Origin: Bacteroidota bacterium
GTDB lineage: Bacteria; Bacteroidota; Bacteroidia; UBA7662; JAIXUI01
DNA length: 64,000 bases
Reading direction: 5' to 3'
Assembly: GCA_027484125.1 (NCBI GenBank)
Contig: JAIXUI010000074.1
Location: forward strand, 63,791 to 127,790
The translations under genes and the position numbers were made by a program. Positions 1 to 64,000 of the stretch are shown here, one piece after another (within the stretch, counting starts at the first letter, position 1; each line of letters begins with the position of its first letter). The notes beneath the pieces are model-generated. The model was not told the origin of the DNA. It saw only the letters and a program-made list of their open reading frames with translations, and searched no databases.

Positions 1-654
1 AACATGACTATCTTCAATAAGGTCAGAGGTTAAAATAGAAGATGGATAAACCATAACACCATCTATCTTCTTGTTTACCTTGCCTGAATTGTCATCTACA
101 AAGCCAACGATGTTGTAAAGCACACTACGGTCGTGCAAGAGCGAATTCTTAGTGATAATCCCACTTTGTCCGGCACCATAAATCAAAACATTGGTCCTTT
201 TTCCTTCCTCCCGGCTGAATTTGAAATACGCCATCCTGATTAGCACTCTTCCACTGATCAACATGGTGTTGGCAATGAAAAGATAAATCACCAAAACAGA
301 GTTAGGCATCAACTGCCGCTCTTCGGTACCGGTAAACTCATAAACGGTATTGATGAGAATGAGGGTAATACAGGCAAAAAATACAGACTTGCTAATGCTT
401 ATCGCATCTGATATACCAGTGTGGCGAATGATTCCTCTGAAAGAGTTGAACACCACGAAAAAAACCGTTTGAATAAGCAAAACGGTTGGAAGACTTTTGA
501 AAAAGATGCTCAAATCGAGCATCTGTATGTCCAAGCTGAACCTAACGATGTAAGCAGCCAGCAAGGATGCAGCAACGGTCAGGATATCGAATCCTAATAC
601 TATCCAACGCGACAAAATCTTGTCAGCGTAACTCCTCACAAATCGTCTGACCAT
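1..654 (-). CDS. polysaccharide biosynthesis protein, CapD/PglF/WbpM-like (N-terminal membrane and linker part only; 3' end of gene lies beyond window start)
   Basis: Open frame runs off the window edge with ATG at 652-654. Translation MVRRFVRSYADKILSRWIVLGFDILTVAASLLAAYIV... has four hydrophobic segments followed by a VLIYGAGQSG dinucleotide-binding-like motif, as in membrane-anchored UDP-sugar 4,6-dehydratases. Confidence 0.55.
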   Translation of the reverse strand, partial: MVRRFVRSYADKILSRWIVLGFDILTVAASLLAAYIVRFSLDIQMLDLSIFFKSLPTVLLIQTVFFVVFNSFRGIIRHTGISDAISISKSVFFACITLILINTVYEFTGTEERQLMPNSVLVIYLFIANTMLISGRVLIRMAYFKFSREEGKRTNVLIYGAGQSGIITKNSLLHDRSVLYNIVGFVDDNSGKVNKKIDGVMVYPSSILTSDLIEDSHV

Positions 655-786
655 ACACAATCTTGGTTTTTGTTACCATTATCACCTCAAAGAAAGGAGA
701 ATTTCGCTCTCCGAACAAGTTAAATTTAACAATATTTTAGAATCCACCAACCTCAATCAATGAATTTTTAATCTGCATTCGAAAAT

Positions 787-1110
787 TTAATAAACTTTTA
801 TTTGTTTGATGTAATCTCCACCCAAAGCCTCATTCAATTTATCACAAAGCTGAGACTCCGCAAGTTTAAGTTCATATCGTAGTGCAGCTGAATCGACCGA
901 AATCTGAAGCAATCCTTCGTTTAAACTGATTTTTCGGGTATTTCGCGCAACAGAAGTACCCATAAGCTTTTCCCAGCACGTAGCTACCTGAGCTTCAGCA
1001 AAGGACTTATTCAATCCGTACGCTTCAAGAAACTCCTTAATCACGGCCCCTAATGAGGCACCCTGATGATATTCTACCTTGCCTATTTTTTTATGAAAGT
1101 GCCTTTGCAT
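787..1110 (-). CDS. DUF721-like small protein (putative nucleic-acid-binding)
   Basis: 107-aa ORF with ATG at 1108-1110. Size and sequence resemble the small DUF721 proteins common in Bacteroidota. Confidence 0.45.
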   Translation of the reverse strand: MQRHFHKKIGKVEYHQGASLGAVIKEFLEAYGLNKSFAEAQVATCWEKLMGTSVARNTRKISLNEGLLQISVDSAALRYELKLAESQLCDKLNEALGGDYIKQIKVY

Positions 1111-1188
1111 GATATTTTCTTCAAAATAAAAAGATTTCTCAACAGAAACGCTTTTTAGGTCTTTAAACTAAAGAAGTTCTTTTGAAGA

Positions 1189-3396
1189 CTAGCTCAAGAT
1201 ATTCTCTAGAGAATCTTCATGTAGGGATCGAAAATCTTCTATGCTGCCATAGCTTTTTCCATTTATTAGAATTTGACCTTCGGTAACTTGTCCAAGTTTC
1301 AAAAAGGGCAGTCCCGAACGAACGGCTTCTTTAAGGAAAGAGTCTTCTTGTTCAGGAGCCACGCTCACTACTACCCTGCTTTGAGCTTCACCAAACAGAA
1401 AAGCATCTGATCGGAAAGATTCTGGCAATTGAATATCAAAGCCATAGCTACCTACCAACGCTGATTCCAGCAAGCAATTCCAAAGGCCGCCATCGGAAAC
1501 ATCGTGAGCTGATTCCAGATGCTGTCCACGAATCAAGGCAGAAACGAGCTTTTGAATTTGTATTTCAGTTTCCAAATTGAACTCCGGACAAGGTGAAAAT
1601 TTAACGCCGTGATAGCCATACAAATACTGGGAGCTTCCCATATCCTCCGATTGTGGGCCCAAGAGGTAAAGAAGATCGCCGGCTTGCTGAAAATCAAGGT
1701 TCATCGTACGACTCAACTCTTCCACAAGCCCCAGCATCCCAATAACAGGCGACGGAAAAACCGGTCCTTCAAAAGAGCTTTGGTTGTAAAAACTTACATT
1801 TCCGCCAGTAACAGGAGTATCAAGTGCGCGGCAGGCTTCACCCATACCTTGAATGGCTTCTACAAATTGCCAATACACTTCGGGGTTATACGGATTACCA
1901 AAGTTTAGGCAGTTAGTGATGGCCAAAGGGGTTCCTCCCGAACAAACAATGTTTCTGGCAGCTTCTGCCACTGCGATGGCCGTACCTTTTCGAGGATCAG
2001 CGAATACATACCTACTGTTGCAATCGACGCTCAAGGCAAGGGCTTGTCCTGACTCTTTCACATAAACCAATGCGGCATCAGTAGGCGCATTGGCATTCAT
2101 ATTGACCGTTCCGATGGTACTATCGTATTGCTGAGAAATCCAGCGCTTCGAGGCCAAATTTGGATGCCCTGCGAGGTAACCCATAACCGGAAGCAAGTCT
2201 TCAGGTTGACGAACGTCCTCCGGTGAATAAGCTGCAATTTTTTGCAAATAATCAGGTTCACGGTATTCACGCTCATACACAGGAGCACCGCCACCAAGCA
2301 CCAAGCTATCAGCCGGGACTTCTGCTTCCAGCGTTCCATTCATGAAAAATCTCAAGTTCGGGCCTTCAGTAACTTCTCCGATTTGAACGCAGTTGAGGTC
2401 CCATTTCTCGAACACTTCCAGCACTTTATGCTCCTCACCTCTTTTTGCTACGATGAGCATACGCTCCTGAGATTCAGAAAGTAAAATTTCCCAGGCTTTC
2501 ATATTGGCTTGGCGAGTCGGAACGCGGTCAAGATGTATATCCATGCCAGCTTCTCCTTTAGCAGACATTTCTGAGGTGGAACAGATAATTCCTGCAGCAC
2601 CCATGTCTTGCATACCTATAACCGCTCCAGTTTGAATGACTTCCAGACTGGCTTCCAGCAAAAGTTTTTCTTGAAAAGGGTCACCAACCTGAACGGCAGG
2701 CAAATCTTTTGCAGAATCTTCTGTGAGGTCACCGGAGGCAAACGTGGCACCGTGAATGCCGTCTTTCCCGGTATGTGAGCCTACAATAAACACTGGATTA
2801 CCTTTTCCACAGGCAATAGCTGATACAGTTTTACCGTGCTCTACAATCCCCACGCTCATGGCATTTACCAGCGGATTCACGGTAAAGGAGTCGTCGAAAA
2901 AAACCTCACCACCAACGGTTGGAACCCCAAAAGCATTACCATAGTCACCAATGCCTTTTACGACACCACGAATAATCCACCGGGTTCTTTCTTCCTCCAA
3001 CTTACCAAAGCGCAAAGAGTTTAACTGTGCTATTGGGCGAGCTCCCATGGTAAAAATATCGCGGTTGATACCTCCTACGCCGGTAGCCGCACCCTGATAG
3101 GGCTCGATAGCCGATGGATGATTATGACTCTCTATCTTAAATGCGCATCCTAAACCATGGCCAATATCTACAAGGCCCGCATTCTCCTCTCCAGCTTTAG
3201 CGAGCATACGCTCACTTTCTTTAGGTAAAGTTTTTAACCAACGGATGGAGTTTTTATAGGAGCAATGTTCACTCCACATCACTGCATAAATGCTGAGTTC
3301 TGTGAAATTCGGAACACGACCTAAATAGTTACAAATCGCATCGTATTCTTCCGGCAATAACCCGAGCTGCCGGGCGGTATCAAGGAGTGCAGTCAT
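1189..3396 (-). CDS. purL: phosphoribosylformylglycinamidine synthase subunit PurL (FGAM synthase II)
   Basis: 735-aa ORF. The N-terminus (...RVPNFTELSIYAVMWSEHCSYKNS...) and the duplicated AIR-synthase-related domains are typical of PurL. Confidence 0.93.
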   Translation of the reverse strand: MTALLDTARQLGLLPEEYDAICNYLGRVPNFTELSIYAVMWSEHCSYKNSIRWLKTLPKESERMLAKAGEENAGLVDIGHGLGCAFKIESHNHPSAIEPYQGAATGVGGINRDIFTMGARPIAQLNSLRFGKLEEERTRWIIRGVVKGIGDYGNAFGVPTVGGEVFFDDSFTVNPLVNAMSVGIVEHGKTVSAIACGKGNPVFIVGSHTGKDGIHGATFASGDLTEDSAKDLPAVQVGDPFQEKLLLEASLEVIQTGAVIGMQDMGAAGIICSTSEMSAKGEAGMDIHLDRVPTRQANMKAWEILLSESQERMLIVAKRGEEHKVLEVFEKWDLNCVQIGEVTEGPNLRFFMNGTLEAEVPADSLVLGGGAPVYEREYREPDYLQKIAAYSPEDVRQPEDLLPVMGYLAGHPNLASKRWISQQYDSTIGTVNMNANAPTDAALVYVKESGQALALSVDCNSRYVFADPRKGTAIAVAEAARNIVCSGGTPLAITNCLNFGNPYNPEVYWQFVEAIQGMGEACRALDTPVTGGNVSFYNQSSFEGPVFPSPVIGMLGLVEELSRTMNLDFQQAGDLLYLLGPQSEDMGSSQYLYGYHGVKFSPCPEFNLETEIQIQKLVSALIRGQHLESAHDVSDGGLWNCLLESALVGSYGFDIQLPESFRSDAFLFGEAQSRVVVSVAPEQEDSFLKEAVRSGLPFLKLGQVTEGQILINGKSYGSIEDFRSLHEDSLENILS

Positions 3397-3476
3397 GGCA
3401 GTGCAAAAGTACCTTTTTAAGCTTACTTACCGGAAATCTGCTTAGGAATTAAAAGAATGATTACATATCTAAGGCT

Positions 3477-3503
3477 AAAAAACCGGAAACAATTGTCTTT
3501 CCG
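3477..3503 (-). terminator. putative intrinsic terminator downstream of selO
   Basis: A 6-bp stem (cggaaa/tttccg) with an 8-nt loop is followed on the minus strand by a U-run (plus-strand A-run at 3477-3482). It lies 26 nt after the selO stop. Confidence 0.35.
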
Positions 3504-3528
3504 AATTTCAACCGGTTATTCTAACTGT

Positions 3529-5013
3529 TTAAGTTCCGCAAAATGTACAATAGTCACCATCCCCACCTTCCGGTGGGAGCATCAAGGCTGATTTATCTTC
3601 TTTATACGCAAAAGGATTTTGAAGCACTTCAGTAAGATTCATCCATTTATTCCAGTTACCGAAATCGGCTGCATCTGTCAGAGCTTCTTCTACACGATGA
3701 TTGCGTGGTATGTAAACGGGATTCGATTTAATCATTTCCTTGGTAGTAGCTTCCAAGATGTCAAGGGAAGTTCCTCTTCGTTCTTTCCAAGTTATCATCC
3801 ATTGGCTCAAGACGTCGGAGGCGGGCTGTTCAGGGACCGGAATTCCGGTAAGAAGAAGAAAAGTGTTGGTATAATCACGTCCTTCTTTCTCCATAATCGC
3901 TAAAAAATCGTGAATCAATGCAGCATCTTGTGGTTCCATTCCAGGCAAACCGAGCTTGCTTCGCATTTTGACCAACCATTGCTGTTCATACCTAGCAGGA
4001 ATTTGATTGATAGCGTCTTGTGCCAACTCTAAGGCCTTCTGCTTTTCCTCAGCCAGAAGAGGCAATAAGGCAGAAGCCAAGCAAGCCAAATTCCATTGTG
4101 TGATGTAAGGTTGATTGCCAAAGGCATATCTTCCTTGCGTATCGATTGAGCTAAAAACCGTTGCTGGTGAGTAGGCGTTCATGAATGCACAAGGCCCATA
4201 ATCAATGGTAATCCCGGCTAGGCTCATGTTATCGGTATTCATCACCCCATGGATAAAGCCAACGCCCATCCATTCTACCACCAAGTTTATTTGTTGCTGA
4301 ATAACCGTTTCAAGCAGCGCAAGAGCTGGATGGTGGGCATCTTCAAGTTCAGGATAATGGCGCTTGATGGTATAGTGAACCAATTGCTCAAGCGCCTGAG
4401 GATTGAGCAAATGGGAAGCATACTCCACGGTTCCTACGCGCAGATGGCTTTGGGCTATTCGGGTAAGCACCCCACCAGGAAGTGCAGTTTCACGAAAAAC
4501 TGGTTGACCGGTAGCCACTACCGCTAAACTTCGGCTGGTTGGAATTCCTAGGGCATGGATTGCCTCTGAAATGAGGTATTCTCTAAGCATAGCCTTCAAG
4601 GTTGCTTTACCATCACCACGCCGAGACCAGGCCGTTGGCCCTGAACCTTTAAGCTGAATGTCATACAACTGTTGCTGAAGATCAAGACCTTCCCCTAACA
4701 ATAAGGCACGACCGTCACCTAGTTTATTGAATTGACCAAATTGATGGCCTGCATAAGCTTGAGCAAGAGGCTGACTACCAGGAAGCAGCGCTTGACCGGA
4801 CAACACAGACGCCCAAGCTGCTGAAGACCAATCAGTTCGTTCACCGATAATACCCAGTTCTTTGGCCAATGCCTCGTTAAATAAAATTAGTTGTGGTGCT
4901 AAAAAGTGCTGCGCATGTTCATTGGAATAGAAATTATCTCCGAGCGACCGATAGTCTTGTTGAAGTTTCCAATCGGGTAATAATCGGAGCGAGTCGATAT
5001 CGAATGAAGTCAT
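3529..5013 (-). CDS. selO: protein adenylyltransferase SelO (YdiU/UPF0061 family)
   Basis: 494-aa ORF with the conserved HQFGQFNKLGDGRALLLGE kinase-like core of SelO/YdiU. Confidence 0.88.
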   Translation of the reverse strand: MTSFDIDSLRLLPDWKLQQDYRSLGDNFYSNEHAQHFLAPQLILFNEALAKELGIIGERTDWSSAAWASVLSGQALLPGSQPLAQAYAGHQFGQFNKLGDGRALLLGEGLDLQQQLYDIQLKGSGPTAWSRRGDGKATLKAMLREYLISEAIHALGIPTSRSLAVVATGQPVFRETALPGGVLTRIAQSHLRVGTVEYASHLLNPQALEQLVHYTIKRHYPELEDAHHPALALLETVIQQQINLVVEWMGVGFIHGVMNTDNMSLAGITIDYGPCAFMNAYSPATVFSSIDTQGRYAFGNQPYITQWNLACLASALLPLLAEEKQKALELAQDAINQIPARYEQQWLVKMRSKLGLPGMEPQDAALIHDFLAIMEKEGRDYTNTFLLLTGIPVPEQPASDVLSQWMITWKERRGTSLDILEATTKEMIKSNPVYIPRNHRVEEALTDAADFGNWNKWMNLTEVLQNPFAYKEDKSALMLPPEGGDGDYCTFCGT

Positions 5014-5035
5014 GAATGCGAATTAGTTAAAAAGA

Positions 5036-5332
5036 TAAACCCACCGGATAATAAAATGTTCCGAGTGGGAATAGTAAGTTAAATGATGCATTTGTTATGA
5101 GAAAAACAACCATGCGTGGATTCCTCCTGCGTGAGGGGCCTGAGGGCGCGCTTGCGCGGTATGCCGGAGGCGGGATGAAAGCAAATATAGAAAGTGAATG
5201 CCCTGCTGAAGTGACGGTAAACCCGCCTTCCGGCATACGGAACCCCTAAGGGGCCCGACCCCTGGCCGTTGCGCTGTTTCATTTTGAAACCAAACATCAC
5301 ACCGGCCAGGGGGCACGCCCAAAAAAAATTGG
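5036..5332. other. GC-rich, highly structured intergenic element of unknown type (candidate ncRNA or cis-regulatory RNA)
   Basis: About 60% GC in a 48% GC genome with no plausible protein. Nested inverted repeats include cggtatgccggaggcggg (5157-5174) paired with cccgccttccggcatacgg (5222-5240), and cccctggccg (5261-5270) paired with cggccagggg (5297-5306). Small GC hairpins gcgcgcttgcgcg and cccctaagggg are also present, and the element ends in an A8 run. Confidence 0.25.
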
Positions 5333-6568
5333 TTACTGGCGCGAAACCTTAAGCTGAAAGCTAGCTTGTTCGTCGAAGAATCTTACTAAGTATATGCCCT
5401 TGGGCCAATGGCTTGTTTCGATGGTTTGCAAACCAGCAACCTGGATGCTGCGACGTTCTAGGAGGCGGCCATCAAGGCCTAGAATTTCAAGCTCACCGAT
5501 TTTGGGTAATTGGAGATTAAGTTGGCCATTGCATGGAACAGGCCAAGCACGAAACGTCTCTTGACCTAGCTCTTGGCTGGCAACCGTAGTGACTTGTACC
5601 GGTTGAGATTCAGGGCTTCTGCACCCGGCAGTATCGGTGTGATCTACCGTATAAGTTCCATTTTGGGTCACCACAAGTTGTTGTTGAGTAGCTCCTTGGA
5701 TAGGCGCACCATTGCGATACCACTGATTACCGGTGGCATAGCTAGAAGATAGGGTGAAAACTGCGGTGAGGGTGATAGACGGTGGCTGTGGCAATTGTAC
5801 ATTGAATGGGACATTCACATCCCAATTTCCAGAGATAATATTTACAGTTTGGCCATTGCCCGAAGCATCGTAGCTGCTGGTGCCGGTATTTTCATTGAAT
5901 CTCCAATACCCCCCCAAGCCTTGTACAGAGAGGCTATCAAGCTCCTTGGTGGAGTTAGCAAGAAGTTCTGCGCCATCCAAAGCACGATTCCAAATTCGAA
6001 CTTCATCAATCAGTCCGTTGAAGTACCGCCGTGCAGTTTGAGAGGGGTCAGCAAGCCTTCCTATGGTCATAGGATAGGCACTTGGGCTATTAGCAATTGT
6101 TCCTGCAAAAGCGGTAGCTGCAACCTGGTTTCCATTTACGAATAGTTTGAGACTATCTCCATCAAAAGTTCCAGCAACATGTTGCCAAGTAGCAAGACTG
6201 AGTACATTGGGTCCAGAAAAAACCTCCCGCCATGCGCCGGTGCTAGCGCCAGTGGTAGTACCGGCAATATTGAATGACAAAACACCAGTACCACCACAAC
6301 GAAGTACAAACCCTTGCTGGCCGCCAGAACTCCAGCCGTGGTTGCAAACAATAGACCCATTGTCTTTGGTTGTAGCAAAGGCAGCTGGTCTGATCCAAGC
6401 CTCTACCGTAATGGCATTAGAAGGATTAACGTTGGCTTCTGAAGCAAGTACCGCATAGTTGCTGGTACCATTTAATGACAAAGCGCTGGTATTTGGTCTG
6501 CAAGGCTGAGCATGAGCCAAAGAAAAATGAGCCAAAACAGCTAAAAGTGAGAGTATGGATTTACGCAT
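5333..6568 (-). CDS. secreted LamG-like (concanavalin A-like lectin/glucanase) domain protein with C-terminal T9SS sorting domain
   Basis: Signal peptide MRKSILSLLAVLAHFSLAHA with ATG at 6566-6568; the ORF track's upstream extension is not used. A LamG_3-like core (...LKLFVNGNQVA...IDEVRIWNRAL...) precedes a C-terminal Por_Secre_tail-like segment (...GIYLVRFFDEQASFQLKVSRQ). Confidence 0.7.
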   Translation of the reverse strand: MRKSILSLLAVLAHFSLAHAQPCRPNTSALSLNGTSNYAVLASEANVNPSNAITVEAWIRPAAFATTKDNGSIVCNHGWSSGGQQGFVLRCGGTGVLSFNIAGTTTGASTGAWREVFSGPNVLSLATWQHVAGTFDGDSLKLFVNGNQVAATAFAGTIANSPSAYPMTIGRLADPSQTARRYFNGLIDEVRIWNRALDGAELLANSTKELDSLSVQGLGGYWRFNENTGTSSYDASGNGQTVNIISGNWDVNVPFNVQLPQPPSITLTAVFTLSSSYATGNQWYRNGAPIQGATQQQLVVTQNGTYTVDHTDTAGCRSPESQPVQVTTVASQELGQETFRAWPVPCNGQLNLQLPKIGELEILGLDGRLLERRSIQVAGLQTIETSHWPKGIYLVRFFDEQASFQLKVSRQ

Positions 6569-6703
6569 GTGCTTGAAATATTTAAGTAAATTAAGAAGGA
6601 TAATTGATATACGTATCTGAATGTTAGCACGTTGACAAAGAATAGGATTAACATTAAAATAGCACGAGGTGCAAACATAGAAAACGGAGCCTCGCCCTGG
6701 TAC

Positions 6704-6739
6704 AAAACAAAAATGCCGCAGTAGCAATAACTGCGGCAT
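6704..6739 (-). terminator. intrinsic terminator downstream of the DUF124 gene
   Basis: A 9-bp stem (atgccgcag/ctgcggcat) with a 9-nt loop is followed on the minus strand by a U-run (plus-strand aaaacaaaaa at 6704-6712). Confidence 0.6.
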
Positions 6740-6759
6740 TGTGAATACGATTCTAAAGG

Positions 6760-7551
6760 CTATTCGAACAAATTGCCCAACAAGCTGCCTCCCTCACGAG
6801 AAGAAGAGCCGTTTCCATGGCCACCACCCATAGCCACAATTTCTTGTGCTAATTTACTGATCGGCATAGATTGCAGCCAAACCCTTCCGGAGCCTCGTAA
6901 AGTTGCGAGAAACAAACCTTCTCCACCAAAAAGCATGGTTTTAAGGCCACCAGCGCGCTGAATGTCGAAGTCGATTTGACCTTCGAAAGCTACAACACAT
7001 CCGGTATCTACACGAAGCGTTTCATTATTCAGCGTTCGTTCAATAACGGTTCCACCGGCATGAATGAACGCTTTTCCGTCGCCTTGTAATTTCTGCATGA
7101 TAAAACCTTCACCACCGAAGAAACCAGCGCCTAAACGCTTATTCAACGTAATGGAAACTTTGGTACCTAAAGCGGCGCAAATGAAGGAATCCTTTTGGCA
7201 AATAAGTTGATTGCCGGGCATAGCGGCTAAATCAATCGGAATTATAGTACCTGGATAGGGTGCCGAAAAAGCGACTTGCTGCTTTCCATAACCACCATTG
7301 GTAAAATGAGTAAGGAAAAGCGACTCACCCATAAGTGCCCGAGCACCTGCTTTGAAAAGCTTTCCCAGGATACTGTCACTCGCATTAGAGCCATCACCCA
7401 TTTTAGTTTCGAAGCGAATACCTTCCGTCATGTAAACCATGGCACCAGCTTCAGCAACAATGGTTTCCTGAGGATCCAGTTCAACTTCTACAAACTGAAT
7501 ACTCTCTCCATAGATTTTATAATCTACCTCGTGGCTATTCATAGGTGGCAT
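6760..7551 (-). CDS. TIGR00266/DUF124 (AIM24) family protein
   Basis: 263-aa ORF. The N-terminus (...[20 protein letters not shown]...) and glycine-rich beta-repeats are characteristic of the AIM24/DUF124 family. Confidence 0.7.
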
Positions 7552-7748
7552 TATTTACCGGCACGCTCTTGGTCAATAGACTCAAAAGCCCCGAAAATGA
7601 TGAAAAGGCTGGCTGCTGTCATCAATGCACACATGATATACATCTGGGTGTAATGAATAGAGTCAGGGTTAGTAAAGCCCAGGAAAACCACGTACAAGGT
7701 GTAGATGATGGCCAAGGCAGAAAAGAGGATGCTGAGAGTCTTTTTCAT
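7551..7748 (-). CDS. small hydrophobic membrane protein (65 aa), probably co-transcribed with the DUF124 gene
   Basis: Two predicted TM helices. Its stop overlaps the downstream ATG, suggesting translational coupling. Confidence 0.35.
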
Positions 7749-7777
7749 AAGCTGATTTTGACGGGTCGAAAATAGTC

Positions 7778-7809
7778 AAAAAAAAGCCGCACTGCATGAA
7801 CAGTGCGGC
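7778..7809 (-). terminator. intrinsic terminator downstream of the lipoprotein gene 7831-9879
   Basis: A perfect 9-bp stem (gccgcactg/cagtgcggc) with a 6-nt loop is followed on the minus strand by U8 (plus-strand A8 at 7778-7785). Confidence 0.75.
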
Positions 7810-7830
7810 TTATGACCCAAGAAAAACGTA

Positions 7831-9879
7831 TTAGTAAGTGTAAATGTTTGCAGGGTTGCGGTATCCTGGAAGGTTACGATACCAGTCGGTTGAATTAACA
7901 CCACCGGAAGTAACCCAATCCATGAATTTCAAGTGAGCAGTTTGAATCGCTGAGTATTCTTTTGGATAAACAAACGGCTCTGGGATGTTGATAGCCCAAG
8001 GTGCGCCGTTGGAAGTTTTGTAGTAACGACCAGCACCTGGGTTTGAAGTATCCTTGCCTTTTCCAAACCAAGTTGCATCATGCTTTTCGGTAGGAGCCAT
8101 ATCTGGGAGGTGGATCTCGCGATCACGACCTTGAACGAAGATGAATGGGTTGAAAGGAGCATCCCCAAAATCTGCGATGCGCTGTGGAGAGGTCAAAGTT
8201 ACCGCCATAGTAAGGGTGTCAGAAGAAGCACGTGGCGCACCGATGATGGTATTGATTAGGTTACCCACTGCACCATTCAACATGTCGTAGGCATTTTCAT
8301 AAACAATCATGGTTGCTTTGTTAACTCCGGCTTCAGTACCATTTGGGCGGCGAGTGGTAGTACCACGGCTCCATTCACCACCTGTTACAGAGGCAATGGC
8401 AGTATGAGGTACACCTAAGCTGATTCCAAATCCATGAGGAAGCGCTCCACCTTTACCTCCAATGTAGTGGCGGCTGAACATTTCAACTACGCGGCTGTTG
8501 GCGTTTAATACCATGCGGTACTCATTGCCAATGGTCAAGTCATTGAAATCGTAATCGCCAACAGAAGGCCAAAGATCTTCGAATGCGAGGTGTGACTGAA
8601 CGTTGCGGTTGTAAGCGCGAGCACCATCGCAAGGATACTCGTCAAGACTGTCTGGAATACCGTCATTATCGCAGTCAGGAAGTGGAGTTAATGGCCAAAC
8701 GTCGGTTGAATCGATCGCAGTGGAAGTGGCATAGAAAACAACGTCGTTAAAGTCGTGGTCACCACTTACAGGAAGTTTGCGGCGAATGTCTTCGAAACCA
8801 AATACAAAACGGCGAGAAGCAGGTTCCCAAGCCAACACCATGTGTTGACGAAGTCCAACCGGAGCAAATGTATTAAGTGCAGGTAAAGAGTAAATTAAAC
8901 CAAAGTCTTTGTGGATGGTATTGGTTCCAGCATTGTAACCATGAGTTGCAATGGCAAAACCAACAATAGTATCTTTTCCAACAACACCAATATTGACCGT
9001 ATTACCAGAAACAAGTCCACCGCCACCACCGAGGTAAGAAGCATTAGGAAATACTGCAATAATTGAATCAATATCACCAGGGGTTGCAGGAGGATTGTTT
9101 TTGTGATACTTGAAGTAATACAGAGAATTTCTGTAACCAGCGCCTTCGTGGAGGAAGGTTACATTTACCGAACCTGTTGAGGTCATCAGAATCTCATGGC
9201 GGTAAGTACCATCAAACAAGAATGGACGCGCTACGGTCTGATTGGTAGATTCAGGAAGCGTTGAACCGATTAAGGTTCCAAATGGAACGCCAACAACCTG
9301 ATTCGGACCTAAGTAATTGGGAACTCCAACGCCATTCCATGTTCCCAAACGGGTAGAAATATAAGGCGCTGATAAAGTTCCGGAAGTACGAGCTGCTGCT
9401 GGAGCAGGTAGGTTGAATTCGTAATTTGGAAGATTGGTTGGATTAGTTCCACCAATAGTAGCCACAATGTTGTTGGCTGACATTGGGATCATCAAATCCT
9501 GTGGGAAGCCATAAGCGGAGGTTTCCATGACCAAGTTTTTAACTCGGGTTGGAATCGCTACAGGCATTTCAATTTTACCGTTATCGTCGGTGAAGGCTGT
9601 GAAAATTAATTCACCACCTAGTTTGGAAGGCTTATCAAAAAACTGAACACGAACCTTGCGGGCGACTGAATTATCAGAAGAACGGAAAGTAAGATCAAAA
9701 TTTTTGGTTTTAACCATCTCAAAGTTGAAGCCTGCCGGAATGGAAGCTTTATCGAGGCTTACTGCTGAATCGATGGTATCCATAGGCTGGTCGTCTTTAC
9801 GACAAGAGCTCACAGAGACCGCTCCGGCTAGCAATGCTAAACCCATTAATCGGGTATAGCGGCTTTTTAGGTTGAACAT
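7831..9879 (-). CDS. large secreted lipoprotein, LruC-domain-like (function unknown)
   Basis: The 699-aa ORF is trimmed to the Met of MFNLKSRYTRLMGLALLAGAVSVSSC (lipobox; ATG at 9877-9879). It contains repeated DFND/DYDFNDL acidic motifs. Assigning it to the LruC/DUF4842 family is from memory and is tentative. Confidence 0.5.
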   Translation of the reverse strand: MFNLKSRYTRLMGLALLAGAVSVSSCRKDDQPMDTIDSAVSLDKASIPAGFNFEMVKTKNFDLTFRSSDNSVARKVRVQFFDKPSKLGGELIFTAFTDDNGKIEMPVAIPTRVKNLVMETSAYGFPQDLMIPMSANNIVATIGGTNPTNLPNYEFNLPAPAAARTSGTLSAPYISTRLGTWNGVGVPNYLGPNQVVGVPFGTLIGSTLPESTNQTVARPFLFDGTYRHEILMTSTGSVNVTFLHEGAGYRNSLYYFKYHKNNPPATPGDIDSIIAVFPNASYLGGGGGLVSGNTVNIGVVGKDTIVGFAIATHGYNAGTNTIHKDFGLIYSLPALNTFAPVGLRQHMVLAWEPASRRFVFGFEDIRRKLPVSGDHDFNDVVFYATSTAIDSTDVWPLTPLPDCDNDGIPDSLDEYPCDGARAYNRNVQSHLAFEDLWPSVGDYDFNDLTIGNEYRMVLNANSRVVEMFSRHYIGGKGGALPHGFGISLGVPHTAIASVTGGEWSRGTTTRRPNGTEAGVNKATMIVYENAYDMLNGAVGNLINTIIGAPRASSDTLTMAVTLTSPQRIADFGDAPFNPFIFVQGRDREIHLPDMAPTEKHDATWFGKGKDTSNPGAGRYYKTSNGAPWAINIPEPFVYPKEYSAIQTAHLKFMDWVTSGGVNSTDWYRNLPGYRNPANIYTY

Positions 9880-10287
9880 ATTACACATAGGTCGGTGTTT
9901 AGTCCTCGCAAATTGCACCAGTTGCCGCAAGTATTAATGATAAGGGTGTAATGTCGATAAGCGTCAAGATTTGCTCGACGAAATTGCCATCATATATATT
10001 TTTTACTAATGTATAAAAGCCTGTATATCCAGACTTTCAAATCCAAAGCTCTCAAATAAATAAATGCTGTCTATCAAATATTTGGCAAAAGTATAACTTT
10101 TTAAAAACATCCAAAAACTTCACTTGCAAAATGAGCACGTTAGATGCTTTTTGAATGATTTCCCATTCAGGAGACGTATCAGGAGCCAAGTTATTTAAAC
10201 CTTTTCAATGACTTAGGTGACCACTAAACACCAGAACGCGCCGCCGAATACTTCCGACGACGCGCAGTTGTTTCGATTTTATTCGAC

Positions 10288-10707
10288 TTAGAAACGCTCG
10301 AAATGAGAGAAGAAGAATGAAGCTTCAATAGCGGCATTCTCATCAGAGTCGGAGCCATGCACTGCATTCTCACCGATAGAGCGTGCATACAATTTACGAA
10401 TGGTTCCTTCCTCTGCTTGAGCTGGATTGGTAGCACCAATAGTCTTACGGAAATCTTCTACAGCATTATTTTTTTCAAGTACTGCTGCAACGATTGGTCC
10501 GGAAGACATGAAGCTAACAAGCTCGCCGTAAAAAGGACGCTCGCTGTGAACCGCGTAGAAAGCACCTGCTTGTTCGGGTGTTAAACGCGTGTATTTCATC
10601 GCTTTAATGGTGAATCCGGCTTGGATGATATGCGCCAGGATATTGCCAATGTGGCCGTCCTGTACTGCATCCGGTTTGATCATCGTGAAGGTGATATTCC
10701 CTGACAT
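10288..10707 (-). CDS. ndk: nucleoside-diphosphate kinase
   Basis: 139-aa ORF with the NDK active-site region (...[14 protein letters not shown]...NAVHGSDS...). Confidence 0.93.
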
Positions 10708-10760
10708 TTGGTAAAATTTGGCGCAAAAATAATTTTTCGCCCTTTAGTTTTGAGCCCATT

Positions 10761-11771
10761 GTGTTAACTCCTGAAAATAGTGCAGCCTGGAAGGCTCTTT
10801 TAGCCGACCCAGGACCTGTAGTTGTAACCACCCATTACAAGCCGGATGGCGATGCCCTCGGTTCCATCCTAGGGTGGAGCAGCTATCTTAGAAAAAAAGG
10901 ATTCCAGGTTTCGATGATTGCACCATCAGACTGGCCTGACTTCCTTAATTTTCTTCCCGGATACGACCAAATTCTGAATTACGAAACTGCGACTCGTACT
11001 GCCTGGAAATTGCTTCGCGAAGCAAAAACCATATTCTGTCTCGATTTCAATGACCTCGATCGGGTACATGGCATGAGGGAAGACATTGAAAAATCGGGAG
11101 CACAACTCGTGATGATTGACCATCATCTTGATCCCAAGCCTTTTGCTGCTCTCATGCTCAGCGATACATCCGCAGCTGCAACCTGTGAGTTAGTTGCGAG
11201 GTTAATACAAGAGTTAGGCGATTGGCATTTGGTTGACTTAGACATGGCCGCACACCTTTACACGGGTATCATGACTGATACCGGTTCATTCAGGTTTGCA
11301 TCCACTACCGCTCGCTTGCACAGGCTTGTGGCCGATCTTATGGAGCTTGGTCTTCAACCTACCGCCTTACACGAGGCCATCAACGATCAATATACAGAAG
11401 TGAAGTTGCGCTTTCTAGGCCACTGCTACAGCCATTGCTTAAGGTTACTGCCTGAGCAAAAAGCAGCCTACTTCATTCTTTCAGCCGCCGATTTACGCGC
11501 CTTCAACACCACCACCGGCGACACAGAAACCCTTGTAAATACGGCCTTAGGCATCAGAGGCATTCGATTTGCCGCTTTGCTTACCGAGCGAGAAGATCGA
11601 ATCAAGATGTCATTTCGTTCTAAAGGCCGCATTCCGGTTAATGAGTTTGCAAGCCAATTTTTTGACGGAGGCGGACATTTTAACGCTGCGGGTGGTCACA
11701 GTAAACTATCGCTTACTGAAACTGAAGCCTTACTGCTTCAACATCTTCCTTTCATTCAACAATTTCTTTAA
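10761..11771 (+). CDS. DHH-family phosphoesterase (NrnA-like oligoribonuclease / pAp phosphatase)
   Basis: DHH motif (MIDHHLD) and DHHA1 GGGH motif ([13 protein letters not shown]). The start codon is GTG at 10761. Confidence 0.75.
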
Positions 11772-11773
11772 AT

Positions 11774-12601
11774 ATGAACAAATCCCTGGTTCTCACCACG
11801 TTTGCCGCGATTGCACTATTCACTAGCGCTTGCGACAACAAAACAACCGGATTCAAACAAACGGAGACCGGACTTGAGTACTCCATTGTCCGTGATTCTG
11901 GCAATACCAAAGCCACGCTTGGCGATGTTGTTTTGGTAAATCTTACTTATGGCATCGGAGATTCGATGTTTTTTAGCACCAAACAAATGGGCGCTCCTAT
12001 TCCAATACCGGTATCAGACCCACCTTTCAAAGGCTCATTCGAAGAAGGTTTGCAGCTTTTGGGAGTAGGTGATAGTGCGGCCTTTCAAGTTTCTGCAGAT
12101 TCTGTTTACAAAAATATCTTCATGACGCCACTTCCCGGGAATTTTAAACCAGGGCAGAAATTCACCTTCCATGTAGGTGTGGTAAGTATTAGCAATGAAT
12201 CAAAAGACATCGCTAATTTTTTGAAAAAGAATAACATCACTACAAAGCCACAGCCTTCAGGCTTGGTTTACATTCAAGAGCGTCCCGGGACAGGAGCTCA
12301 AGCTTTAGCGGGCCAAAAAGTACGTGTTCACTATACCGGTATGCTGATGAACGGTATGAAATTCGATTCTTCATTAGATAGAAAAGACCCAAAAACCGGA
12401 AAAGCAGAACCCTTCCAATTTACCTTAGGTGCACGCCAGGTTATTCCAGGTTGGGACGAAGGCATTGCCTTGATGAAAGTCGGCGAAAAAGGCAAACTCA
12501 TCATCCCCTCCAAACTCGGATATGGCCCTCGTGGAGCTTCTGACGTGATTCCTCCTAATGCGACTTTGATTTTTGAAGTTGAATTAGTGGGTGCTGAATG
12601 A
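11774..12601 (+). CDS. FKBP-type peptidyl-prolyl cis-trans isomerase, lipoprotein
   Basis: Lipoprotein signal (…LFTSAC). C-terminal FKBP domain (...[17 protein letters not shown]...[18 protein letters not shown]...). Confidence 0.82.
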
Positions 12602-13410
12602 TTCGCATTCTCTCCATTTTCCTCATTAGCCTCTTGCTTGGGGCTTGTAATGGCGGCACATCTTCCACCAAACAAGCCCAAAGCGAAGCGGTAGATTTTG
12701 CCGCTCTAGGGTTCAACCCCGACAGCTCCGGCCTATGGTGGAGAATTTCGGAAAGCCTAAGCCAGGGCGATAGCATTCGACTTGGCGACTCTGTGCGCTT
12801 TCTGATGAAAGTCAATTTGGTTGACGGCAGCCCTGTTTCTACCCCTCAAAGTGAGAAAATCATGCAATCCATCAAAATTGGAAAAGGGCAAGTGGTTAAA
12901 GGGGTAGAACTAGGCCTGTGTAAGATGAAACAAGGTGAAAAAGCGGAACTTATCCTTCCCCCTCATTTAGCTTACGGCAGTGCCGCTTTCGGGGCTATAC
13001 AACCCAACAGTACTTTACGCTATACCATTGAAGTTAAGTCTCACATTCCGAGTTGGAACCAACCAGAAGTCGGTCGTTATCCGGAAATTCAATCAGCAGG
13101 TGTTACCCTATACCTCTTAAAAGAGGGGATAGGACCAACCTTAACCGATGGCGATAGTGTAAAACTTAGCTTTGCTGGTTTTTTGGAAAACGGACAGCTT
13201 TTCGACCGCAGCCTAAACGAAGCCGGTCCGGTTATTTTTCCCATAAAAAAAGACCGCTTGATGCCCGGACTTTATCAGGCATTGAAAAAAATGAAGCGCG
13301 GAAGCACAGTAAAAGCCATAATTCCTCCCCATTTAGGTTTCGGGAAAGCAGGATTACCGCCTAAAATTCCTGCCAATAGCACTTTATACTTCGATTTAAC
13401 CGTAGAGTAA
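12598..13410 (+). CDS. FKBP-type peptidyl-prolyl cis-trans isomerase, lipoprotein (second paralog, two FKBP-like repeats)
   Basis: Signal peptide ending LLGAC. FKBP motifs (...[28 protein letters not shown]...). Its ATG overlaps the previous stop (ATGA). Confidence 0.8.
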
Positions 13411-13469
13411 ATCCTGTAATCGCGCTGTATAGCGAAAAGCCTGTGCCGCATAAGCTGTATCTTGCAGCC

Positions 13470-14075
13470 ATGCGTGCACAGGTTTATTTTCATCATTGTC
13501 ACACCTTATCCGATGCGCGGTTTGCTGCGGCTGAAGGCTTCGAATTTCTGGCATTTGCTATTGACCCTTCATGGGCCAGCTTTCCGGGAATGGCTAAGCT
13601 TAAAGAAATTTCCGGTTGGGTGAGTGGGCCCCGTTTAGTTGGGCAATTTCCTGCCGGAACCCCTGTTTCAGTTATTCATGATGCAGTAAATTTTCTTGGG
13701 CTGGAAGCCGTTGAGCTTGCGCATCCTATAGAATCTTCCTTACGCGAAAAGCTAGATTTACCGATCATTGTTCGTGTCCCATGGGAGCTACCGTCGGATG
13801 TAGCTTCGGCCTACTTGCAAGAAAGTATGCTTGTGCTTTTGGAAAGTGATATGCCGTTTCACCTTTTGGCTCAAATGCCTCATGCATCTGAATTTCAAGC
13901 GCTTTGTCAACAATACGACATGATTCTCTCTTGTAATTTCAATCCAGAAAATTTAACACAGGCACTTGAAGATTGGGCCCCTTATGGAATTGCCTTACAT
14001 GGAGGTGAAGAAGAAAGACCAGGTTGGTACAATTACGAACAATTACAAGAGATCACCGAAATTTTGGCAAGTTAA
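13470..14075 (+). CDS. phosphoribosylanthranilate isomerase (TrpF)-like TIM-barrel protein, orphan
   Basis: The alignment pattern MRAQVYFHHCHTLSDARFAAAEGFEFLAFAIDPS...VGQFP...LGLEAVELAHPIESS...VLLESD resembles TrpF. The ORF track starts at GTG 13443; ATG 13470 is preferred here. No other trp genes are nearby. Confidence 0.35.
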   Translation: MRAQVYFHHCHTLSDARFAAAEGFEFLAFAIDPSWASFPGMAKLKEISGWVSGPRLVGQFPAGTPVSVIHDAVNFLGLEAVELAHPIESSLREKLDLPIIVRVPWELPSDVASAYLQESMLVLLESDMPFHLLAQMPHASEFQALCQQYDMILSCNFNPENLTQALEDWAPYGIALHGGEEERPGWYNYEQLQEITEILAS

Positions 14076-14182
14076 CCTAGATGCAGCATACAGCATCTTT
14101 TATCAGAAACCAGCAAGCGCGGTAGGTGCTTATTCCAATTTGAGCTTAAACTCTTCAGCACATCCCCTTAGATCACCTCAAA

Positions 14183-14926
14183 ATGAAGCGCCGTCCAGCT
14201 CCCAAATTCTTTAGCGAATACCATTATGAAAGGAAAATGGTAGCAGATGCGGTACGGTTAGGGGCCATGTTTCCCAATATATGGATGAGCTTTCAACTTG
14301 ACGTAACTGGATTAGTAGAGGTACATCAGCAAAAGAAACTCAAGCAGGAAAGTCCAGGTCTGCCTGCTTACTTTTTATTAGCTACAGCAAGGATACTTAG
14401 TGAGCACCGTGGTTTTATTGGTCACATAAGCGGCGAAAAAATAAAGCTGCCAGCAAATGTTAGAATGCGAATAACCAGTAGAAATGTTTTAGGCCGAATG
14501 GTTAGTCATATTCTTACGAATCCTCAAGAGCTAGAAGTGTCATCTATCAAGGCAACCTTAAATTGGCTACTGGCTACAGAGGATGAATTGATTTTACCGC
14601 GTCAAAAGCGGTTTTTCTCGCTGCCATGGTGGTTAAGAAAGGTATTCTACAAATTTTGGTTACGCTCAGCTGAAAAAAGAGACTTGATTTTCGGCAATTG
14701 TTATTTCGCTTGCAATGGATTTTCTTCGCTAAGTGGCTCCTTTACAACCCATACGAACAGTTTATGGGGAGTACACCTCTATTATTCAGATGTTTATAAC
14801 AAGGATGAACGATACTTTGTAACCCTTTCTGTGTCAGCCGATCACCGAATGTTGGATGCCTATCACCTTACTTTTCTAGCTGAATGTTTGGAGATAGAAT
14901 TCCATAAAATTGCGCAGGAATCCTAA
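14183..14926 (+). CDS. hypothetical protein with a 2-oxoacid dehydrogenase acyltransferase (E2/CAT-like) catalytic-domain signature
   Basis: The C-terminal ...SVSADHRMLDAYHL... resembles the DHRxxDG catalytic motif of E2/CAT-fold acyltransferases. There is no lipoyl domain. Confidence 0.35.
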   Translation: MKRRPAPKFFSEYHYERKMVADAVRLGAMFPNIWMSFQLDVTGLVEVHQQKKLKQESPGLPAYFLLATARILSEHRGFIGHISGEKIKLPANVRMRITSRNVLGRMVSHILTNPQELEVSSIKATLNWLLATEDELILPRQKRFFSLPWWLRKVFYKFWLRSAEKRDLIFGNCYFACNGFSSLSGSFTTHTNSLWGVHLYYSDVYNKDERYFVTLSVSADHRMLDAYHLTFLAECLEIEFHKIAQES

Positions 14927-15073
14927 GAATATGGGTATTCTGATTCAACCACTTTAATAATTTGAAACGAACAGAGCCCTACTAAAGTCAAGAAATTAAC
15001 CCAACTCATTAACGAAAATTCTTCAAAGCAAACACCACTCTGCCATTTGGCAGAATCAACTATAAGTTAAACG

Positions 15074-16117
15074 TTAATCGACATTGACTGACGAGTCGTT
15101 TTCGTTCATCACCTTTGAAGCGCTAATCAAGTCGAGTTTACATTGATTGAATAACTCAACCCATGTTTCAGAATTTTCCAAGCCAGAAATGGCTGGAATA
15201 AAATCATTGATATCGTTAAGCAGTTGTTCCAATTGCTTATGGATGGTTCTACTTTCCTCTGAATTAATTTCTTGTAGCAATTTGCGAGTTAAAAGTAGCT
15301 CTTGTTCCACTTTCTTTCTATCGGTAATATCAAACAACATGCAATGGGTTTGCAGTTGATTTGTTTCTATATTTTGAACTGCACGACCAGCAAGTACCAC
15401 CTGCTTCACAAGGCCATCGGCGCGTTTTAATGGCACCTCGCAAACGATAGAACCATTAGACAGTAAAACTTCAAATTTAGAGGTGAACTGAGCAATTTCT
15501 TCTTCAAGCCAAACCATAGTAAATGGTTCACCTATCAATTGTTTATAAGAATATCCCAACAACTCCGAGAGCGCTTCATTCACGAACAGAAAGCTACCTT
15601 TTTCATTAAGAGACTGATAAGGAATAGGTGCTTTTAGCAACAAATCTCGAAACTTAAATTCGCTATCATAGAGGTTAAGAAATAAGGTGTGTTTATCGGT
15701 TATATCTTGAGTTATTCCTACGGTAAAAAGCGGTTTCCCATTATCATCATACTCCGTTTCACAAATCTGCTCCATGTATTTGATTTCACCATCAGGCAAT
15801 ACAGCTCGATGAGTTAGGCGATAGGGCTTTTTTTCCCTTATCGCGTCGAGGTAGCGATGACGAACCATTTCTCTATCATCAGGGTGTATAAAAGGTAAAA
15901 CACCTTGGTCTTTAATCAAATCATTGGATTCCTCTATTTTGTACAATCGATAGAGTTCCGCAGACATCCATACCTTATTTGCTACCCAGTCATGTTCCCA
16001 TAATCCAGAATAAGTAAACCGTTGAAGCTCTTGCAGTTTTCGCTCAGCATCGAACCAAGCCTCCTCGAGTCGCTTCAATTTTTCTCCTAACACTTCCGAT
16101 GTATTATCTTGATTCAT
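15074..16117 (-). CDS. PAS domain protein (N-terminal coiled coil plus two PAS-like domains, no recognisable output domain)
   Basis: 347-aa ORF. The PAS pattern (...WEHDWVANKVWMSAELYRLYKIE...) is repeated twice. Confidence 0.65.
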   Translation of the reverse strand: MNQDNTSEVLGEKLKRLEEAWFDAERKLQELQRFTYSGLWEHDWVANKVWMSAELYRLYKIEESNDLIKDQGVLPFIHPDDREMVRHRYLDAIREKKPYRLTHRAVLPDGEIKYMEQICETEYDDNGKPLFTVGITQDITDKHTLFLNLYDSEFKFRDLLLKAPIPYQSLNEKGSFLFVNEALSELLGYSYKQLIGEPFTMVWLEEEIAQFTSKFEVLLSNGSIVCEVPLKRADGLVKQVVLAGRAVQNIETNQLQTHCMLFDITDRKKVEQELLLTRKLLQEINSEESRTIHKQLEQLLNDINDFIPAISGLENSETWVELFNQCKLDLISASKVMNENDSSVNVD

Positions 16118-16130
16118 GGCGATACTTTAA

Positions 16131-17162
16131 TCAAACCTTAGTTTTTACTGAACTGCATTTATTAACAATGCGATGAATTGAAGTATCGAGATTCAGTAGG
16201 TCAACTTGAATCTTGTCTGCCAGTGAAATTTGAGCTTTATTTAAACTCAATTCTTCTTTTACAAGGGGTAAAATTCCCAACAAATTAGTTACCGGGTGAC
16301 GAAGAATATGCGACTGGCTCCAAGCTATATCTAAAAGTCGCTGATTTTGTTCCTTAATTTTCTCCTGATGGGTATTGATGTAAGTGATATCTAGCAAAAT
16401 TCCATGAAATTCATCAATCTGATGAAGACTTGAAGTGTAACGTTTCACAGTCATTGCCACGATAATCGGCCCCAACTTTGGCCTAACCAAAGTAAAATCG
16501 GCAGTTAGCTCTTCCGCATTTTTCGAATTAGCAATGCTCTTTTTGAAAGCTTCAACTTGATCTTTATTGAGAAATTGATGAAAATGCTTGCCTACAAGTG
16601 ATTCTGACGACTCCCCAATCAACTCGCAAAATCTTTCATTAACCATCGTTATCCTGCATTCTTGGTCAAAACTTACATAAGCTAATGGAGCTTTCGCTAC
16701 CATATCTTGAAACCGATTCGCACTTTCCTCGATTAGTTGAATGGCATTTTGCTTTTCAGTAATATCCTGGCAAGTTCCTATCGAGTACATAGGCTTACCA
16801 TCTGCATTAAAACGTGTTTCACAATGCTCTTCTACAAAACGAATTGAACCGTCATTAAGTACAATGCGATGAACGATGTTGTAGGTGGCTCTACTGTCTA
16901 AAGAATAAAGATAAGCCTTCTTTACTCGCTCCACTTCGTCTTCCGGAATACATGCAAGAAAGGAGGCAAAGCTAGGCTGAAACTCGAGCGGATCTTTCCC
17001 AAAGATTTTGTATATCTCTGAAGACCACCAAAGCTTGTTCTTGACCAAATCAAACTCCCATATTCCGGCTTTGGCAAACTGCTGCAAAACCTGCGTCTTT
17101 CGTTCCGTGTCATGCAAGGCCTGCTCTAAACGAGATATTCTTTCTTGCACCAAATGAAGCAT
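16131..17162 (-). CDS. PAS domain protein, tandem paralog; C-terminal HisKA-like H-box-like segment without ATPase domain
   Basis: 343-aa ORF with the same N-terminal coiled coil and PAS organisation as the neighbouring gene (...IWEFDLVKNKLWWSSEIYKIFG...). The C-terminus (...AWSQSHILRHPVTNLLGI...) resembles a histidine-kinase dimerisation box. Confidence 0.65.
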   Translation of the reverse strand: MLHLVQERISRLEQALHDTERKTQVLQQFAKAGIWEFDLVKNKLWWSSEIYKIFGKDPLEFQPSFASFLACIPEDEVERVKKAYLYSLDSRATYNIVHRIVLNDGSIRFVEEHCETRFNADGKPMYSIGTCQDITEKQNAIQLIEESANRFQDMVAKAPLAYVSFDQECRITMVNERFCELIGESSESLVGKHFHQFLNKDQVEAFKKSIANSKNAEELTADFTLVRPKLGPIIVAMTVKRYTSSLHQIDEFHGILLDITYINTHQEKIKEQNQRLLDIAWSQSHILRHPVTNLLGILPLVKEELSLNKAQISLADKIQVDLLNLDTSIHRIVNKCSSVKTKV

Positions 17163-17920
17163 GTATATTGAATTAAAAGGCCAAAGTATAACCTACTTGT
17201 TTAACTTTCTCAACCCCTATGTTACTTATTGACCAACCGGCACCTTTATTATGCTTTTTTAAGAACTTATCAACAAATATTCCATGAATTTTTTATGCTC
17301 AAGTTCTTTTTATTTTAATTATCTCATAAATGGTATTTTTTCCATTTATTGATAATAATTAAACGAAGTTTTAAGCCGCCTCTACCAAAAACTTTTCTGA
17401 CACAAATTGCCTTAAAATGACTGTTTGAAACATTTTAAACCGAAATAACTATTTTATGTTTAATTATTTAAATATTTCAATAATTATAAATCGCCTAATT
17501 TTTTTGTTTTTACTTAATTATTTATGTTTTTAAATAGCACAATATTCCATCGGCTACTCTGCAAAAATACAGATATGAATTTTCTATATATTTGATAAAA
17601 CAATATGTATAACACCCGTAGCTACTCAGGTTTATACGTTTCCTCGTCAATGATATCCACTTTCATTGAGGCATTCCAAGTTCAAGCCAGGCTACAGCCA
17701 GCCATTCAACCATTAAATTGATTGAAAAAAAGTATATGAAACCACCCTATGCGTATGATTTTAAGACGCCTGTGTCAGTTTCATTAAGCACATTCCACAA
17801 AAATACGTACGGGATAGCAAGGCTAGAAGGAGCTGGTAATGCACAAACTAAGGAAGGTTGTCAAAGATTCAATCACACTAAAGACGCCCTTCTTCATGGT
17901 GATGACCAACGTGACTTAAC

Positions 17921-17950
17921 AAAAAAGGCTGCCTGTGGCAGCCTTTTTTT
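17921..17950. terminator. bidirectional intrinsic terminator (serves the gldH-like gene on the minus strand)
   Basis: aaaaaaggctgcc-tgt-ggcagccttttttt: a 7-bp GC stem flanked by A6 and T7. The minus-gene stop codon lies at 17950-17952. Confidence 0.75.
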
Positions 17951-18426
17951 CACTTTGACATCAACTTGGCCTCAAAGCCAACATCCTCAATGCCGAGTAA
18001 TGGATTGTCACGCATGTTTTGTTCTATTTCAAGCGTATAGGTGCCTGCCATAGGAAGTGTCCAGTACGAAGTAAGCCGACTGCGAAGTGTTATGGTAGCT
18101 CCAGACGTTTTTCCAAGCCATTGACCATTTTCATCAGCCAATTGAAGACTAACACGAAATCGCTGTATGCGGCCATTGGGTTGCTTAAGCCTGAGCATCA
18201 AATACAGATTCTCATAGGCATAATCATCAGCATGGCGCAGCTGAAGTGTAATCTGCACTTTCTTGTTGGGCTCAGTTACAACCAGCTCATGAGAAACTCG
18301 TTGGTTCCAGTTCCACTTTTCATCTTCTATCGACTCAAACACCTGTGCCAGTTGATTAGGGTCACGGTTACAGGCAGTGAGGGAAACAAACAGGCCAAGA
18401 CTTAGAGAAAACACCAGTTTACGCAT
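17950..18426 (-). CDS. gldH: gliding motility lipoprotein GldH-like
   Basis: Trimmed to the Met of MRKLVFSLSLGLFVSLTAC (lipobox; ATG at 18424-18426), giving a 158-aa lipoprotein. It overlaps the stop of the upstream PSP1 gene by 8 nt. A PSP1-gldH arrangement is, as I recall, conserved in gliding Bacteroidota. Confidence 0.55.
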   Translation of the reverse strand: MRKLVFSLSLGLFVSLTACNRDPNQLAQVFESIEDEKWNWNQRVSHELVVTEPNKKVQITLQLRHADDYAYENLYLMLRLKQPNGRIQRFRVSLQLADENGQWLGKTSGATITLRSRLTSYWTLPMAGTYTLEIEQNMRDNPLLGIEDVGFEAKLMSK

Positions 18427-20230
18427 CACCGGAAGTAGGTTTGTCTGGCCCTTTACCTGGATTGTTGGGGCGGTTATTATCTCTACGGTTGTCGCCACGT
18501 TGATCTCTTCGGTTGCGGTCAAATGGCTTTTTGCCTTCCTGAGGAGGATTGCTGCGAGGAGCATCCGCTTGTGGAGACTGCGGTTTAGGCCCACCTTCTG
18601 GTCGGTTTTCCTTAAATGGAGGGTTTTGCGGACGCTCACCACGCTCTTGACGTGGTTGTTGAGGCTTATTTTCGCCATCCTGGCGTTGTTCCCTAAATGG
18701 TGGTCTTTGTGGACGATCGCCTCGTTCATTGCGAGGTGGATGTTGTGGCTTGCTTTGGCCTTCACCACGTTGCTCCTTGAAGGGCGGCTTCTGCGGCCGT
18801 TCACCACGCTCAGCCTGAGGCTGCTGAGGATTTACAGGCGGTTGTCCGCTTGGCCTTTGTTCTTTGAAAGGCGGCCTTTGCGAACCCTCTCTACGTTCAC
18901 CTTGTGGCTGTTGTGGTTTCGGGCCCTCCTTTCTTTCCTGAGGACGGCGGTCTTCGGGCTTGCGAGGCGGCATTCCACCACGACGGGCATCGCCTTCGCT
19001 ACGCATTCGAACTTCTTGAGGTGCAACCTCTGACTTTGTAACCATGGTTGGAGGAGCTCCGGATTTAGCAGGAAGCGTAGCAACGGCATCGCCTGGCTTC
19101 TTCTTCTTTTTCTTCTTCTTTTTCCGGTCAAATCGGTTGAGGTCGCCCTCTATTACCGCTTCGAATTCTGGCTCTTCGTCCTCTTCTTCCTCCTCAGCTA
19201 AAGCCAGCAGCAAGTACTCATCTTCTGCCTTCTCCGGATGAATTCCGGATTCGTTCATGGCTCTAATTTCCTTTACACGCTCTGGAGAAAGGGGAATCAT
19301 GGTATTGTCACCGGGGCCTGCAGGAGTGTAGTACATGATGCGACGGAAAATGTCCGTTTTCATGAGCTCCAGCTTGCCCGTTTGAATCATGAGGTATTTG
19401 CAATCAGTAGGCAAATCCTTGAGTGCATCGAGGTAGGTGTCCAGCTCGTAATTAAGGCAGCATTTCAAACGGCCGCATTGCCCTGCCAGCTTAAGCGGGT
19501 TCAAAGACAAGTTCTGGTAACGGGCGGCTGAGGTGGTGACCGACTTGAAATCCGTTAACCAAGTGGAACAGCAAAGTTCTCTTCCACAAGTACCAATACC
19601 ACCAATGCGCCCTGCTTCCTGACGAGCCCCAATTTGACGCATTTCAACGCGAGTTTTGAAAGTCTCCGCCAGCACTTTGATGAGCTCACGAAAATCCACC
19701 CGGTCTTCAGCGGTATAATAGAAAATAATTTTTCCACCATCAGCTTGATATTCCACATCACTAAGTTTCATATCAAGCTTGAGTTCTTGAATCAACTCAC
19801 GGCTTTTGTAGATTACCTCAGGTTCTTTTTCCTTCAACGCGAAGTACTTATCGAGTTCTTCCTGACTAGCCTTTCTGAGAATACGCTTGAGGGTATTGTC
19901 GTCTTCTTGAATGCCCTTCTTCTTGAGTTGAAGACGAACGAGTTCGCCTTTAACTGAAACCTGTCCGATGTCGTATCCGGAGTTACCTGCCTCTAGAATG
20001 ATGTATTCGTTATTGAACAAATCGAGGCCGTCTTCATTACGGAAAAACTCCTTTCGAGTTCCCTTGAAACGTATCTCTACAATATTGAAAGCTGGCTGTT
20101 CGCCGGGCATAGTCATACCCGAAAGCCAGTCATATACATTCAGTCTGTTGCAACCTCCGGAACTACAATGGCCTTGGTCTCCGCAGCCGGCAGGCGAACA
20201 GCCTCCGCTTCCACAGCTTCCACATCCCAT
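18419..20230 (-). CDS. PSP1 C-terminal domain protein (RicT/YaaT-like) with a long low-complexity repeat tail
   Basis: Cys-rich N-terminus MGCGSCGSGGCSPAGCGDQGHCSSGGC (ATG at 20228-20230). PSP1 core (...LCCSTWL...CGRLKCCLNYELD...), then an acidic run, K9 and four roughly 28-aa P/Q/E/R-rich repeats. Confidence 0.8.
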   Translation of the reverse strand: MGCGSCGSGGCSPAGCGDQGHCSSGGCNRLNVYDWLSGMTMPGEQPAFNIVEIRFKGTRKEFFRNEDGLDLFNNEYIILEAGNSGYDIGQVSVKGELVRLQLKKKGIQEDDNTLKRILRKASQEELDKYFALKEKEPEVIYKSRELIQELKLDMKLSDVEYQADGGKIIFYYTAEDRVDFRELIKVLAETFKTRVEMRQIGARQEAGRIGGIGTCGRELCCSTWLTDFKSVTTSAARYQNLSLNPLKLAGQCGRLKCCLNYELDTYLDALKDLPTDCKYLMIQTGKLELMKTDIFRRIMYYTPAGPGDNTMIPLSPERVKEIRAMNESGIHPEKAEDEYLLLALAEEEEEDEEPEFEAVIEGDLNRFDRKKKKKKKKKPGDAVATLPAKSGAPPTMVTKSEVAPQEVRMRSEGDARRGGMPPRKPEDRRPQERKEGPKPQQPQGERREGSQRPPFKEQRPSGQPPVNPQQPQAERGERPQKPPFKEQRGEGQSKPQHPPRNERGDRPQRPPFREQRQDGENKPQQPRQERGERPQNPPFKENRPEGGPKPQSPQADAPRSNPPQEGKKPFDRNRRDQRGDNRRDNNRPNNPGKGPDKPTSGDA

Positions 20231-20578
20231 ATTAAATTCCTTTTTTGGTTTCCTGCAAAAATGCGGAAAAAAAGGAATACCAGCACCCAAGCTTAAGGAG
20301 CAGTAATTCGAGTAAAGACAAGCTTAATTAAATTTACAACAAGTGATCATTTGAAAAATCCTCCCAGAAAAAACCAGATTGAATTGTTCTTCAACTTAAG
20401 TTGAGGAATGGTTCACTAGTTGATTCAAAGTAGAAGGCTGTTTTAAAGTAAAATTTACACTTGCAAACGCTTTAAACAACCATTACCACTCAAAACATGC
20501 GGGAAGCGTAAAGAGAAAAGAAATAGATTTCACATTGCCCCATGCAACCTTGAACCATAAAATTTCGTCACCTTCGCA

Positions 20579-20986
20579 ATGACCATGGAACCTAAAAAGT
20601 TGCTTTTCCTTCTATTTCTCACCTGCTTCACTTCAGCAGGGCCCTTGTTTGCACAGGATGCAGCATCATTTCTGAAAAAAGGGCAAACTTCAATGAAGGA
20701 AGGGCAATACGAGGAAGCCTTGGTTTACTTCAGTGTTAGCATAGGGCTCAATGATAAACTTTATCTGGCATGGATAGGGCGTGCAGAAGCGCGAATTGCC
20801 CTAGAAGAAGATGAAGCTGCTATGGAAGATTTCAACAAGGCCATAGCATTAAACCCGGAAGAGTCTTCGGCATGGTTAGGAAGAAGCGCATTAAAGCGAA
20901 AATCGGGAGATTTGATTGGAGCAGCACGCGACTTCAATGAAGGAGTAGCCGCCAAAGCGCGAGCCTGGAAAAAGAAGTGGTTTTAG
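20579..20986 (+). CDS. secreted tetratricopeptide-repeat protein
   Basis: Signal peptide. TPR-like helices (...GQYEEALVYFSVSIGLNDKLYLAWIGRAEARIALEEDEAAMEDFNKAIALNPEE...). Confidence 0.55.
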   Translation: MTMEPKKLLFLLFLTCFTSAGPLFAQDAASFLKKGQTSMKEGQYEEALVYFSVSIGLNDKLYLAWIGRAEARIALEEDEAAMEDFNKAIALNPEESSAWLGRSALKRKSGDLIGAARDFNEGVAAKARAWKKKWF

Positions 20987-22131
20987 TATTTCACCAGCTT
21001 GCCAGATAATCCAGCAGGATGGTTGGTGCTGTAACTGTAAAAACCCGCCGGAAAGCTTTCTAGGTTGAGTTCATTTCTACCTGGTTTCAGTTCTACGCTT
21101 CCACATTTTTTCGCTTGTGCATTCCAAAACTCTAACCTCACCGGAGATTCGCCTTCCCAGTTTACTTGAAAAAGCCCGTGTCCGGGGTTTGGCCAGAAAG
21201 CAATCGCTGGGGACAGTAGTTCTTCTTTAACGCTTACAACTGCATTTCTAGTAAACTTCCGGAAGAATTCCCAGGTAATGCGGCTGGCGTTAATATCCTG
21301 ATTGGTTGTAGCAGTAGGAGATGAAAAAGCAGAACCAGGCCAGGTATGCCCACCACCAAGAATCTTATATAGCACCACTTCGCTTCCGCCTCTTCCTTGT
21401 GTCCAAGTGTATCGATTGACAGTGGAATTGTCGTTGACGTTAACATTGGGGAGTGCTATGGTTGCAGGCATTGGATTGCAGGCGTTGTTGCGAATCCAAA
21501 ACTGCATGAGGCTATCTACAGGTACAAAAGGCAAAGCGCCACCTACTCCACTGTAGGGAACTGTGGCATCATTGGTTCCATGAAAATGTAAAACAGGCAT
21601 AGCTCTCCCTGGTTGACAAGCAGAAAGATGATCTGGAACCATGGTCCCAGTAACAGAAGCTACTGCTGCAAACCGCTGGTTCATGAAACAGGCAACATCG
21701 TAAGTCATAAATCCACCGTTGCTCATGCCTGTACTATAAAAACGATCAGGATCAAGCGTAAACCGGCGTGTCAGGGTATCCATGATGGCAGTGATAAATG
21801 ACATATCGCCTTGTATTTGTGCTACATCAAAAAAAGAAAACCAGCCTGTGGTACCGTTTAGCGATAGACCCTGCGGATGAACAATGATAAATCCAGCCGT
21901 GTCAGCAATAGGCCTGAAATCGCCGTAGTTTTCTTGATTAAGGGCATTGGAGCCCAGGCCATGAAAGTTGAAAACTAAAGGAGCAGGCGTTCCTTGTTGG
22001 TAGGAAGCAGGCACATAATATCGAAAGGCTCTTCTTAAACCCCCAATGAGCATGGTATCTACAACAGTAGTTTGGGCAAAAGCCAACCATGAAAATGAGG
22101 TAAAGAGTGCTACGAATAAAAAACGAATCAT
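20983..22131 (-). CDS. secreted esterase / PHB-depolymerase-family alpha/beta hydrolase with T9SS C-terminal sorting domain
   Basis: Start at MIRFLFVALFTSFSWLAFAQ (ATG at 22129-22131). Nucleophile elbow GMSNGG. C-terminal Por_Secre_tail-like segment (...PGRNELNLESFPAGFYSYS...). Confidence 0.7.
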   Translation of the reverse strand: MIRFLFVALFTSFSWLAFAQTTVVDTMLIGGLRRAFRYYVPASYQQGTPAPLVFNFHGLGSNALNQENYGDFRPIADTAGFIIVHPQGLSLNGTTGWFSFFDVAQIQGDMSFITAIMDTLTRRFTLDPDRFYSTGMSNGGFMTYDVACFMNQRFAAVASVTGTMVPDHLSACQPGRAMPVLHFHGTNDATVPYSGVGGALPFVPVDSLMQFWIRNNACNPMPATIALPNVNVNDNSTVNRYTWTQGRGGSEVVLYKILGGGHTWPGSAFSSPTATTNQDINASRITWEFFRKFTRNAVVSVKEELLSPAIAFWPNPGHGLFQVNWEGESPVRLEFWNAQAKKCGSVELKPGRNELNLESFPAGFYSYSTNHPAGLSGKLVKY

Positions 22132-22210
22132 AAGGTAAGGTAGCGGTTTAATGGCAAAATCCAGATGCAGCCTATGCAAGGGATTGAAAGCATTTTAAGC
22201 AAGTTTTCGA

Positions 22211-22990
22211 TTAACCCAAGACCCATTCTCGCATCAACGCCAGCACTTCTCCAGGTTTTTCTGCATGTATCCAGTGCCCGGCGCCATCTACAGTATGCAA
22301 TTGAATTTGTGGGAAATGGCTTCGTAAAGCTTCCTTATTTTCCTCTCGCACATAACCTGAATTTCCTCCTCGAACTAACCAAACCGGTTTGTTAAAAACA
22401 TCTTCCAAATGAATAGGCTGTCCAACTTCCGGGAGTTTTTCTTTCAACACGGGCAAGTTGAGCCGCCATGCAAACTGCCCTTGATCGTCTCTGTAAAGAT
22501 TTTTTAAAAGAAACAATCGGATATCTGCTTCAGGAATACGCTCTTGCATCCATGATTCCAAGGCAGTTCTGCTCTGAAATGCGGTTGGATCGAGTTCCTG
22601 CATCACCGAGAGGTAGTACTTCTGGTGTTCCATGTGATAGGAACGATTGGCGATATCTAAAATCATCAAAGATTTTACCCATTCGGGATAACGATCGGCA
22701 AACATCATGGCCACTTTTCCACCCATTGAGTGACCTGCAAGAAAGAAAGCCTCGCCCACAGTTTCTTTTGCCCATATCATTAATTGCTCGGTCATAAACT
22801 CATAGTTAAATGCTTCTGTATGAGGAGAACGACCGTGATTGGGCATGTCAACCAGAAAAACCCTGCATTGCTGAGAAAGCTGCCTGGCGAGGGTAATCCA
22901 ATTATCTGCGGTGCCGAAAAGCCCGTGCACAATCACAACTGCAGGGCCTGATTCTCCGAGTTTGTGGAAAAAGAGCGGATTAGAAACCAT
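22211..22990 (-). CDS. alpha/beta-fold hydrolase
   Basis: HGLFG oxyanion motif and GHSMGG nucleophile elbow. Confidence 0.8.
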   Translation of the reverse strand: MVSNPLFFHKLGESGPAVVIVHGLFGTADNWITLARQLSQQCRVFLVDMPNHGRSPHTEAFNYEFMTEQLMIWAKETVGEAFFLAGHSMGGKVAMMFADRYPEWVKSLMILDIANRSYHMEHQKYYLSVMQELDPTAFQSRTALESWMQERIPEADIRLFLLKNLYRDDQGQFAWRLNLPVLKEKLPEVGQPIHLEDVFNKPVWLVRGGNSGYVREENKEALRSHFPQIQLHTVDGAGHWIHAEKPGEVLALMREWVLG

Positions 22991-23066
22991 AATTAGTCAA
23001 CAAATCTACATGGCCTTTGTTAGGTTAATAGTGATTGGGTGCTACTACAGCAACCCGACTCCGGAC

Positions 23067-23819
23067 ATGAAGCAGTTGACCGTTCAACATACACTGGAAG
23101 ATTTCCTGACCACCTCTCCATTAGCCTTTCGCGTTTTGGAGCAGCATGGGTTATCTATCAAGCGATTCGACAACCTCGACCTTTCTTTGGATGCCGCATG
23201 TATGCTAACTGATACTCGCGTTGAAAAGGTTTTAGAAGATTTACTCGCTATTGGCGAGCCCGTACGCATGAATGAAAGAGGAGCTGAAGCGCTTTCCACG
23301 GAGGAAATCCTTCGGTTGCTCCATCAAAATCACCATGAGTTCCTCGCAAGGCTCTTTCCACGGATTGAGCTACTGCTCTATCATTTAGCTAAGCATCCCC
23401 AAGACGACCAAATTAACTTACAGGCACTCACTGAAGCCTTTTTACAGCTTAAAGCCGACTTTGCTCAGCATGTGATGGAAGAAACGGAAAGTTTATTTCC
23501 CTACGTGGAACTGCTACTTCGTATTGAGCGCGGCGAAGGCCGCCCGGATGCGATACTCGCTTTAATGGAGCAAGGCCTCGCCGGTAGCATGGTTGAAAAC
23601 GATTGCGACATTCACCAGTTTGTCCTTCGCTTGAGGCTTTCTTCCAACCATTACGAACCTGCTGATACCAACAACATCATGCTCAACTCTCTTTGCAGGG
23701 CACTGAAAGAACTAGAAGAATCGCTGTATCAGCATGAGTACATCGAGTTTGAGATTTTACTGAAACGGATTTTGGAACTCGAAAACAACGCCATGGAACG
23801 AGTTCGTCGAGAAGGATAA
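23067..23819 (+). CDS. hemerythrin-like di-iron protein (ScdA/YtfE-like N-domain plus HHE cation-binding motifs)
   Basis: The N-terminus (MKQLTVQHTLEDFLTTSPLAFRVLEQHGL) resembles ScdA_N. H-HxxE motifs (HQNHHEFLARLFP, HVMEETESLFPYVE) follow. ATG 23067 is preferred over the ORF-track extension at 22911, which overlaps the divergent hydrolase gene. Confidence 0.45.
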   Translation: MKQLTVQHTLEDFLTTSPLAFRVLEQHGLSIKRFDNLDLSLDAACMLTDTRVEKVLEDLLAIGEPVRMNERGAEALSTEEILRLLHQNHHEFLARLFPRIELLLYHLAKHPQDDQINLQALTEAFLQLKADFAQHVMEETESLFPYVELLLRIERGEGRPDAILALMEQGLAGSMVENDCDIHQFVLRLRLSSNHYEPADTNNIMLNSLCRALKELEESLYQHEYIEFEILLKRILELENNAMERVRREG

Positions 23820-24061
23820 ACCTCGTTTCAAACTACATTTCAGAATTTCCGGCAACTTCTTTCCAACAAAACGACCTTGCTTAAGGTGGAGCATGCAATA
23901 CTGCATGGATATAATTTTTTGGCTATCCCTCATTAAAGGTTAACGATAGCATTCTTAATCGTCTTAATTGCTTCGAAATAAGTTGAAATGGATTTCAACT
24001 TATGCCCCAATGGGTGGTGGTTCAGTACGGCTTTCGTGTAACTTTGGGTCAATTTCAATTC

Positions 24062-25138
24062 ATGCCGATGAAAGTGCACAACTTTAGCGCAGGCCCGGGC
24101 ATTTTACCCGCCGAGGTGCTGCAACAGGCTGCGGAAGCCGCGATTAATTTCAAGGGGATGGGGCTCTCCCTCCTCGAAATCTCTCACCGAAGCAAAGAGT
24201 ATGTCGCTGCCATCGACGAGGCTATGGATGTGGTTCGCCGCCTCCTCCACCTCTCTGACGACTACGCCGTGGTGTACCTTCAAGGAGGTGCAAGCCTGCA
24301 ATTCAGCATGGTACCTTTCAACCTATTACGTCCTGAGGGTTATGCTGCTTACGTAAATTCCGGCGTTTGGGCTACTAAAGCGACTCAGGAAGCCGAAAAA
24401 CTGGGTAAAACTAAAGTTATCGCTTCTTCAAAAGACGCCAACTTCAGTTATGTGCCGAAGGGATATGACATTCCGTCGGATGCAGACTACCTCCACATTA
24501 CTTCAAACAATACCATTTACGGTACCCAGATGAAGGATTTTCCTCAATCTCCGGTGCCTTTGGTTTGCGACATGTCTTCTGACATCTTCTCCCGCGTTTT
24601 CGACCCGAACCAATTCGGTCTGATTTACGCAGGAGCACAGAAAAACATGGGGCCTGCCGGTGCCACACTCGCCATCATCCGCAAGGATTTGCTCGGCAAG
24701 AGCGGTCGCAACATGCCTACCATGCTCAATTATGCTCCGCATATCGAGAATGGCTCGATGTACAACACCCCTTCAGTATTCTCTGTGTATGTATGTATGC
24801 TCACGCTACAATGGCTGGAACGCAATGGCGGTGTGCCGGCAGCTGAAACGCGCAACCGTGCTAAAGCAGATTTACTTTACAATGAAATCGACAGAAATGG
24901 CTTGTTCAAAGGCACTTGTGCTACCGAAGACCGTTCTGATATGAACGCAACTTTCGTGCTTACGGATGAAAGCCACGCTGCTGATTTCGAAAAGATGCTC
25001 AAAGACGCCAACATCAGCGGACTGAAAGGGCACCGCTCGGTTGGTGGATACCGCGCTTCTATTTACAACGCTATGCCTATTGAAAGCGTACAAGTGCTGG
25101 TCGATGTGATGAAAACCTTTGAAAAACAGCGCGGATGA
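24062..25138 (+). CDS. serC: 3-phosphoserine/phosphohydroxythreonine aminotransferase
   Basis: MPMKVHNFSAGPGILPAEVL... followed by the PLP-binding region. Confidence 0.9.
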   Translation: MPMKVHNFSAGPGILPAEVLQQAAEAAINFKGMGLSLLEISHRSKEYVAAIDEAMDVVRRLLHLSDDYAVVYLQGGASLQFSMVPFNLLRPEGYAAYVNSGVWATKATQEAEKLGKTKVIASSKDANFSYVPKGYDIPSDADYLHITSNNTIYGTQMKDFPQSPVPLVCDMSSDIFSRVFDPNQFGLIYAGAQKNMGPAGATLAIIRKDLLGKSGRNMPTMLNYAPHIENGSMYNTPSVFSVYVCMLTLQWLERNGGVPAAETRNRAKADLLYNEIDRNGLFKGTCATEDRSDMNATFVLTDESHAADFEKMLKDANISGLKGHRSVGGYRASIYNAMPIESVQVLVDVMKTFEKQRG

Positions 25139-26061
25139 GGATTTTAGCCAACGACGGCCTGGAAAAAAGTGCCATTGAGCGCCTTACCGCAGCCGGACAT
25201 GAAGTGGTTACCGATAAAGTAGCCCAAGACCAGCTTTCTGCTACCCTTGCCCAGTTTGATGGCATCATCGTTCGCTCCGCCACAACTGTGCGTAAAGACG
25301 TTATCGCCGCCAACTCTCACCTGAAGTTTATTGCTCGTGCAGGAGTAGGCATCGACAACATCGACCACCAGGACGCTAAAGCTGCCGGAATTCCTGTGAT
25401 AAACACACCCGCAGCAAGCTCTATCTCTGTAGCAGAACTGGTTTTCAGCCATTTGTTCAGCGGTGTTCGCTTCCTTCACCAATCGAATAGGTCCATGCCA
25501 GACCGTGGTATCGAAGCCTTCAATCAGCTTAAAAAAGACTATGCCGGTGGCGTCGAGCTTTTCGGCAAAACCCTCGGAATTGTAGGCCTTGGCCGAATTG
25601 GTAGAGAAGCTGCCCGCATCGCATTGGGTGTTGGAATGAGTGTGCTTGCGTTCGATCCATTTATTGAAGGAGAAGCCCAAAAAGCCATTGAAGCCGATTT
25701 CCCAGGACTTAAGTTCGCTGATTGGGATCAGATTGTTGCGAATTCACACTTCCTGAGTCTTCATGTACCAGGTGGAAAGGAAGCCTTGTTTGGAGCGAAG
25801 GAATTCGCTGCTGCGAAGCATCTGATTGGCATAGTCAACTGTGCCCGTGGTGGCGTTATCGACGAAGCAGCACTTCTCGAAGCGCTCAACAACGGACAGC
25901 TCCTCTTCGCCGGCCTCGATGTTTTTGTTGGCGAGCCTAAACCCAAAGTAGAATTGCTCCAACATCCTCGCATTTCTCTCACTCCTCATATCGGCGCCTC
26001 TACCAATGAAGCCCAGCAACGTATTGGCGCTGAACTGGTTGACAAAATTCTTTCGCTTTAA
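25135..26061 (+). CDS. serA: D-3-phosphoglycerate dehydrogenase (D-isomer-specific 2-hydroxyacid dehydrogenase family, short form)
   Basis: NAD-binding GIVGLGRIG motif and catalytic R/E/H. Its ATG overlaps the serC stop. Confidence 0.8.
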   Translation: MRILANDGLEKSAIERLTAAGHEVVTDKVAQDQLSATLAQFDGIIVRSATTVRKDVIAANSHLKFIARAGVGIDNIDHQDAKAAGIPVINTPAASSISVAELVFSHLFSGVRFLHQSNRSMPDRGIEAFNQLKKDYAGGVELFGKTLGIVGLGRIGREAARIALGVGMSVLAFDPFIEGEAQKAIEADFPGLKFADWDQIVANSHFLSLHVPGGKEALFGAKEFAAAKHLIGIVNCARGGVIDEAALLEALNNGQLLFAGLDVFVGEPKPKVELLQHPRISLTPHIGASTNEAQQRIGAELVDKILSL

Positions 26062-26064
26062 ACT

Positions 26065-27270
26065 ATGCCTGAGATTCGCCCTTTCTGCGGATTACGTCCG
26101 CATCCTTCCTGCATTGTCCAGACTGTTCTCGATAAAAACAGCTTGCCAGATGGTTTTGGTGGGTTGAAGGAAGGGGCGAATCCTATTTCGTTCATGCACA
26201 TTCTTGAGCAGGCCAAACCGGCTGCTGATGTGGAACCGAACTACGACATTGCGCGTCATGAGCTTGAACGCTTTGTGCGTGAAGGCATCCTTATTCAGGA
26301 TAGTTCTCCGTGTTACTACTTGTTTTCCGTCACTTACAGGCAGTTTATTCAGCATGGTTTAGTGGCTAGTGTTGCCATCGCCGACTATGAGGCTGGGCTG
26401 ATAAAAAAGCACGAGAAAACACGTACAGAAAGAGAAATTCACTTGGGAAAGTTCATCGGAACACTTGGTCATGACGCCACTCCAGTTATGTTGGCCTATC
26501 GGGCTCGGCCTGAAATTGACAACCTTTTATTCGAAGTTCGTCATCAGGAGGAGCCTATTTACGATGTACGACTCACTGGCGAAGTATGGTTGAAATGCTG
26601 GAAAATTCAACAGCCTGCCATGATAGAGCGTATAGGCGCTGCTTTCAACCGAGTTGAAAGTTTCTACATCGCCGATGGCCATCACCGTGCTGCAGCTGTG
26701 GCAAGGCTGGCGGCTGAAGGCCATGGCTTGAGTCGGTTTAGTGCGGTTCTTTATCCAGACAATGTGCTCAAGGTGTTTCCCTTTTATCGCCGTATCAAAA
26801 AAGGTAATAGCATTGGATTTCACGATGCTTTTCGAGCGCTAAATGGCAGTTTCCACTTACAGGAAATCAATCTGGATATGATGTTTTACCAGTTTCTTCC
26901 TGAACATCATTTTCTATTGTGTACTGCGGCTCATAGCTTTTTATTGACTCCACGAATTCCTTTTCAACCGGGTGAAGACCCTGTTAAGAAGCTGGATGTC
27001 TCCATTCTTCAAGACGAAATCCTTGCTCCATATTTCGGGGTTCATGATCCAAAAACGCATCCTTTTATTGACTTTGGCTCATTGAATATCAGCCTGGCAC
27101 AACTTAAGTCGCTCCTACTTCAGGACGATACCGAATGTTTATTTATTTCCCGTGCGCCGTTGGTTTCCTCTTTATTCGAGGTGGCGGATGCTGGCGAGGT
27201 GATGCCGCCTAAGAGCACCAGCTTCGAGCCGAAGGTTAAAAGTGGAATAGTGCTTCACCCCCACGAGTAA
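26065..27270 (+). CDS. DUF1015 domain protein
   Basis: 401-aa ORF in a serC-serA-DUF1015 arrangement. That linkage is a conserved gene neighbourhood in Bacteroidota, as I recall. Confidence 0.7.
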   Translation: MPEIRPFCGLRPHPSCIVQTVLDKNSLPDGFGGLKEGANPISFMHILEQAKPAADVEPNYDIARHELERFVREGILIQDSSPCYYLFSVTYRQFIQHGLVASVAIADYEAGLIKKHEKTRTEREIHLGKFIGTLGHDATPVMLAYRARPEIDNLLFEVRHQEEPIYDVRLTGEVWLKCWKIQQPAMIERIGAAFNRVESFYIADGHHRAAAVARLAAEGHGLSRFSAVLYPDNVLKVFPFYRRIKKGNSIGFHDAFRALNGSFHLQEINLDMMFYQFLPEHHFLLCTAAHSFLLTPRIPFQPGEDPVKKLDVSILQDEILAPYFGVHDPKTHPFIDFGSLNISLAQLKSLLLQDDTECLFISRAPLVSSLFEVADAGEVMPPKSTSFEPKVKSGIVLHPHE

Positions 27271-27272
27271 AC

Positions 27273-27423
27273 TTCGCGGTTTTCACGCAAGGGTTTTCAC
27301 GCAGGGGGCGCTAAGTTTACGCAAGGTTCGCGGAGAATATTTTAAAACCAGCCGTGAACTTTGAGTAGTCCTAGGGGATTTTGCGTGAAAAACCCAGCCG
27401 CGAACTTTGCGTGGAAAAACCCT
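27273..27423 (+). promoter_or_regulatory. cluster of TTTCACGCA-like motifs (both orientations) plus CGCGAAC-containing direct repeats upstream of uvrA
   Basis: ttttcacgcaa at 27280-27290, ttttcacgcag at 27294-27304 and tttacgcaa at 27316-27324. The inverse form ttgcgtgaaaaa is at 27381-27392 and ttgcgtggaaaaa at 27407-27419. The direct repeats are agccgtgaactttgagt and agccgcgaactttgcgt. Confidence 0.3.
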
Positions 27424-27488
27424 TTTTTCAAAAATACTTAGACCCTTAGCGGTTTAGTGGCTACCACCCTTCTACCTTTGCGGCGTTC

Positions 27489-30302
27489 ATGAAGCAGGAG
27501 CCCACCCTTGACGTTCTCGGAGCCCGGGAACACAATCTCAAAAACATCGATTTGAGCCTCCCAAGGGAGAAACTCATTGTACTTACAGGCCTTAGTGGCA
27601 GCGGAAAATCATCCCTGGCATTTGACACCATCTATGCCGAAGGCCAACGCCGCTACATGGAGAGTTTTTCGGCTTATGCCCGTCAGTTTATAGGCGGAAT
27701 GGAGCGCCCCGACGTGGATAAAGTTGAAGGACTAAGCCCCGTCATCTCCATAGAACAAAAAACCACCAGCAGAAACCCCCGCTCCACCGTAGGCACCATC
27801 ACCGAGATCTACGACTTCCTTCGCTTACTCTACGCACGCGCCTCGGACGCTTATTCCTACGCCACCGGCAAACCCATGATCCGCCTCAGCGATGACCAGA
27901 TCATGCATCACCTACTTCAGCATTACAACGGCAAAAAAGTCATCATCCTCGCGCCCCTCGTGCGGGCAAGAAAAGGACACTACCGCGAACTCTTTGCCCA
28001 GCTCTTGAAAAACGGCTTCTCCAAAGTTCGTGTGGATGGCGAAATCCGGGAGTTGACCTCTAAAATGCAGGTAGATCGTTATCAAACCCACGATATCGAA
28101 CTCGTCATCGACCGCCTCGAAGTGGATGAAGCCTCAAAAACCCGCATGTCGCAGTCGATACAGGCAGGGATGAAACAAGGCAAAGGCGTCATCCTGATTC
28201 AAGACTACGAAACCGGCGAACTGTCCTTCTTCTCCAAGTTCCTCATGGATGCAGAAAGCGGCATCGCCTACGACGAGCCTCAACCTAACACCTTCTCCTT
28301 CAACTCTCCTTACGGCGCTTGCCCCAACTGCGAAGGCTTAGGCGAAATAGGCGAAGTGGACCCCCAGCTTATCGTTCCGGACCCCACCAAATCGGTGCAT
28401 GGCGGCGCCATTGCGCCCTTGGGAGAATACCGCGACATCTGGTTCTTCCGCATCCTCAAAGCCCTCGCAAAACGACATAAATTCAGTCTATCGGTTCCAT
28501 TTTCTTCCTACAGCGAGGAAGTGCGCAACCTCATTTTCCATGGTCACGACGAGCCCCTACTGATGGAATCGAATACCGGAAGCTCCTATCACCATGTATT
28601 CGAAGGCATCATCAACGTACTCCGTAAAAATCTGCATGAACCCGGTAGCGAAAATCTCCAGGAATGGGCCGAAGAATTCGTTACACGGGTTGAATGTCCG
28701 GAATGCCAGGGCAATCGGCTAAAGAAGGAAGCCCTGCATTTTAAAATCGACGGAAAAAACATCTCCGAGCTTGCTCGCATGGAACTTTCCACCTTGCAAA
28801 CATGGATGCAGGGGCTAGAATCGCGGATGAGCGAGCGGCAGCAGCTTATCGGAGCTGAAATTCTCAAGGAAATCCGTAAGCGACTCGGCTTCCTCCTCGA
28901 CATCGGTCTTGCCTACCTCGATTTGAACCGACCCTCCGGCACCCTGTCGGGAGGCGAAGCCCAGCGAATCCGCTTGGCTACCCAGATAGGCTCACAACTC
29001 GTAGGCGTACTCTACATCCTCGACGAACCCAGCATTGGCTTGCACCAGCGCGACAACAGCCGCTTAATTGGTTCACTTAAGCAGCTCCGCGACCTGGGCA
29101 ACACCGTTTTGGTAGTAGAACACGACAAAGACATGATTCTTGAAAGCGACTACGTGGTGGACATTGGACCAGGCGCTGGCCTTTATGGCGGGCAAGTAGT
29201 GGCCCAAGGCACGCCAGAGCAGTTTATGAAGCAGGATTCCCTCACCGCCCGCTACCTCAGCGGCGCAATGGAAATCCCTATTCCCGCCGAGCGCCGCGCC
29301 GGCAGTGGCCAATTCCTGCATTTACACGGTGCAAGCGGCCATAACCTACGCAACGTTAGCGTGCGCTTTCCGCTCGGCACCCTCATCGCCATAACGGGCG
29401 TTTCCGGTTCTGGGAAGTCAAGCTTAGTAACAGAAACCCTCTATCCCATCCTGCGACAACACTTCTACCACAGCCGCCAGAAACCTTTGCCCTACGAAAA
29501 GCTGGAAGGGATGGCGTGGGTGGATAAAGTCATAGAGATAGATCAGGCTCCGATTGGGCGAACACCCCGTTCCAATGCCGCTACTTACACAGGGGTCTTC
29601 AACGACATTCGCGCCTTATTTGCCGAGCTACCCGAAGCCAAAATCCGCGGTTATAAACCAGGGCGTTTTTCCTTCAATGTAAAAGGCGGAAGGTGTGAAA
29701 CTTGCGGCGGCGCCGGGGTGCGCGTGGTGGAGATGAACTTCTTGCCCGACGTGGAAGTAAACTGCGAAGACTGCCAAGGTAAACGATACAACCGCGAAAC
29801 CCTGGAGTTGCGCTACAAAGGCAAGAGCATCGCTGACGTACTCAACATGCCCATCAGCGAAGCCGTCAGTTTCTTCGCCCATGTGCCTGCTATTGTACGG
29901 AAAATCGACACCCTCAACAGCGTGGGCCTCGGCTACCTCACCCTCGGACAGAGCTCCACCACCCTTTCCGGAGGTGAAGCCCAGCGCGTGAAACTGGCCA
30001 CTGAGCTCAGCAAGCGCGACACCGGCAAAACCTTCTACATCCTCGACGAGCCTACCACCGGATTGCACTTCGAAGACATCCGCATTCTGATGGAAGTACT
30101 GCAACGCTTGGTAGATCGCGGCAATACCGTACTCATCATCGAGCACAACCTCGACGTCATCAAAGTGGCCGATCACGTCATCGACATGGGGCCCGAAGGC
30201 GGGAAAGAAGGCGGAATGGTGGTGTTTGAAGGCACCCCGGAAGGCCTATGTGAGCATCCGGGAAGCTTCACCGGGCATTTTCTCAAGCTGGAAATGCAGT
30301 AG
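27489..30302 (+). CDS. uvrA: excinuclease ABC subunit UvrA
   Basis: 937-aa ORF with two ABC ATPase modules (GLSGSGKSSLAFDT... and GVSGSGKSSLV...) and zinc-finger CxxC pairs. Confidence 0.95.
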   Translation: MKQEPTLDVLGAREHNLKNIDLSLPREKLIVLTGLSGSGKSSLAFDTIYAEGQRRYMESFSAYARQFIGGMERPDVDKVEGLSPVISIEQKTTSRNPRSTVGTITEIYDFLRLLYARASDAYSYATGKPMIRLSDDQIMHHLLQHYNGKKVIILAPLVRARKGHYRELFAQLLKNGFSKVRVDGEIRELTSKMQVDRYQTHDIELVIDRLEVDEASKTRMSQSIQAGMKQGKGVILIQDYETGELSFFSKFLMDAESGIAYDEPQPNTFSFNSPYGACPNCEGLGEIGEVDPQLIVPDPTKSVHGGAIAPLGEYRDIWFFRILKALAKRHKFSLSVPFSSYSEEVRNLIFHGHDEPLLMESNTGSSYHHVFEGIINVLRKNLHEPGSENLQEWAEEFVTRVECPECQGNRLKKEALHFKIDGKNISELARMELSTLQTWMQGLESRMSERQQLIGAEILKEIRKRLGFLLDIGLAYLDLNRPSGTLSGGEAQRIRLATQIGSQLVGVLYILDEPSIGLHQRDNSRLIGSLKQLRDLGNTVLVVEHDKDMILESDYVVDIGPGAGLYGGQVVAQGTPEQFMKQDSLTARYLSGAMEIPIPAERRAGSGQFLHLHGASGHNLRNVSVRFPLGTLIAITGVSGSGKSSLVTETLYPILRQHFYHSRQKPLPYEKLEGMAWVDKVIEIDQAPIGRTPRSNAATYTGVFNDIRALFAELPEAKIRGYKPGRFSFNVKGGRCETCGGAGVRVVEMNFLPDVEVNCEDCQGKRYNRETLELRYKGKSIADVLNMPISEAVSFFAHVPAIVRKIDTLNSVGLGYLTLGQSSTTLSGGEAQRVKLATELSKRDTGKTFYILDEPTTGLHFEDIRILMEVLQRLVDRGNTVLIIEHNLDVIKVADHVIDMGPEGGKEGGMVVFEGTPEGLCEHPGSFTGHFLKLEMQ

Positions 30303-30310
30303 GGGGAGTA

Positions 30311-30660
30311 TCACCAAGTGCACTACGGTGTCACCAAGCACACGAGGTAGAATTGAATAGCTTTTATAAAAACCTAGTGCTCCTTGTGAAACCCTAGAGA
30401 ACCTTGTGATAACCCCGCGCGCCGTGTTTCACCAAGGACACAGGGAACGTCACAAAATACACGAGATAGAATTAATTAGCTTTTATAAAAACTTAGTGCT
30501 CCTTGTGAAACCCTTAGAGAACCTTGTGATAACCCCGCGCGCCGTGTATCACCAAGCACACGAGGTAGAATTGAATAGCTTTTATAAAAACCTAGTGCTC
30601 CTTGTGAAAACCTAGAGAGCTTTGTGATAACCCCGCGCTACGTGTATCTTGGGAATAGAT
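30311..30660. repeat. tandem direct repeat, about 3.3 copies of a 98-119-nt unit, between uvrA and the exonuclease gene
   Basis: The unit is tcaccaagcacacgaggtagaattgaatagcttttataaaaacctagtgctccttgtgaaaccctagagaaccttgtgataaccccgcgcgccgtgt. Copies lie at about 30331-30428, 30429-30547 (with a 20-nt insertion) and 30548-30647, with a partial copy at 30311-30330. Copies 1 and 3 are near-identical. Confidence 0.85.
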
Positions 30661-30682
30661 ATCAAATAACCGCAAAATAACG

Positions 30683-31159
30683 ATGGAGGTAAACAGGTTT
30701 ACAGCCTTTGATGTAGAGACTGCGACAAATGAGTCGAGCAGTATCTGCCAGATTGGAATCGTAGTTTACGAAGACGGCGAGGAGTTTTACCATTTCCAAT
30801 CGAAGGTGCAGCCACCCGGCAATCGCTACCATTGGAACAACATCCGTGTTCACGGCATAGAACCACGCCAAACCCTCCACAGTCCAACCTTTGGCGAAAT
30901 ATATCCCAACATCCGGCAATTCTTCGAAGGACAAAACGTAGTAGCCCATAATATCCCCTTCGATAAGCGCTGCCTCGCTAAAACCCTTCAATACTACGGC
31001 CTTGAAACACCGAGTTTCACCTCATACTGCACCTACAAACTCTACCGAAAGAAACTCTCCGAACTCGCCACCGACTACGGAATCTCCCTCCAGCACCATG
31101 ACGCCCTCAGCGACGCCAGAGCCTGCGCCGAACTATTTACTCGGTGGTTAAAGCGGTAA
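30683..31159 (+). CDS. DEDDh-family 3'-5' exonuclease (DnaQ/epsilon-like domain, stand-alone)
   Basis: Exo I motif FDVETA, Exo II VAHNIPFDKRCL and Exo III HHDALSDARACAELF. Confidence 0.8.
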   Translation: MEVNRFTAFDVETATNESSSICQIGIVVYEDGEEFYHFQSKVQPPGNRYHWNNIRVHGIEPRQTLHSPTFGEIYPNIRQFFEGQNVVAHNIPFDKRCLAKTLQYYGLETPSFTSYCTYKLYRKKLSELATDYGISLQHHDALSDARACAELFTRWLKR

Positions 31160-31231
31160 GGGTGGGGATAACTTTAGCAAGACCATTTAGCAAGAAATCG
31201 ATCTTCCATAAACATTCGAATATAAGAAACT

Positions 31232-34200
31232 ATGAATCAAGGCATTTACGAAGAGCTAGTGACAAAATTGGTAGCTCAAAAAATAAATGAATTAGATAAA
31301 AACGCATATCATATCAATAAAACAAAGATTGATAAGGCAGAAGCCTCTATTATTCTAGCCAAGCATTTATCAAGCACCATAAAACGAGCTTTAGAACTAG
31401 TTAGTGGCGAAAATCAATTAGAGCTACAAATAGCCATTGCGAATAAAATTATTCAGTTCTTAAAAGAGGAACTACACAAAGAAGATTTCACAAACGATTT
31501 AATTGAGGTAGAAGGCGAACTATTAAAAGCTGTTTTCACCAAAGTAGACGCCTTTTTTTCTGATTTTGAATTGCATCTTAAAGAAATTACTCCCTATACA
31601 AGACTCACGCACAGTGAACTATTTACGGGAGGAAACGTGGGATTATCACTAGAAAGTGAGTTAAAAAAAGAAATTCTATCTGCAAATAGAATAGACTTTC
31701 TTGTATCATTTATCAAATTTAAAGGAATTATTATTCTCGAAAAGGAACTACAAGAGTTTACTAAACGAGGCGGAAAACTTCGTGTAATTACGACAACCTA
31801 CATGGGTGCTTCTGATTACAAAGCAATTCAATTGCTTTCAAAAATGGAAAACACCGAAGTGAAAATTTCTTATAACACAGGAAACGAACGACTTCATGCA
31901 AAAGCTTATTTGTTTTACCGAGAAACAGGATTTCATACTGGATATATTGGTTCATCGAACTTTTCCAGGTCTGCACTTACGGATGGTTTAGAATGGAATA
32001 TAAAAATTACCACCAAGGAAGTCAGCCATATTATTGACAAATTCCAGAAAACGTTTGACTCCTATTGGCAGAGTGATGACTTTGAAATTTTTGACGATTC
32101 TCTTCACAAAGAGAAATTAGTTGCTTCTTTAAATCAAGGTAAAATTTCGAAAACTACGGAAATCAATCACTCCTTTTTTGAAGTAAAACCCTATCCCTTT
32201 CAACTCGAAATTTTAGAGCAACTAGAAGTAGAACGTTCAGTTCATGAAAGAAATAGAAATTTAGTTGTTGCTGCAACAGGTACAGGAAAAACAGTAATTT
32301 CTGCATTTGACTACAAACGTTTTAAGCAAAAAAATAAATCTTCCAAACTTTTATTTTTAGCTCATAGGAAAGAAATCTTAACGCAAGCAATAGCCACATT
32401 TCGAGGTGTATTACGAGACAATAATTTTGGTGAGCTTTGGGTGGATAGAATGGAACCTTCTAATTATGAGTATGTATTTGCCTCTGTTCAAACATTGAAC
32501 AACAGAATTGATAACTTGACTTTAACTCCGGAATATTTCGATTTTATTATAATTGATGAATGTCATCACTTAACCGCAGATACCTATAGGGCTACAATCC
32601 ATTACTTTAAGCCAAAAATTCTTTTAGGATTAACAGCTACTCCAGAAAGAATGGATGGCGGAGATATTCAGGAAGATTTTCATAACAAAATTGCAGCAGA
32701 AATACGTTTGCCAGAAGCTTTAAACAGAAAACTTCTTTGTCCTTTTCAATATTTTGGCATATCAGATAGCATTGATTTATCCAATGTTGATTGGGAAAGA
32801 GGAAGATATGTAGCTAGTCAGTTAACCAATATTTATACGGCAAATGACAGAAGAGTAAGTGAAATCATTCAAGCGCTTGAAAAGTACACCAAAGACTCCA
32901 CAGATGTTCGGGCGCTAGGTTTTTGTGTTTCAATAGAACATGCCAAATTTATGGCAGAAAAATTTTCACTTGCAGGTTTTAAAACAGACTATTTAACCAG
33001 TGCCAATAATGAAAATAGAGAATCAATAAGAAGTAAATTGCTGAACAAGGAAATTAACTACTTATTTGTTGTGGATATTTTTAATGAAGGGGTAGATATT
33101 CCGGAAATTGATACTGTATTGTTCTTAAGACCCACAGAAAGTTTAACCATTTTCTTACAACAGCTCGGAAGAGGACTTAGGTTGGCAGAAAACAAAGACT
33201 GTCTTACAGTATTAGATTTTGTAGGTAATGCAAGACCTGAATATAACTTTGAAAATAAATTTAGGGCTTTAATTGGCAAAACCACAACGACCGTACATAA
33301 AGAAGTTGAGGATAATTTTCCTCACTTGCCACTAGGATGTTCTATTGTATTAGAAAAAAAGGCAAAAGAAATTATTTTAGAAAATATTAAATCTGCCACA
33401 ACGCTGAATCGAAATCAGATTATCAGTAAAATCAAGAATTTCAAGCACCAAACCACATTACCACTTACCTTAAAAAACTTTATAGAGTTCAATAACCTTA
33501 CAATTCAAGCCCTATACAAAAGAGGCTCTTGGAAAAGATTGTGTCAAGAGGCGGGAGTTATTGACAATTTTGAGTCAGTCAACGAAAAAGAAATTTATTC
33601 TGCTATTTCCAATAAATGGCTATCTACGAGTTCAACCAGTTATTTCAAATTCATTCTAAAGCTAGCAACGTATAATTTTCAAGTCAGTGTTTCTGACTTA
33701 AATTCCAAAGAAAGAACGATGCTATTGATGCTTCATTACGATGTTTGGCAAAAAGCAGGAGGTTTTGATTCGATTGAAGAAAGTATTAGAGCCATTGGTA
33801 AAAACAAGGTTTTTGTGGAGGAAATGATTGAAGTTCTTGAAATATTAGAAGACAAAATCGATTTCAAAGAAATTGACATTCAACTCCCTTACCATCAGCC
33901 CTTAAAAGTTCATGCTCGATACACAAGAGATCAAATTTTGTCGGCGTTTGGATTTAGTACCTTCGATAGAAAATCCTCAAGCCGAGAAGGCGTTGCAGAA
34001 AATACTGATTTAAACACTGAATTATTATTCATCAACTTGATAAAATCAGAGGAAAACTTTTCTCCTACCACCATGTATGACGATTACGCCATCAACGAAT
34101 ACTTGTTTCATTGGCAAAGTCAAAATACGGCTGGACCTGAAACTCCAAAAGGGTTATCATACATCAAACATCAGGAAAACAAAAAGAAAATACTGTTATT

Positions 34201-34372
34201 CATAAGAGAAAAAACTAAGGACGAGCACGGAAATACAATGGGATATGTGTTCGTTGGAGAAGGTAATCTCCAAGAATACTATGGAGCAAAACCGATGAAT
34301 ATTAAATGGAAGCTTAGCGTACCTTTACCACATTATTTGTGGAATGATGCTGCCAAATTGAGGGTTGGTTGA
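31232..34372 (+). CDS. PLD-family nuclease – SF2 (ResIII-type) helicase – DUF3427 fusion protein; SauUSI-like putative modification-dependent (type IV) restriction endonuclease
   Basis: 1046-aa ORF. Single HKD motif HAKAYLFYRETGFHTGYIGSSNFS. Helicase motif I AATGTGKT, motif II IIIDECHH, motif III LTATP and motif VI QQLGRGLR. The C-terminal 350 aa are DUF3427-like. GC is about 33-35% against about 48% in the flanks. Confidence 0.75.
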   Translation: MNQGIYEELVTKLVAQKINELDKNAYHINKTKIDKAEASIILAKHLSSTIKRALELVSGENQLELQIAIANKIIQFLKEELHKEDFTNDLIEVEGELLKAVFTKVDAFFSDFELHLKEITPYTRLTHSELFTGGNVGLSLESELKKEILSANRIDFLVSFIKFKGIIILEKELQEFTKRGGKLRVITTTYMGASDYKAIQLLSKMENTEVKISYNTGNERLHAKAYLFYRETGFHTGYIGSSNFSRSALTDGLEWNIKITTKEVSHIIDKFQKTFDSYWQSDDFEIFDDSLHKEKLVASLNQGKISKTTEINHSFFEVKPYPFQLEILEQLEVERSVHERNRNLVVAATGTGKTVISAFDYKRFKQKNKSSKLLFLAHRKEILTQAIATFRGVLRDNNFGELWVDRMEPSNYEYVFASVQTLNNRIDNLTLTPEYFDFIIIDECHHLTADTYRATIHYFKPKILLGLTATPERMDGGDIQEDFHNKIAAEIRLPEALNRKLLCPFQYFGISDSIDLSNVDWERGRYVASQLTNIYTANDRRVSEIIQALEKYTKDSTDVRALGFCVSIEHAKFMAEKFSLAGFKTDYLTSANNENRESIRSKLLNKEINYLFVVDIFNEGVDIPEIDTVLFLRPTESLTIFLQQLGRGLRLAENKDCLTVLDFVGNARPEYNFENKFRALIGKTTTTVHKEVEDNFPHLPLGCSIVLEKKAKEIILENIKSATTLNRNQIISKIKNFKHQTTLPLTLKNFIEFNNLTIQALYKRGSWKRLCQEAGVIDNFESVNEKEIYSAISNKWLSTSSTSYFKFILKLATYNFQVSVSDLNSKERTMLLMLHYDVWQKAGGFDSIEESIRAIGKNKVFVEEMIEVLEILEDKIDFKEIDIQLPYHQPLKVHARYTRDQILSAFGFSTFDRKSSSREGVAENTDLNTELLFINLIKSEENFSPTTMYDDYAINEYLFHWQSQNTAGPETPKGLSYIKHQENKKKILLFIREKTKDEHGNTMGYVFVGEGNLQEYYGAKPMNIKWKLSVPLPHYLWNDAAKLRVG

Positions 34373-34432
34373 GAGGGTGGCTGTGTAGGTTGACCCAAAA
34401 AACCTTTACCTCGTTTAGTTGTTTTGTTGCCT

Positions 34433-34954
34433 ATGGCAGAGCCGCTGGTGATTTTGGTTGATGAGCATGACCGCCCTACGGGGACTATGGGAAAGATGGA
34501 AGCCCATGAGAAAGGGGTGCTACATCGGGCGTTCTCGGTGTTTGTCATCAATAACCAGGGCGAATGGCTCATGCAGCAACGCGCTTTCTCTAAATACCAT
34601 TCCCCCGGCCTCTGGACGAATGCTTGTTGTAGCCACCCTGCTCCGGGCGAGACCGTGCAGGAAGCCGCAGTACGAAGGATGCAAGAAGAGTTAGGAATTG
34701 CTATTGAAGCACCAGAAACTTTGTTCACTTTCCAATATCAAGTGGAGTTCAACAACGGCTTGTTCGAACATGAACTTGATCATGTACTGCTTTGCAGGCT
34801 GCCGGCGCAGGAGTTTAACCTCAACGAAGAAGAAGTAGCCTCCGTAAACTGGCTATCCTCAACTGCAATTGCTGAACAATTAGAACAGCATCCAGAACAT
34901 TTCACCCACTGGTTCCGCTTGGTGTTTGATCGAGTTCGCGAACTTATAGGCTAA
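34433..34954 (+). CDS. idi: isopentenyl-diphosphate delta-isomerase, type 1 (Nudix family)
   Basis: ...GVLHRAFSVFVINNQGEWLMQQRAFSKYHSPGLWTNACCSHP...EE... The ORF track starts at TTG 34424; ATG 34433 is preferred here. Confidence 0.85.
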   Translation: MAEPLVILVDEHDRPTGTMGKMEAHEKGVLHRAFSVFVINNQGEWLMQQRAFSKYHSPGLWTNACCSHPAPGETVQEAAVRRMQEELGIAIEAPETLFTFQYQVEFNNGLFEHELDHVLLCRLPAQEFNLNEEEVASVNWLSSTAIAEQLEQHPEHFTHWFRLVFDRVRELIG

Positions 34955-35247
34955 GATTCACAGAGCTTCCGTAAGCTTCGCTTGTAAGCTCCAGTCAACA
35001 CTAACCGGCCTTTCATTCCTCTTTGGCGTTTACAATGCTTCTTAGGCCAATAATCAAAGCCTCGTCTTCCCAGAAGAAAAGAAGCTTGGGCCACAACTTT
35101 CTATCACGATTTATCATTTACCATCACTTATTCATTCATCAACTTCATGATATGCTTAAAAAGCCCATACCAAAAGTTAAAGTCAGAAAGTGAGTGTCTG
35201 ATATTCAATCAAATGTATAAGTTTACTATACAATCAAACCCGAGCGC

Positions 35248-36678
35248 ATGAAAAAACTTTTTACCCTCCTACTTCTTGTAACCGCCGGACTATCGGCTTC
35301 TGCCTCCCACTTGATGGGTGGTCAGATTCATGCTCGTCAAATCCCGGGTACGGCTTTAACTTACGAAGTAACCATCCGCCTGTTTCGTGATGTACTAGGT
35401 ATTAATATGTCGGCCCCACAACTAAGGGTATATAGCGGCAATAGTACCCAATACACCAGCAGCATGACCACACTGGCAGGCTCAGGCATCGTCAATGGCT
35501 TTCAGTATCCTACGGAGTGGTATGTTTACAAAGATACCATCACCTTCGCGGCTCCTGGTCAATACAGACTGGCGTACAACGAGTGCTGCCGAAATGCAGC
35601 CATTGTGAATGCAGGCAATAGCCAAACCATGTTCCTTGAAACCAACTTGACGGTTTTTCCCAATGGAACATTCAATTCCAGCCCTGAATTCCTGTTAGAT
35701 CCAGTAGGCTTTGTGCCTCTCAACCAACAGTGGCTCAGCAATCCATTAGCATTCGACGCAGATGGCGATTCACTCGTTTTTAGAATTGACACACCTTTCG
35801 CAAACTTGAATGCCAATGTGACCAACTATGTATTTCCTGCGTCAGCAGCTGGCGGCTTGCTCAATGTTAATTCCTTCACCGGAGAAATCCGCTGGACACC
35901 TTCTACAGTAGGCAACTACATCTTCTCTTATGTGGTAGATGAATACCGCAATGGACAGTTGATTGGTAGCGTAGTGCGTGATTACCAGTACGTGGTGATG
36001 ATGTCGAGCAATACACCTCCTGTGCCTTTAGCTACTTCTGTCAACGGGCCAGTTATCAGCACAGTAAACGGCGTTACTACCGCAAACTTCCCAGCGGGCC
36101 AAGCAGGTTCTATCACACTTACCTACACCGACAACAACAACGACAGCTTAGTGATGCAGGCATTTGGCCGCCACTTCCTTCCCGGAAGCAGCTTGCCAGC
36201 CAACTTCAACTTTGTCCAACTAGACGCACAACCTGGCGTTAGCACCACACGTTTTGTTCGAGGCACCCTCAACTGGACACCTTCGGCTATCGCCAATGAC
36301 CCAGCAAACGACTGGACCTGTGTGTTCCGTGTGTCAGATGTTACCAATGGCATCCGTTTCTTCCGCGATGAAACCATGCTCATTCGTGCAACTACTACCA
36401 CCAGTGTCAACAACCCAAGCCTCTCTCCTCTAAGTCTTTATCCTAATCCGGCGTCAAGTGGCAACTGGAATATGGGCTTCAGCTTGAATGAGCAAGCGAA
36501 TATTCGGGTTAGAATCGCAGACCTTCAAGGCCGTTTGCTCCACAATGACTATTATGGAAACTACCCTGTAGGCCAACACCTGATTGTTCGTCAGGACGCC
36601 TTGCCACAAGGTTTGTATCTGGTAGAACTAGAAGCTAATGGACAAGTTATTGCCAAAGAGAAACTGCTGATTAAGTAA
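35248..36678 (+). CDS. secreted protein of unknown function with C-terminal T9SS (Por_Secre_tail) sorting domain
   Basis: Signal peptide MKKLFTLLLLVTAGLSASA. The C-terminus (...LSLYPNPASSGNWNMGF...GLYLVELEANGQVIAKEKLLIK) matches the T9SS type A tail. Confidence 0.7.
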   Translation: MKKLFTLLLLVTAGLSASASHLMGGQIHARQIPGTALTYEVTIRLFRDVLGINMSAPQLRVYSGNSTQYTSSMTTLAGSGIVNGFQYPTEWYVYKDTITFAAPGQYRLAYNECCRNAAIVNAGNSQTMFLETNLTVFPNGTFNSSPEFLLDPVGFVPLNQQWLSNPLAFDADGDSLVFRIDTPFANLNANVTNYVFPASAAGGLLNVNSFTGEIRWTPSTVGNYIFSYVVDEYRNGQLIGSVVRDYQYVVMMSSNTPPVPLATSVNGPVISTVNGVTTANFPAGQAGSITLTYTDNNNDSLVMQAFGRHFLPGSSLPANFNFVQLDAQPGVSTTRFVRGTLNWTPSAIANDPANDWTCVFRVSDVTNGIRFFRDETMLIRATTTTSVNNPSLSPLSLYPNPASSGNWNMGFSLNEQANIRVRIADLQGRLLHNDYYGNYPVGQHLIVRQDALPQGLYLVELEANGQVIAKEKLLIK

Positions 36679-36703
36679 GAAGCTTCCCATTGATTTCATT
36701 TCG

Positions 36704-36737
36704 AAAAAGGTCTGATGTTATCCATCAGACCTTTTTT
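36704..36737. terminator. bidirectional intrinsic terminator between convergent genes
   Basis: aaaaa-ggtctgatg-ttatc-catcagacc-tttttt: a 9-bp stem flanked by A5 and T6. Confidence 0.75.
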
Positions 36738-37581
36738 ATTGGAAGAAAATGCGAGCTTCCACTGGATAATGATCCGAAAGTTGGCGTCCGTTGCTTCTTT
36801 TGGGTTGAATGACGTGATATGAATGGGTGATAAAACCGCGAGTGAGGATAAAATCGATGAGTTTATGCCGGGCTTTTGGCCAGGTAAAGCCATTGAAGGT
36901 TGGAGTAGTATCCAGGGAAGGACGTGTTTCAGTTAGGCCGCCTTCGCGAAGTATTTTTAGCGGTTGCTCGTGATATTCACAGTTGAAGTCACCCATTACA
37001 ATTACCGGCTGAGCTTGTTGGCGCACCCAAGCTGCAAGCTGTCTGGCCGACTCTGCTCGTGCTTTCACCCCTATATGGTCAAAGTGAGTGTTGAGTACCA
37101 AGAAGATTTTCTTGTTTTCCTTAAGTTTAACCCAGCTAGCGATGCGTGGCAGTGCAGCATCCCAACCTTTATTGGGAAAGTTGGGCTGCTCTGAAAGCCA
37201 AAAAGTGCCGGAGTCTAAGAGACTAAAACGGTCAGTTCGCCAATAAATGGCTGCGTGTTCACCGGCAGTTTGTCCATCATCGCGCCCACGGCTGTAGCGG
37301 GAATAGCCTTGCATCACGATATCTAAAAATTGGAGTTGAGAATTAAGTGCTTCTTGAACCCCTAAAATATCGGGTGCTTCACAAGAGGCATAGAGCCCTT
37401 TTCCCATCAGGAAACTGCCTACCTCAGCCCTTCTTTCCTTCCAAGCATCCTGCCCATCCGCTGGATTGTCGTAGCGAAGGTTGTAGGTCATCACATGAAG
37501 AGCTTGGAGCGTATTTTGGCTGTTTGCAACAGAAGTCAAAAGAGAAAATAAGAAGGCCAACAGTAAAGAATAAAGTTTCAC
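36736..37581 (-). CDS. secreted endonuclease/exonuclease/phosphatase (EEP) family protein
   Basis: Signal peptide. EEP motifs (...VMTYNLRYD..., ...NTHFDH..., ...GDFNC..., ...SDHYPV...). The start is GTG at 37579-37581. Confidence 0.8.
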   Translation of the reverse strand: MKLYSLLLAFLFSLLTSVANSQNTLQALHVMTYNLRYDNPADGQDAWKERRAEVGSFLMGKGLYASCEAPDILGVQEALNSQLQFLDIVMQGYSRYSRGRDDGQTAGEHAAIYWRTDRFSLLDSGTFWLSEQPNFPNKGWDAALPRIASWVKLKENKKIFLVLNTHFDHIGVKARAESARQLAAWVRQQAQPVIVMGDFNCEYHEQPLKILREGGLTETRPSLDTTPTFNGFTWPKARHKLIDFILTRGFITHSYHVIQPKRSNGRQLSDHYPVEARIFFQ

Positions 37582-37721
37582 ACTGAAAATTAAGGAACTG
37601 ACGCATTATTAAAGAATTGACAAGTCTGCAAACAACCATTCCAATAAATATTTGTAAAAAAGGCCCTTGCAAAATTTTAAGTAAAAACTAAATTTGTATC
37701 CAATTGAATACAATTTCACCA

Positions 37722-38021
37722 ATGTTCTTTATTGAGAAAACCTATGAATTTGATAAATGGCTTAAGAGATTAAGTGACTTACGAGCAAAGGCAAAAATTT
37801 TAATCAGGATACAAAAACTGGAACAAGATGAACACTTTGGAGACTGCAAATCAATAGGTAATGGAATCAGAGAATTGAGGATTGATTTTGGGAAAGGCTA
37901 CAGAGTGTACTTTGTAAAATCAGGTGAAAAGATAATCCTTCTTCTAATTGGCGGAGATAAATCCAGTCAAGAGCAAGACATAAGAAAGGCTAACGAGATT
38001 CTAAAAAAGTTAAATGAATAA
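37722..38021 (+). CDS. type II toxin-antitoxin system toxin, RelE/ParE superfamily (HigB-like; addiction-module killer, HI1419 family)
   Basis: 99 aa: MFFIEKTYEFDKWLKRLSDLRAKAKILIRIQKLEQ...GNGIRELRIDFGKGYRVYF... The ORF track starts at TTG 37704. Confidence 0.72.
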   Translation: MFFIEKTYEFDKWLKRLSDLRAKAKILIRIQKLEQDEHFGDCKSIGNGIRELRIDFGKGYRVYFVKSGEKIILLLIGGDKSSQEQDIRKANEILKKLNE

Positions 38022-38313
38022 AGAAATGGGAACCTCAAAATTTGACATTGCTGATTACTTAGACAGTGAAGCAATGATTGCAGAATACCTCAATGCTGCA
38101 TTAGAAGAGGGAGACGACCGTGCTATTGTAATAGCAATTGGCCATGTGGCTAAAGCTATTGGGATGACGAAAATTGCAGAAGAAACAGGCCTCAGCAGGC
38201 CAAGTTTGTATAAAGCCCTCTCGGAAGGCGCGAAGCCACAATTTTCAACGATTCTTAAAGTGCTTCGAGCAATTGGGGGCGAAATCAGAATTACACCTGT
38301 CTCTGCTTCTTGA
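38014..38313 (+). CDS. addiction-module antidote protein, HigA family (HI1420-type HTH antitoxin)
   Basis: 99 aa with HTH (...MTKIAEETGLSRPSLYKALSEGAKPQFSTILKVLRAIG...). It overlaps the toxin stop by 8 nt. Confidence 0.72.
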   Translation: MNKEMGTSKFDIADYLDSEAMIAEYLNAALEEGDDRAIVIAIGHVAKAIGMTKIAEETGLSRPSLYKALSEGAKPQFSTILKVLRAIGGEIRITPVSAS

Positions 38314-38425
38314 AATTGAACTAAGAACCCCTCAAACACCATAAAACTGCCAAATTAAAGGCGTTTTCGTGAGTGAATGAGGGGTTTTGTTTGGAGTATC
38401 TTGAAACCGCTAATTACGATTTCGT

Positions 38426-39877
38426 TCAATACCCTTCAATCTTCACACAAACATTTTGGGCTTCGGTAAAGAAATCGAAGCTTTTGAAGCCTCCTTCGCG
38501 GCCCACGCCACTGTCTTTCATGCCTCCAAAAGGGGTTCGTAAATCACGAAGGTTCCAGGTATTTACCCATACGAAACCGCTATGCAAGCGCGCTGCTACA
38601 CGGTGCGCCCGATGGATGTTTTCGGTCCAAACGCTTCCGGCTAAGCCATAACGCGTACTGTTGGCTAGCGCAAGCGCTTCTTCCTCTGTATCAAAAGGCG
38701 TAAGCGTAGCCACAGGTCCAAATATCTCCTCTTGGTTGGTGCTGCAATCCATGCTCAGATTTTCAATTAGCGTTGGTGCAACATAATAGCCCCCTTCGGC
38801 TTCGCCACCAGGATATGCTCTTTCTCCTCCGCACAACACTATTCCACCTTCCTGTTTAGCCGTTTCAATCTTAGCCAAGATTTTCTCCATATGAGGCTTC
38901 GATACCACCGCTCCCATGAACACCTCCGGATTGGAAGGATGGCCGACTTTGATTTTCTTGGCTTCAGCCACCAAACGATCCCGAAACTCGTTGTAAACCG
39001 AGCGTTCTACCAAGATTCTGGAGCCGCACAAGCAGATTTGTCCTTGATTAAGGAAAGAAGAACGAACACTCATTCTAACCGCTTCATCCAGATTGGCATC
39101 CGCAAAAATGATATTGGGGTTTTTACCTCCTAATTCGAGCGAAAGCTTCTTAAACATAGGCGCAGCAGTACGCGCAATTTGAGCGCCTGTGGCGGTTCCT
39201 CCAGTAAAGGAAATCGCCGGGATGCCTGGATGTTCGGACAATGCTTGACCAACCTTTCCACCTAAACCATGAACAATATTGAGCACACCAGCAGGAAGAC
39301 CGGCTTCTGCCACAATTTCACTCAGAAGATAAGCAGTGTAAGGCGTAACTTCTGATGGTTTGCCAATCACACAATTGCCGGCAGCCAATGCTGGGGCAAT
39401 TTTCCAAGTGAACAGGTAGAGAGGCAGATTCCAAGGAGAGATACAACCAACTACGCCCAATGGATGCCGCAAGGTGTAGTTGAGCGCCTGACCTTCCATG
39501 CTGTGCACTTGAGCATCGAAGTGAAGCAAGGCGGTAGCGAAAAAGCGGAAGTTGGCTGAAGCGCGAGGAATATCAACCTCACGAGTTAGCCATAGTGGTT
39601 TCCCGTTGTCTTTGCTTTCCGCCTCAGCCAGTTCATCGAATCGGCGCTCAATACCATCCGCGATGCGCATGAGCATTTCATAGCGAAACTGCTTGCTGCT
39701 TCTTCCCCAATCTTGGAAAGCGCGAGCAGCAGCTTGGTATGCTTCTTCTACATCGCGTTGGTCAGAATCCGGCACTTCACTGTACACTTGCCCGTTGGCA
39801 GGACTATCATTAGGCAAATATTGACCGGAGGCCGGCGCCTGAAATCGGCCATTGATGAAGTTATGCAGACGAATCAT
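38426..39877 (-). CDS. NAD(P)-dependent aldehyde dehydrogenase family protein
   Basis: 483-aa ORF with an ALDH catalytic Cys context (...GQICLCGSR...) and a Glu motif (...LELGGKNP...). Confidence 0.88.
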   Translation of the reverse strand: MIRLHNFINGRFQAPASGQYLPNDSPANGQVYSEVPDSDQRDVEEAYQAAARAFQDWGRSSKQFRYEMLMRIADGIERRFDELAEAESKDNGKPLWLTREVDIPRASANFRFFATALLHFDAQVHSMEGQALNYTLRHPLGVVGCISPWNLPLYLFTWKIAPALAAGNCVIGKPSEVTPYTAYLLSEIVAEAGLPAGVLNIVHGLGGKVGQALSEHPGIPAISFTGGTATGAQIARTAAPMFKKLSLELGGKNPNIIFADANLDEAVRMSVRSSFLNQGQICLCGSRILVERSVYNEFRDRLVAEAKKIKVGHPSNPEVFMGAVVSKPHMEKILAKIETAKQEGGIVLCGGERAYPGGEAEGGYYVAPTLIENLSMDCSTNQEEIFGPVATLTPFDTEEEALALANSTRYGLAGSVWTENIHRAHRVAARLHSGFVWVNTWNLRDLRTPFGGMKDSGVGREGGFKSFDFFTEAQNVCVKIEGY

Positions 39878-39880
39878 GGC

Positions 39881-40195
39881 CTATCTAACCACTTCACCCG
39901 GCCAAGCCATAATTCCACCCAGCATATTGAACACCTGTTCGTGCCCTTGCTCGGCAATAAAGTTGGAAGCAGTAGCCGAACGTGCGCCTGAGCGGCAATA
40001 AACGTAATAGTTTTTACCGCTTTCGAGGTTCATGATTTGATCGAAGAAGTCGCCGGAGCGGATGTCGATGTTGCGAGCACCAGCCAAATGGCCTTCTGCA
40101 TACTCTTCCGGGGTTCTTACATCAAGGAGGACCGCGTTAGGGTCGTTGGCTAAGCCTTGTGCAAAAGCTGCACAATCGATATTCTGAAAACTCAT
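39881..40195 (-). CDS. rhodanese-like sulfurtransferase (single domain)
   Basis: 104 aa with active-site loop YCRSGARS. Confidence 0.8.
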   Translation of the reverse strand: MSFQNIDCAAFAQGLANDPNAVLLDVRTPEEYAEGHLAGARNIDIRSGDFFDQIMNLESGKNYYVYCRSGARSATASNFIAEQGHEQVFNMLGGIMAWPGEVVR

Positions 40196-40282
40196 GGATA
40201 CTGATTTGAAGTTGAAGTTAAAGGAAGGATTTTAATCCAGTAAACGACTTTTAATTAGGGTAAAAAGTTTGGTCAAAAAACG

Positions 40283-40309
40283 AAAAAGCCGCAAAAAAAG
40301 CGGCTTTTT
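40283..40309. terminator. intrinsic terminator (serves the MBL-rhodanese gene on the minus strand; bidirectional-looking)
   Basis: aaaaagccgc-aaaaaaa-gcggcttttt, lying 18 nt after the stop at 40327. Confidence 0.6.
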
Positions 40310-40326
40310 GAAAATTGGAAGAAGAA

Positions 40327-41709
40327 TTAGGCCAAGGTTTCTGTAACAACAGGAGCCGAGGTTTTTTGGATGGCACCCATTCCACCTTTTACATTCACAA
40401 TTTGGTTAAAACCATGTCTGCGAAGGATAGAACAAGCAATCACCGACCTGTATCCGCCTGCGCAATGTACCAGCCAAGTGTCATTAGCATTAAGTCCACC
40501 AATGTATGATTCCAGATCCCTTAATGGAGCAAGATGGGCATCAGGAACATGACCATCCGCATATTCACCAGCGCGACGAACGTCGAGAACAGGATGCGAT
40601 TGCCACTGCTCCGCAAAAGCCTCTGCTTCCATATTCGGAATATGATCTACCACTTCTCCGGCATTTTTCCAGGCTTCGAATCCGCCTACCAAGTAGCCGG
40701 CAATATTCTCAATGCCTACACGCGCCAAGCGCAAAATAGCTTCCTGTTCTTTACCAGCATCTGCTACAATAACAAGGCGTTGTTTGATGTCCACCAACGT
40801 GCCGACCCAAATTGCATAAGAGCCGTTAAGACCAACGTTGATAGCACCGGGAATAAAGCCTTCGAGGAAGAGATCTGGGTCGCGACTGTCTAAAACAATA
40901 GCGCCTTCTGCCATTTCCTGCTTCACTTCGCTGATATTAAGACCGCGATTGTTTCGAGCAATCACTTCTTCAACCGGATCATAACCATGGCGGTTAATTA
41001 GGGCGTTTTTCACGAAGTATTTAGGAGCTGGAAGTTGTCCATCAAGCAAAACAGAGGCAAACTCTGACTTACTCATTGGCTGTAAAGCATAATTACTTTG
41101 CTTTTCAGCTCCAATGGTAGAGACCTTTTCTTTACCAATGGTTTTGCCGCACATAGAACCAGGCCCATGACCAGGATAAACCAGTAAGTGATCAGCCAAA
41201 GGCATAATTTTATGCTGAATGGTCTCGTAGAGATTAGCGACTTGCTCTTCTTTGGAGATGATCACTCCGTCGAGTAAATCCGGACGACCTACATCTCCTA
41301 CGAACAAAGTATCGCCGGTGAAAATGCTGTGTTCTTGGCCATTTTCATCAGAGAGCAGGAAACAGGTAGACTCCGGCGTATGTCCAGGAGTGTGAATGGC
41401 TTTGATGGACAGCTTACCGAGGGTGAAGACTTCGCCATCAGCGGCATTATGGATGGGGAATTGAGCTACTGCACCCGGTCCATAAACAATGGTTGCACCC
41501 GTAGCTTTAGCCAAGTCTACATGTCCTGAGACAAAGTCTGCATGAAAGTGTGTCTCGAAGATGTACTTGATGCTTGCACCACGAGATTGGGCGAGATTAA
41601 GGTAAACGTCGATATCACGGATTGGATCCACAACCGCAGCCTGTCCTTCAGATTCCAGGTAGTAAGCGGCTTCTGCAAGGCAGTTGGTGTAAAGCTGTTC
41701 GATGTACAT
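40327..41709 (-). CDS. MBL-fold metallo-hydrolase fused to two rhodanese domains (persulfide dioxygenase-sulfurtransferase, CstB/ETHE1-like)
   Basis: HFHADFVSGH metal-binding motif. The C-terminal rhodanese has the CAGGYRS active site. Confidence 0.8.
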   Translation of the reverse strand: MYIEQLYTNCLAEAAYYLESEGQAAVVDPIRDIDVYLNLAQSRGASIKYIFETHFHADFVSGHVDLAKATGATIVYGPGAVAQFPIHNAADGEVFTLGKLSIKAIHTPGHTPESTCFLLSDENGQEHSIFTGDTLFVGDVGRPDLLDGVIISKEEQVANLYETIQHKIMPLADHLLVYPGHGPGSMCGKTIGKEKVSTIGAEKQSNYALQPMSKSEFASVLLDGQLPAPKYFVKNALINRHGYDPVEEVIARNNRGLNISEVKQEMAEGAIVLDSRDPDLFLEGFIPGAINVGLNGSYAIWVGTLVDIKQRLVIVADAGKEQEAILRLARVGIENIAGYLVGGFEAWKNAGEVVDHIPNMEAEAFAEQWQSHPVLDVRRAGEYADGHVPDAHLAPLRDLESYIGGLNANDTWLVHCAGGYRSVIACSILRRHGFNQIVNVKGGMGAIQKTSAPVVTETLA

Positions 41710-41748
41710 AGGGAGGCAGTTTTTTGTTTTTTAACCAGACTTAAAAGT

Positions 41749-43017
41749 CTAAAGTTCCATGTCTAATTTTTCTACTTTAACTGTGTTTATTCTGGTATCT
41801 GATACCGATAAAACAGTGAGTAAGCAGGTACCGGATTCCATTCGGGCATTCACTTCAGGAATAGCACCAAAAGCGTCCATCAGCAGGCCGCCAAGTGTCT
41901 CATAATCTCCTTCCGGAAGGTTAAGGCCATACTTTTTATTCAAATAGTCAACCTCAAGCCTTGCAGAGAAAATCCAAAGATTGTCTTTGAGTGAGCGCTC
42001 ATCTTGATCATCCACATCGTATTCATCTTCAATTTCACCGAAGATCTCTTCGAGTAAATCCTCACGTGTAACAATACCGGAAGTTCCACCAAACTCATCA
42101 ACAACTAAAGCAATACTTCTATGCTCTTTACTGAATTTATTGAAAAGCTGAAGGGCCGGCATGCTCTCAGGCACAATCATCAATTCATGCATCAAATCAC
42201 GGAGATTGGCCTTGGGTTCGAGTAAGGCAGAGAAATGAATGAAGCCCGTGCAATTATCGATTTCTTCTTCATAAACCACTATTCGGCTGTGGCCACTTTC
42301 CATAAACACCTTGCGTAGCTCTTCCAGAGACTCATTCACTTCAATGGAAACGATTTCGGTTCTGGGAACCATGCATTCCTTCACTTTAACTTGGTCAAAC
42401 TGAAGAGCGTTTTGGAAATAGTCAATATCAACCGGATGGTCGTCAGTTTTGGTTTTAGAGGAAGTTTCGCGAATGAATTGGTCAAGGTCAATTTTCTGAA
42501 AAACGGGCGTATTCACTTCAAGAGGCAGCCTAAAAACACGAGTAATGAGGAATTCAGAGGTTTTCACTATTACCCATACCAACGGAAAAAGCAGTACATA
42601 CGCAATATTGAGAGGGATGGCGAAAAGCAGTAGTGCTTTATCGGCCATTAGGCTAAAAGCTAGTTTGGGAAGAAATTCTCCTAAAATGAGCACCACGCCA
42701 GTTGAAACAAGGGTTTCCAGGAGAATAGTGAGCAGTTCGTTTTCAGGGGAAATATGAAAAGTTTGCTGAATGAGGGGTTGCAATTGGCTGGCCATCAGCG
42801 AGCCATAAATTACAATAGAGATGTTAACGCCAATGAGGATGACCCCGATAAACCGAGAAGGATGTTTGATAAACTTGGTAAGGAGCATGGCAGAAAAATT
42901 GCCTTGCTTGCTTTTGAGCTCCAATCGGAGGCGGTTTGCCTGAAAGAAGGCAATCTCGATTCCGGAGAAGAATGCAACCCCTACTAAGGTTAATAAAATG
43001 AGGAGTACGGTGCTCAC
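41749..43017 (-). CDS. hemolysin-family CNNM/CorC-HlyC transporter-associated protein (DUF21 + CBS pair + CorC_HlyC; GldE-like)
   Basis: 422-aa ORF with an N-terminal 4-TM DUF21 domain, CBS pair and C-terminal CorC domain. The start is GTG at 43015-43017, and its start overlaps the upstream small ORF stop. Confidence 0.8.
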   Translation of the reverse strand: MSTVLLILLTLVGVAFFSGIEIAFFQANRLRLELKSKQGNFSAMLLTKFIKHPSRFIGVILIGVNISIVIYGSLMASQLQPLIQQTFHISPENELLTILLETLVSTGVVLILGEFLPKLAFSLMADKALLLFAIPLNIAYVLLFPLVWVIVKTSEFLITRVFRLPLEVNTPVFQKIDLDQFIRETSSKTKTDDHPVDIDYFQNALQFDQVKVKECMVPRTEIVSIEVNESLEELRKVFMESGHSRIVVYEEEIDNCTGFIHFSALLEPKANLRDLMHELMIVPESMPALQLFNKFSKEHRSIALVVDEFGGTSGIVTREDLLEEIFGEIEDEYDVDDQDERSLKDNLWIFSARLEVDYLNKKYGLNLPEGDYETLGGLLMDAFGAIPEVNARMESGTCLLTVLSVSDTRINTVKVEKLDMEL

Positions 43018-43250
43018 GAATGATTTTTACGGTTGAGGAAACGCCTTCGGGCACGCCGGAGGCTAAAAGTGAACGCTGCAAGGAAAGACACTACGAATAG
43101 CATCAGCGGCGTACGCTGAAGTCCGCCAAGTTTCTCGGCTTGCCAGGTTCCGGCAGCAGCAGCACCGATGGCTACAATAAGCCAAAGTGCATCGCTGAAG
43201 GTCATCCAGCGGCTGCTTTTTTGTTGATGATTGGCAGGTTGGTCCGGCAT
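43014..43250 (-). CDS. small membrane protein (78 aa, two TM helices), translationally coupled within the operon
   Basis: Its ATG overlaps the upstream stop and its stop overlaps the downstream start. Confidence 0.4.
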   Translation of the reverse strand: MPDQPANHQQKSSRWMTFSDALWLIVAIGAAAAGTWQAEKLGGLQRTPLMLFVVSFLAAFTFSLRRARRRFLNRKNHS

Positions 43251-43786
43251 TACTTCAAACTTACAACTCCTTTAACATTCAAAATACGATAGCGACTGAA
43301 ATCCTGATTGGATTCAAGACCGTCGCCATAGATAATTTCATCTTTAGTTTTAATACGTACTGGCTGATCGGTGTATAACCGATCTTGATTTTCATACCAT
43401 ACCAGCTTTTCGGTATTGAGGCTGTCCCCTTTTTCATTAACTACAAGTACCCGGCCTCTCACTTCCATCATTTGACTGAGGGTGAAACGTTTGCCATAAT
43501 CAGCTTTGAGGAAAGCATTTTGTTGTTCCCTGCTGTCAAAAAAACGTGCTTGCAGCCCTTTGGGCATTTCGGTGTAGCTTTCGCCCATGGTCACACGCAC
43601 CACCACAGGCGCATTCACCTTGGCTTTCAGTTTAGCGGAATCGGTATAAAGAATTTCTACTATTTCCGCTAATTCTCGATTTAGATTTTTTACGTCAGCA
43701 AAGAGCTGAATTTTCTTAGGCTCATTGGTGCACGCAGAAAGTGCAAGTAGCAGGATAAAACTTGCTTCTAATGCGCGTTTAATCAT
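43250..43786 (-). CDS. periplasmic lipoprotein, LptC-like (LPS export system protein C family, tentative)
   Basis: Start at MIKRALEASFILLLALSAC (ATG at 43784-43786). The C-terminal pattern ...YENQDRLYTDQPVRIKTKDEIIYGDGLESNQDFSRYRILNVKGVV... resembles LptC. Confidence 0.4.
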   Translation of the reverse strand: MIKRALEASFILLLALSACTNEPKKIQLFADVKNLNRELAEIVEILYTDSAKLKAKVNAPVVVRVTMGESYTEMPKGLQARFFDSREQQNAFLKADYGKRFTLSQMMEVRGRVLVVNEKGDSLNTEKLVWYENQDRLYTDQPVRIKTKDEIIYGDGLESNQDFSRYRILNVKGVVSLK

Positions 43787-45074
43787 ACTTACGTTGAACA
43801 AACCACAAATCATTCAAGGTAAATCCTAAAGTTAACCTTAGGAAATTCTCTTGAATGAGAGAATTACTAGTGGTACCACGCTGGCCATATTCAGCAGCAA
43901 AATGAATTTGCGAAAAAGATTTCCGAATGGGAAGACTCATGCCAAAGCTGAAGGCCCACTCATTAATAGGCGTTTCTCTTAGCTGCAAATAAGTTTCATG
44001 GTAACGAAATCCTGCCCGATAGCGAACCAGTTTGAAGTAATTCCAACCTTTCATGGTAGCAGAAGGGTTAGGTATCCATTGTCCGCCGAGTGAAAGTTGG
44101 AAACTATTACGCAGCGAATCAGAGAATCCGAAAGAGCGAAAATCGGCCCAGTTTTGCATGCGCATTTCGGCACCAACCAACCAATTACCCTCCTTTTCAT
44201 AACCAATACCAAAACCAAAACGAGAAGGCAAACGATAATCTGGATCTGAGTTCTGAACCTTGACAATAGTATCAGATACCAACGGAACCCCGGTAGAAGA
44301 AAGATTGCGGAAGCGAATTCCAAAGAGTGAGCGATCAGCGTTGAGGCTCAGAGGCAAATCGTAGAAAGCCCCTAATGTAAGGAATCGGTCTTTTGACTTG
44401 CTGGTAAAAATGCGGTATTGAGCGCCACCTGTAATTAACATCTGACGAAGGTTTACCCCATCTGAAATAAGGGTATTGAGTGCGAACGTAGTATCGGGAA
44501 AGAAGATGTATTGTTGTTGGGTAATGCTTCCAAACAAATAAGTGGCTTTCACACCGATGCTCATGTTTCTTCCTAAGCTAAAGCCATTGGCGATGTACGC
44601 CTGATTCAACCCCCCATTTCCGCTAAACCTAGAAAAATAAGGAGCGAGGCCAGTATCGGTGGTGCTAGTTACCGCATAAGAAGCATTAGAATAGGGCAGC
44701 AAACCAGCAGAAAATCCCCAAAACTTGGTGAGTGGAAAAGACAAAGCACCATAAGCGAAATTTGTATTCTGTTTAAAAAGCGACCCTTCGCTATTTCTTG
44801 CAGTTCCTATTTGGCTATTTACTGCAAAATCATAAGCCGTAAGACGAAGTCTCGCCAAACTTGCAGGATTCAATAGAGAAGGAACCGTTCCATCGGCGAG
44901 AACAATACCGAGATCGCCCATGCCTCGTTGCATGGTAAAAGTAGAAGGCGTTAAGTCGCCTAAACCAAAGCGGGCGTAGGCGGTACCTCCTGGAATTACC
45001 TGGCTGAAACCGTTAAAAGAGAGGAGTGATCCAAAGAAAAGGAGAACAAAAGTGAGCCTAAGGCGTATTATCAT
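43779..45074 (-). CDS. predicted outer-membrane beta-barrel protein (porin-like, unknown family)
   Basis: Start at MIIRLRLTFVLLFFGSLLSFNGFSQ (ATG at 45072-45074). Alternating amphipathic strands, with a C-terminal aromatic-rich end ...NDLWFVQRKYD. Confidence 0.5.
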   Translation of the reverse strand: MIIRLRLTFVLLFFGSLLSFNGFSQVIPGGTAYARFGLGDLTPSTFTMQRGMGDLGIVLADGTVPSLLNPASLARLRLTAYDFAVNSQIGTARNSEGSLFKQNTNFAYGALSFPLTKFWGFSAGLLPYSNASYAVTSTTDTGLAPYFSRFSGNGGLNQAYIANGFSLGRNMSIGVKATYLFGSITQQQYIFFPDTTFALNTLISDGVNLRQMLITGGAQYRIFTSKSKDRFLTLGAFYDLPLSLNADRSLFGIRFRNLSSTGVPLVSDTIVKVQNSDPDYRLPSRFGFGIGYEKEGNWLVGAEMRMQNWADFRSFGFSDSLRNSFQLSLGGQWIPNPSATMKGWNYFKLVRYRAGFRYHETYLQLRETPINEWAFSFGMSLPIRKSFSQIHFAAEYGQRGTTSNSLIQENFLRLTLGFTLNDLWFVQRKYD

Positions 45075-45783
45075 GGTGGAGAATAATTGCCGCAAGTCCT
45101 TGCAAGACAAGATGCGGCCGGGCAAATATCGGTTTTTCGAATGCGTTTTCAAAAATGGGAGCGTCACCGCCACACAAAACGACCAGAACATCGGGGTATT
45201 GTAGCGCGGCCTGAGCTAAAAAAGCCTTCATTTCTGCCAGAATTCCTTGCCGAGCTCCTTCTTGCATGGCCTCGGCGGTATGTCGACCAGGCCAAACTGC
45301 ATGACCAGAAGGAGGGTGAAGCAGGGGCAGTTTACCCGTAAAACGGTGCATAGCTTCAAGGCGCATGGTTAAACCAGGGGAAATAAAACCACCTAAGTGG
45401 ATACCTTCCGCGCAAAAATCCATAGTCAGGCAGGTACCTAAGCTAAGAATCACCAATGGTTTTGGGCCAAACTCGTGCAAAGCTCCGGCAATCAAAGCAA
45501 AGCGGTCTGGGCCGAGCTCTAGTAAATTATAATGGCTGTTCACCAAGCCATCCGGAAAAGGTGCAGCAAGTCGGAAATGATTTATTCCAAGCTTTTCAAC
45601 AAACGCTTGAATTTGATTTTCCGCCTTGCTCACACAAAGCCAACCAATAGCATCAAGGTTCGTTGGAGGACACCAAACAGAAAGGGCCTGGTAATCAACC
45701 AGGCCACTTTCTATCCACTGGTTTTGTACCACCAGTGCCCATTTTATTCGGGAATTGCCACCGTCAATCAACAAGCATCGCAT
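45058..45783 (-). CDS. coaX: type III pantothenate kinase
   Basis: MRCLLIDGGNSRIKWAL... followed by an ASKHA fold. Confidence 0.85.
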   Translation of the reverse strand: MRCLLIDGGNSRIKWALVVQNQWIESGLVDYQALSVWCPPTNLDAIGWLCVSKAENQIQAFVEKLGINHFRLAAPFPDGLVNSHYNLLELGPDRFALIAGALHEFGPKPLVILSLGTCLTMDFCAEGIHLGGFISPGLTMRLEAMHRFTGKLPLLHPPSGHAVWPGRHTAEAMQEGARQGILAEMKAFLAQAALQYPDVLVVLCGGDAPIFENAFEKPIFARPHLVLQGLAAIILHHDNTP

Positions 45784-45807
45784 GGAATGCGGCAGACAGG
45801 TTAAAAG

Positions 45808-47646
45808 TTATTCAACGGTAACAGACTTCGCCAAGTTCCTTGGCTGATCCACATTACAACCACGTAAAGTGGCGATATGGTAAGAAAGAAGTTGCAGTGG
45901 AACAGAGTTAATCAAAGGAGAGAGCGCATCGTGTGTTTCCGGCACCTCAATAACGAATTCGGCCAGCTTACTCACTTCAGTATCGCCAGGATTAACAATA
46001 GCAATTACGCGACCTTTACGCGCACGAACTTCTTGAATGTTACTAACCACCTTGTCGTACTGGTTATTTTGAGTAGCGATTACCACAACCGGCATCTTAT
46101 CATCAATCAATGCAATAGGACCATGCTTCATTTCAGCAGCAGGGTAACCTTCAGCATGGATGTAAGAGATTTCCTTAAGCTTCAATGCACCTTCGAGGGC
46201 AACTGGGAAATTCACACCACGACCAAGGAAAAGAAAATCCTGAGCATCTTTAAACTCTTCAGCGAGGGATTGAATTTGTTCATTAAGCTTCAGGGCAGCT
46301 TCTACCTTAGCTGGAATTGTTTCCATCTCGATAAGAATCTTACGGAGTTCACCTTCGCTAATGGCACCTTTACGATGACCCACCCATAGGGCCATTTGAA
46401 TCAATACCGTTACTTGAGCAGTGAAAGCTTTTGTAGAAGCCACACCAATTTCAGGGCCGGCATGAGTATAGGCTCCGGCATGAGTAGCGCGAGGAATAGA
46501 GGAGCCTACTACATTACAAACTCCGAGAACAGTAGCGCCTTTTTGCTTAGCCAGTTCGATAGCAGCTAGCGTATCGGCTGTTTCACCACTTTGAGAGATT
46601 GCAATTACAATATCATCGTGATGTACGATAGGATTACGATAGCGGAATTCGGAAGCATAATCTACTTCTACCGGAATTCGTGCTAAGTCTTCGAAAAGAT
46701 ATTCAGCTACAAGGCCGGCATGCCATGAAGTACCACAAGCGATGATGAGAATACGTTTCGCATTCATAAGCTTGTACTGATACTCGCTCATACCACCCAT
46801 GAAGATGGTGCCATTTTTGGGGTCAATTCGACCACGCATTGAATCAAAGATAGAGCGAGGCTGTTCGAAAATCTCCTTCATCATGAAGGTATCGTAGCCG
46901 CCTTTCTCGATCATCTCGAGTTGTAGTTCCAACTCCTGCACTTTGGCAGATTTGACTACATTCTCGATGGTTTTAATAGAAAGTTCATTATTGGCGATGA
47001 TGGCGATTTCACCGTCATTTAAATAAACCACACTCTTGGTGTATTCGATAATTGGAGAGGCATCGGAGGCAAAGAAGAACTCTTGATCGCCTAAACCAAC
47101 AACCAAAGGGCTTCCTTTACGAGCAGCCACCAACATACGAGGTTCATCTTTAGCCATTACAACGATAGCGTAAGCGCCATGAACTTCAGCCAGCGCTAAA
47201 CGTACCGCTTCATCCAAAGAAACATTCTCAGATTCTCGGATAGAGTCGATGAGGTGAGCGAGCACTTCTGTGTCCGTATCACTTTCGAATACATGACCTT
47301 CGCTCATCAATTGCTTTTTCAGAGACGCATAATTCTCGATAATACCATTGTGGACAATCACCATGTTGCGGCTTTGGCTGTAATGCGGATGCGCATTTAC
47401 ATCATTTGGCTCACCATGAGTTGCCCAGCGAGTATGTCCTATACCAATTGTTCCTTCGGTATTGCTGACATCAAGTATTTCTTCCAGTTTGCTGACCTTT
47501 CCCACCGTTTTGTAAACGCTGAGATGGCCTTTGTTAATCAGTGCAATACCGGCACTATCATATCCACGATATTCCAGGCGCTGTAGGCCCTTAATAAGAA
47601 TAGGTTTCGCTTGACGAGTGCCGATGTAGGCTACAATTCCACACAT
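45808..47646 (-). CDS. glmS: glutamine--fructose-6-phosphate aminotransferase (isomerizing)
   Basis: MCGIVAYIG... N-terminal nucleophile, two SIS domains and a C-terminal ...VTVE. Confidence 0.95.
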   Translation of the reverse strand: MCGIVAYIGTRQAKPILIKGLQRLEYRGYDSAGIALINKGHLSVYKTVGKVSKLEEILDVSNTEGTIGIGHTRWATHGEPNDVNAHPHYSQSRNMVIVHNGIIENYASLKKQLMSEGHVFESDTDTEVLAHLIDSIRESENVSLDEAVRLALAEVHGAYAIVVMAKDEPRMLVAARKGSPLVVGLGDQEFFFASDASPIIEYTKSVVYLNDGEIAIIANNELSIKTIENVVKSAKVQELELQLEMIEKGGYDTFMMKEIFEQPRSIFDSMRGRIDPKNGTIFMGGMSEYQYKLMNAKRILIIACGTSWHAGLVAEYLFEDLARIPVEVDYASEFRYRNPIVHHDDIVIAISQSGETADTLAAIELAKQKGATVLGVCNVVGSSIPRATHAGAYTHAGPEIGVASTKAFTAQVTVLIQMALWVGHRKGAISEGELRKILIEMETIPAKVEAALKLNEQIQSLAEEFKDAQDFLFLGRGVNFPVALEGALKLKEISYIHAEGYPAAEMKHGPIALIDDKMPVVVIATQNNQYDKVVSNIQEVRARKGRVIAIVNPGDTEVSKLAEFVIEVPETHDALSPLINSVPLQLLSYHIATLRGCNVDQPRNLAKSVTVE

Positions 47647-47652
47647 TTTCCT

Positions 47653-48957
47653 TCAGTTTTTGTTCAGATAAGTGAAAGTTACAACAAGTTTGGGTTTTAA
47701 GGCAACATGAGTACCGTTGCCTATCACGAGACGCTCAGCTCTAACTGAGCTGATGTTTGGGAGTAAGTAAAGACCGTATTGGCGATCTCCTCGTAAGTAT
47801 CGCTGAATTTCCCGTGTTATCACGAATCGATATTGACGATTAGCCTCGTTAAATTGACCACCAAGATAGCTTTCTGTTGCATCTGCTACCAACGAGTTAG
47901 CGCCGGTAGAATCAGAAGCAAGAATTACAAGGCTAGCTGGGCGGGTAAATAAACTAGGAAGAAGGCCCTCTACAGGGCTTAACACCAATTCAGCTTTATT
48001 TATTAAGATTTTATTATTTCTGGAAAGAGAATCCAGATATGGGAAGAGCAGCTTGGTTTTATAGCCCGCCAAACCCGACATAAAAGAATTTCCAGAAGCT
48101 GGGTTTACTTGTCCGAGGATTGATTCTATGGAGCCATTACGTTCCGAGCGATAAATGTTGGCCGTAGCACCATTGGGGGCTAAAACAAAATCGAAGCGTT
48201 TACGACTACTTCCCTGTTTGTAATACAAACTCACCACGGAGTTCACGTTTCGCAGGTTAAAACCGAGCATACATCCTTCTCCTGAGGGCGGACAGTTAGG
48301 CGACTTCACCATAAAACCTTTGAAGAAATCCCAGAAGTTGGCATTGTTTGCTATGCCTGGTTTACCACTTTCAGAAAGAATTTTTTGGCCAAAAGCATCA
48401 CTAAGCCTAATTCTTTCAGCAGCAGGTATCGTAACCACACTGTCTTTACCGCCCAACCATTCATTGGAAGTGATAGCGGAAAGAGGTCTTGGTTTAAACT
48501 GTTTGCTTCCTAAAAGAGTAGAAGAAACAGAGGGATTGAAAGTGTTGAAATAAACAGAATCCTTACTGAGTTTGGTATTCAGTTCATATACTTCTAGAGA
48601 AAAATCGCGGCTGGTATCGCCGTAGAAATAGTCATATTTAAGACTAAGCACAACAGAATCGAGGGTGAGCGTGTCACCGAAGTTGATGTTTTCGGTGACT
48701 AGTGCCGCTTGGGCAACAAAAGAAGAAGTCGTTAATCCAAAAATGGGATCATAGATACATCCCACCAAGTTGGAGGATGAATTACTGGTTCTTAACGAAT
48801 CTTCCCTAAGGGTTGTGGATTCAACAGAAGAAGTATCAACCTGATAGACCCCTACGCCATTTACATTGGGCAGGAGACCAGCGCCAAGCGTCCCTTCTTC
48901 GCTGCATGCACTAAGGATGAGAAGCCCTGCAAGCAGCCCTAACAGCCAATACCTCAT
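47653..48957 (-). CDS. DUF4270-family lipoprotein
   Basis: Start at MRYWLLGLLAGLLILSAC (ATG at 48955-48957). In Bacteroidota this family typically sits next to the glycogen-synthase-like gene, as here. Confidence 0.5.
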   Translation of the reverse strand: MRYWLLGLLAGLLILSACSEEGTLGAGLLPNVNGVGVYQVDTSSVESTTLREDSLRTSNSSSNLVGCIYDPIFGLTTSSFVAQAALVTENINFGDTLTLDSVVLSLKYDYFYGDTSRDFSLEVYELNTKLSKDSVYFNTFNPSVSSTLLGSKQFKPRPLSAITSNEWLGGKDSVVTIPAAERIRLSDAFGQKILSESGKPGIANNANFWDFFKGFMVKSPNCPPSGEGCMLGFNLRNVNSVVSLYYKQGSSRKRFDFVLAPNGATANIYRSERNGSIESILGQVNPASGNSFMSGLAGYKTKLLFPYLDSLSRNNKILINKAELVLSPVEGLLPSLFTRPASLVILASDSTGANSLVADATESYLGGQFNEANRQYRFVITREIQRYLRGDRQYGLYLLPNISSVRAERLVIGNGTHVALKPKLVVTFTYLNKN

Positions 48958-49811
48958 ATCAGGACTGACTGATTCGATAAAATTCTTTGATACAAGTCGA
49001 AGTAATGATCGGCCCATTGTTCATTTTCCTGATGCATTAAAATGGGCTTATCAGATAAACTATGAACGTGAGAAAGCACTGTAGGGTCGATATTGTCTTG
49101 GCCAATCACGATAGCATCAGCGAAAGTGGCCCCACCACGGTACATAGCATTACAATCCAAATCCGTGAAAAGACTTAAATCAGACTCAGTCATATCCTCA
49201 TAGCAAGCCTTTGAAATAAAGTCTTCCGGCAAACGCTCCTCAAAATGACTTCCATATACAGAATAAACCACCTTTGTATCCTTAAAAATAGGATTATCGT
49301 GGTATAGCTTCCGGATATAGAGAGGGATAAGAGAAGTCATCCATCCATTGCAATGAATGATATCAGGTGACCATCCGAGTTTAACCACAGTGTCGAGGAC
49401 GCCTTTATTAAAGAAAATCATGCGTTCATGATTGTCTTCAAAGAATTTTTCATTGGCATCTCTCAAGGAATACTTACGCTGAAAATAATCTTCATTATCA
49501 AGGAAATACACCTGCATTTTAGCCTGCGGAAGGGATGCTACCTTGATTATGAGTGGATTATCGTTATCGCCAATCACAACATTGATGCCTGACAAACGTA
49601 CAACTTCATGAAGGCGATGACGCCTTTCATTGATAAGGCCATAACGGGGCATCAACACCCTGATTTCCATTCCTTTTTCTTGGATGGCTTGTGGCAGGGC
49701 ACGTGCTATTCTAGCAACATCGGTCAGCATCACGTAGGGGTCCATCTCGTGCGCCACAAACAGGATGCGGTGTTTTCTCATCTCAAAAAGCGGTTCAGTC
49801 TTAAAAATCAT
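48954..49811 (-). CDS. glycogen/starch synthase-like protein, short form (GT5 N-terminal domain only)
   Basis: ...KHRILFVAHEMDPYV... resembles the glycogen synthase N-terminus. An alternative start is the Met at 49778. Confidence 0.6.
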   Translation of the reverse strand: MIFKTEPLFEMRKHRILFVAHEMDPYVMLTDVARIARALPQAIQEKGMEIRVLMPRYGLINERRHRLHEVVRLSGINVVIGDNDNPLIIKVASLPQAKMQVYFLDNEDYFQRKYSLRDANEKFFEDNHERMIFFNKGVLDTVVKLGWSPDIIHCNGWMTSLIPLYIRKLYHDNPIFKDTKVVYSVYGSHFEERLPEDFISKACYEDMTESDLSLFTDLDCNAMYRGGATFADAIVIGQDNIDPTVLSHVHSLSDKPILMHQENEQWADHYFDLYQRILSNQSVLI

Positions 49812-49888
49812 GCAAAATTAAGGCATAAACTCTTAATCTTGAAAGTAATCTATTAGTTTGGCTGTCTTGTTAAGTATTTTAAGGCCTC

Positions 49889-50722
49889 TTGAAAGTATTT
49901 CGGCACATTTCTGCTTTAACGGCCTGGCGTGAAAGCCTCTCCAAAAACGCCAAGGTGGGGTTTGTTCCGACTATGGGAGCACTTCATGAAGGCCATGAAT
50001 CGTTAATGCGTGCCTGTAAAGAGGGGTCTGAAGTTTCTGTACTCAGCATTTTCGTGAATCCAACCCAGTTCAATGACCCTGAAGACTTCCGAAAATACCC
50101 AACAACACCAGATTTAGACTTAGAAATGGCCTATCGGAGTGGCATGGAAGTGGTGTTTATGCCTGAAGCTCATGAGATATATGCAGAGGACGTACAAGCT
50201 TTCGACTTTGGAGCCTTGGAGCAAGTCATGGAAGGCAAAGAGCGCCCTGGCCATTTTCGCGGCGTTGGACAAATTGTCAATAAACTGCTTGACCTTGTAA
50301 AGCCTCATCAGCTGTACATGGGGCAGAAAGATTTTCAACAGTGCGCCATCATTGCTTCCTTACTTCAACAAACTCGTAAAACTGAAACTGAACTAAAGAT
50401 TTGTCCAACAGTAAGAGAAGCTTCCGGGCTAGCAATGAGTTCAAGAAACAGGAGATTAACAGAGGAAGCGCTTAAAAACGCCGCTTATCTCTCGGAGATT
50501 CTCTTTAAACTGGAAAAACTAGAAAACAGAAGCTTGCTATTTGAGCAGCTTTACGGCGCAAAAGCGGCCATTAATGCTATACCAGGGGTTGAGCTTGAGT
50601 ACCTTGAAGTGGCCGATCGGCATGATTTACAGCAGCCAAGACCCGATAGTAAGCTTGTGATTTGTGCTGCAATTTGGATAGAAGGCGTGCGGCTTATCGA
50701 TAACGTGCTTCCTAACTATTAA
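49889..50722 (+). CDS. panC: pantoate--beta-alanine ligase
   Basis: ...VGFVPTMGALHEGHESLM... HIGH-class motif. TTG start at 49889, with no in-frame ATG upstream of the conserved core. Confidence 0.88.
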   Translation: MKVFRHISALTAWRESLSKNAKVGFVPTMGALHEGHESLMRACKEGSEVSVLSIFVNPTQFNDPEDFRKYPTTPDLDLEMAYRSGMEVVFMPEAHEIYAEDVQAFDFGALEQVMEGKERPGHFRGVGQIVNKLLDLVKPHQLYMGQKDFQQCAIIASLLQQTRKTETELKICPTVREASGLAMSSRNRRLTEEALKNAAYLSEILFKLEKLENRSLLFEQLYGAKAAINAIPGVELEYLEVADRHDLQQPRPDSKLVICAAIWIEGVRLIDNVLPNY

Positions 50723-50755
50723 TTTCCACTAACTTCGCCGCGCCAATTGCGCAAC

Positions 50756-51103
50756 ATGCAAATTCAGGTTCTCAAATCAAAAATCCACCGGGCAGTAGTA
50801 ACACAGGCTGAGCTTCATTACGTAGGAAGCATCACCATCGATGAAGCCCTTATGGAAGCCGCCAACCTTATCGAAAACGAAAAGGTCCAAGTGGTCAATA
50901 TCAACAATGGCGAACGCCTTGAAACTTATGTCATCAAAGGCGAGCGAAACTCCGGTATCGTTTGCTTAAACGGGCCTGCAGCTCGTAAAGCTCAGGTTGG
51001 CGACATCGTAATTGTAATTGCTTACGCATTGATGCCGTTTGACGATGCGAAGCACTTCAAACCCATTACGGTTTTCCCAGATTCCAACAACCGCGTAGTC
51101 TGA
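50756..51103 (+). CDS. panD: aspartate 1-decarboxylase
   Basis: [29 protein letters not shown]... The ORF track starts at TTG 50747; ATG 50756 is preferred here. Confidence 0.9.
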
Positions 51104-51108
51104 GCATC

Positions 51109-52116
51109 ATGAAAATGCTCCTGCGCTTCTTTCTTCCACTGGTGTTAGGCATTTTCCTGATGTGGTGGGTGTTTAAAGAGCAGGATTTTCAACTTCTTGC
51201 CGATAACCTCGCCAAGGCAGATTACTCTTGGCTACTCATTTCGATAGGTTGCGGACTTCTGAGCCATCTGGTTCGCGCTATGCGTTGGAAAGTGCTGATG
51301 CAACCACTGGGATACCAACCTACCCTTTGGAACACCTTCCATGCGGTGATGGTAGGCTATATCGCCAACCTGGCTTTCCCCAGGATGGGAGAAGTTTCGA
51401 AATGCGGCAGTCTTGCAAAGAAAGAATCCTTAGCCGTAGAAAAACTCTTGGGTACAGTAGTCGTGGAACGATTGTGGGACCTTATCAGCTTACTCATTAT
51501 TTCAGCGGCAGTTGTAGTTATCAACCTTACGCTTTTTGCAGATCCAATCATGGAATTTGTGGAGTCCAAATCCGGAACCATCAACTGGTGGATTCCAGCC
51601 ACATTAGGCGTTATTGGAGTATTAATGCTCGCTTCCCTCCCTTGGTTTTTAAGGCAAATTCGCCAAAAAGCAGGCAGTAAATCCTGGTTTATCAAAATAA
51701 ACGACTTTATAAAAGGTGTAGTTGAAGGCCTCGCAGCATTCAAAAAAATGGAACGTAAGGGCCTATTTCTTCTGCTTACTGCGCTGATTTGGCTGCTCTA
51801 TTGGCTGATGGTTTATCTGTGTGTTTTCTCTATAGAAGCCACCTCCAACATGGACTTTAATGACGGTTGGATGCTATTAGTTGTAGGAAGCTTCGGAATA
51901 GTAGCTCCGGTTCAAGGAGGAATAGGCGCCTACCATGCCATCATGGTTGCCTTTTTAACTCATTTACCTCACAGAACCATAAATGGTGACGATGCTTTAG
52001 TTTTTGCGACACTTAGTCATGCCAATCAAACCATCATGATCATTGTAGTAGGATTTATCTCCCTGTTGGTGATGTTCTTTACCCCTAATCGCAAAGGCCA
52101 TGTCGCTAAGAGATAA
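51109..52116 (+). CDS. lysylphosphatidylglycerol-synthase-TM-like (UPF0104 / flippase-like) membrane protein
   Basis: 335 aa with 8 predicted TM helices and the conserved ...RAMRWKVLMQPLG... region. Confidence 0.65.
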   Translation: MKMLLRFFLPLVLGIFLMWWVFKEQDFQLLADNLAKADYSWLLISIGCGLLSHLVRAMRWKVLMQPLGYQPTLWNTFHAVMVGYIANLAFPRMGEVSKCGSLAKKESLAVEKLLGTVVVERLWDLISLLIISAAVVVINLTLFADPIMEFVESKSGTINWWIPATLGVIGVLMLASLPWFLRQIRQKAGSKSWFIKINDFIKGVVEGLAAFKKMERKGLFLLLTALIWLLYWLMVYLCVFSIEATSNMDFNDGWMLLVVGSFGIVAPVQGGIGAYHAIMVAFLTHLPHRTINGDDALVFATLSHANQTIMIIVVGFISLLVMFFTPNRKGHVAKR

Positions 52117-52576
52117 GATTGTAACCAAGGAAGAGGCTATTCGTTTAGCTAAGCAATGGCGTGACCAAGGCAAGCATTTGGTATTTACCAACGGATGCTT
52201 CGACATACTCCACAAGGGCCATGTATTGAATTTAGAACAAGCGGCACATTTAGGCGATTGCCTCATTGTAGGGTTGAATTCTGATGATTCTGTGAAACGA
52301 CTTAAAGGCTCTTCAAGGCCCTATCAAAGTCAGGATAGCCGTGCTACTGTATTGGCAGCATTAGCTTCTGTTAATTTGGTGGTGATGTTTGAGGAAGACA
52401 CACCAGAAGCATTAATAGCTTCTTTGAATCCGCATGTACTTGCTAAAGGTGGAGATTATACCCTTGAGGCCATTGCGGGCGCGAAGCATGTAATTGCCCA
52501 TGGCGGGCGTGTGGTAACCCTTCCGCTTTCTGAAGGGCATTCAACCACTTCTGTACTTGAGCGGATGCGAATTTGA
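52100..52576 (+). CDS. D-glycero-beta-D-manno-heptose 1-phosphate adenylyltransferase-like cytidylyltransferase (RfaE domain II-like)
   Basis: ...HLVFTNGCFDILHKGHVLNLEQAA... (H/T-x-GH nucleotidyltransferase motif) and ...LAKGGDY... Confidence 0.78.
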   Translation: MSLRDKIVTKEEAIRLAKQWRDQGKHLVFTNGCFDILHKGHVLNLEQAAHLGDCLIVGLNSDDSVKRLKGSSRPYQSQDSRATVLAALASVNLVVMFEEDTPEALIASLNPHVLAKGGDYTLEAIAGAKHVIAHGGRVVTLPLSEGHSTTSVLERMRI

Positions 52577-52664
52577 AGCCCTGGGTGAAGCGTTTACACC
52601 ACCATTTAGTTAAAATTAACGTAATCCCTTTAGGGTTAGCGTATTTTTGCGCTCTTTGTAGGAT

Positions 52665-55001
52665 ATGAGGCTATCATTGACATTCGCGCTAATGTTGCTG
52701 ACAACATTTGGCATCCATGTTACACTTCAAGCACAGAACGGAAGTCACTGGCGATTTGGGCAGTCTGCTGGGGTAGTTTTTAGTGGTGGAACAGCCACTG
52801 GTGTTGTAGGTAGTGCTATGCAGTCTATTGAGGGTTGTGCTACGCAAAGTGACGCAGCCGGCAACTTGCTGTTCTATACCAATGGAAGTACCATTTGGAA
52901 CCGAAATAATCAGGTAATGCTGGACGGTAGCGGTCTATTAGGAGAAGAAGGCGCTTCACAAAGTGCTTTAATTATTCAAAGGCCTAATCTTCCCAACCAG
53001 TATTATGTGATTACCATTTCAGCTTCGGCCAATACTGCTGCGTATTCAGTGGTTGATATGACCCTCGATGGTGGCAATGGAGGTGTAGTAGCTGCTACCA
53101 AAAACACCTTGTTTGCTTTTGATGTATTGCCAAAAATTACAGGCACTAGACATTGCAGCAGCTCCAATTTCTGGATTATACTTCAAAACGCATTAGGCCC
53201 AGGCTTTAGCTCTTATTTAGTGACCACCACCGGAATTAGTGGTGCTCCCGTCATCTCGTCAGCCGGTTTTTCTGCAAATGGAAACGTGGGTGGATACATG
53301 AAAATGTCTCCCAATGGCCGTCAGTTGTTTACTACTTTAAACAATAATTCCGGAAACTTGATGGGGATTTTCAACTTCAATAATACCAACGGACAGATTA
53401 CCCTCAACACACTTTTGCCTACATCCGGAGGAGAATATGGCGCTTCTTTTTCACCTGATAATCGCCGACTTTATGTTTCCGCTTCGAGAGATTCTGTCAA
53501 TTCACTCGTGAGAAATGAGCTCTATCAGTTTAACCTTATGGCAGCAAACATCGGCCAATCCAAGCAGGTTATTTTTAGTGAATTGGATACGGCCAGAAAG
53601 TTTGGCGCCTTGCAAATAGGGTTAGATAAACGCATCTACATGGTACAGCGGTTCAAAGACCGCTTACATGCGATCCTTCAACCCAATGAATTAGGTGCTG
53701 CCTGTAATTTCCAGGATAGTGTCATCTTCTTACCCAACTCTACCGGCCGGTTAGGACTTCCCAACTTTATGGACCATATCTTCAACGACGGGGTACAAGC
53801 CAAGTTTGGATTTACGGCAGGTTGCGTAAACGCTCCGGTTAACTTTATAGACTCTTCTTATGTGGGTGTTTCAACCTATAATTGGAACTTCGACCTCACA
53901 GGCGTGGGATCCCCTGGAACCAGCACCGCAGCCAGCCCAACCCATACCTTTGTCACAGGCGGAACCTATACGGTAAGACTTATTGTTTTCGATGGTTGTG
54001 TAAGTCGGGATACCTTGGATAGGCAAATTTCTATCAGTACCACCATTCCTGTAGATATCGGTCCAGATTCTACTCGTTTGTGCGTAGGCACACCATTTAC
54101 GTTAAGTTCGACCCAAATTGGCAGCTACGACTGGCAATTTGGTCAGCCTGGAAACTTTGTTTCTAATGGAAACACCACCTCTTCTCAACCAGTAAACAAT
54201 TCCGGTTGGTACAAACTGGTTGTAAATGCCTCCGGATGTACTGGCTCTGATTCAGCCTTTGTGAACATCAATACAACTCCACCTATCATCAACCTCGGTG
54301 GCAACCGAACCCTTTGTTTTGGACAATCTGTCACGTTAGATGCAGGCAATCCAGGCTCAAGATATACCTGGAGCAATGGGTTGAACACCCAAACTATCAG
54401 CGTTAGCACTTCCGGGACTTACCGCGTTAGGGTTGAGCAAGATGCTTGTGAAGCCATAGACTCCGTAACTATCGCCATTGGAACTCCAGTTACCGTAGAA
54501 ATAGGAGATGATAAAGCCGCTTGTGACGGCCAACTAGTTGAAATCATTCCAACAGTTTCATCTAATGTGACCGGTTATCGCTGGTCAAATGGAGCTACAA
54601 CTCCAACGATAGTAACATCCGATACTGGCAAAGTAGTCCTGACTGTGGTGGATGCCAACAATTGTCCGGCATCAGATAGCTTGATGATACGCAATGCTTG
54701 TCCACAAATTGTTGCACTTCCTAATGCCTTTACTCCTGACGAAAATGGGTTGAATGATAGCTTCCGACCAACTGGACTTGACACTTCTATTAGCAATCCG
54801 GCCAATAAAGTATATCTGCTAGAAGTTTACAACCGCTTTGGTGAGTTAATGTTTTCCTCGGTTGCACCAGGTATTGGCTGGGACGGAAATTACAACGGCA
54901 ACCCGATGTCGGAAGGCCGTTATGCCTATTTTATTCGCTACACAGACCCTCAAACCGGAAATGTAATTGAAAACAGAGGTACGGTTCATTTACTTCGCTA
55001 A
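52665..55001 (+). CDS. large secreted Ig/PKD-repeat protein with T9SS type B (gliding-motility-associated C-terminal, CHU_C) sorting domain
   Basis: Signal peptide. Repeated ...C.G....SAFVNI/ISV... beta-sandwich repeats. The C-terminal ...ALPNAFTPDENGLNDSFRP...YLLEVYNRFGELMFSS...GWDGNYNG...Y.YFIRY... matches TIGR04131. Confidence 0.8.
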   Translation: MRLSLTFALMLLTTFGIHVTLQAQNGSHWRFGQSAGVVFSGGTATGVVGSAMQSIEGCATQSDAAGNLLFYTNGSTIWNRNNQVMLDGSGLLGEEGASQSALIIQRPNLPNQYYVITISASANTAAYSVVDMTLDGGNGGVVAATKNTLFAFDVLPKITGTRHCSSSNFWIILQNALGPGFSSYLVTTTGISGAPVISSAGFSANGNVGGYMKMSPNGRQLFTTLNNNSGNLMGIFNFNNTNGQITLNTLLPTSGGEYGASFSPDNRRLYVSASRDSVNSLVRNELYQFNLMAANIGQSKQVIFSELDTARKFGALQIGLDKRIYMVQRFKDRLHAILQPNELGAACNFQDSVIFLPNSTGRLGLPNFMDHIFNDGVQAKFGFTAGCVNAPVNFIDSSYVGVSTYNWNFDLTGVGSPGTSTAASPTHTFVTGGTYTVRLIVFDGCVSRDTLDRQISISTTIPVDIGPDSTRLCVGTPFTLSSTQIGSYDWQFGQPGNFVSNGNTTSSQPVNNSGWYKLVVNASGCTGSDSAFVNINTTPPIINLGGNRTLCFGQSVTLDAGNPGSRYTWSNGLNTQTISVSTSGTYRVRVEQDACEAIDSVTIAIGTPVTVEIGDDKAACDGQLVEIIPTVSSNVTGYRWSNGATTPTIVTSDTGKVVLTVVDANNCPASDSLMIRNACPQIVALPNAFTPDENGLNDSFRPTGLDTSISNPANKVYLLEVYNRFGELMFSSVAPGIGWDGNYNGNPMSEGRYAYFIRYTDPQTGNVIENRGTVHLLR

Positions 55002-55807
55002 TGCCTTACGACTTTCATTCCGACTCTAAAGCATACCTTGATTTGCTCATCCGTAACTCGGAAAAGAGCATAGTTCCGTTTATTGAGCAACATCTGCCCA
55101 AAGGAAAAACTATACGAGGCTTACGAATTTTAGAGCTAGGCTGCGGAGAAGGTGGCAATTTGAAGCCATTTGCAGAGCGTGGCGCCCTTTGTACAGGCTT
55201 CGACCTCAACGGTGACAAAATTGTAAAAGGCCGGGAACTTATGGCTCCTCATATTGCCGATGGAACGTTGGAGCTCTTTCACGACAACATCTTCAATGAA
55301 GCATTAAGCACTCGATTTCAGGGTCAGTTTGACCTGATTATCTTGAAAGATGTCATCGAACATATTCCTGATAAAGCACAAGCCATGAGGAATATGAGCA
55401 CCTTTTTGAACGAAGACGGCTTGTTTTTCGTAGGTTGGCCACCGTGGGCTATGCCGTTCGGCGGCCATCAGCAAATCTGTCATTCAGGCCTACTTAAGAA
55501 ACTTCCTTGGTTTCACTTGTTGCCAAAAAGACCGTATGTGGCTTTACTGAAAGCATTTGGAGAGCCTGAGGAAGTGTGGAAAGAGCTCGCTGAAGTACAT
55601 GACTATAAAGTTCCTTTAGGACTCATGCATCGCTTGATAAGAGAAGCCGGATTGAAAAAGGAAGCTGAAGTCTATTACCTCATCAACCCTATTTACGAAG
55701 ATAAATTTGGCTTTAAAACACGTCTTCAATTTGGATGGGTAAACGCCCTTCCAGGACTCCGAGATTTGCTGACTACAAGCGTTTATTATTTGCTTAAAAA
55801 AGCCTGA
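55001..55807 (+). CDS. class I SAM-dependent methyltransferase
   Basis: Motif I LRILELGCGEGGNL. Motif post-I GFDLN. Motif II/III ...LIILKDVIEHIPD. Its ATG overlaps the upstream stop (TAATG). Confidence 0.8.
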   Translation: MPYDFHSDSKAYLDLLIRNSEKSIVPFIEQHLPKGKTIRGLRILELGCGEGGNLKPFAERGALCTGFDLNGDKIVKGRELMAPHIADGTLELFHDNIFNEALSTRFQGQFDLIILKDVIEHIPDKAQAMRNMSTFLNEDGLFFVGWPPWAMPFGGHQQICHSGLLKKLPWFHLLPKRPYVALLKAFGEPEEVWKELAEVHDYKVPLGLMHRLIREAGLKKEAEVYYLINPIYEDKFGFKTRLQFGWVNALPGLRDLLTTSVYYLLKKA

Positions 55808-55817
55808 TAAAACGCGC

Positions 55818-56648
55818 ATGAAAGCGCTTTTGATTAGTAAACATCAGAAAGAGCAAAGCCTGTTGAAACCGCTTTTAGATGTTGGTATTGAACTTAGCGT
55901 TTGGCACGATTTCGACACCGACCAACTCGGGACATTTTCTGGAACCATAACCAGAACGCTTTCGCCAATAGACGCTGCAATAGCCAAAGCACGGGCAGGA
56001 CGCGCATCTACACCGGGCTTCGACTGGTATATTGGTAGTGAAGGAAGCTTTTTTTCCGACCCAACAGTGCCTTTTATTACTCGACATCACGAACTATTGG
56101 TTGCGCTTCCTTCCCAACATGAAATTCCGGTAGTTACGGAAGTCAGTCAGTTGATAAGCTGGGCAATAGACCAAGAGGTAAGTTCGGAAGAAGCGTTTCT
56201 TCAATTGATTGATGGAGATTTATCTGAAGGAAAAGAACATGCATTTCTTTCTTTACCCGGAGCGCCACCACAGGAGCGGATTGAAGTAGCCTCAGGAAGG
56301 GAAGCCTTGGTGAAGGCCTACCAACAGCTATCGCGAAATGGGGAGTTGCCGATACAGGTAATGTCCGATTTACGAGCACACCGCAGCAAAAACCGACGAC
56401 AGCTTATTGAGCAAGCTGCACAAGCCTTAGCTGCAAAACTTGCGACTCAATGTCCTAATTGTGGACAAAAAGGATTTGGAATAAAGCGATTACTTCCAGG
56501 GCTTCCATGCGCTTGGTGCTTAAATCCAACCGGAGCAGTTAGAGCTCAATTTTGGTCATGTCCATTTTGTAATTATCAGGAAGAAAAAAGCGATTCGGGG
56601 TCAGGACCCTTCGCAGATCCGGGGATGTGTGGGATTTGCAATCCCTAG
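55818..56648 (+). CDS. hypothetical protein with C-terminal multi-Cys zinc-ribbon region
   Basis: 276 aa with C-terminal CPNCGQKG...CAWC...CPFC...CGIC. No family recognised. Confidence 0.45.
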   Translation: MKALLISKHQKEQSLLKPLLDVGIELSVWHDFDTDQLGTFSGTITRTLSPIDAAIAKARAGRASTPGFDWYIGSEGSFFSDPTVPFITRHHELLVALPSQHEIPVVTEVSQLISWAIDQEVSSEEAFLQLIDGDLSEGKEHAFLSLPGAPPQERIEVASGREALVKAYQQLSRNGELPIQVMSDLRAHRSKNRRQLIEQAAQALAAKLATQCPNCGQKGFGIKRLLPGLPCAWCLNPTGAVRAQFWSCPFCNYQEEKSDSGSGPFADPGMCGICNP

Positions 56649-56691
56649 AAGTAGAACGTTGGCGTGAAAATGACATCAGGACATTTCTAAA

Positions 56692-58869
56692 TTACAACAC
56701 ACGTACACCGCAATTAATCCAAAACGAACGGCCTTCGCCTGGCAGAATACCAGGCCCGGGGTAGCCACCCGCAAAGCGGCTGATGTAGCGATGATTGGCT
56801 AGGTTTTGAATTCCCGCTTGAACAGAAAAGCGTTTAACCTCATAGCGAATACTTAGATCGAGGACAGCCCAAGCGGGCATATATCCTGAAGTAGCAGCTA
56901 CTGTCTGGATGGCATTAGTAGCATCACCATATTGACTTCCAGTGCCACTACCTATGAGCATGAGCTGCCATTTTTTCCAAGAGATGCCAAATCCGGAACG
57001 AAGCATCCAGGACGGCGCATACTCGACCACATTGCCGACGACTTCTGCTACACCTCCGGTGTAGCGGGCATAGTTGACACTTCCCGAAAGGAACCAGTCC
57101 GTTTTAAAGGCACCAATGCGATTTTCCACCTGCGCACTGAATTCCGCGCCTACGGCGCGGGACCCTCCTATATTCGTACGAAAGCGATATTCCGTAAAAA
57201 CACGAGGATCCAACTTTATTAAAGTGCCGATTCGATTCGAATACCACAACCCGAATACACTTACCTCATATCGCCAACTTTGCTTTTTTCTTCGCCAACC
57301 CAAGTCAAAACTCCAGCCTCGCTCATCCTGAATAAGTGAGTCTGTCACGAAGTTTGGATTCACAATTCTTAAATCGCTGAACGTGACCGGACGATAATTG
57401 GCGCAAAACGAAGTGTACAGCTCGTTGTCAGCTCCAAGCTGATAACTCAATCCTAATCCATACAACCAGACCGTACGATTTCGGTTAAGTTGGTCCTCCT
57501 GTCGCAGTCTCGATATCAAATTGCCAGCATCATCGCGAACCAGCAACTGATAGAATCCATCAGCACCAGTGCGTATTTGCTCACGACGTAAACCCGCCGT
57601 TGCAGACCATTTGGAAGTAATCCGCCAGAGGTATTCAGTGAAAAAAGCAACGTTCCTCCCAGGATTTTGGTAATCGTTAAGCGTGTCTCCAACCGCTGAA
57701 AAGTTCGCATCTGAACCACGAGAACCTTCAGCCTGAAACTGACGGGCGTCGCCACGATAAAGACGAATGCCAGTCAACCAGAACGCAGGCCGACCAGATA
57801 GCTCATGGCGCCACAACAGCCGACTTTCGTGACCGATATTGAAAAAACGACCATCCAACAATTGACGAACCGACTCCGGACGGTCGAACTCAAAAATGCG
57901 GCTCAGGTTTCCCACCGCTTGACGCTGTGCGAGCGTTAGAAACGTTCTGCCTTGGTAGTTCAAGTTACCAAAAGACTTATTAACCTGAACACTTCCCAAC
58001 TGCCAGTTGATAGCAAACCAATTTCTGGAGCGAACACTCTGGCGAGGATCCTCATCAAAACCAGCGAAAGTGAGACCACCACTTTGCTGAGCCAAATAAC
58101 GCTGATAAGTGTAAGAAGCCTCCCACTGCCAACCCCTATTGGTGTGGTGTTTAAAAGCCAAATAAGCAGTTCCCTGGCGGTATTGACTGTTAGCACGCCA
58201 ACCATCACCAGCGCGCCACTGACCAAATACCAGCAAGCCCGTTTTATTCCAACCTTTTTCAAAAAAGAGATGTCCATTAGCCTGATTGAAAGAAGCTAAG
58301 CCCGTAGCAGCCTCAAGCCTAAAACCGGTACCTAATGATGGCGACTTCAGCACAAAATTGACCAAGCCACCAAGCTGTGGCCCAAACTGTAGAGAAGCAG
58401 CGCCCTTGATCCATTCTATACGATCCACCAAAACAAGCGGAGGAGTATAATAACTCTCCGGATAACCAAGCGCATCAGCACTCATATCCACCCCATTCTG
58501 ACGCAGATTCATGTGTTCGGAGCGATTCGGATTGAGCCCGCGAGTGCTGATATTGAGTTGTAAGCCATTCCCATCATTCTCCGCTATTTGCAAACCCGTA
58601 AACCCAGCCAAAGCTGCCCTGGCCTGGTTGCCCTGTAAATTCACATTCATATTGGAAAGCTTCAAAACCTCCGTTTTCCTTGCCGCATTCAGACCATCTT
58701 GAGTCACATCCCTGAGCTTATCCTGACGCTTTGCTTCCTCAGTAACCTGAATCTCCTTCAAAGACTTTTTCAGCCGAAGACTGTCATTCCTTTGGGCGTT
58801 TAGGCTAGTTGAACTCAGAACAAGAAGAAAGTAAGCAATTAAAAATTTGGATTCCACGGATTGAGCCAC
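56692..58869 (-). CDS. TonB-dependent outer-membrane receptor
   Basis: Signal peptide, plug domain (...LQGNQARAALAGFTGLQIAENDGNGLQ...) and a roughly 600-aa barrel. The start is GTG at 58867-58869, and the 5' end overlaps the HTTM gene by 31 nt. Confidence 0.8.
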   Translation of the reverse strand: MAQSVESKFLIAYFLLVLSSTSLNAQRNDSLRLKKSLKEIQVTEEAKRQDKLRDVTQDGLNAARKTEVLKLSNMNVNLQGNQARAALAGFTGLQIAENDGNGLQLNISTRGLNPNRSEHMNLRQNGVDMSADALGYPESYYTPPLVLVDRIEWIKGAASLQFGPQLGGLVNFVLKSPSLGTGFRLEAATGLASFNQANGHLFFEKGWNKTGLLVFGQWRAGDGWRANSQYRQGTAYLAFKHHTNRGWQWEASYTYQRYLAQQSGGLTFAGFDEDPRQSVRSRNWFAINWQLGSVQVNKSFGNLNYQGRTFLTLAQRQAVGNLSRIFEFDRPESVRQLLDGRFFNIGHESRLLWRHELSGRPAFWLTGIRLYRGDARQFQAEGSRGSDANFSAVGDTLNDYQNPGRNVAFFTEYLWRITSKWSATAGLRREQIRTGADGFYQLLVRDDAGNLISRLRQEDQLNRNRTVWLYGLGLSYQLGADNELYTSFCANYRPVTFSDLRIVNPNFVTDSLIQDERGWSFDLGWRRKKQSWRYEVSVFGLWYSNRIGTLIKLDPRVFTEYRFRTNIGGSRAVGAEFSAQVENRIGAFKTDWFLSGSVNYARYTGGVAEVVGNVVEYAPSWMLRSGFGISWKKWQLMLIGSGTGSQYGDATNAIQTVAATSGYMPAWAVLDLSIRYEVKRFSVQAGIQNLANHRYISRFAGGYPGPGILPGEGRSFWINCGVRVL

Positions 58870-60158
58870 GATTTAGGCGCGAAAGAATCGCGCAAATTCA
58901 TCAAGTTGAGGTGAGGAGAGAAAAGCAACTGCCCGCGACGGCCATTCAAAGTAACCCAGACTTCTGCACGAACAATCGGCGTACTCCCATCCGGCAGAAG
59001 GTGACGCTTACCCAGGTAATGAGCAAACTGAAGCAACAGATCCGGCTGAAACGACATCTGTTTTTCTTGGGTATCGTTGAGGTAGTCCCGATTTCGGACC
59101 TGCCATTCCTTTCCACTTTTAGGATCTCGAATATAGAACTGGGCCGTTCCTGCCTTTTCCATCAACATTACACGCCAAGAAAAGCGGTAACCTTCTTCCT
59201 TCCAGAACAATGGCCCCGGATAAGCCAGGTAACGCCACGGCCAAACCAGTTGAAAAAGAATCAATAAATGTGTGAAACGAAATAAGTAGCGGTGTTGAAG
59301 TGCCAATTCAGCAGGCTTAACTCCATGCCACTGCCATATACGAGCATGAAACTGATCAGAGAAAAACACGAGAGCCGAAATCGACATCACTACTGGAAAT
59401 ATGCCAATAGGAAACATCAAACCAGTGAGCAAGTGGAAAGCCAGTAACATCAGATAAGCAAGAGGACGAATTCGCTTATTCAGTAACAGAAAGGGAATGC
59501 TGACATCGAATAACATCCCAGCCCAAGAAAAAACCAGCGCAGTTTCCGGCTTAGTCATCCAAGAACCAACAACAGGCCAGTGAGAAAAGGCTGGTAACCA
59601 CATGCGCAAAGGAAGTCCGTGATGCAGCCAGTCAGCGTTTATTTTCGCCAGACCAGCATAGAAATAAACCATTCCGAGCCAAAACGCAGGCAATGCGCGC
59701 ATCCAAAACGGAACACAGCCAGCAGCCTTAACGCGCCTCCATTTAACATCAACAGAAAACGCCCGATGCGCAGGTAAAATCAGCAACGTAAAAGCCATAA
59801 GACTCACGAAGTAGTAATGATTGAGGTAGTAAGCCGCGTCCAGCAACTCGATGTAGCTGAACGTAAGCAAGAAAACAGCACACGACCAACGGTAAAATGC
59901 GCCTAAAGCGACGCCCAAGGCTGCAATACCCATCAACGCCATTACCGCGTGAATACCGAAAGCCGGAAGTGGTTTCACCCACTCCCAGCCATAATAGTTA
60001 AAATGAAAATCAGGCTGAAGGTATTGTGCTTCCACAAACCCCATCCAGTAGGAGCGAACCACTGCAGCAACCATCATAAGTCCAAAAGCAACACGTAGCG
60101 TTACCAACGGACGAATGTCGGCTGCCTCAAACAGCCGTTGTCTCCAGCTACTAATCAC
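58839..60158 (-). CDS. HTTM (vitamin K-dependent gamma-carboxylase-like) domain membrane protein
   Basis: ...DIRPLVTLRVAFGLMMV... HTTM N-terminus with multiple TM helices. GTG start at 60156-60158. Confidence 0.75.
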   Translation of the reverse strand: MISSWRQRLFEAADIRPLVTLRVAFGLMMVAAVVRSYWMGFVEAQYLQPDFHFNYYGWEWVKPLPAFGIHAVMALMGIAALGVALGAFYRWSCAVFLLTFSYIELLDAAYYLNHYYFVSLMAFTLLILPAHRAFSVDVKWRRVKAAGCVPFWMRALPAFWLGMVYFYAGLAKINADWLHHGLPLRMWLPAFSHWPVVGSWMTKPETALVFSWAGMLFDVSIPFLLLNKRIRPLAYLMLLAFHLLTGLMFPIGIFPVVMSISALVFFSDQFHARIWQWHGVKPAELALQHRYLFRFTHLLILFQLVWPWRYLAYPGPLFWKEEGYRFSWRVMLMEKAGTAQFYIRDPKSGKEWQVRNRDYLNDTQEKQMSFQPDLLLQFAHYLGKRHLLPDGSTPIVRAEVWVTLNGRRGQLLFSPHLNLMNLRDSFAPKSWLNPWNPNF

Positions 60159-61227
60159 CGTCGTTGGAACTATACGTAATGGTCAAGCCCAACAAAGAAG
60201 CCATCTCACTTTTATAAAAGCGCGTCATTCGGGTTAACGCATCATTCAGCGAACGTAATTCCGGCTGCTGATTTCTTACCAGATCATCCAATGGCGCAGG
60301 AGGAAGCACCTGCATAGCAGAAATAACCCGTGCCCATTGATTTGAAGTACTGTCAAATAAAGTTTGACCATTGAAAGAAGCCAGTACATAGTCATCGAAT
60401 CCCAAACCACTTCCACCTGAATACACCCGATGAATAGACTGAAGATGCGTTATAAGCCCTTCTCTCCCTGCCTTACTATGCAGTGCCTCCACTTTATCTG
60501 GCTCTGGCTGCTGCTGACCAGGCCGTAATCCCATGGGTAACCCTAGTCGGAAGTTTTTACTAAACTCATAACTCATCAAAAAAGCATTATACATCTGCGT
60601 AATCGAGCTACCTGCATCAGTTCCTGCAGAAGCAACAAAATCATTTCGGTAAGAAATCCACCGTTGTTTCACGTTCGCAACCTGCGATTGAAAGTGCTTA
60701 CCCAAGGCTCTCAGATAAGCCGCTCTCCCGGGATTGGCCAAGGCAGCAATGAGTTGATTGTCCGATTTCGAGCGGTCAAAAAGCAAGTAATCCAAGGCAA
60801 ACAAGCCACGCGTATCACGCTCAAAGTTCTGAAAGCTAGTGTCAGAAGCCTGAATAAACTGCTCAATTCGAGCTTCATTGGCAGGAAAAGTGCCGGTAAG
60901 CTCCCGCAAACTGCCTAAGCTTGTTTCAGCCGGGCCAAACATCCAAACAGAAGCCTTCAGCCAAAGTCGGTAGGTGCTGTTCCATTGAATACGTGCTGCG
61001 GAAAGCGTTTGGACATCCGGTTGAAAGCTTAATGCCTCGAGCTGAAGTGAAAGCTGCTGTGAAGCACGATGCAAACTATCGAAGTCGGGCTGAATCAGGC
61101 TGTCTGCATAGTGCCGAAGCATGGCAGAACGGTCAAAAGACCCCGACTTTGTCGGCTGTTGATCATCAGTACAACCGACAAGTGTAAACGTCCAGAGAAT
61201 TAAAAAACCTGCCAGTAATCCCCTCAT
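60151..61227 (-). CDS. imelysin-family (peptidase M75 / EfeO-like) lipoprotein
   Basis: Lipobox ...FTLVGC. Imelysin-like helical domain (...LWLKASVWMFGPAE...). Confidence 0.7.
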   Translation of the reverse strand: MRGLLAGFLILWTFTLVGCTDDQQPTKSGSFDRSAMLRHYADSLIQPDFDSLHRASQQLSLQLEALSFQPDVQTLSAARIQWNSTYRLWLKASVWMFGPAETSLGSLRELTGTFPANEARIEQFIQASDTSFQNFERDTRGLFALDYLLFDRSKSDNQLIAALANPGRAAYLRALGKHFQSQVANVKQRWISYRNDFVASAGTDAGSSITQMYNAFLMSYEFSKNFRLGLPMGLRPGQQQPEPDKVEALHSKAGREGLITHLQSIHRVYSGGSGLGFDDYVLASFNGQTLFDSTSNQWARVISAMQVLPPAPLDDLVRNQQPELRSLNDALTRMTRFYKSEMASLLGLTITYSSNDGD

Positions 61228-62351
61228 CGGTTTTGAACATTTACCCAGTTCTGACGGAAATCCGTGAGGTCAGCTTGGCTAAAACCATAAATTGACTTCA
61301 GCAATCCAACCGCACCTTGGTTATCATCCAGCTTTGGCAATTCTTGAAAAGCATTCGTTGCGAATTTGTAAACCGTGGCATTGCCGTTGAAAGGAGCATT
61401 GAGCAAGCTTAAAATAGCATCAATTTGAGCATCGGTAATGATTCTGTCAGCGGCTGGAATAGCTTTCATCCCGAGTGTAAATCCGATGGCTTCACCAATG
61501 GCATGTAACGCCCTTGCAGAAGCGTCTGCACCTGGGTTGGCTACCGACAATGCACTGGTTGCTGAATAACAATAGTTAATCACCGTCGCCATCAAAGCCT
61601 TTTCCCAGTTCGCTTTCAGGCTGTTTAATGCCGCCTGATATTCTGCATCGTAAGCAGCTCCAGCCTTGGCCGCCGCTTGAAGCTCCAAAAAGTTTCTTTT
61701 GATTCGTGTGTACAAGCCTTGACCATCATTCTTATCTCTTCGAGCCGCATAGGCTGCTGAAAAACGGTCAGGAGTGCTGACTTTGTCGCTATTGGGAAAG
61801 CTGGCAGGCGCTCCAAACAACACCACAGCCTTCTGAACGCGGGCGATCGATGGGGTACTCAACAGCTCAAGTGCCAGGCGAAATTGCGTTCCGGCAAACT
61901 GACTCTTCTCAACCATCTGCTCCATCTCAACACCGTTTTCATCAAACAAATAGGCCGAAGAACCCGAGCCATAAACCCCTCCTTCGCCGGTAGTAACTCC
62001 GGGAGTCCAGCTATTCCCTGAAGATTTAGACAGTTCCGATAACCAAAAAGGATAACGACTCTTCAGTGGAGCCACAGCTCTATTTCCCGGAACACTGTCT
62101 CCGCTTCCCCCTTGCCATAATGCCAGCAATTCACTCTCCAACACTTGCTGACCTAACCTGCCGGCCTTCATTTTTCCTGTTAGGGTTGAAATGCGTCGGT
62201 TTAAGGCATCTTCCAAGGCGGTATTGGCGCTCATGCCGTTTGTATCCAACTCGGCATTGAGGTTGAGAGGCTGCCTGACAGGCGCGTCATCTTTTTGGCA
62301 TGAGGCCAATAGTATAGCTCCAAAGAGCAGGATGGATAAAGTTGATTTCAT
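61224..62351 (-). CDS. DUF4856-like lipoprotein
   Basis: Lipobox LLASC. A position upstream of imelysin-HTTM is typical of DUF4856. Family assignment is from memory. Confidence 0.5.
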   Translation of the reverse strand: MKSTLSILLFGAILLASCQKDDAPVRQPLNLNAELDTNGMSANTALEDALNRRISTLTGKMKAGRLGQQVLESELLALWQGGSGDSVPGNRAVAPLKSRYPFWLSELSKSSGNSWTPGVTTGEGGVYGSGSSAYLFDENGVEMEQMVEKSQFAGTQFRLALELLSTPSIARVQKAVVLFGAPASFPNSDKVSTPDRFSAAYAARRDKNDGQGLYTRIKRNFLELQAAAKAGAAYDAEYQAALNSLKANWEKALMATVINYCYSATSALSVANPGADASARALHAIGEAIGFTLGMKAIPAADRIITDAQIDAILSLLNAPFNGNATVYKFATNAFQELPKLDDNQGAVGLLKSIYGFSQADLTDFRQNWVNVQNR

Positions 62352-62590
62352 GATGGATGCAAATTTAAAACCCTTATTTATATTCAGTCTAATTAAATTG
62401 AATATAATTATATCTAATATTCTTTCATCTGACTCAAAAACTGCTTTCTGGGCTCTGATAACCCAATCCTAGTCTTTCTACAGTTTCACTTTTACAGTAT
62501 TTTGACAAATACCCTTAGAAGTTCTCTGGTGTAAAAGCTCAAAAGATTGACGAACACGTCCTTCATCCCCTATTTTTGGAGAGCGGAATC

Positions 62591-63445
62591 ATGAAAAATT
62601 TGTTCTACCCGGCCATCGTGGCCCTCAGCCTATTAAGTTGTAAAGAGATAGGCCCTATGATTGACATGGGTCAAACTACCTTAGCCGGCGACACATTATA
62701 TCAAGAGGCTTCTCCTGATGTAGTGAAAGGACGAAATGTGCTAATCGAAGAATTTACAGCTGTTCGATGTAACAACTGTCCACTCGGGCATAGCGATTTA
62801 AAGAACCTTGAAAATCAACATGGAGAACGTGTAGTAGTGGTCGGCGTTCATTCCGGCCCACTTTCAACACCCTATCCAAATCCTCGTTACGACTTCCGCA
62901 CACCAGAGTCCACCTTCATCGATAGTTATTTGGGTGGTGTATTGCTTCAGCCTTCCGCTTCTATCAACCGCACCCGATTCCCTGCTGAAACCAGCCTTAT
63001 CCTCGACCGCCCAAAATGGACCGGATACATCGAAAGCGAGCTCGCACAAAACGCTCCTGTCAACATCTACCTCACGTCAGAGTATGACCCTGCGACCAGA
63101 ATTGTGAAGTTAAACATGCGCAACCGCTTCAGCCAAGACCTAACCGACACCCTGGCGATCACGGTGGCCATCACTGAAAGCAACATGGTAGAAGACCAAA
63201 AGCTCCCCGATAACAGTGTAGATACTGCCTACGTACACAAACACGTGCTCCGTAAAATCATCACCCCATTCAGCGGTAGAACCATCACCAACTACAACTT
63301 CCCAAGAGGCACCGTCCTGGTACGCAACTTTGTGGACACCCTGCGTAGCGGGTGGATTCCCGAAAACTGCCAATTAGTGGCCTTCATCCATAAAACAGGC
63401 CAAGTCAAAAACGTGATACAAGCGGCGGAGGTGAAAGTTAAATGA
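62591..63445 (+). CDS. lipoprotein with thioredoxin-like CxxC motif (Omp28-related family, tentative)
   Basis: Lipobox ...SLLSC. ...EEFTAVRCNNCP... resembles the thioredoxin WCxxC context. The ORF track starts at TTG 62576; ATG 62591 is preferred here. Confidence 0.4.
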   Translation: MKNLFYPAIVALSLLSCKEIGPMIDMGQTTLAGDTLYQEASPDVVKGRNVLIEEFTAVRCNNCPLGHSDLKNLENQHGERVVVVGVHSGPLSTPYPNPRYDFRTPESTFIDSYLGGVLLQPSASINRTRFPAETSLILDRPKWTGYIESELAQNAPVNIYLTSEYDPATRIVKLNMRNRFSQDLTDTLAITVAITESNMVEDQKLPDNSVDTAYVHKHVLRKIITPFSGRTITNYNFPRGTVLVRNFVDTLRSGWIPENCQLVAFIHKTGQVKNVIQAAEVKVK

Positions 63446-64000
63446 GTTTACCGTTCAAGCCTGTTGTAATTGTAGGCGCCGGCCCCGGCGGTGCAACCAC
63501 TTCCTTGTTTCTATCAAAAAAGAAAATCAACCACCTCATTCTCGACAAAGCCACCTTCCCAAGAGATAAAATCTGTGGAGATGCCTTATCCGGAAAAGTG
63601 GTAGAGATTGCCGGATATTACGATACCGACCTCATTCGCGAATTTGCTGAACAACAGGAAACCTTCATCGGCTCTTGGGGTGTGGTCTTTGTTGCGCCTA
63701 ACGGCAAACAACTCCCAGTACCCTTCAGCTTAAATCCTGAAAAGCGCAAGTACGCTCCAGGTTTCATCAGTAAGCGCATTCATTTCGATGATTTTCTGGT
63801 GAAAAAACTCAACCCAGCATTCGCTGAAATCCGCCTGGGAACAAGCCTCGAACGGATTGAAAAATCAGAAAAAGGCTACATCCTTACCCTCAAAGGCCCT
63901 CATGGAGAGGAAAAACTCGAAACTTCCCTGTTAATCGGAGCTGAAGGCGAGCGCTCGATCGTAGCCAAACAGCTAGCTGGTTTCAAAAAGGAGCTTCCTA
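63442..64000 (+). CDS. FAD-dependent oxidoreductase (geranylgeranyl-reductase family), 5' part; continues past window end
   Basis: MSLPFKPVVIVGAGPGGATTSLFL... Rossmann GxGxxG dinucleotide-binding N-terminus, plus ...ICGDAL... Confidence 0.7.
   Translation, partial: MSLPFKPVVIVGAGPGGATTSLFLSKKKINHLILDKATFPRDKICGDALSGKVVEIAGYYDTDLIREFAEQQETFIGSWGVVFVAPNGKQLPVPFSLNPEKRKYAPGFISKRIHFDDFLVKKLNPAFAEIRLGTSLERIEKSEKGYILTLKGPHGEEKLETSLLIGAEGERSIVAKQLAGFKKELP

Follow-up and report, generated by a model that had tools for sequence, protein, structure and literature searches.

At this locus an array of tandem repeats lies between uvrA and a gene for a DEDD-family exonuclease, filling most of the 380 nt that separate the uvrA stop codon (30300-30302) from the exonuclease start at 30683, and a gene for a Type IV methyl-directed restriction enzyme follows on the same strand (Table 1). 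An earlier note on this DNA, made from the sequence alone, had named the flanking genes as uvrA, an exonuclease and a restriction-like gene, and Pfam and PADLOC confirm all three. The restriction enzyme carries the Pfam domains PLDc_2, ResIII, Helicase_C and DUF3427, in an order that we take to resemble that of the SauUSI type. Its GC content is 0.34, against a host-like 0.50 for both the exonuclease gene and the following NUDIX gene and a mean of 0.45 for the window, by which we mean the whole 64-kb stretch of DNA that was analysed; it has the appearance of one gene inserted horizontally between the other two. We treat this gene as neighbouring context of the array, any link between the two being putative.

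Elsewhere the window has the ordinary housekeeping content of a chromosome. No regulator, integrase, transposase, rep or par gene was present among the 26 predicted window proteins scanned, and a tRNA/tmRNA scan of the window returned neither kind of gene. Two observations concern genes away from the array. On the minus strand at 15074-17162, two adjacent paralogous PAS-domain proteins of 347 and 343 aa occupy a low-GC stretch (0.37-0.39) and are probably a tandem gene duplication. A PSP1-domain protein (18419-20290, minus strand) contains CTT/TCT triplet tracts at 19097-19124 and 19172-19195 within its coding sequence, which on the coding strand give low-complexity acidic or lysine-rich runs.

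Relatives of its UvrA protein place the host in a poorly sampled part of the Bacteroidota, the best match being a metagenome-assembled genome (MAG), L001, at 90% amino acid identity, with all others at 66% or below. Synteny between L001 and the window stops at the uvrA stop codon, and neither the repeat nor the exonuclease gene is found downstream of uvrA in L001; the corresponding stretch 3' of uvrA there (compared at 8812-9010) has a convergent gene instead, and the exonuclease, restriction enzyme and NUDIX genes are all absent. In a collection of 5.8 billion protein clusters, homologues of the exonuclease drop from 99% to 59% identity with nothing between, and those at 59% or less are stand-alone genes in unrelated contexts. 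The absence of these genes from L001, together with this gap among the exonuclease homologues, argues that the whole segment downstream of uvrA is specific to this species. No boxes similar to those of the array were found upstream of the distant exonuclease homologues, either in the upstream region of one of them (L093) when read directly or on comparison of the degenerate box consensus with the loci fetched from other species.

Table 1. Features of the uvrA-exonuclease locus, in window coordinates.
Feature	Position	Strand	Description	Evidence
uvrA	27489-30302	+	937 aa, left flank	Pfam UvrA_inter, UvrA_DNA-bind, ABC_tran; exact protein on Logan and NCBI contigs
Whole tandem array	30308-30645	+	3 units, 11 twenty-nt boxes, order >><< >><< ><<	Repeat searches, alignment, box matrix
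Unit 1	30308-30425	+	118 nt	Alignment; box PWM scores 25.1-27.7 bits
Unit 1, forward box a	30308-30327	+
Unit 1, forward box a'	30328-30347	+
Unit 1, AT-rich centre	30348-30372	+
Unit 1, reverse box b1	30373-30392	+
Unit 1, reverse box b2	30393-30412	+
Unit 1, GC-rich tail	30413-30425	+
Repeat-derived ORF	30406-30615	+	69 aa, judged not a gene
Unit 2	30426-30545	+	120 nt, diverged (type-2); degenerate forward boxes start at 30426 and 30447, reverse boxes at 30492 and 30513
Unit 3	30546-30645	+	about 100 nt; one hybrid a/a' forward box (30546-30565), reverse boxes at 30591 and 30611
Candidate exonuclease promoter, Bacteroidota type	30621-30652	+	TTTG 30621-30624, 20 nt, TATCTTGG 30645-30652	Prediction only
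Exonuclease	30683-31159	+	DEDD (RNase_T/DnaQ-like) 3'-5' exonuclease, 158 aa, right flank	Pfam PF00929, PF16473
Type IV methyl-directed restriction enzyme	31232-34372	+	1046 aa, PLD nuclease, helicase and DUF3427	PADLOC mREase_IV, full length, E 7e-234

Organization of the tandem repeat

A minisatellite-like array upstream of the exonuclease gene had been described before, and both repeat searches and alignment bear this description out. Tandem Repeats Finder reports a repeat of period 99 between the two genes, with 1.9 copies, 89% matches and a score of 308 (30459-30648), while a repeat search of the window finds a 103-nt segment three times, starting at 30328, 30447 and 30546 with spacings of 119 and 99 nt. 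Copy 3 of this segment is 93% identical to copy 1, and copy 2 is 66% identical to copy 1 when ungapped and 90% identical over a 100-nt core once gapped. The window contains three occurrences of a 22-nt core of the unit where zero would be expected, and it is confirmed that the tandem repeat 3' of uvrA is real and far beyond chance.

The view of the earlier note that there are three copies, of which the first and third are near-identical and the second diverged, holds. The 20-nt insertion that it saw in copy 2, however, is not an insertion, because the same extra 20-nt box also precedes copy 1 (30308-30327). Taking this extra box into account, units 1 and 2 are both close to 120 nt (118 and 120 nt) and it is unit 3 that is short of one box. 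The array so delimited starts only five bases past the uvrA stop codon, and its last unit ends at about 30645.

The units share a common plan, in which one to three forward 20-nt boxes lead into a 25-nt AT-rich centre (TAGAATTGAATAGCTTTTATAAAAA), followed by two reverse boxes and a 13-nt GC-rich tail (CCCCGCGCGCCGT), and these two kinds of spacer alternate along the array. The boxes conform to the consensus GTnTCACmArGnnCwCnAGG, with a skeleton (T4, C5, A6, C7, A9, C14 and C16) that is invariant in 11 of 11 boxes and three further positions (G11, A18 and G20) that are kept in 10 of the 11. Neighbouring boxes of the same orientation start 20-21 bp apart, and the box 20-mer itself is not a palindrome. 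On a position weight matrix (PWM) built from these same 11 boxes, the array boxes score 14.6-27.7 bits; the best site outside the array in the 64-kb window reaches 14.4 bits and just four outside sites exceed 12 bits. A 7-nt tandem (CACCAAG x 2.1) in a purL-like gene with AIRS domains (2292-2306) is similar in sequence to the CACCAAG at the core of the forward boxes; it falls below threshold on the box matrix and the likeness is probably coincidental.

Conservation is unevenly distributed within the unit, the reverse boxes and the AT-rich centre being far better conserved between units than the forward boxes, a pattern that fits either constraint or homogenisation. In an alignment read by eye, unit 2 differs from unit 1 at about 14 positions in the 40 nt of forward boxes and at about four in the other 80 nt. 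With head-to-tail units of 118, 120 and 100 nt, all of which lie outside coding sequence, the array is best read as being, in kind, an ordinary bacterial intergenic VNTR.

Variation between strains

Looking up the exact proteins yielded this locus from other samples too, where its flanks share 98.8-99.9% identity with those of the window. Copy-number variation between strains, which the earlier note had put forward as a check, is found: against the three units of the window, two Logan contigs show a single one and the NCBI MAG GCA_027485865.1 five or more, all assemblies except the window being built from short reads, so that the exact copy numbers, the single-unit form included, may be distorted. 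The two Logan contigs come from different samples (L081 and L089) and run uninterrupted through an intergenic region of 162 nt. In their single-unit form, the first part of window unit 1 runs directly into the last part of unit 3, and the sole unit of strain L081 is 99% identical to window unit 3. Both contigs of GCA_027485865.1 end inside the array, the left one reading >><< >><< >>>< and the right one < ><< >><<; the figure of at least five units supposes that these two ends abut, and one of the units has three forward boxes. The array also interrupts at least seven further short-read contigs; nine contigs from other samples stop within it, and breaks at the array occur in at least six independent samples.

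Across the strains, a unit has a left half of the kind GAGGTAGAATTGAATAGC or GAGATAGAATTAATTAGC and one of two kinds of right half; all four pairings occur, and the number of forward boxes per unit is one, two or three. Mosaic units of this type are the signature of unequal exchange, and would result from unequal crossing-over within the shared central segment, a mechanism that we infer from the arrangement of the units. The hybrid a/a' box of the 100-nt unit is consistent with slippage from one box to the next. Divergence between type-1 and type-2 units amounts to about 10-18%, against about 1% between the strains, so that multi-unit arrays are older than the strain split and have persisted for a long time. 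The single-unit form may then be a secondary deletion. Unless they are assembly collapses, the single-unit contigs indicate that the extra units are dispensable.

Promoter signals and possible operators

A candidate promoter for the exonuclease gene overlaps the right end of the array. Its -33 TTTG lies within the b2 box of the last unit, its -7 element (TATCTTGG) is mostly outside the repeat, and it ends 30 nt before the exonuclease ATG. On either strand, this is the sole intergenic site that combines at least five of six matches to TAnnTTTG with a TTG 18-22 nt upstream, a combination for which chance predicts about 0.05 sites per 60-nt stretch. Support for the candidate is modest, and the promoter assignment is a putative one made from sequence. 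Exact TAnnTTTG boxes also stand 8-25 nt before the likely starts of genes in the window, at 27473-27480 (uvrA), 24039-24046, 37689-37696 and 62571-62578, and their positions suggest that the listed ORF starts at 24002 and 62576 are too far upstream. The uvrA box is just 8 nt before the ATG, a gap that points to very short or absent leaders.

The intergenic scan found no promoter-like site, whether of Bacteroidota type or of sigma-70 type, in the interior units. At the position of the -7 element the interior junctions read TATCACCA or TTTCACCA, and the interior units can therefore not be complete promoters. The sigma-70 scan of the intergenic region gave a single weak site, on the minus strand, which is below the number seen in shuffled sequence, and a terminator scan of the same region gave no intrinsic terminator. 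These results do not support two of the functions that had been proposed for the repeat. Duplicated promoter modules find no support, because the repeat holds only the -33 half of a single candidate promoter and its interior units are without any promoter-like site. Nor does a phase-variable spacing element, because units of 100-140 nt that precede the -33 element and overlap no gene leave the spacing of the promoter unchanged.

A more substantial alternative is that the boxes are operator- or enhancer-like sites, to which a putative protein would bind so as to control the exonuclease promoter and perhaps the restriction enzyme, with the number of units tuning expression. We hold this to be possible, as the main rival of the minisatellite reading favoured below, but clearly less likely than it. 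The invariant skeleton of the boxes, their 20-21-bp phasing and their symmetry about the AT-rich centre all favour such an arrangement, as do the position of the last unit, which abuts the single promoter-like site, the strong conservation of the reverse boxes and centre, and the persistence of the array beyond the divergence of the strains. Small DnaQ-like exonucleases of the Bacteroidota (COG0847) are predicted members of a DNA-damage regulon and often have two or more operator sites (PMC8565304); since the exonuclease gene here adjoins uvrA, an array of operators at this place is an attractive idea. Against it, none of the SOS motifs published for the Bacteroidota, which are recognised by a non-canonical LexA and comprise GGA-N5-TCC, CTAA-N5-TTAG and other 4-N5-4 dyads (PMC8565304), is matched by the boxes. 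Read by eye against these motifs, with no scoring matrix, the boxes hold CTAG-N5-CTTG, which is not a dyad, and an SOS operator of this kind was rejected. Furthermore, the scanned window proteins include no regulator, the box occurs at no other promoter in the 64 kb, the type-2 forward boxes are decaying (one scores 14.6 bits) and a strain with a single unit exists. It is less likely again that the array constitutes a copy-number-tunable bank of operators for a putative, possibly damage-linked, binding protein, through which strains would tune the exonuclease, and perhaps the Type IV restriction enzyme, by means of 100-140-bp units; we regard this version as doubtful.

RNA structure and the repeat-derived reading frame

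The inverted boxes give the locus a capacity to fold. On either strand, unit 1 can fold as a single long, imperfect hairpin (-28.2 and -34.7 kcal/mol), and the intergenic region as a whole folds better than shuffled sequence (z -3.8 and -4.5). Taken with the start of the array 5 nt past the uvrA stop codon and the lack of any terminator-like site in the intergenic scan, this would suit an element that acts at the level of RNA, either as hairpins in a uvrA-exonuclease co-transcript, which might stabilise the uvrA message, attenuate read-through or direct processing, or as one small RNA per unit. We consider an RNA-level role unlikely. The fold of the whole array is what would be expected of any array of inverted boxes, and the individual units fold weakly, with z scores of -0.5 to -1.9 (-1.8 to -1.9 for unit 1, and no better than shuffled for unit 2). 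Between units 1 and 2, none of the 12 changed stem pairs is compensated, and eight of 31 pairs are broken in unit 2; the forward boxes of type-2 units decay without compensation in their reverse partners, and the hairpin weakens from -26.3 to -19.4 kcal/mol. Rfam gave no match for the whole window at the gathering threshold, nor for the intergenic region at E values up to 10. The hairpin idea was rejected for want of covariation, and the small-RNA array suggested previously is likewise unsupported, given also no Rfam match and no promoter or terminator in any unit.

The repeat gives rise to one open reading frame, of 69 aa, which the earlier note had already held to be non-coding. This judgement is upheld: only a 1-nt insertion present in some units keeps the frame open, single-unit strains lack the ORF, and its translation belongs to no Pfam family and has no homologue among 5.8 billion clustered proteins.

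Copies elsewhere and mobile elements

Neither the 64-kb window nor the flanks fetched from other strains contain the unit or the box at a second place. Exact scans with DNA patterns from the unit gave 0 matches in GTDB representative genomes, JGI metagenomes (two patterns) and IMG/VR, and BLASTN of the repeat returned no match among plasmid records and, among phages, just one 44-nt match at the level of chance (E 9e-3). The array is so far locus-specific within the sequence available, that is, the 64-kb window, the fetched flanks and the public collections, and the many loci in one genome that characterise a dispersed family were not seen in these scans. It is also not a fragment of an rRNA, a tRNA or a known RNA element, as judged from Rfam and the tRNA scan, and it has no meaningful phage or plasmid match. 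An origin as an integration scar can be set aside, as the window holds no tRNA or second copy and, among the proteins scanned, no integrase, and its sole compositionally foreign gene, the low-GC restriction enzyme (0.34), does not adjoin the array but is separated from it by the host-like exonuclease gene (0.50).

The array might nonetheless represent a dispersed MITE-like or REP/BIME-like family that is clustered here and has its remaining copies beyond the available sequence. The plan of the unit is compatible with this, with inverted arms of 40 nt, about 70% matching, around an AT-rich core, and with alternating boxes and two kinds of spacer in the manner of MITEs and BIMEs; moreover, a MITE that contains a minisatellite, BrickBuilt, is known from the Bacteroidota (PMC4596501). 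We judge such a family to be improbable here, given the lack of a second copy in any of the collections searched, of a transposase among the proteins scanned, and of a target-site duplication in the sequence, where the GTATC found at either end of the single unit is also the beginning of a box. Finally, short-read assemblers do collapse or break at tandem repeats, and the array cuts short nine contigs from other samples, yet it is very improbable that mis-assembly created the array or its copy-number differences, as the window and an independent NCBI MAG both hold several diverged units in different orders, breaks in at least six independent samples are as expected of a real repeat, and two single-unit contigs run through unbroken.

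Discussion

The organization of the array and its variation between strains lead us to favour, with a probability of roughly 55%, a hypervariable two-level minisatellite (VNTR), known so far from one locus, whose extra units have little or no function. In this model the basic brick would be the 20-bp box, and boxes, AT-rich centre and tail would together make up a unit of 100-140 bp, units being stacked head to tail directly past the uvrA stop codon. Unequal crossing-over or replication slippage between units would allow the array to grow, shrink and reshuffle, and slippage between adjacent boxes would provide a second route of change. The duplicated segment would then be the DNA immediately upstream of the candidate exonuclease promoter. 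Since the last unit supplies the -33 TTTG and the -7 element lies outside the repeat, just the promoter-proximal unit could form part of this promoter, and the extra units would be by-products of recombination, contributing at most spare boxes and a greater distance between uvrA and the exonuclease promoter.

The near-neutrality of the extra units is inferred, as are the recombination mechanism and the promoter assignment, and some features of the locus count against it. The long persistence of multi-unit arrays could reflect selection rather than drift. Likewise, the regular layout of the boxes, with their 20-21-bp phasing around an AT-rich centre, looks like an array of protein-binding sites.

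Whichever function the units may have, the array is a highly polymorphic locus that could be used to type strains of this uncultured Bacteroidota lineage. It also breaks short-read assemblies, which explains the ends of contigs in public MAGs and among the Logan contigs. The array would be of biological interest only if the number of units tunes the expression of the exonuclease and restriction genes. If that were true, it would exemplify regulation in which long repeat units come and go, in a phylum whose cis-regulation is poorly known, and a bank of operators in particular would amount to a recombination-driven regulatory rheostat, unlike classical phase variation by short repeats.

Comparison with characterised repeats places the favoured minisatellite near several families without assigning it to one. 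So far it differs from the MIRU, BIME and BrickBuilt families in that no second locus was found in the sequence searched (the 64-kb window, flanks and public collections). The MIRU-VNTR loci of Mycobacterium tuberculosis are intergenic minisatellites with units of 46-101 bp; about 40 dispersed loci make up the family, some members of which carry small ORFs that overlap the stop and start codons of the flanking genes. The array resembles them in its unit of about 100 bp, its position between co-directional genes and a copy number that varies between close strains. It differs from them in being seen at one locus, in its spurious ORF and in its internal inverted 20-bp boxes. BIMEs of Escherichia coli are clusters of REP elements, or palindromic units, which occur at hundreds of sites per genome, each of them a palindrome. 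Here the similarity lies in a location outside genes, immediately past a stop codon, in alternately oriented boxes with two types of spacer and in a variable number of repeats, whereas the box of the array is non-palindromic, occurs nowhere else in the 64 kb and has no sequence similarity to REP.

Iteron and centromere-like arrays of plasmids offer a third parallel, an example being sopC of the F plasmid, with 12 tandem 43-bp units that each contain an inverted repeat. Tandem units with inverted boxes beside AT-rich DNA are common to both, protein binding being a feature of the plasmid arrays; the array described here differs in its chromosomal housekeeping context, with no rep or par gene among the proteins scanned and no plasmid match.

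BrickBuilt, a MITE-borne minisatellite of Porphyromonas gingivalis, is built of 23-nt bricks plus leader and tail subunits that have inverted ends; a genome contains 19 copies, and experiments have shown the element to possess bidirectional promoter activity (PMC4596501). Unlike BrickBuilt, our array occupies one locus, is organised at two levels of repetition and has no promoter-like site inside its units. The two nevertheless have in common that they are intergenic elements of Bacteroidota, made of tandem bricks about 20 nt long, with a species-specific sequence and a number of bricks that varies.
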